DNA of 32,000 bases. Origin: Bacillus subtilis subsp. subtilis str. 168 (GTDB lineage: Bacteria; Bacillota; Bacilli; Bacillales; Bacillaceae). Shown here in pieces: positions 1-32,000 of the stretch. The stretch covers positions 1,080,001 to 1,112,000 of the forward strand of contig NC_000964.3 of NCBI RefSeq assembly GCF_000009045.1. Reading direction: 5' to 3'. Positions within the stretch are counted from its first letter, which is position 1; every line of letters starts with the position of its first letter. The position numbers and the translations under genes were made by a program. The notes beneath the pieces were generated by a model. The model was not told where the DNA came from and ran no database searches. It worked only from the letters and a program-made list of their open reading frames with translations.

Positions 1-132
1 CTTTTTCAGCTTTTGCCGGGCGTAGGAGCGGCAGTCGGCGGAATTGCCAATTATAAGCTGCTTGCTCAGCTTGGAGAAACGGCAAGACATGTTTTTCATC
101 TGAGGATATTAAAGGAAACAGCCGGAGAATAA
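1..132 (+). CDS. ecsC: 3' end (last 43 codons) of a gene truncated by the window edge; by remembered synteny probably ecsC
   Basis: Frame 1 is open from base 1 to TAA at 130-132 (LFQLLPGVGAAVGGIANYKLLAQLGETARHVFHLRILKETAGE*). The stop codon lies in the loop of a strong hairpin with a T-run. The gene name comes only from remembered B. subtilis gene order. Confidence 0.45.
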   Translation, partial: LFQLLPGVGAAVGGIANYKLLAQLGETARHVFHLRILKETAGE

Positions 133-151
133 ACACTCCGGCTGTTTTTTT
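116..151. terminator. Bidirectional rho-independent terminator shared by the upstream + strand gene and yhaA
   Basis: Stem acagccggag (118-127) pairs with ctccggctgt (136-145), with an 8-nt loop. A T-run at 145-151 follows on the + strand and an A-run precedes on the + strand (T-run on the - strand). The yhaA stop codon (150-152) sits in the T-tract. Confidence 0.75.
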
Positions 152-1340
152 ATAGCTGATGATAGGTGATCGCAGCGCCGGCAAGGACCTTGGCCGCTGT
201 CAGCATGGCTTTTTCGTTGATATCAAATTTCGGATGGTGGTGGGAATAGACTCGCTCTGGCTGTTCGGGAGCGGCGCCTGTAAAGAAAAAAGTGCCCTTC
301 ACGTTTTGTAAGTAATAAGCAAAATCCTCGCCGCCCATTTGTGGTTCACCGTCAATGACCTGCTGAACGCCCTCGGTATTCTTTGCGGTGCTCACCAAGT
401 GGTTCGTTTCTGCAGGATGGTTCACAACCGCTGGATAACCCTGTTCATAGGTGTACTCATAGGACGCGCCGTGCATGCTGCATATTCCTTTTACAACCGC
501 TTCAATTTCTTTCTCCAGAATGTCCCGGACATTTTCATCAAAAGAACGCGCTGTGCCGATGAGTACTGCTTGGTCTGCGATGACATTAAACGGATTGTCG
601 GCGATGAAGGAGCCTGTCGAAATGACGGCGGATTGAATCGGATTGACTTTGCGGCTGACAATGTGCTGCAAAGAGGAAACGATTTGCGAACCGATTAGGA
701 CGGCGTCTTTAGTATCATGCGGATGAGCGCCGTGGCCGCCCTTTCCGAAGACTTTAATCGTAAATCGGTCTGCCGCCGCCATTACGGCGCCGGGGCGGCA
801 GAGAATAGTTCCGAGCGGCTCAGTTGCCCAAAGATGAGTGCCGAATATCACATCCGTGTTTTCGAGACATCCGTCATCAATCATTGGCTTTGCGCCTCCA
901 GGATAATATTCTTCTGCATGCTGGTGGATCATCACAAATGTTCCCTTCAGTTCATGTCTGTTTTGGTGAAGGACCTTGGCCACTGCGAGAAGAGCTGCGG
1001 TGTGGCCGTCGTGGCCGCATGCATGCATGACACCAGGCACTTTGGAGGCGTAAGGGACATCTTTTTCATCTTGAATGGGGAGAGCGTCAAAGTCGGCCCT
1101 CAAAGCGACTGTAGGGCCGGGTTCGCTTCCTTCTATATTTGCTAAAACCCCTCTACCGCCAACGTTTGTGCGGATTGGGACTCCTAACGATTCATAATAG
1201 GAAGCAATAAATGCGGCGGTTTTTTCTTCTTGAAATGAGAGCTCAGGATACATATGAAAATGGCGCCTGATCTCAACCATTTCTTCAAAACAGCCGTCGA
1301 GCTGTTTGTTTATCTCTTTCTGCAGTGTGGATATGGACAA
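150..1340 (-). CDS. yhaA: M20D-family amidohydrolase (aminoacylase / N-acyl-amino-acid hydrolase type)
   Basis: 396-aa ORF with the metal-binding motif MHACGHDGH and an overall aminoacylase/hippurate-hydrolase-like sequence. TTG start at 1340 is preceded by AAAGGGGGAAG. Confidence 0.9.
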   Translation of the reverse strand: MSISTLQKEINKQLDGCFEEMVEIRRHFHMYPELSFQEEKTAAFIASYYESLGVPIRTNVGGRGVLANIEGSEPGPTVALRADFDALPIQDEKDVPYASKVPGVMHACGHDGHTAALLAVAKVLHQNRHELKGTFVMIHQHAEEYYPGGAKPMIDDGCLENTDVIFGTHLWATEPLGTILCRPGAVMAAADRFTIKVFGKGGHGAHPHDTKDAVLIGSQIVSSLQHIVSRKVNPIQSAVISTGSFIADNPFNVIADQAVLIGTARSFDENVRDILEKEIEAVVKGICSMHGASYEYTYEQGYPAVVNHPAETNHLVSTAKNTEGVQQVIDGEPQMGGEDFAYYLQNVKGTFFFTGAAPEQPERVYSHHHPKFDINEKAMLTAAKVLAGAAITYHQL

Positions 1341-1412
1341 AGCCGCTTCCCCCTTTTCTATGCTTTTCCATGATTGTATAGAAAAAGTCTGAATATTTCA
1401 ACTCATGCTGTT

Positions 1413-2804
1413 TTAAAGCATCATCACAGCTGCGAGGGTTGTCACCAAAAGGCCAATCGCGACGGGAATGAAGTTTTTTCTGGCAAGCTCAAAAGGATCA
1501 ACTTTGCAAATGGCCGCGGCGGGAATCAAAGCCCATGGGACCAGTGTTCCTCCGCCCACCCAGATGGCAGAGATTTGTCCGAGCGCGGTCAGAATAGCGG
1601 GATCGGCATGGAGAGCGGACGAAAAGAGCTTTGCGATGGAGCCGGCGAGAGAAATGCCAGAAAATCCTGAGCCGTCAAGGCCTGTTATGGCTCCAGCGGC
1701 AGTTAATGCAGTGGCGGCAAGCTCCTTTGACATAGGCATCATATGGGATAAAGCAATGCCAAGATCGTTGACAATGCCGTGGGAACCTTTAGGGAGTGAA
1801 GTGCCCAGTATGCTTTCATAGCCTGAGTCGCCAAGATAAAAGAAAGCGGCAATCGGGATGACGGGGCCGAAAACCTTAAAACCGAACTTAAATCCGTCAA
1901 TAAAATAGCCGGTGATTTTTTCAAGCCCTTTATGCTTATACACGAAAAAATGAACGGTAAAGAGGATACAAATTGCAGACCCGCCAATTAACGCGGTTGC
2001 ATCATTTCCTTGTAGGTTAAACAAGAGCATGCAGGCGATATCTGCAAGAAAGGCAAGCGGAATCAAAAAAGCCAGTATGGACCGCAGGCGTTTTGGCAAG
2101 TACAGCGAGTTGTCTTGTTCGCCGGAAAGAACGGGGGAAAAAGAAGTGGGATGCTCCTGTTTTTTGCGTTCGCGCTGAATCATGATAAAGGCAGCAGTTG
2201 TTGTTGTCACACCCATAATCAGCACAAGCGGAATACTGGCCGAGACGACATCACCGACTGGAATGCCTGCTGCATCCGCAGTCAGCTTTGGCGCCGCCTG
2301 AATGACAAAGTCTCCTGACAGGGCAAAACCGTGTCCGAATAAGTTCATGGCCATGGCCGCGGCAAGAGGCGTCAAACCGGCACGTGCGGCTGCGGGGAGC
2401 AGGACGGCGCCGATCAAAGCGACACCCGGAGAAGGCCAGAAGAATAGAGAAATGGCGAACATCAGGCCTCCAATCAGCCAATAGGCAGTCACAGGCCCTC
2501 TCACAAGGCTTGCAAAGGGAGAAATCATCGCTTCATTTATCCCTGTTTTTGTTAACAAATCACTCATTGAAACGATAAAGCAAATGATGAAAATCGTGGG
2601 CAGCAGTTCGCCGGCCGCATAGATAAAGCTGTGGAATAAACTGCTGACAGAAGCTGAAAGTGAATGGCTGGCCCATAGCGATATGATAAAAATGCCGAAT
2701 AGAGAAATAAATGTCGTGTCTTTTCTCAGCAGCATAAATAGGATAATTGCACCGATAAAAAACACATACAGAACATGGACAGGCAAAATCCCGACTTCCA
2801 TCAT
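1413..2804 (-). CDS. yhfA: Polytopic membrane protein, transporter-like (about 11-12 predicted TM segments)
   Basis: 463-aa ORF that is hydrophobic throughout. ATG at 2804 lies 6-7 nt after GGAAGGAG. It is 72 nt upstream of yhaA on the same strand. Confidence 0.85.
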   Translation of the reverse strand: MMEVGILPVHVLYVFFIGAIILFMLLRKDTTFISLFGIFIISLWASHSLSASVSSLFHSFIYAAGELLPTIFIICFIVSMSDLLTKTGINEAMISPFASLVRGPVTAYWLIGGLMFAISLFFWPSPGVALIGAVLLPAAARAGLTPLAAAMAMNLFGHGFALSGDFVIQAAPKLTADAAGIPVGDVVSASIPLVLIMGVTTTTAAFIMIQRERKKQEHPTSFSPVLSGEQDNSLYLPKRLRSILAFLIPLAFLADIACMLLFNLQGNDATALIGGSAICILFTVHFFVYKHKGLEKITGYFIDGFKFGFKVFGPVIPIAAFFYLGDSGYESILGTSLPKGSHGIVNDLGIALSHMMPMSKELAATALTAAGAITGLDGSGFSGISLAGSIAKLFSSALHADPAILTALGQISAIWVGGGTLVPWALIPAAAICKVDPFELARKNFIPVAIGLLVTTLAAVMML

Positions 2805-2869
2805 CGATCACTCCTTCCGCTTACAGATTATTCATAGGCGGGCGGAAGGTGCCGGGACAGAGGGGAGGG

Positions 2870-3184
2870 TTATGATGGAAGATGAACATTGATCTGTTTC
2901 AGCTGCTCAATCAGATGATGCCTTAATCCTCTATTCGCTTTTTGCAGATGTTTTGGGAAGCATTCAGGAGAAAAAATGACGCACCCTTCAGCAAGCCAGT
3001 TTTTTCTATAGGCGATGATGCTTTCCGATGGCTCTATATGAGTTATCCTCGTGCTGCATCTCGTACTCATCAAATCCGAACTGAAAACCGCAGCACGGGC
3101 AGATTTCATGAGAATGATTGCCTTCATGATCATATGGCGGTTCAGCCAATCCTTAAACCCGCAGACTGGGCAAGTATGCTTCAT
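2870..3184 (-). CDS. yhgB: Small Cys-containing protein of the CPCC zinc-ribbon type; intact 104-codon ORF but with an apparently out-of-frame internal segment (see findings)
   Basis: ATG at 3184 is preceded by GGGAGGAAAGCAAA. The ORF-track start at 3220 lies in the loop of the hmoB terminator hairpin and has no RBS. The N-terminus MKHTCPVCGF is a zinc-knuckle. The second knuckle (EICPCCGF) is only encoded in the alternative frame at 3006-3152. Confidence 0.6.
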   Translation of the reverse strand: MKHTCPVCGFKDWLNRHMIMKAIILMKSARAAVFSSDLMSTRCSTRITHIEPSESIIAYRKNWLAEGCVIFSPECFPKHLQKANRGLRHHLIEQLKQINVHLPS

Positions 3185-3198
3185 TTTGCTTTCCTCCC

Positions 3199-3228
3199 AA
3201 TAAAATAAGCTGCCGGACATGCCGGCAG

Positions 3229-3231
<3 letters not shown>
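3199..3231 (-). terminator. Rho-independent terminator (or attenuating hairpin) directly after hmoB
   Basis: On the - strand, AGCTGCCGG-CATGT-CCGGCAGCT forms a 9-bp GC-rich stem (3208-3216 / 3222-3230). It is followed by TATTTTATT. The stem overlaps the hmoB TAG stop at 3229-3231. Confidence 0.55.
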
Positions 3232-3756
<525 letters not shown>

Positions 3757-3796
3757 TCAAAACAATGGTATAAGTTTCTATTGGCGAGTGCTTCGA

Positions 3797-3826
3797 ACAT
3801 AATTCCAAACAATTTTTCCCATACTA
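3797..3826 (+). promoter_or_regulatory. Candidate forespore-type (sigma-G/sigma-F-like) promoter for pbpF
   Basis: ACATA (3797-3801), an 18-nt spacer, then CATACTA (3820-3826). This compares with the remembered sigma-G consensus GnATR-N18-CATnnTA. The -35 lacks the leading G. Confidence 0.35.
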
Positions 3827-3850
3827 CCTTTAGAAAGGCGAGGTGAGTTC

Positions 3851-5995
3851 ATGTTTAAGATAAAGAAAAAGAAACTTTTTATACCTATCATTATTTTAGT
3901 GTTAACTGCTTTTCTCGCTTTAATAGGATATATTTCAATTATTTTTCTCGGCCATTATGTCATAGATGAAAAAAAGCTTATTCTTCATGCTTCTTCAAAA
4001 ATTGTTGATCAAAACGGAGATGAGGTTGCAAGCCTGTATACAGAAAATCGCGAGCCGGTCTCGATCAATGAGATTCCTAAGCAGGTCAGAGAAGCGTTTA
4101 TCGCTGTTGAGGATAAAAGGTTCTATGAGCATCACGGCATTGATGCAAAATCCGTCGGAAGGGCAGTGTACCGCGATATATTAGCAGGCGGAAAGGTGGA
4201 AGGCGGAAGCACGATCACCCAGCAGCTTGCCAAAAATATTTTTCTGACACATGACAAAACATTTCTAAGAAAAACAAAAGAAGTGATCATTGCGATTAAT
4301 CTTGAACGGGATTACAGCAAGGACAAGCTGCTTGAAATGTATTTAAACCAGCTTTACTTCGGACACGGGGTTTACGGCATACAAGCGGCGTCCCACTATT
4401 ATTTTAATAAAGAAGTAAAAGATTTGACTGTATCTGAAGGCGCTGTTTTGGCCGCTATTCCGAAGGCGCCTTCTACGTACTCTCCAATTTTGCACCCTGA
4501 TAAAAATAAGGAGCGGCGTGATACAATTCTAGGTATGATGAATGACCAAGGCTATATCAGTGCGAAAGAGGCTGTCACCGCACAGGGCCGGACGCTTGGA
4601 CTGCATGTGAAGAAACAGTCGGAAACACCTTGGTTTGACAGCTACATTGACCTTGTGATCAAAGAGGCGGAAGACAAGTATTCCATTTCCGGAGAGCAGC
4701 TTCTTCAAGGCGGATACACGATCAAGGTGCCGCTCGATTCGAAGCTGCAGAAGACGGCTTACCAGGTGATGAAAGAGGGAAGCTATTATCCCGGAACAGA
4801 TCAGAATGCCGAGGGAAGCGCGGTCTTTATTAATAACAAGACAGGCGGTGTAGAAGCGGCCATCGGCGGAAGGGATTACACATCCAAAGGATATAACCGT
4901 GTCACAGCTGTCCGCCAGCCGGGTTCCACATTTAAGCCGCTTGCTGTATACGGACCGGCGATGCAGGAAAAGAAATTTAAGCCATATTCTCTATTGAAGG
5001 ATGAGTTGCAGTCCTACGGAGATTATACGCCGAAAAACTACGACAGCCGGTATGAGGGCGAAGTCACTATGTCTGACGCCATTACGTACAGCAAAAACGC
5101 GCCGGCTGTCTGGACGCTGAATGAGATCGGCGTCGAAACAGGGAAATCTTATTTGAAAGCAAACGGCATTGATATCCCTGATGAAGGCCTTGCTCTTGCT
5201 CTAGGCGGCTTGGAAAAAGGCGTTTCACCGCTCCAGCTTGCCGGCGCGTTTCATACATTTGCCGCGAATGGAACGTATACTGAACCCTTCTTTATCTCGA
5301 GCATAATAGATGAAGACGGAGAAACAATAGCCGATCATAAAGAAGAAGGAAAGCGGGTATTCAGCAAGCAGACGTCTTGGAATATGACGAGAATGCTGCA
5401 GCAGGTAGTCAAAAAGGGAACGGCCACGTCCGGCACCTATCACGGCGACCTGGCGGGAAAAACAGGTTCAACATCTTATACAGGCGTCTCCGGCGCGACA
5501 AAGGACGCCTGGTTTGCAGGCTATACGCCGAAAATAACCGGGGCAGTCTGGATGGGCTATGACAAAACGGATCAAAACCATTATTTGAAAGCCGGGAGCT
5601 CATACCCGACGCGGCTGTTTAAGGATATTTTGACACAGGCAGGAGAAACCGGTCATGTGTTCACAAAGCCTAAAAACGTTAAAGAACTGGAAAGCCCGAT
5701 TGAGCTGAAGCCGGTCAAAACACTCACAGCCGATTACACATTTAAAGCAGCGGGGCTCTTTACTATTGAATTAAAGTGGGACGCTCAAGAGGATGATCGG
5801 GCCGTATACAGAATTTATGTAAACAAGGACGGCGAGGAGACGCTTCTTGATTCGGTTGAAGGGAAGGGAAGCTATGAAATTCCTTATGCCAACTTATTTT
5901 CGGGCGCGTCTTATAAAATTGTGCCTTATAATACACAGACAAAAAGAGAAGGGGAAGGAACCGATTACGTTCAGCCAAAATTGTTTTCCTCTTAA
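3851..5995 (+). CDS. pbpF: Class A penicillin-binding protein (glycosyltransferase plus transpeptidase), PBP2c
   Basis: 714 aa with an N-terminal TM anchor. GT51 motifs are AVEDKRFYEHHGID, GGSTITQQ and RKTKE. Transpeptidase motifs are STFK, SKN and KTGST. RBS is GAGGTGA. Confidence 0.95.
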   Translation: MFKIKKKKLFIPIIILVLTAFLALIGYISIIFLGHYVIDEKKLILHASSKIVDQNGDEVASLYTENREPVSINEIPKQVREAFIAVEDKRFYEHHGIDAKSVGRAVYRDILAGGKVEGGSTITQQLAKNIFLTHDKTFLRKTKEVIIAINLERDYSKDKLLEMYLNQLYFGHGVYGIQAASHYYFNKEVKDLTVSEGAVLAAIPKAPSTYSPILHPDKNKERRDTILGMMNDQGYISAKEAVTAQGRTLGLHVKKQSETPWFDSYIDLVIKEAEDKYSISGEQLLQGGYTIKVPLDSKLQKTAYQVMKEGSYYPGTDQNAEGSAVFINNKTGGVEAAIGGRDYTSKGYNRVTAVRQPGSTFKPLAVYGPAMQEKKFKPYSLLKDELQSYGDYTPKNYDSRYEGEVTMSDAITYSKNAPAVWTLNEIGVETGKSYLKANGIDIPDEGLALALGGLEKGVSPLQLAGAFHTFAANGTYTEPFFISSIIDEDGETIADHKEEGKRVFSKQTSWNMTRMLQQVVKKGTATSGTYHGDLAGKTGSTSYTGVSGATKDAWFAGYTPKITGAVWMGYDKTDQNHYLKAGSSYPTRLFKDILTQAGETGHVFTKPKNVKELESPIELKPVKTLTADYTFKAAGLFTIELKWDAQEDDRAVYRIYVNKDGEETLLDSVEGKGSYEIPYANLFSGASYKIVPYNTQTKREGEGTDYVQPKLFSS

Positions 5996-6116
5996 TGGAA
6001 TTCGGCGATTTTTTGAACTTTGAGCTACATTTCTATACCATTTGCCTAAAACAAGGTATAGTGTAATAAGTCAAGAAATACGAACGTATGGTTGCCGTAT
6101 GAAAGGTGGAAATCAG

Positions 6117-7178
6117 ATGAGTAAACGAGAAACGTTTAACGAGACGTTTTTAAAAGCTGCGCGGGGAGAAAAAGCGGATCACACGCCTGTGTGGTATATG
6201 AGGCAAGCAGGGCGCTCACAGCCGGAATACCGCAAGCTGAAGGAAAAGTACGGATTGTTTGAGATCACACATCAGCCCGAACTTTGTGCGTATGTCACAA
6301 GACTGCCGGTTGAGCAATACGGAGTCGATGCTGCAATCCTTTATAAAGATATCATGACGCCGCTGCCGTCAATCGGTGTGGATGTTGAAATCAAAAACGG
6401 GATCGGTCCTGTGATTGATCAGCCAATCCGGTCTCTGGCGGACATTGAAAAACTCGGCCAGATTGATCCGGAACAGGACGTGCCGTACGTGCTTGAGACG
6501 ATTAAACTGCTTGTCAATGAGCAGCTGAACGTCCCGCTCATCGGTTTCTCAGGTGCGCCTTTTACGCTTGCAAGCTATATGATCGAAGGCGGCCCGTCGA
6601 AAAACTACAATAAAACAAAAGCCTTCATGTACAGCATGCCAGATGCATGGAATCTGCTGATGTCCAAGCTTGCCGACATGATCATCGTGTACGTGAAAGC
6701 GCAGATTGAGGCAGGCGCAAAAGCGATTCAAATCTTTGATTCGTGGGTCGGCGCATTGAATCAGGCAGATTACAGAACATACATCAAACCCGTGATGAAC
6801 CGGATCTTTTCAGAGCTCGCAAAGGAGAATGTGCCGCTGATCATGTTTGGCGTTGGCGCAAGCCATCTTGCAGGTGATTGGCATGACCTTCCTCTCGATG
6901 TTGTCGGGCTTGACTGGAGACTCGGCATTGATGAAGCCAGATCAAAAGGAATTACTAAAACAGTGCAGGGCAACCTGGACCCGTCCATTTTGCTTGCGCC
7001 ATGGGAAGTCATTGAGCAGAAAACGAAGGAAATACTTGATCAGGGTATGGAGTCAGACGGCTTCATTTTCAATCTTGGCCATGGGGTATTTCCTGATGTC
7101 AGTCCCGAGGTTTTGAAAAAACTGACAGCATTTGTCCATGAATATTCACAAAACAAAAAAATGGGTCAATATTCCTAA
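6117..7178 (+). CDS. hemE: Uroporphyrinogen decarboxylase
   Basis: 353 codons from ATG at 6117, preceded by GAAAGGTGGA. It carries the UROD signature [10 protein letters not shown]. The 25-codon N-terminal extension in the ORF track (TTG at 6042) has no RBS. Confidence 0.95.
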
Positions 7179-7249
7179 GCATATCTTTTGGTATCTTAAT
7201 GATATCCTGTCAAAATGTTTGTATCAGATCATTAAAGAGGGTGTAAACA

Positions 7250-8182
7250 GTGAGTAGAAAGAAAATGGGGCTTCTCGTGATGGCGTACGGCACGCCTTAT
7301 AAGGAAGAAGATATTGAACGTTATTATACACATATCAGAAGAGGCAGAAAGCCTGAACCTGAAATGCTTCAAGATTTGAAAGACAGATACGAAGCGATTG
7401 GCGGCATTTCACCGCTTGCCCAAATCACAGAACAGCAGGCGCATAATCTGGAACAGCACTTGAATGAAATTCAGGATGAGATTACGTTTAAAGCGTATAT
7501 CGGACTGAAGCATATCGAGCCGTTTATTGAAGACGCCGTAGCAGAGATGCATAAGGATGGCATTACAGAAGCAGTCAGCATCGTGCTGGCGCCGCATTTC
7601 TCCACGTTCAGCGTTCAGTCCTACAACAAACGCGCCAAAGAAGAGGCTGAAAAACTCGGCGGCTTAACGATTACGTCAGTTGAAAGCTGGTACGATGAAC
7701 CGAAGTTCGTGACATATTGGGTTGACCGAGTGAAGGAAACATATGCGTCAATGCCTGAGGATGAAAGAGAAAACGCAATGCTCATCGTATCCGCACACAG
7801 CCTGCCGGAAAAAATCAAAGAATTTGGAGACCCGTACCCGGACCAGCTTCATGAATCGGCGAAATTAATTGCTGAAGGCGCAGGCGTTTCCGAATATGCT
7901 GTCGGCTGGCAAAGTGAAGGGAACACGCCTGATCCTTGGCTCGGACCCGATGTTCAGGATTTAACACGTGATTTATTCGAACAAAAAGGCTATCAAGCAT
8001 TTGTATATGTTCCTGTTGGGTTTGTCGCGGATCACTTAGAAGTGCTTTATGATAATGATTATGAATGCAAAGTGGTTACTGACGATATCGGCGCAAGCTA
8101 TTACCGGCCGGAAATGCCAAATGCCAAGCCTGAATTTATTGATGCTTTGGCAACAGTCGTATTAAAAAAATTAGGACGTTAA
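7250..8182 (+). CDS. hemH: Ferrochelatase (coproporphyrin ferrochelatase in Firmicutes)
   Basis: 310 aa with a GTG start after AAAGAGGGTG. Motifs are VSAHSLPEK and [14 protein letters not shown]. Confidence 0.95.
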
Positions 8183-8196
8183 AGAAGGCGATGAAC

Positions 8197-9609
8197 ATGA
8201 GTGACGGCAAAAAACATGTAGTCATCATCGGCGGCGGCATTACCGGTTTAGCCGCCGCCTTCTATATGGAAAAAGAAATCAAAGAAAAGAATCTGCCGCT
8301 TGAGCTGACACTTGTTGAGGCAAGTCCGAGAGTCGGCGGGAAAATCCAGACTGTCAAGAAAGACGGCTATATCATCGAAAGAGGGCCAGACTCATTTCTG
8401 GAACGAAAGAAAAGCGCCCCGCAGCTTGTTAAAGACTTAGGTCTTGAGCATTTGCTTGTCAACAATGCGACCGGGCAATCCTATGTGCTTGTAAACCGCA
8501 CCCTGCATCCAATGCCGAAGGGCGCTGTAATGGGGATACCGACAAAAATTGCGCCGTTTGTTTCTACGGGTCTGTTTTCCTTGTCCGGGAAGGCGAGAGC
8601 TGCTATGGATTTCATCCTGCCTGCAAGCAAAACAAAGGATGATCAGTCATTGGGAGAATTCTTCCGCAGACGTGTCGGAGATGAAGTGGTCGAGAACTTA
8701 ATCGAGCCGCTACTATCAGGGATCTACGCAGGCGACATTGACAAGCTCAGCCTGATGTCGACATTTCCGCAATTTTATCAGACGGAACAAAAGCATAGAA
8801 GCCTGATTCTCGGCATGAAAAAAACAAGGCCTCAAGGCTCAGGCCAGCAGCTGACGGCAAAAAAACAAGGGCAGTTCCAAACTCTGTCAACCGGTTTGCA
8901 GACCCTTGTAGAAGAGATCGAAAAGCAGTTAAAGCTGACGAAGGTGTATAAAGGCACAAAAGTGACCAAACTTAGCCATAGCGGCTCTTGCTATTCGCTC
9001 GAACTGGATAACGGCGTCACACTTGATGCTGATTCAGTAATTGTGACTGCTCCGCATAAAGCGGCTGCGGGAATGCTTTCTGAGCTTCCTGCCATTTCTC
9101 ATTTGAAAAATATGCACTCCACATCCGTGGCAAACGTCGCTTTAGGTTTCCCTGAAGGCTCCGTCCAAATGGAGCATGAGGGCACGGGTTTTGTCATTTC
9201 AAGAAACAGTGACTTTGCGATCACAGCCTGTACGTGGACGAATAAAAAATGGCCGCACGCAGCGCCGGAAGGCAAAACGCTGCTTCGGGCATATGTCGGA
9301 AAAGCCGGAGACGAATCCATTGTCGATCTATCAGATAATGACATTATCAACATTGTGTTAGAAGACTTAAAGAAAGTCATGAACATAAACGGCGAGCCGG
9401 AAATGACATGTGTAACCCGATGGCATGAAAGCATGCCGCAGTACCATGTCGGCCATAAGCAGCGTATCAAGGAGCTGCGTGAAGCACTTGCATCTGCGTA
9501 TCCGGGTGTTTATATGACAGGCGCTTCTTTCGAAGGTGTCGGCATTCCCGACTGCATTGATCAAGGAAAAGCTGCCGTGTCTGACGCGCTTACCTATTTA
9601 TTCAGCTAA
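8197..9609 (+). CDS. hemY: FAD-dependent coproporphyrinogen/protoporphyrinogen oxidase
   Basis: 470 codons from ATG at 8197, about 8 nt after GAAGG. The ATG at 8191 is too close to the RBS. The dinucleotide-binding motif is VVIIGGGITGLAAA. It lies 8 nt after the hemH stop, giving the operon order hemE-hemH-hemY. Confidence 0.93.
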   Translation: MSDGKKHVVIIGGGITGLAAAFYMEKEIKEKNLPLELTLVEASPRVGGKIQTVKKDGYIIERGPDSFLERKKSAPQLVKDLGLEHLLVNNATGQSYVLVNRTLHPMPKGAVMGIPTKIAPFVSTGLFSLSGKARAAMDFILPASKTKDDQSLGEFFRRRVGDEVVENLIEPLLSGIYAGDIDKLSLMSTFPQFYQTEQKHRSLILGMKKTRPQGSGQQLTAKKQGQFQTLSTGLQTLVEEIEKQLKLTKVYKGTKVTKLSHSGSCYSLELDNGVTLDADSVIVTAPHKAAAGMLSELPAISHLKNMHSTSVANVALGFPEGSVQMEHEGTGFVISRNSDFAITACTWTNKKWPHAAPEGKTLLRAYVGKAGDESIVDLSDNDIINIVLEDLKKVMNINGEPEMTCVTRWHESMPQYHVGHKQRIKELREALASAYPGVYMTGASFEGVGIPDCIDQGKAAVSDALTYLFS

Positions 9610-9638
9610 AACCTCCGCTTTATCGCGGAGGTTTTTTT
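9608..9638 (+). terminator. Rho-independent terminator of the hemEHY operon
   Basis: Stem cctccgc (9612-9618) pairs with gcggagg (9625-9631). It is followed by a T7 run at 9632-9638, immediately after the hemY stop. Confidence 0.85.
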
Positions 9639-9670
9639 GATGTGCAATGGCAATATTGTGTAAAAAATGA

Positions 9671-9699
9671 TTGAATTGAACAGCAGGTTATGATACATT
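9671..9699 (+). promoter_or_regulatory. Candidate sigma-A promoter for yhgD (extended -10)
   Basis: TTGAAT (9671-9676), a 17-nt spacer, then TGaTACATT (9691-9699). Confidence 0.35.
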
Positions 9700-9712
9700 T
9701 GCATATGTACTT

Positions 9713-9741
9713 AATGACTAAAATGTTCAAACGGTCAGTTT
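9713..9741. promoter_or_regulatory. Copy 1 of the shared element AATGAC-N15-GTCAGTTT (candidate YhgD/TetR operator)
   Basis: AATGAC at 9713-9718 and GTCAGTTT at 9734-9741. The core is TGAC-N15-GTCA dyad. The same 6+8 nt with identical spacing recurs at 10354-10382. Confidence 0.4.
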
Positions 9742-9754
9742 CGAGGTGAATACA

Positions 9755-10330
9755 ATGTCAATAGATCGAAAAAAGCTCATTTTGGAGGCGGCTACAAAGT
9801 CTTTCACGCAGTTCGGGTATAAAGCGACGACAATGGATCTTGTCGCAAAACTTGCGAACGTGGGGAAGGGAACCATTTATACTTTTTTCAAAAACAAAGA
9901 AGAGCTGTTTGACGAGATTTTCACTACTTTATTAAAGGAAATGAAGCAAAAAGCGGATGAAGCGATGGAGCCGAGCCTTCCGTTCCATGAAAATGTGCAC
10001 AGAGCGCTGTTTGCCATTCTGGAGTTCAGGAAAACACATCAGCTGACGATTAAAATTTTCCAAGAGAATGCCGAGATTGGTACAATGGCAGTTCAGGAAG
10101 TGATCCAGAAAATGGAGCGATCCATCCTGTCTTATATCAAAAGCAAGATTGAAGACGGGATCAAAAGCGGCGCAATCAAGCCGTGCGACCCTGAGCTGAC
10201 AGCCTTTGTGATGCTGAAGCTTTATATCGCGCTCATTTTTGACTGGGAAAAACAACACCCCCCGCTTGATAAAGAGACAATTGCGGGACTGCTTGAATTG
10301 TATGTTGTCAAAGGATTGTCAGCGAACTAG
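9755..10330 (+). CDS. yhgD: TetR/AcrR-family transcriptional regulator
   Basis: 191 codons from ATG at 9755, after GAGGTGA. The N-terminal HTH is FTQFGYKATTMDLVAKLANVGKGTIYTFFKNKEELF. Confidence 0.9.
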   Translation: MSIDRKKLILEAATKSFTQFGYKATTMDLVAKLANVGKGTIYTFFKNKEELFDEIFTTLLKEMKQKADEAMEPSLPFHENVHRALFAILEFRKTHQLTIKIFQENAEIGTMAVQEVIQKMERSILSYIKSKIEDGIKSGAIKPCDPELTAFVMLKLYIALIFDWEKQHPPLDKETIAGLLELYVVKGLSAN

Positions 10331-10344
10331 ATAATCCTTTCTCT

Positions 10345-10372
10345 TTGCAAGAAAATGACCATTTTTTATGAT
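10345..10372 (+). promoter_or_regulatory. Candidate sigma-A promoter for yhgE
   Basis: TTGCAA (10345-10350), a 16-nt spacer, then TATGAT (10367-10372). It is overlapped by copy 2 of the AATGAC-N15-GTCAGTTT element. Confidence 0.35.
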
Positions 10373-10382
10373 GAGTCAGTTT
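10354..10382. promoter_or_regulatory. Copy 2 of the shared element AATGAC-N15-GTCAGTTT
   Basis: AATGAC at 10354-10359 and GTCAGTTT at 10375-10382. It spans the spacer, the -10 and the predicted start site of the candidate yhgE promoter. Confidence 0.4.
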
Positions 10383-10400
10383 TAGAATGGAGGCATCAGG

Positions 10401-12728
10401 ATGAACACAATACGAAGTCAGTGGAAAGACATCGTAACAAGTAAAAAATTATTGATTCCCATCATCGCCATTTTGTTTGTCCCGCTTATTTACAGCGGCG
10501 TATTCTTAAAGGCTTATTGGGACCCGTACGGCACAGTTGACCAGCTGCCTGTCGTTGTCGTCAACCAAGACAAGGGAGCAACGTATGAAGGAGAAAAACT
10601 TCAAATCGGTGATGATCTGGTCAAAGAATTAAAGGATAATAACAACTTTGATTGGCATTTTTCCAATGATCTCGACCAATCGTTAAAGGACTTATTGAAT
10701 CAAAAATATTATTTAGTTGTCGAGATTCCTGAGGATTTTTCTAAGAATGCCAGCACTGTATTAGACAAAAATCCGAAAAAATTGGATCTGAAATACCATA
10801 CAAATGCAGGTTCTAACTATGTAGGGGCAACGATCGGCGAAAAAGCGATTGATAAACTGAAAGCCTCTGTTTCAAAAGAAGTGACCGAGCAATATACGAA
10901 AGTTATTTTTGATAACTTTAAAGATATCGCAAAAGGTTTGAGCGACGCGAGCAGCGGCGCGAAAAAAATTGATGACGGCACAAAGGATGCGAAAAACGGA
11001 AGCGCCCAGCTGAAAGAAAATCTGGCGAAGCTGAAGGAAAGCACCGCTACCATCAGTGACAAAACAGCGCAGCTTGCAGATGGAGCGGCTCAGGTGACGA
11101 GCGGCATCCAATCACTTGACAGCTCGCTCGGTAAATTCCAGGACAGCAGCAACCAGATTTATGATAAATCTAGTCAGCTTGCAGCAGGATCAGGCGAGCT
11201 GACAAGCAAGATGAATGAACTTCTTGCCGGACTTCAAAATGTGCAGAAGGGTACGCCTAATCTTACTAACGGGTTGGATCAGCTCAACAGTAAAGTCCAA
11301 GAAGGTTCTGAGAAAGCGGCAAAAGCGGAAAAGATCATTAATGCGCTCGATTTAACGAAGCTTGAAACTGCTGTAAACAATCTGGAAAAGTCAGAAACTG
11401 CGATGAAGGAATTCAAAAAACAGCTGACTGACTTTGAAAACAGTTTGAAAAACCGTGATCAGGCATTTAAAAATGTCATCAATTCGAGTGACTTCTTAAC
11501 AGCGGAGCAAAAAAGCCAGCTGATTAATTCTGTTGAGAAAAAGCTTCCGCAAGTTGATGCGCCTGATTTTGATCAAATATTAAGCCAGCTACCTACAGCT
11601 GATCAGCTGCCTGACATCGCAACGATAAAAAGCTCTCTTGAAGACGTGAAAGCGCAGGTGGCGCAGGTGAAAGCCATGCCGGAAGCTACATCTAAGCTTT
11701 ATAACGGCGCAAAAACAATCCAAGATGCGATTGACAGATTAACTGAGGGAGCTGATAAGATATACAACGGTTCTCAGAAGCTGACAGATGGCCAAACTAA
11801 ACTGACAGCGGGCATCGGTGAATATAATAAGCAGTTCGCAAAAGCAAAAGCGGGCTCAGAGCAATTGGTGACAGGAAGCAGCCAAGTATCCGGCGGATTG
11901 TTTAAGCTGTTAGACGGGTCTAAACAGGTCCAAAGCGGATCATCAAAACTTGCAGACGGATCTGCATCACTTGATACAGGTTTAGGCAAGCTATTGGACG
12001 GCACAGGAGAGCTGTCTAGTAAGCTGAAGGATGCGGCTGACCAAACAGGAGATATCGATGCTGATGATCAAACATACGGCATGTTTGCGGATCCGGTTAA
12101 AACCAAAGATGATGCCATTCATTCCGTTCCTAACTATGGAACAGGGCTGACACCTTATATCCTGTCAATGGGCTTGTATGTCGGCGGCATCATGCTGACG
12201 GTTGTCTTCCCGCTGAAGGAAGCGTCAGGACGTCCGAGAAACGGTTTTGAGTGGTTCTTCAGCAAATTCAATGTCATGATGCTTGTAGGAATCATTCAAT
12301 CATTGATTGTGGCGACGGTTCTTCTATTGGGAATTGGTCTTGAGGTAGAGAGCACGTGGAGATTTTACGTGTTTACGATCATTACGAGTCTCGCTTTCCT
12401 GGCGATAATTCAATTTTTGGCTACAACGATGGGCAACCCGGGGCGATTTATCGCAGTCATTATTTTAGTGCTGCAGCTGGGAGCGAGCGGAGGAACCTTC
12501 CCGCTGGAATTGCTTCCGAATTTCTATCAGGTCATCCACGGCGCATTGCCGATGACCTACAGCATTAACGGATTCAGAGCAGTCATTTCAAACGGTGACT
12601 TTGGCTACATGTGGCAGATGGCCGGCGTCTTAATCGGCATTGCCCTCGTCATGATTGCACTAAGCATTACTTACTTTACAATGTTAAGCCGGAAGGAAGA
12701 AACATCAGAAGAACAGCCGGCTTCATAA
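10401..12728 (+). CDS. yhgE: YhgE/Pip-family membrane protein (phage-infection-protein-like): one N-terminal TM, a roughly 560-aa extracytoplasmic repeat-rich helical domain, and a C-terminal bundle of about 5 TM segments
   Basis: 775 aa with RBS GGAGG. The N-terminal TM is LLIPIIAILFVPLIYSGVFL. The long Ala/Gly/Leu/Ser/Lys-rich region contains xGxxxLx repeats. The C-terminal hydrophobic block runs from about residue 580 to 760. Confidence 0.9.
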   Translation: MNTIRSQWKDIVTSKKLLIPIIAILFVPLIYSGVFLKAYWDPYGTVDQLPVVVVNQDKGATYEGEKLQIGDDLVKELKDNNNFDWHFSNDLDQSLKDLLNQKYYLVVEIPEDFSKNASTVLDKNPKKLDLKYHTNAGSNYVGATIGEKAIDKLKASVSKEVTEQYTKVIFDNFKDIAKGLSDASSGAKKIDDGTKDAKNGSAQLKENLAKLKESTATISDKTAQLADGAAQVTSGIQSLDSSLGKFQDSSNQIYDKSSQLAAGSGELTSKMNELLAGLQNVQKGTPNLTNGLDQLNSKVQEGSEKAAKAEKIINALDLTKLETAVNNLEKSETAMKEFKKQLTDFENSLKNRDQAFKNVINSSDFLTAEQKSQLINSVEKKLPQVDAPDFDQILSQLPTADQLPDIATIKSSLEDVKAQVAQVKAMPEATSKLYNGAKTIQDAIDRLTEGADKIYNGSQKLTDGQTKLTAGIGEYNKQFAKAKAGSEQLVTGSSQVSGGLFKLLDGSKQVQSGSSKLADGSASLDTGLGKLLDGTGELSSKLKDAADQTGDIDADDQTYGMFADPVKTKDDAIHSVPNYGTGLTPYILSMGLYVGGIMLTVVFPLKEASGRPRNGFEWFFSKFNVMMLVGIIQSLIVATVLLLGIGLEVESTWRFYVFTIITSLAFLAIIQFLATTMGNPGRFIAVIILVLQLGASGGTFPLELLPNFYQVIHGALPMTYSINGFRAVISNGDFGYMWQMAGVLIGIALVMIALSITYFTMLSRKEETSEEQPAS

Positions 12729-12730
12729 AG

Positions 12731-12769
12731 AAAAAGAACTTGTTTCCTTGGAAACAAGTTCTTTTTTTG
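12731..12769. terminator. Bidirectional terminator between convergent yhgE and fabHB
   Basis: agaacttgtttcc (12735-12747) pairs with ggaaacaagttct (12750-12762), flanked by an A5 run and a T7 run. The fabHB stop codon is at 12770-12772. Confidence 0.85.
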
Positions 12770-13747
12770 TTACATCCCCCATTTAATAAGCAATCCTGTA
12801 TAGGTTAATCCGCCGCCAAACCCGAAAAGCAAAACGATTTGATCTTTTTTCAGCTTCCCGGCTTTCACTGCGAGATCGAGCGCCAAAACAATTGAAACCG
12901 AAGACGTGTTTCCGTAGTGCTCAACACTAGTGAGCGTTTTTTCAATCGGGAACGGTGTTTTTTCACAAATTGACTCGATCATGCGCAAGTTGGCGCTGTG
13001 AGGAACAAACCAATCGAGATCATCGGAGCTGAGTCCTGCTTTATGTAAAAGCCGTTCAAATTCGCCAGGGACGGTTCTTGCGGCCCATTTATATACCTCG
13101 CGTCCGTTTTGCACCATTTTTCCGGAACCGACAAGCTGCACACCGTTTATTTCATTTCGCAGTCCGGCACGATACAAAATATCGCCGCCGTTCCCGCTTG
13201 TTCCTTGTACAGACGCAAGAAATCCCGGCGTCTCTTCATCTCGTTCTACTAACAGCGCACCCGCGGCATCGCCGAACAGTACGCATGTCGTTCGATCGGT
13301 ATAATCGGTTACCTTTGATAACGTCTCTCCGGCGATGACGAGAATTTTTTGATGAAGGCCAGATGTGATCAATCCATTTGCCAAATGGAGGCCGTATGTC
13401 AGCCCGGCGCATGTCGCATTAATATCCAGCGCGCCGGTGCTTTCCCAGCCGAAATATTCCTGTACGCGGCATGCCGTACTCGGAAAGGCGTAATCGGATG
13501 TGGTTGTGGCAACGAGGATCATATCGACATCATCAAGCGTTCCTTTATAACGGCTCTTGAGATTCTTCACCGCTTCTATGCATAAATCAGAGGTAAATTG
13601 ATGTTCATCCGCAATCCGGCGTTCTCTCATTCCTGTGCGCTGAACGATCCATTCATCAGAGGTATCAACGATCTTTTCTAAATCTGCATTGGTTAAACGT
13701 CTGCTCGGCGCATAGGTGCCGATAGCTGTAATTTTTGCTTTTGACAT
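12770..13747 (-). CDS. fabHB: Beta-ketoacyl-ACP synthase III (second FabH paralogue)
   Basis: 325 codons from ATG at 13747, 8 nt after AAGGAG. FabH catalytic-triad contexts are INATCAG (Cys), PHSANLRM (His) and YGNTSSVS (Asn). Confidence 0.93.
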   Translation of the reverse strand: MSKAKITAIGTYAPSRRLTNADLEKIVDTSDEWIVQRTGMRERRIADEHQFTSDLCIEAVKNLKSRYKGTLDDVDMILVATTTSDYAFPSTACRVQEYFGWESTGALDINATCAGLTYGLHLANGLITSGLHQKILVIAGETLSKVTDYTDRTTCVLFGDAAGALLVERDEETPGFLASVQGTSGNGGDILYRAGLRNEINGVQLVGSGKMVQNGREVYKWAARTVPGEFERLLHKAGLSSDDLDWFVPHSANLRMIESICEKTPFPIEKTLTSVEHYGNTSSVSIVLALDLAVKAGKLKKDQIVLLFGFGGGLTYTGLLIKWGM

Positions 13748-13769
13748 ATGAATCACTCCTTATGGTCAG

Positions 13770-13780
13770 ATTATAACACT
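13770..13780 (-). promoter_or_regulatory. Candidate extended -10 (TGtTATAAT) of the fabHB promoter
   Basis: The reverse complement of 13770-13780 reads agTGtTATAAT. The FapR-type palindrome lies 6-10 nt upstream of it, over the -35 region. Confidence 0.45.
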
Positions 13781-13785
13781 AGATA

Positions 13786-13802
13786 TTAGTATCTGGTACT
13801 AA
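13786..13802. promoter_or_regulatory. FapR-type operator (17-bp inverted repeat) in the divergent fabHB-yhfC intergenic region
   Basis: TTAGTA-TCTGG-TACTAA has perfect 6-bp arms. The bottom strand reads TTAGTACCAGATACTAA, which matches the FapR operator consensus as I remember it. fabHB and yhfC are remembered FapR regulon members. Confidence 0.8.
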
Positions 13803-13873
13803 AAAGAAGGTTTTTTTACAAAAAAAGAGAAGTGTAGATAGGAATCTATGAAAAAGAAAAAGGAGGCTGAAAA

Positions 13874-14650
13874 ATGGTCAGTCAAGAAGCAGTAGTCTTT
13901 TTGGCATTATCCGGGGCTATTGCGTTTCTGTTGCCAATCGGGCTGATTGTATGGTTTAAGCGAAAGTATGGTGCCTCGCTTAAAGTGTTTTTTATTGGCG
14001 CTCTCACGTTTTTTGTCTTCGCTCAGCTGCTGGAAGGCGGCGTTCATGTTTATGTACTGCAAGTGAATGAAATGACGAAAGAAGCGATGCAGCATCCATT
14101 ATGGTATGGCATTTACGGCTGCTTGATGGCCGGCATTTTTGAGGAGTGCGGAAGGTATTTGATGATGCGATTTTTTATGAAGCGCCATCATACTTGGGCA
14201 GATGGTCTGGCTTTCGGGGCAGGCCATGGCGGGCTTGAAGCCATCCTGATTACAGGCTTGTCCTCTATCTCACTTATTGTATACGCATTTGCAATCAATA
14301 GCGGGACGTTTGAACAGCTTTTGGTCAATGGCGACGTCAAACAGGCGCTTTTGCCGATACAGGAGCAGCTGCTGCATACTCCTTCGTATGAATGGATGCT
14401 GGGCGGAATAGAAAGAATCAGTGCCATTGCCGTCCAGATTGGTCTGTCTCTGCTTGTTTTGTACGCGGTTAAAAACCGCCGGCCGCTGTTTTTGCTGTAT
14501 TCTATTCTTTTACATGCACTGTTTAATGTCCCGGCGGTTTTATATCAAAGAGGAATCATAGAGCATGCTGCAGCTGTTGAAATCATTGTTGCTCTTATAG
14601 CGGCTTTATCAGTTTATTGGATTGTAAAAGCAAAAAGGGTGTTTCAATAA
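13874..14650 (+). CDS. yhfC: YhfC-family polytopic membrane protein with CPBP/Abi-type intramembrane metalloprotease motifs
   Basis: 258 aa with about 7 TM segments and RBS AAGGAGG. Motifs are FEECGRY (EExxR), FGAGHGG (FxxxH) and LLHALFN (HxxxN). Confidence 0.85.
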   Translation: MVSQEAVVFLALSGAIAFLLPIGLIVWFKRKYGASLKVFFIGALTFFVFAQLLEGGVHVYVLQVNEMTKEAMQHPLWYGIYGCLMAGIFEECGRYLMMRFFMKRHHTWADGLAFGAGHGGLEAILITGLSSISLIVYAFAINSGTFEQLLVNGDVKQALLPIQEQLLHTPSYEWMLGGIERISAIAVQIGLSLLVLYAVKNRRPLFLLYSILLHALFNVPAVLYQRGIIEHAAAVEIIVALIAALSVYWIVKAKRVFQ

Positions 14651-14740
14651 AAGGTCCAAGCAGCAGCAATGCCCGCTTGGAAAAATGTGAATGGAAATAT
14701 TCATTAAGCATGGGTCATCAGAATATTTCTGATTCAGTCT

Positions 14741-14944
14741 TTAGCAATGACAGCAAGAATGTCTGTGTTTTTTACAAGAGAAACAATGGTGTTTCTTTTT
14801 CTTCTTCTCGCAAGGGTCATGGCATTCTTTCTTTTTCTTGCAATGGTCGTGGAAATCTTTATCGAACCACTCGTCAAAGAACCAAAAATCATCGAACCAA
14901 TCGTGACAACGACATTTCTGTTCATGTGAATGACGACAGCACAT
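14741..14944 (-). CDS. yhzC: Very Cys/His/Lys-rich small protein (67 aa); function unknown
   Basis: ATG at 14944 lies 7 nt after AGGAGG. An alternative in-frame ATG at 14965 would add MGRGGIS. The product is MCCRHSHEQKCRCHDWFDDFWFFDEWFDKDFHDHCKKKKECHDPCEKKKKKHHCFSCKKHRHSCCHC. The upstream 68 codons of the ORF-track model have no RBS. Confidence 0.6.
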   Translation of the reverse strand: MCCRHSHEQKCRCHDWFDDFWFFDEWFDKDFHDHCKKKKECHDPCEKKKKKHHCFSCKKHRHSCCHC

Positions 14945-15062
14945 AGAAATCCCTCCTCTTCCCATGCTCTCTACAGCATATGAGAGATTGATAGGAAAAG
15001 ATTGGACGGGTCCCTCGGGAAAAGAGTATATTTTAAGTAGAAAATAAAAGGAGGAATGCCCT

Positions 15063-16103
15063 ATGACGTCCGTACGTAAAACGATGGAGCTCATTAAAGA
15101 ACTTGTATCGATCCCAAGCCCGACAGGAAATACATATGAGGTGATCAATTATATTGAAAGCCTTTTAAAAGAATGGAAGGTAGAAACGGTTCGGAACCAC
15201 AAGGGCGGCTTAATTGCAACGCTTCCAGGACGCGACACATCCCGGCATCGCATGCTGACAGCGCACGTTGACACCCTCGGCGCTATGGTGAAGGAAATTA
15301 AAGCGGACGGCCGGCTGAAAATCGACTTAATCGGCGGGTTCCGCTACAACTCGATTGAGGGGGAGTATTGCCAAATTGAAACCGCCTCGGGAAAAATGTA
15401 CACAGGCACAATCTTAATGCATCAAACGTCTGTGCACGTATACAAAGACGCGGGAAAGGCTGAGCGGAATCAAGAGAATATGGAGATCCGCCTAGATGAA
15501 CCTGTTCACTGCCGGAAAGATACGGAGGAGCTTGGCATTGGCGTCGGAGACTTTGTGTCGTTTGATCCACGTGTCGAGATCACATCAAGCGGATTTATTA
15601 AATCGCGCCATTTGGATGACAAAGCAAGCGTCGCCTTATTGCTCCGCTTAATTCATGAAATTCAAACAGAAGACATTGAGCTGCCGTATACAACCCATTT
15701 TCTTATTTCCAATAATGAAGAAATCGGTTACGGCGGGAATTCGAATATTCCTCCTGAAACAGTTGAATATTTGGCGGTTGATATGGGCGCTATCGGTGAC
15801 GGGCAGGCGACGGATGAATATTCAGTATCAATCTGTGTGAAGGATGCGAGCGGGCCGTATCATTATCAGCTCAGAAAGCATTTAGTTCAATTAGCCGAGA
15901 AGCATCATATTGACTATAAGCTTGATATATATCCGTACTACGGGTCTGATGCGTCAGCAGCGATCAAATCCGGGCATGATATTGTGCATGGCCTCATAGG
16001 GCCGGGAATTGACGCTTCCCATGCATTTGAACGCACCCATAAATCATCTCTTCGCCATACCGCTAAGCTTCTGTATTACTATGTACAGTCACCAATGGTA
16101 TAA
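15063..16103 (+). CDS. yhfE: M42-family metallo-aminopeptidase (glutamyl aminopeptidase / endoglucanase-like)
   Basis: 346 aa with RBS AGGAGG. Metal-ligand contexts are AHVDTLG, HLDDKASVA and SNNEEIGYGG. Confidence 0.9.
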   Translation: MTSVRKTMELIKELVSIPSPTGNTYEVINYIESLLKEWKVETVRNHKGGLIATLPGRDTSRHRMLTAHVDTLGAMVKEIKADGRLKIDLIGGFRYNSIEGEYCQIETASGKMYTGTILMHQTSVHVYKDAGKAERNQENMEIRLDEPVHCRKDTEELGIGVGDFVSFDPRVEITSSGFIKSRHLDDKASVALLLRLIHEIQTEDIELPYTTHFLISNNEEIGYGGNSNIPPETVEYLAVDMGAIGDGQATDEYSVSICVKDASGPYHYQLRKHLVQLAEKHHIDYKLDIYPYYGSDASAAIKSGHDIVHGLIGPGIDASHAFERTHKSSLRHTAKLLYYYVQSPMV

Positions 16104-16115
16104 GGGGGAGGACCA

Positions 16116-16523
16116 ATGAAGATTTATAAGCTGAAAAGCACATTCGGTTGGGAAGGTGATGACGGGTTGGGAGAACAGCTGATTCAGCAGATCCTTGCCG
16201 GAGAAAAAAGCGCCACGTGCGCGCCGAAATCATTGTATTCAAAAGATGAATTGAGGGACGTTTATCAAACAGCGGGTCAGCTTGTTACCGTTTATGATAA
16301 ACATGACAATCCAAGATGCAATATAAAAGTAACAGATGTCTTTGAAACCACCTTTGGTGCGCCTGATATGAGGTTAGTCAAAGGAGAGGGCAATGGAGAC
16401 CGAATTGAGGAGTTTCAAGAGGATCATCGGATGGCATGGGCGGAACTGATCAAAAGCGGTGAACTGGAGCTGAATGAGGATACTGTTTTGATTACAGAGT
16501 TGTTTGTGCTTGTTAAAGATTAA
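16116..16523 (+). CDS. yhfF: Small ASCH-domain-like protein
   Basis: 135 aa with RBS GGGGGAGG. It lies 12 nt after yhfE, so it is probably co-transcribed. The domain call is from remembered similarity only. Confidence 0.75.
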
Positions 16524-16557
16524 AAAAGCCTGCGGGGCAAGAACCCCGCAGGCTTTT
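16523..16557. terminator. Bidirectional terminator between convergent yhfF and gltT
   Basis: gcctgcgggg (16528-16537) pairs with ccccgcaggc (16544-16553), flanked by an A5 run and a T4 run. Confidence 0.88.
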
Positions 16558-16559
16558 CA

Positions 16560-17849
16560 TTAACCAGAAATGGTTGCGTTTTGTTCTGTTTTCGATTGGG
16601 ACATAACAGTTTCTGCTTTCGCAGGATTAAACATGCCTTCCCATTTAGACATCACAACGGCAGCAAGCGCGTTACCAGTCAGGTTGACAACTGTACGTGC
16701 CATATCCATGATGCGGTCTACGCCGGCAATAAAGGCAAGTCCTTCAGCCGGAACGCCGATGGTGCCAAGCGTTGCAAGCAAGACAACAAAAGAAGTACCA
16801 GGTACGGCAGCCATCCCTTTGGATGTCACCATTAAGACGAGCACAAGCGTAATTTGGTGCCAAATCGTCAAATCAATGCCATATACCTGTGCTAAAAAGA
16901 GTGCGGCAATAGATTGATAGAGAACGGAACCGTCTAAGTTAAACGTGTAACCGATCGGAATGACAAATGAAACAATGCCTTTTGGACATCCGATTTTCTC
17001 CATTTTTTCCATGATACGCGGAAGAACCGTTTCAGAGCTGGACGTACTGAACGCCAGTAAGATTTCGTCCTTCATGTAAGCAAGGAACTTGAAGATGCTG
17101 ATGCCGGCAATTTTTGCGACAATCCCGAAAATAACAATTAAGAAGAAAGCAAGCGCGACATAAACCAATCCGACGAGCTTTCCGAGAGAGATAAGAGAAC
17201 CGAGTCCGAATTTAGACACAGTCACTCCGATAAGAGCGAAAACGCCGAATGGCGCCACTTTCATCACAAGGTTTACAACGTGGAACATGGCATGGGATAC
17301 ACCTTCAAAAAAGGCTAATACAGGCTTGCCTCTTTCACCGATCGCGGAAATACCCAATGCAAATAGTACTGTAAAGCAGATGATGGCTAGAAGATCCCCT
17401 TCGACCAATGACTGGAAGAAGTTTGTCGGCACAATATGGAGGAACGTTTCCGCCACTGATTTATTACTTTGTTCTTTTTCAGTTTCAACATATTGACTGA
17501 TGTCCGATTTTTGAGCTTCGTGTATATTAACTCCTGTACCCGGATGGAAGATGTTTGCAAGGGCTAGTCCGAGAATAATGGCAAAAGTCGTGATGATCTC
17601 GAAGTACAGAATCGTTCTGAAGCCTAATTTACCGACTTGCTTTCCATTTCCTGCACCGGCTACACCGATGATTAAGCTGGAGACAACAATAGGAATCACT
17701 ATCATTTTGATTAAGCGTAAAAAGAGATCCCCGATTGGCTGCAGGTAAGTAGGCAATGCTGGGTTGCCATACCAAATGACGCCAACAATGACACCTAGAA
17801 TAAGTCCAACGAATATTTGTGTGGCTAATCCAAACTTAATTCTTTTCAT
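16560..17849 (-). CDS. gltT: Proton/sodium-glutamate(aspartate) symporter, DAACS family
   Basis: 429 aa with RBS GGGAGG. Family motifs are SSSETVLP, NLDGSVLY and VDRIMDMARTVVNLTGN. Confidence 0.95.
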   Translation of the reverse strand: MKRIKFGLATQIFVGLILGVIVGVIWYGNPALPTYLQPIGDLFLRLIKMIVIPIVVSSLIIGVAGAGNGKQVGKLGFRTILYFEIITTFAIILGLALANIFHPGTGVNIHEAQKSDISQYVETEKEQSNKSVAETFLHIVPTNFFQSLVEGDLLAIICFTVLFALGISAIGERGKPVLAFFEGVSHAMFHVVNLVMKVAPFGVFALIGVTVSKFGLGSLISLGKLVGLVYVALAFFLIVIFGIVAKIAGISIFKFLAYMKDEILLAFSTSSSETVLPRIMEKMEKIGCPKGIVSFVIPIGYTFNLDGSVLYQSIAALFLAQVYGIDLTIWHQITLVLVLMVTSKGMAAVPGTSFVVLLATLGTIGVPAEGLAFIAGVDRIMDMARTVVNLTGNALAAVVMSKWEGMFNPAKAETVMSQSKTEQNATISG

Positions 17850-17959
17850 AGATTACCTCCCAAAAAACAAAGTATCAACATATATCATGAATAGACATAT
17901 ATTTAATCTCACTATTAGATCAAATTATAATAGATAAGAAATCAATTCGTCTATAGTAA

Positions 17960-17988
17960 ATTATATTTCGAAAATAAAGAATATTCAA
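17960..17988 (-). promoter_or_regulatory. Candidate sigma-A promoter of gltT
   Basis: On the - strand, TTGAAT (17988-17983), an exact 17-nt spacer, then TATAAT (17965-17960). It predicts a leader of about 100 nt. Confidence 0.55.
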
Positions 17989-18079
17989 TGACATTATGAT
18001 AATCACCAGAATTATCTAAAAACAGGTGAGCTTTGACCTAACCTGACTATTATTTCAAAATTAAGAGATATGTGAAAAA

Positions 18080-18113
18080 ATAAGAAAATCCCACGCGTAA
18101 GGCGCGGGATTTT
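18080..18113 (-). terminator. Rho-independent terminator downstream of yhfH
   Basis: On the - strand, AAAATCCCGCGCC-TTA-CGCGTGGGATTTT is followed by CTTATTTTTTC. The hairpin spans 18088-18110. Confidence 0.75.
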
Positions 18114-18119
18114 CGCTCA

Positions 18120-18254
18120 TTACAAATCGTTTACTTTTATACAGTCATTGCAGATATTACCATAACACTCATGCTGCTCTTCTATCTTTTTTCCGCATTC
18201 CGCACACTTTTTCGAAGGCAGGTTTCTAAAAAATTCTGTGATTTTCCCCAGCAT
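18120..18254 (-). CDS. yhfH: 44-aa zinc-ribbon-like microprotein
   Basis: ATG at 18254 follows GGGGAAAGAGGGA. An in-frame TTG two codons upstream is an alternative start. The product MLGKITEFFRNLPSKKCAECGKKIEEQHECYGNICNDCIKVNDL carries CxxC ... CxxxxCxxC. The remainder of the 96-aa ORF-track model lacks an RBS. Confidence 0.6.
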   Translation of the reverse strand: MLGKITEFFRNLPSKKCAECGKKIEEQHECYGNICNDCIKVNDL

Positions 18255-18411
18255 AACCAATCCCTCTTTCCCCTTTGTAGTGATTTCATTGTAATATAAC
18301 AGATTACAAAAATCAATAACTGTTTTGATACAATGTTTAAAACATGCTTTTTTCAAGAAAAATGGGTATATTGAAGGAGGACCAATTTTTTTGAAAAGAT
18401 AGGAGGACATT

Positions 18412-19146
18412 ATGAAAGTTACAGTTATCGGATGCTATGGCGGTTTTCCGGCCGCAAATGAAGCGACGTCAGGCTATTTGTTTCAGTCAGGTGATTACTC
18501 TCTGCTTGTTGATTGCGGCAGTGCCGTATTGTCTAAGCTGTTCGGATATGTGCCGGCGGAAAAGCTGGATGCGGTCGTTCTGTCTCATTATCACCATGAC
18601 CATATCGCTGATATCGGACCGCTGCAATTTGCCAAGCAAGTCGGTTCGTTTCTCGGCAAAGGAGAGCATACGCTTCCGATTTACGGACATGATGCTGATA
18701 TAGAACAGTTTCAAAAGCTTACATATAAAACACATACAAAAGGGATCGCCTATCAGCCGGATCAGCCGCTGACTGCCGGTCCGTTTACGATCACCTTTTT
18801 AAAAACGATTCACCCGGTGACGTGCTATGCCATGCGGATTACTGACGGCAGCCACACTGTCGTTTATACTGCTGATTCCAGCTATCAGGATTCATTTATA
18901 CCGTTTTCGAAAGATGCTGATTTATTGATCTCAGAATGCAATTTTTATGCCGATCAAGACGGAACAAGTGCAGGCCATATGAACAGCCTGGAAGCTGGGC
19001 GCATTGCAAAAGAAGCCGGAGCGGGAGAACTGCTGCTGACACATTTGCCGCATTTTGGCGTGCATGACAACCTTCGCAAAGAAGCGAAAACCGTTTTTAA
19101 CGGAGAAGTGAATATTGCGAAATCAGGTTTTGTGTGGGAAGGATAA
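18412..19146 (+). CDS. yhfI: Metallo-beta-lactamase-fold hydrolase
   Basis: 244 aa with RBS AGGAGG. It has the HYHHDH (HxHxDH) motif, plus a downstream His and an Asp-His pair typical of the fold. Confidence 0.85.
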   Translation: MKVTVIGCYGGFPAANEATSGYLFQSGDYSLLVDCGSAVLSKLFGYVPAEKLDAVVLSHYHHDHIADIGPLQFAKQVGSFLGKGEHTLPIYGHDADIEQFQKLTYKTHTKGIAYQPDQPLTAGPFTITFLKTIHPVTCYAMRITDGSHTVVYTADSSYQDSFIPFSKDADLLISECNFYADQDGTSAGHMNSLEAGRIAKEAGAGELLLTHLPHFGVHDNLRKEAKTVFNGEVNIAKSGFVWEG

Positions 19147-19158
19147 AGGAGGAGCACC

Positions 19159-20154
19159 ATGTTATTTATAGACAATCAAAATATCAATGATCCGCGGATC
19201 AATCTTGCTATCGAGGAGTACTGTGTAAAGCATTTAGACCCTGAACAGCAATATTTGCTCTTTTATGTGAATCAACCGTCTATTATCATTGGGAAAAACC
19301 AAAATACAATAGAAGAAATCAATACAAAATATGTTGAGGAAAACGGGATTATCGTCGTCCGCCGTTTATCAGGCGGGGGCGCTGTGTACCATGATCTGGG
19401 GAACTTGAACTTCAGCTTTATTACCAAGGATGACGGGGACAGCTTTCATAACTTTAAAAAATTCACTGAGCCAGTGATTCAGGCGTTACATCAGCTTGGG
19501 GTTGAAGCCGAATTAAGCGGCCGGAACGACATTGTAGTAGATGGCCGGAAAATATCCGGAAACGCTCAGTTTGCAACGAAAGGCCGTATTTTCAGCCACG
19601 GCACCCTCATGTTTGATTCAGCCATTGATCATGTTGTATCAGCATTAAAGGTGAAAAAGGATAAAATTGAATCAAAAGGCATCAAATCGATCAGAAGCCG
19701 AGTGGCAAACATCAGTGAGTTTCTCGATGATAAAATGACCACCGAAGAATTCCGCAGCCATTTGCTTCGCCATATTTTTAACACAAACGACGTTGGAAAC
19801 GTGCCGGAGTATAAGCTGACGGAAAAAGATTGGGAGACCATTCATCAAATTTCGAAAGAGCGCTATCAGAATTGGGATTGGAACTACGGCCGCTCACCAA
19901 AATTTAACCTTAATCATTCGAAGCGTTATCCGGTTGGATCGATCGATTTGCACCTGGAAGTCAAGAAAGGCAAAATCGAGGACTGCAAAATCTTCGGAGA
20001 TTTCTTCGGTGTCGGTGATGTATCTGAAATTGAAAACCTGCTGGTCGGAAAACAATACGAACGCAGCGTCATCGCTGATGTGCTCGAAGGTGTGAATCTC
20101 AAGCATTACTTTGGGAACATTACGAAAGAGGATTTCCTTGATCTGATTTACTAA
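19159..20154 (+). CDS. lplJ: Lipoate-protein ligase (LplA family)
   Basis: 331 aa with RBS AAAGGAGGAG. It lies 12 nt after yhfI. Motifs are RRLSGGGAVYHDLGNLNFSF and GRKISGNAQ. Confidence 0.92.
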   Translation: MLFIDNQNINDPRINLAIEEYCVKHLDPEQQYLLFYVNQPSIIIGKNQNTIEEINTKYVEENGIIVVRRLSGGGAVYHDLGNLNFSFITKDDGDSFHNFKKFTEPVIQALHQLGVEAELSGRNDIVVDGRKISGNAQFATKGRIFSHGTLMFDSAIDHVVSALKVKKDKIESKGIKSIRSRVANISEFLDDKMTTEEFRSHLLRHIFNTNDVGNVPEYKLTEKDWETIHQISKERYQNWDWNYGRSPKFNLNHSKRYPVGSIDLHLEVKKGKIEDCKIFGDFFGVGDVSEIENLLVGKQYERSVIADVLEGVNLKHYFGNITKEDFLDLIY

Positions 20155-20218
20155 GGCAAAACACATCGTTTGAAAGAGCGGTTGTGTTTTTGAAATAATG
20201 GAGGCAGGAGGGATTCAC

Positions 20219-20863
20219 ATGAAAGTGTTTTTAATCGGAGCGAACGGACAAATCGGGCAAAGACTCGTCTCTTTATTCCAAGATAATCCTGATCATTCCA
20301 TCAGAGCGATGGTCAGAAAAGAAGAACAGAAAGCGTCTCTTGAAGCTGCCGGTGCAGAAGCTGTGCTTGCGAATCTGGAGGGCAGCCCGGAAGAAATCGC
20401 CGCTGCGGCAAAAGGTTGTGACGCGATCATTTTCACAGCCGGTTCCGGCGGCAGCACAGGCTATGATAAAACGCTGCTGGTGGATCTTGATGGAGCGGCA
20501 AAAGCCATTGAAGCTGCGGCCATTGCCGGAATCAAACGGTTTATTATGGTCAGCGCCCTGCAAGCCCATAACCGTGAAAATTGGAATGAGGCACTCAAGC
20601 CTTATTATGTGGCCAAGCATTATGCTGATAAAATTCTGGAAGCGAGCGGTTTAACCTATACGATTATCCGTCCGGGAGGCCTTCGCAATGAGCCTGGAAC
20701 GGGAACTGTTTCAGCAGCGAAGGATCTGGAGCGGGGATTTATTTCCCGTGATGACGTTGCAAAAACGGTCATTGCCTCTTTAGATGAGAAGAATACGGAA
20801 AATCGGGCCTTTGATCTGACAGAAGGAGATACGCCGATTGCCGAAGCATTGAAGAAACTATGA
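20219..20863 (+). CDS. yhfK: Atypical SDR / NAD(P)-binding NmrA-like protein
   Basis: 214 codons from ATG at 20219, after GGAGGCAGGAGGG. The Rossmann motif is IGANGQIG. Confidence 0.85.
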   Translation: MKVFLIGANGQIGQRLVSLFQDNPDHSIRAMVRKEEQKASLEAAGAEAVLANLEGSPEEIAAAAKGCDAIIFTAGSGGSTGYDKTLLVDLDGAAKAIEAAAIAGIKRFIMVSALQAHNRENWNEALKPYYVAKHYADKILEASGLTYTIIRPGGLRNEPGTGTVSAAKDLERGFISRDDVAKTVIASLDEKNTENRAFDLTEGDTPIAEALKKL

Positions 20864-20870
20864 CAGTACT

Positions 20871-20906
20871 GACACTCAGGGCTTTTTGCTCTTGAGTGTT
20901 TTTTTC
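20871..20906 (+). terminator. Rho-independent terminator of yhfK
   Basis: acactcagg (20872-20880) pairs with cttgagtgt (20891-20899) in 9 bp including one G-U pair. A T7 run follows. Confidence 0.6.
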
Positions 20907-20920
20907 TGTTTCTCTATAAT
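20892..20920 (+). promoter_or_regulatory. Candidate sigma-A promoter of lcfB
   Basis: TTGAGT (20892-20897), a 17-nt spacer, then TATAAT (20915-20920). The -35 lies inside the yhfK terminator stem. Confidence 0.5.
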
Positions 20921-20945
20921 GGAGAAGAAAGCTTGGCTTCAATAA

Positions 20946-20963
20946 TGAATGACTATTCATTCA
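20946..20963. promoter_or_regulatory. FadR (YsiA)-type operator in front of lcfB
   Basis: The palindrome is TGAATGA-CTAT-TCATTCA. It matches the remembered FadR box consensus ATGAATGAnTAnTCATTCAT. It lies about 25-45 nt downstream of the candidate -10. Confidence 0.75.
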
Positions 20964-20979
20964 CTTAAGGGGTGGGAGA

Positions 20980-22521
20980 ATGAATCTTGTTTCAAAATTG
21001 GAAGAAACAGCATCTGAGAAGCCCGACAGCATCGCATGCAGGTTTAAAGATCACATGATGACGTATCAAGAGCTGAATGAATATATTCAGCGATTTGCGG
21101 ACGGCCTTCAGGAAGCCGGTATGGAGAAAGGGGACCATTTAGCTTTGCTGCTTGGCAATTCGCCTGATTTTATCATCGCGTTTTTTGGCGCTTTAAAAGC
21201 TGGGATCGTAGTTGTTCCCATCAATCCGTTGTACACGCCGACAGAAATTGGTTATATGCTGACAAATGGCGATGTAAAGGCAATCGTGGGCGTTAGCCAG
21301 CTTTTGCCGCTTTATGAGAGCATGCATGAATCGCTGCCAAAGGTTGAGCTCGTCATTTTATGCCAGACGGGGGAGGCCGAGCCGGAAGCTGCGGACCCAG
21401 AGGTCAGGATGAAAATGACAACGTTTGCAAAAATATTGCGGCCGACATCTGCCGCTAAACAAAACCAAGAACCTGTACCTGATGATACCGCGGTTATTTT
21501 ATATACGTCAGGAACGACTGGAAAACCGAAAGGCGCGATGCTGACACATCAGAATTTGTACAGCAATGCCAACGATGTCGCAGGCTATTTGGGAATGGAT
21601 GAGAGGGACAATGTGGTCTGCGCTCTTCCCATGTTTCACGTGTTTTGTTTAACCGTCTGTATGAATGCACCGCTGATGAGCGGCGCAACTGTATTGATTG
21701 AGCCTCAATTCAGTCCGGCATCTGTTTTTAAGCTTGTTAAGCAGCAGCAGGCGACCATTTTTGCCGGTGTGCCTACAATGTATAACTACTTGTTTCAGCA
21801 TGAAAACGGAAAGAAAGATGATTTTTCTTCGATCCGGCTGTGCATTTCGGGAGGCGCGTCCATGCCAGTCGCGTTGCTGACGGCGTTTGAAGAAAAATTC
21901 GGTGTTACCATTTTGGAAGGCTACGGGCTCTCGGAAGCATCACCCGTCACGTGCTTTAACCCGTTTGACAGGGGCAGAAAGCCGGGCTCCATCGGGACAA
22001 GTATCTTACATGTCGAAAACAAGGTCGTAGATCCGCTCGGACGCGAGCTGCCCGCTCACCAGGTCGGCGAATTGATCGTGAAAGGCCCCAATGTGATGAA
22101 GGGCTATTATAAAATGCCGATGGAAACAGAGCATGCATTAAAAGACGGGTGGCTTTATACGGGGGACTTGGCAAGACGGGATGAGGACGGCTATTTTTAC
22201 ATTGTTGACCGGAAAAAAGACATGATCATTGTAGGAGGATACAATGTGTATCCGCGGGAGGTGGAGGAGGTGCTGTACAGCCATCCGGACGTCAAGGAGG
22301 CGGTTGTCATCGGCGTGCCGGACCCCCAAAGCGGGGAAGCGGTAAAGGGATATGTGGTGCCGAAACGCTCTGGGGTAACAGAGGAGGACATCATGCAGCA
22401 CTGCGAAAAGCATCTGGCAAAATACAAGCGGCCTGCCGCCATTACGTTTCTTGACGATATTCCGAAAAATGCGACGGGGAAAATGCTCAGACGGGCACTG
22501 AGAGATATTTTGCCCCAATAA
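20980..22521 (+). CDS. lcfB: Long-chain acyl-CoA synthetase (AMP-forming)
   Basis: 513 aa with RBS AAGGGGTGGGAG. The AMP-binding motifs are [16 protein letters not shown] and [22 protein letters not shown]. Confidence 0.92.
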
Positions 22522-22522
22522 A

Positions 22523-22560
22523 ATGAAAAAGCGAAGCGGTTAGCTTCGCTTTTTCATTTT
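22523..22560. terminator. Bidirectional terminator between convergent lcfB and yhfM
   Basis: atgaaaaagcgaagc (22523-22537) pairs with gcttcgctttttcat (22543-22557), with a 5-nt loop. T-runs follow on both strands. Confidence 0.88.
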
Positions 22561-22955
22561 CAATCCTTTGCTTCTTTTTTAATAATATTTAGCAGCGCCT
22601 TTGTATCATTTTTGCTTAATTTGTAGTATGTGCCATCCTTCAAAAAAACGGCTTGCTGGCTGCCGTCAATCCATAGTCTGAATGAGTCATACCGGTCTTT
22701 ATGAAACTTGATTGTCCCTTCGTAATCAGGGGCTGATGTTTTTTCTGTCTTCACCTGTTTTCCCTGATTCATAATATCCAGCATATCTTTGACGTGCTGT
22801 CTTTTTTCAATCTCGATATCTTCCTGGCCGCTTGAAGACAGTGTGATCAAATCCGCGTCTACCGATTGATACACATCGCCTGATCGGCTGTAAAGATAAA
22901 AAAATGCGATAAACACAAGACCGATTACCACGATGGCTGCCACTATTTTTTTCAT
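22560..22955 (-). CDS. yhfM: Small secreted or membrane-anchored protein of unknown function
   Basis: 131 codons from ATG at 22955, 8 nt after GGAG. The N-terminal signal/anchor is MKKIVAAIVVIGLVFIAFFYLY. Confidence 0.7.
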   Translation of the reverse strand: MKKIVAAIVVIGLVFIAFFYLYSRSGDVYQSVDADLITLSSSGQEDIEIEKRQHVKDMLDIMNQGKQVKTEKTSAPDYEGTIKFHKDRYDSFRLWIDGSQQAVFLKDGTYYKLSKNDTKALLNIIKKEAKD

Positions 22956-23103
22956 TTGCATCACTCCAAACATTGTTAGTTTTCCCAGCGATCGGGGTTT
23001 CCATGCTTAAAAGGGTGGAAAAGTGCGGAACACAGCTTGGTTCTAAGAATTTGAATTTATGATTACAATAGAAGTAACGGGTTGATGTGAGGAGTGAGGC
23101 GTT

Positions 23104-24384
23104 ATGCGCAAGTGGATTGCGGCAGCAGGACTTGCTTACGTGCTGTACGGGCTGTTTTTTTATTGGTATTTTTTCCTGTCGGGTGATTCCGCAATACCGG
23201 AAGCCGTGAAAGGGACGCAGGCTGATCCGGCTTCTTTCATGAAGCCGTCTGAGTTGGCAGTGGCCGAGCAGTATTCGAATGTCAAGAATTTTTTATTTTT
23301 TATCGGGGTACCACTTGATTGGTTTCTGTTTTTTGTTCTGCTTGTCAGCGGTGTTTCAAAGAAAATCAAGAAATGGATCGAAGCGGCCGTGCCTTTTCGG
23401 TTTTTGCAGACCGTTGGTTTTGTGTTTGTGCTTTCGCTGATTACAACATTGGTGACGCTGCCTTTAGATTGGATAGGCTATCAAGTATCGCTTGACTATA
23501 ACATTTCCACACAGACAACGGCCAGCTGGGCTAAGGATCAGGTTATCAGCTTTTGGATCAGCTTTCCAATCTTTACGCTTTGCGTTCTCGTTTTTTATTG
23601 GCTGATCAAAAGGCATGAAAAAAAATGGTGGTTATACGCCTGGCTGTTAACAGTGCCGTTTTCGCTGTTTCTGTTTTTTATTCAGCCGGTCATTATCGAT
23701 CCTTTATACAATGATTTTTATCCGCTGAAAAACAAAGAGCTTGAAAGCAAAATTTTAGAGCTGGCAGATGAAGCCAATATTCCGGCTGACCATGTATATG
23801 AAGTGAACATGTCAGAAAAAACAAATGCGCTGAATGCCTATGTTACAGGAATTGGGGCCAATAAACGGATTGTATTGTGGGATACGACGCTGAACAAACT
23901 TGACGATTCAGAAATTCTGTTTATTATGGGCCACGAAATGGGCCATTATGTCATGAAGCACGTTTACATCGGTCTGGCTGGCTATTTGCTCGTGTCGCTC
24001 GCCGGATTTTATGTCATTGATAAGCTTTACAAGCGGACGGTTCGCCTAACCCGCAGCATGTTTCATTTAGAAGGGCGGCATGATCTTGCGGCACTTCCGC
24101 TGTTATTGCTTTTGTTTTCTGTTTTGAGCTTTGCGGTTACGCCTTTTTCTAATGCTGTCTCGCGTTATCAGGAGAATAAGGCTGACCAGTATGGGATCGA
24201 GTTGACAGAGAACAGAGAAGCCGCTGTTAAAACGTTTCAGGATTTGGCCGTGACGGGGCTGAGCCAGGTTGATCCTCCGGTGCTTGTGAAGATTTTCAGA
24301 GGCAGCCATCCGTCGATCATGGAACGGATTCAACATGCGGAGAAAGAAGAGAATGCGCCGGAACATCAGGATGCTGACAAATAA
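23104..24384 (+). CDS. yhfN: M48 (Ste24/HtpX-like) integral membrane zinc metalloprotease
   Basis: 426 aa with multiple TM segments. The HEMGH zinc motif appears in IMGHEMGHYV. RBS is GAGGAGTGAGG. Confidence 0.88.
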   Translation: MRKWIAAAGLAYVLYGLFFYWYFFLSGDSAIPEAVKGTQADPASFMKPSELAVAEQYSNVKNFLFFIGVPLDWFLFFVLLVSGVSKKIKKWIEAAVPFRFLQTVGFVFVLSLITTLVTLPLDWIGYQVSLDYNISTQTTASWAKDQVISFWISFPIFTLCVLVFYWLIKRHEKKWWLYAWLLTVPFSLFLFFIQPVIIDPLYNDFYPLKNKELESKILELADEANIPADHVYEVNMSEKTNALNAYVTGIGANKRIVLWDTTLNKLDDSEILFIMGHEMGHYVMKHVYIGLAGYLLVSLAGFYVIDKLYKRTVRLTRSMFHLEGRHDLAALPLLLLLFSVLSFAVTPFSNAVSRYQENKADQYGIELTENREAAVKTFQDLAVTGLSQVDPPVLVKIFRGSHPSIMERIQHAEKEENAPEHQDADK

Positions 24385-24418
24385 AAAGAAGCAGGTATGG
24401 AGGAACCTGCTTCTTTTT
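24383..24418. terminator. Bidirectional terminator between convergent yhfN and aprE
   Basis: gaagcaggt (24388-24396) pairs with acctgcttc (24405-24413), flanked by an A5 run and a T5 run. Confidence 0.88.
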
Positions 24419-24422
24419 ACTA

Positions 24423-25568
24423 TTATTGTGCAGCTGCTTGTACGTTGATTAACCCTTTTCCATAGTAGAAAGAGTTTCCAAGATATGTTGCAGTGCTTTC
24501 TAAACGATCACGGACTTGCGCGTTTGTCCAAGTCGGGTGCTTAGAAAGAATTAACGCTGCTGCTCCGGCAACGTGAGGAGTCGCCATGGACGTTCCGTTA
24601 TAAGCGCCGTAAGTGCCTCCAGGAAGTGTGCTTTGGATGGACACGCCAGGAGCCATCACATCAAGCTCAGAACCTGCGCTGGAGAATGAAGCTCTTTGGT
24701 TGCTGCTGTTTACCGCACCTACTGCAATAGTAGAAGGATATTTTGCAGGGTAGCCGACTGTGCTTGTGCTTCCGGATGAACCTTCGTTTCCGGCTGCGGC
24801 AGCAACGACGATACCGCTGGAAACGGCTTTGTCAACGACTGTTTTCAGCGCTGTAGAACCAGTAGGTCCGCCAAGGCTCATGTTGATAACATCCATATTG
24901 TTGGAAATGGCCCACTCAATGCCGTTAATAATCCAGCTATATTGGCCGCTTCCTGTTGAATCAAGCACTTTTACTGCATATAATGATGCGCTTGGCGCTA
25001 CGCCCAGAACACCGATTGAGTTATTAAGAGCGGCAATCGTACCGGCTACATGCGTACCGTGAGAACTGCCGTCCTGGTATGGGTTTGTTTCAGAAGGTAC
25101 GAAGCTTGCTCCGCCTCTGACGTTTAAGTCAGGATGAGAAGAGTCAATTCCGCTGTCGATAACAGCTACTTTTACGTTAGAGCCTGTGTAGCCTTGAGAG
25201 TGAAGAGCCGGCGCTTTAATTTGAGAAATGCCATAAGGAACAGATTGCGCATATTCATGTGCAATATGATCTTCTTCCACATATGCAACGCTCGGATCTT
25301 TTTTCAATTCTTTTACAGCTTTTTCATCCAATGTTGCTGCGGCCGCGTTAACATACTTAAATTGCTTTTGAACCTTTCCGCCTTTTTCAGAAATAACATC
25401 CTTTTTCTTGGCGGAACTCATGGCACTCATTGTCTGTTTAAATCCGACAATGTATTTCTTTTCTGTACTGCTTTTTCCGGCAGCCTGCGCAGACATGTTG
25501 CTGAACGCCATCGTAAAGATTAACGTTAACGCAAACAACAAGCTGATCCACAATTTTTTGCTTCTCAC
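24423..25568 (-). CDS. aprE: Subtilisin E precursor (extracellular alkaline serine protease, S8 family): signal peptide, propeptide and mature domain
   Basis: 381 aa with a GTG start after AAAAGGAGAGGG. The signal peptide is [29 protein letters not shown]. The mature N-terminus is [12 protein letters not shown]. Catalytic triad contexts are [17 protein letters not shown] and [11 protein letters not shown]. The sequence matches my memory of B. subtilis subtilisin E. Confidence 0.98.
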
Positions 25569-25595
25569 TCTTTACCCTCTCCTTTTAAAAAAATT

Positions 25596-25625
25596 CAGAG
25601 TAGACTTACTTAAAAGACTATTCTG
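25596..25625 (-). other. 5' stem-loop of the aprE mRNA leader (mRNA-stabilising element)
   Basis: On the - strand, CAGAAUAGUCUU-UUAAGU-AAGUCUACUCUG pairs in 10 of 12 positions, right at the predicted 5' end. The predicted leader (25569-25626) is about 58 nt, consistent with what I remember for aprE. Confidence 0.6.
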
Positions 25626-25632
25626 TGAATTT

Positions 25633-25661
25633 ATTGTAATAGATGGAATAATATTTTAGTA
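25633..25661 (-). promoter_or_regulatory. aprE sigma-A promoter
   Basis: On the - strand, TACTAA (25661-25656), a 17-nt spacer, then TACAAT (25638-25633). The context GGTCTACTAAAATATTATTCCATCTATTACAATAAATTCACAGAATAG matches the remembered aprE promoter. The spacer contains AATAATATT (25647-25655), which fits the ScoC/Hpr motif RATANTATY. Confidence 0.85.
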
Positions 25662-25900
25662 GACCCATTTTTTTGAGATGATTTTATCTCTATTTAGGTA
25701 TATCATCTCTCGCTATTTCCGTAGAGACTCGAAATAACTATTTTCATACAGAAAAGAACGAAAATAGACATGAGTAAATGTTCATTATGCTGAAATGTCA
25801 TGCTTTTTTAGGTTAAATGCTCCTGAGTCCCGGCAAATTCCTGTCGAAAAAATTCGTTCAAATGACCTGCGTGTGCTTCCGTGAGAACAATGGATATTAT
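25662..25900 (-). promoter_or_regulatory. AT-rich aprE upstream control region (DegU, ScoC, SinR and AbrB target area per established knowledge)
   Basis: It is a long AT-rich non-coding tract. A GTTCTCA (SinR-like GTTCTYT) lies on the - strand at 25882-25888, about 255 nt upstream of the predicted start. Individual sites are not resolvable by eye. Confidence 0.55.
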
Positions 25901-26002
25901 CGTGATATTTTTTCAAAGCATGATGATAAAAGTATTCTGAAAAATAAACTTTACAGAAAAGGGATAGAATGAAAAAATTATTGAGAGGGAGGAAGAAATA
26001 AG

Positions 26003-26452
26003 ATGAACATTCGCCAAGCAAAGACATCAGATGCGGCCGCCATTGCGCCGCTGTTTAACCAATATCGGGAATTTTATAGACAGGCATCCGATTTGCAAGG
26101 GGCAGAGGCTTTTTTGAAAGCTCGTTTGGAAAATCACGAGTCTGTTATTTTGATAGCAGAAGAAAATGGAGAATTCATAGGCTTTACCCAGCTCTATCCA
26201 ACGTTTTCTTCTGTGTCAATGAAAAGGATATACATATTAAATGACTTATTTGTCGTTCCTCATGCGCGTACAAAGGGAGCCGGCGGCCGGCTGCTTTCTG
26301 CCGCAAAGGATTATGCAGGGCAAAACGGGGCAAAATGTTTAACACTTCAGACTGAGCACCACAACCGGAAGGCAAGAAGCTTGTATGAGCAAAACGGCTA
26401 TGAAGAGGATACCGGATTTGTCCATTATTGTCTCAATGTGCCGGCGAAGTGA
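26003..26452 (+). CDS. yhfO: GNAT-family N-acetyltransferase
   Basis: 149 aa with RBS GAGGGAGGAAG. The acetyl-CoA binding segment is VVPHARTKGAGGRLLSAAKDYA. Confidence 0.85.
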   Translation: MNIRQAKTSDAAAIAPLFNQYREFYRQASDLQGAEAFLKARLENHESVILIAEENGEFIGFTQLYPTFSSVSMKRIYILNDLFVVPHARTKGAGGRLLSAAKDYAGQNGAKCLTLQTEHHNRKARSLYEQNGYEEDTGFVHYCLNVPAK

Positions 26453-26523
26453 AAATGGCGGCTTGATGATTTGGTTTTTTGAACGTTCTTCGGTTACGAT
26501 ATAAATGAAAAGGAGTGTGCCGA

Positions 26524-32000: not shown

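Follow-up and report, generated by a model that had tools for sequence, protein, structure and literature searches.

The annotated yhgB gene of Bacillus subtilis subsp. subtilis str. 168 is very probably a non-functional relic, in which restoration of the reading frame was a by-product of decay rather than a selected rescue. Within the window, i.e. the whole 32,000-nucleotide stretch of DNA analysed here (NC_000964.3, positions 1,080,001 to 1,112,000), the 104-codon yhgB ORF is a hybrid, with an ancestral N-terminus, an out-of-frame middle and an ancestral C-terminus. The proposed course of events comprises two steps. A 2-nt deletion and an adjacent GGT-to-AAC change would have arisen within B. 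subtilis, leading to a truncated protein of 59 residues; much later, the 168-type laboratory haplotype would have lost one G from a GGG run at codon 12. Together the deletions remove 3 nt, and no stop codon chanced to lie in the +1 frame between them, so that a 104-codon ORF would then have re-formed and been annotated as a gene. The product of the re-formed ORF lacks two of four zinc ligands and 39 native residues. The phenomenon is of an already known kind, in which a pseudogene has entered the annotation as a gene and an immunity-like orphan gene decays.

The yhgB locus and its ancestral frame

The protein is named YhgB in source records of B. subtilis subsp. subtilis, and no mention of yhgB or BSU10090 was found in the searchable literature. 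The locus comprises the following features.

2870–3184, minus strand: annotated yhgB ORF, 104 codons and stop, starting MKHTCPVCGFKDWLNRHMIMKAIILMKSARAAVFSSDLMSTRCSTRITHIEPSESIIAYRKNWLAEGC...
3152–3184, minus strand: codons 1–11, MKHTCPVCGFK, in the ancestral frame, with the first Cys pair (C5 and C8)
3035–3151, minus strand: codons 12–50, DWLNRH...RITHI, 39 codons one base off the ancestral frame
3006–3152, minus strand: middle region in the ancestral frame, GLAEPPYDHEGNHSHEICPCCGFQFGFDEYEMQHEDNSY, then RAIGKHHRL and a stop, with the second Cys pair (CPCC)
2870–3034, minus strand: codons 51–104 and stop (EPSESIIAYRKNWLAEG...), ancestral frame regained, family-invariant R, W and G residues included
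3192–3198, minus strand: Shine–Dalgarno-like GGGAGGA, 7 nt 5' of the ATG, kept in orthologues
3208–3230, minus strand: terminator-like hairpin of the upstream ABM-domain gene hmoB/yhgC, adjoining the yhgB ribosome-binding site and kept in the orthologue alignment
3229–3738, minus strand: ABM-domain gene, same-strand neighbour of yhgB
1413–2804, minus strand: gene for a 463-aa membrane protein, same-strand neighbour of yhgB
3851–5995, strand opposite to yhgB: class A penicillin-binding protein gene

Translation of frame 1 of 2870–3184 (minus strand) yields the 104-aa protein MKHTCPVCGFKDWLNRHMIMKAIILMKSARAAVFSSDLMSTRCSTRITHIEPSESIIAYRK..., which contains only the first Cys pair. The second frame of the same segment reads V, a stop, GLAEPPYDHEGNHSHEICPCCGFQFGFDEYEMQHEDNSYRAIGKHHRL and a further stop at 3006–3008, and down to that last stop it encodes GLAEPPYDHEGNHSHEICPCCGFQFGFDEYEM.... 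Both the ORF with a single Cys pair and the second frame with CPCC ending at 3006–3008, as described in the initial annotation, were thereby re-derived. At this locus, the CPxC...CPCC motif is found only via the ancestral frame, with CPVC at codons 5–8 and CPCC in the second frame. The start codon and the ribosome-binding site of yhgB are both intact, and 168 retains the C-terminal 54 codons without damage; the earlier impression that the annotated frame becomes family-like again downstream is borne out by codons 51–104, which are in the ancestral frame and encode invariant residues. Peptides specific to the annotated frame of 168 would be DWLNRHMIMK and SARAAVFSSDLMSTR, the peptide expected for 3610 being GLAEPPYDHEGNHSHEICPCCGFQFGFDEYEMQHEDNSYR.

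In all species, the terminator-like hairpin of hmoB/yhgC ends approximately 10 nt 5' of the yhgB ribosome-binding site, a gap with no space for a promoter of its own, so that yhgB would need read-through or a promoter within the upstream gene. Between the stop of yhgB and the start of the downstream membrane-protein gene lies a spacer (2805–2862, minus strand) whose conservation across the B. subtilis group exceeds that of yhgB. An inverted repeat within this spacer, CCUUCCGC...GCGGAAGG, pairs with the ribosome-binding site of the downstream gene; the MFE is -21.1 kcal/mol (z = -1.76) and there is no Rfam match, nor did Rfam give one anywhere within 2600–3400.

A search with the repaired chimera retrieved intact orthologues, 104–106 aa in full length, which carry CGFKGLTEPPYDHEGNHSHEICPCCGFQFGFDDYEM.REDGSYLEPSESIIAYRKNWLA within one frame and come from B. 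cabrialesii, B. inaquosorum, B. vallismortis, B. spizizenii, B. halotolerans and B. stercoris, with full-length matches also in B. mojavensis. As the initial annotation had led one to expect, these relatives read the ancestral middle in a single frame and do not contain the annotated middle peptide, which was found only in B. subtilis sequences of the same cluster and in one out-of-frame ORF call. The gene order pbpF, ABM gene, yhgB, yhfA (the 463-aa membrane protein) and M20 peptidase is the same in all retrieved B. subtilis-group loci, and orthology within the group is supported by this synteny. Judged from the orthologous sequences, the second frame is the true ancestral frame and its resemblance to the family is not due to chance. 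The ancestral gene, which shares the high probability of the relic explanation as a whole, would have comprised approximately 105 codons and specified a four-cysteine zinc ribbon (CPVC...CPCC) with a short helical domain C-terminal to it.

The residues that are invariant in the family alignment (C5, C8, G9, L13, C29, C32, G33, G37, R61, W64 and Q95) are all present in the repaired 168 sequence, and the annotated 168 frame is without L13, C29, C32, G33 and G37. AlphaFold2 modelling with the same family alignment gave a mean pLDDT of 75.9 for the intact orthologue versus 61.9 for the 168 protein. The first four ten-residue blocks of the intact orthologue reached 83, 89, 86 and 78; over residues 11–40, the last three of these values compare with 48, 33 and 41 in the 168 protein, the model of which has a pLDDT below 50 at residues 14–38. 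The dN/dS among intact orthologues was 0.06–0.6, and 1.15 for B. stercoris versus B. cabrialesii, compared to 0.05–0.11 for the neighbouring ABM gene; given the small counts, these ratios are only suggestive of a weaker constraint on yhgB. Even in the intact B. subtilis-group proteins, two tryptophans that are nearly invariant across the wider family are gone, and two insertions are present.

Two deletions, their order and their distribution

The indels were placed by nucleotide alignment with 6, 11 and 15 syntenic orthologous loci, and all three alignments agree on the following changes.

3151–3152, minus strand: lesion 1, the GG remaining after a 1-nt loss from ancestral GGG; AAGGGATTG to AAGGATTG
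3035–3036, minus strand: lesion 2, junction of a 2-nt deletion; ancestral TCATATTTAGAG to TCATATAGAG
3042–3044, minus strand: GGT to AAC, three adjacent substitutions, Gly to Asn in the ancestral frame, present in every lesion-2 allele

Lesion 1 (ancestral AAGGGA to AAGGA, with GG at 3152–3151) is exactly the event that had been proposed from the sequence of 168, a 1-nt loss in AAG-GGA-TTG at 3151–3153. The second indel had been correctly sought within 3010–3045, where it lies at 3036/3035, but it is a 2-nt loss and not a 1-nt gain. The two jointly restore the frame, as had been claimed: the losses of 1 nt at 3151/3152 and of 2 nt at 3035/3036 amount to a net -3 nt (104 versus 105 codons), the sum is a multiple of 3, and the frame between them is open. 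The predicted out-of-frame stretch does exist, although it is 39 rather than approximately 45 codons long (codons 12–50, 3151–3035); it stands in for 40 ancestral codons, including the second Cys pair and the invariant L13, G33 and G37. The GGT-to-AAC substitutions sit 6 nt from the 2-nt deletion, and the two together suggest a single complex mutational event rather than four separate ones.

In orthologues, the shifted frame contains just two stops between the lesion sites. The first, a TGA at the second shifted codon, is absent from all B. subtilis alleles via an ACG-to-GCT change that is older than both lesions, while the second, a TAG that coincides with the site of lesion 2, was eliminated by the 2-nt deletion. 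Since both stops were already gone, selection is not needed to explain the openness of the shifted frame. An 87-aa ORF in this frame predates lesion 1, which fused it to the original start codon.

Lesion 2 is common to loci L088, L089 and L093–L099. The GGG run is kept in all eight other B. subtilis loci examined, and GG is found only in L098 and L099, which are identical to the window. Except for the window haplotype, every examined B. subtilis locus with lesion 2 has GGG and encodes a 59-aa product, which in the ancestral frame ends ...EDNSYRAIGKHHRL; a single frameshift with a truncated 59-aa product, which the initial annotation had considered for the window, is thus true of the lesion-2-only strains and not of the window, in which both lesions are present. 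Between 0 and 35 substitutions in 2361 bp separate the lesion-2-only loci from the window, and two of these loci, L094 (CP015375.1) and L096, show no mismatches over 2361 bp save the one G. B. subtilis NRS6120 has neither lesion and carries a +1 insertion of its own. In these alignments, lesion 2 is the older and is widespread, not universal, in B. subtilis, while lesion 1 is very recent and, as far as sampled, limited to the 168-type haplotype.

The locus (2870–3220) has been annotated variously as encoding 87, 104 or 116 aa (P0021, P0007 and P0022, respectively). The 87-aa ORF (MIMKAII...) is called by gene callers in many B. subtilis genomes, the loci of which have lesion 2 and GGG, and the P0021 call is a reliable marker of this lesion-2-only allele; its name record is KCTC 1028 = ATCC 6051a, a strain characterised as less domesticated than 168 (PMC4440976). 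The name records of P0007 and P0022 are subsp. subtilis, PY79 and QB928. Both retrieved P0007 loci are 100 % identical to the window, and 22 further P0007 contigs were grouped as having the same neighbouring proteins. The exact 104-aa protein occurs on at least 1000 contigs, in 2101 indexed blocks, 142 of which have a longest contig above 1 Mb.

Strain 168 goes back to the Marburg/NCIB 3610 lineage, from which it was obtained after mutagenesis, and frameshifts in sfp and swrA are known to set it apart from its less domesticated relatives. Lesion 1 resembles such frameshifts in being a single-base indel in a short homopolymer that is missing from an otherwise identical haplotype; unlike them, it strikes an already broken gene, and no phenotype is therefore expected. 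The descent of 168, together with the few base differences between 168 and NCIB 3610, suggests that lesion 1 may reflect the laboratory history of 168, the label '168-specific' being based on haplotype identity and one protein name (ATCC 6051a). The number of base differences has been given as 41, and the yhgB locus is not listed in the text or supplements of that study (PMC2474695); no variant list is given in PMC5477328 or PMC4440976.

Probable decay of yhgB and alternative readings

Independent inactivating lesions are found in at least eight other B. subtilis-group lineages, among them the following.

NRS6120: +1 insertion
Bacillus sp. N13C7 and a related contig: in-frame TAG stop and 1-nt insertion
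B. stercoris D7XPN1: 10-nt deletion
B. subtilis/stercoris allele: internal deletion, second Cys pair gone
B. tequilensis: several deletions and substitutions at conserved residues
B. mojavensis ATCC 51516: TTG start and +1 insertion
B. halotolerans ATCC 25096: 1-nt and 29-nt deletions

The sequences point to a loss of yhgB function, and the meeting of the two deletions is probably best read as a coincidence in an already dead gene. Selected rescue is not supported, because the frame-restoring deletion is limited to a haplotype identical to GGG genomes and the truncating allele persists in diverged strains. The compensation proposed in the initial annotation may thus be retained as a frame-restoring sum, but presumably not as a rescue, given that the 2-nt deletion came first and the 1-nt deletion lies on the window haplotype only. 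Chance would be enough to explain the intact C-terminal 54 codons, and weak selection may possibly have acted on them. If yhgB is such a relic, a named gene of the main Gram-positive model organism would need to be re-annotated and treated as a pseudogene, and the 104-aa YhgB product would be unsuited to family building or functional screens. The locus would also serve as a worked example of how two unrelated deletions recreate a long ORF by chance, and hence as a warning for ORF-based gene calling, while lesion 1 is a candidate marker that may distinguish 168-type strains from otherwise identical relatives.

It is unlikely, though conceivable, that the 59-aa truncated zinc ribbon of the lesion-2-only strains is still functional, which would make the 168-type 1-nt deletion the real loss-of-function event. 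All four Cys and the conserved ribbon sequence are kept in six loci differing by no more than 1.5 %, but the truncated product is missing the entire C-terminal domain with the invariant R61, W64 and G68. Moreover, the lesion-2-only allele of L088 additionally has the invariant G37 and the neighbouring D replaced, and unrelated inactivations have occurred in NRS6120 and in sister species.

A selected compensatory frameshift, by which the second indel was favoured for rescuing a functional C-terminal domain and the 104-aa hybrid works, is very improbable. Such a rescue would agree with the indel sum of 3 nt, the open frame, the intact ribosome-binding site and the family-invariant R, W, G and Q still encoded in the C-terminal 54 codons. 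However, the frame-restoring lesion lies on only one haplotype, with otherwise 0 differences in 2361 bp, which leaves too little time for visible selection, and most of the examined B. subtilis alleles persist with the truncating lesion alone. The loss of two of the four zinc ligands, the modelled disorder of the protein middle and the outright loss of the gene in many sister lineages also argue against a working hybrid.

A sequencing or assembly error in the homopolymer, raised in the initial annotation and in keeping with the position of lesion 1 within a short G-run and with the disagreement among gene callers (87, 104 and 116 aa), has a negligible probability, since the 104-aa protein recurs in 2101 blocks, on at least 1000 contigs and in independently named strains, and the GGG allele is equally reproducible. 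Programmed ribosomal frameshifting that restores the zinc ribbon in translation, likewise raised at the outset, can practically be dismissed: the GGGTTTA string just 5' of lesion 1 is out of phase with frame 0 (GGG TTT AAG), downstream RNA folding is no better than that of shuffled sequence (z = +0.28), the full protein would take two separate shifts, the shift site is missing from near-identical relatives, and Rfam gives no match. As a candidate programmed frameshift site, the locus was rejected for want of an in-phase slippery heptamer, a stimulatory structure and conservation.

The YhgB-like family and its toxin neighbours

Profile search identified 3259 relatives of YhgB, most of them 80–105 aa long and nearly all unassigned in Pfam. 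The annotated 168 protein has no Pfam or NCBIfam match, and the repaired protein matches Cys_rich_CPCC (PF14206), as the initial annotation had anticipated; the canonical membership it implied is not upheld, as the score of the repaired chimera (17.7 bits) lies below the gathering threshold of 24.5 and only the zinc-ribbon part is aligned. The intact orthologue P0001 scores 19.1 bits and typical single-domain relatives 11.5–18.7 bits, within an overall range of 11–19 bits, and Pfam offers no better match than PF14206 for the repaired protein or for 10 of the 11 orthologues. Among the single-domain members checked, the alignment covers approximately positions 2–38 of the 75 in the profile (2–59 in P0001), i.e. 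the ribbon part only. The threshold is passed only by tandem two-copy relatives of approximately 176 aa, and in some relatives of this length (P0073–P0080) the entire YhgB-like unit is duplicated in tandem. The YhgB-like family resembles PF14206 in its N-terminal CPxC...CPCC four-cysteine ribbon and differs from it in the sub-threshold scores and partial profile coverage; by these comparisons, it is a neighbour of PF14206 and not a canonical member. A PDB sequence search with the family profile returned generic zinc-ribbon matches only, Foldseek of the AlphaFold2 model against the PDB gave nothing with E below 2, and the literature search on PF14206 and CPCC yielded one unrelated paper only.

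The gene neighbourhood was sampled in 74 retrieved non-subtilis (distant) loci. The same-strand ORF directly upstream of the YhgB homologue ends in a conserved domain of approximately 90 aa in 33 of the 74 by profile search and in 36 by clustering, the domain being absent from 41 of the 74. The gap between this ORF and the homologue ranges from -93 to +55 nt, mostly from -15 to +31 nt. Carriers of the domain include proteins with RHS repeats, PT-TG, PT-HINT and Ntox50 modules, as well as short signal-peptide or lipoprotein-like forms. Against the PDB, the domain aligns over 80 residues with 8ey4_A, a 'PT-VENN domain-containing protein' (E = 4.9e-20), and its similarity to colicin D (1tfo and 1v74, E 0.5–0.7) is marginal; that the domain acts as an RNase would be a guess. 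It corresponds to no Pfam family and has two conserved His as well as conserved Tyr, Ala, Lys and Tyr. Examples are found at L008 2068–2985 of Bacillus sp. CH30_1T, L015 2–2989, L050 102–2978, L072 55–2988, L080 27–2975 and approximately 28 other loci, always just 5' of the YhgB homologue.

A toxin gene with its immunity gene directly 3' is the standard polymorphic-toxin layout (PMC3482391). Since the neighbourhood matches this layout, the intact YhgB-like family may, on that basis alone, be taken to encode an immunity protein against an RNase-like polymorphic-toxin domain. Such a toxin domain was found neither in the window nor in the B. subtilis-group loci, and a protein search with one toxin-domain sequence gave a single hit. 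With no such partner in these loci, yhgB would be an orphan in this group, which fits its repeated loss, and the B. subtilis-group gene would be a decaying orphan immunity copy under relaxed selection. Like the orphan immunity genes of Zhang et al. 2012 (PMC3482391), the family members at 33 of the 74 distant loci lie directly 3' of, and co-directional with, a toxin C-terminal domain on RHS, PT-TG and PT-HINT proteins, and the B. subtilis copy is partnerless. Unlike known immunity families, the YhgB-like family matches no Pfam Imm family, and unlike polyimmunity clusters, B. subtilis yhgB sits between housekeeping genes; 'CPCC' and 'Cys_rich' do not occur in the available text of the survey (PMC3482391).

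The chances appear to be evenly balanced that the YhgB-like proteins make up an unnamed and widespread family of immunity proteins directed at an 8EY4-type, possibly colicin-D-like, toxin domain, that its B. subtilis-group members are orphans decaying independently and now at many different stages, and that the 168 allele carries an additional laboratory-lineage mutation. If this is true, a large uncharacterised zinc-ribbon family would be tied to a structurally solved toxin domain, and its immunity function would be directly testable. Some carriers are unusual: some Clostridia loci have the toxin-like C-terminal domain joined to DUF4417, and in two Verrucomicrobia loci it is fused to fn3 and purple-acid-phosphatase N-terminal domains, L039 1992–2981 and L048 2005–2970 being loci of such unusual fusions.
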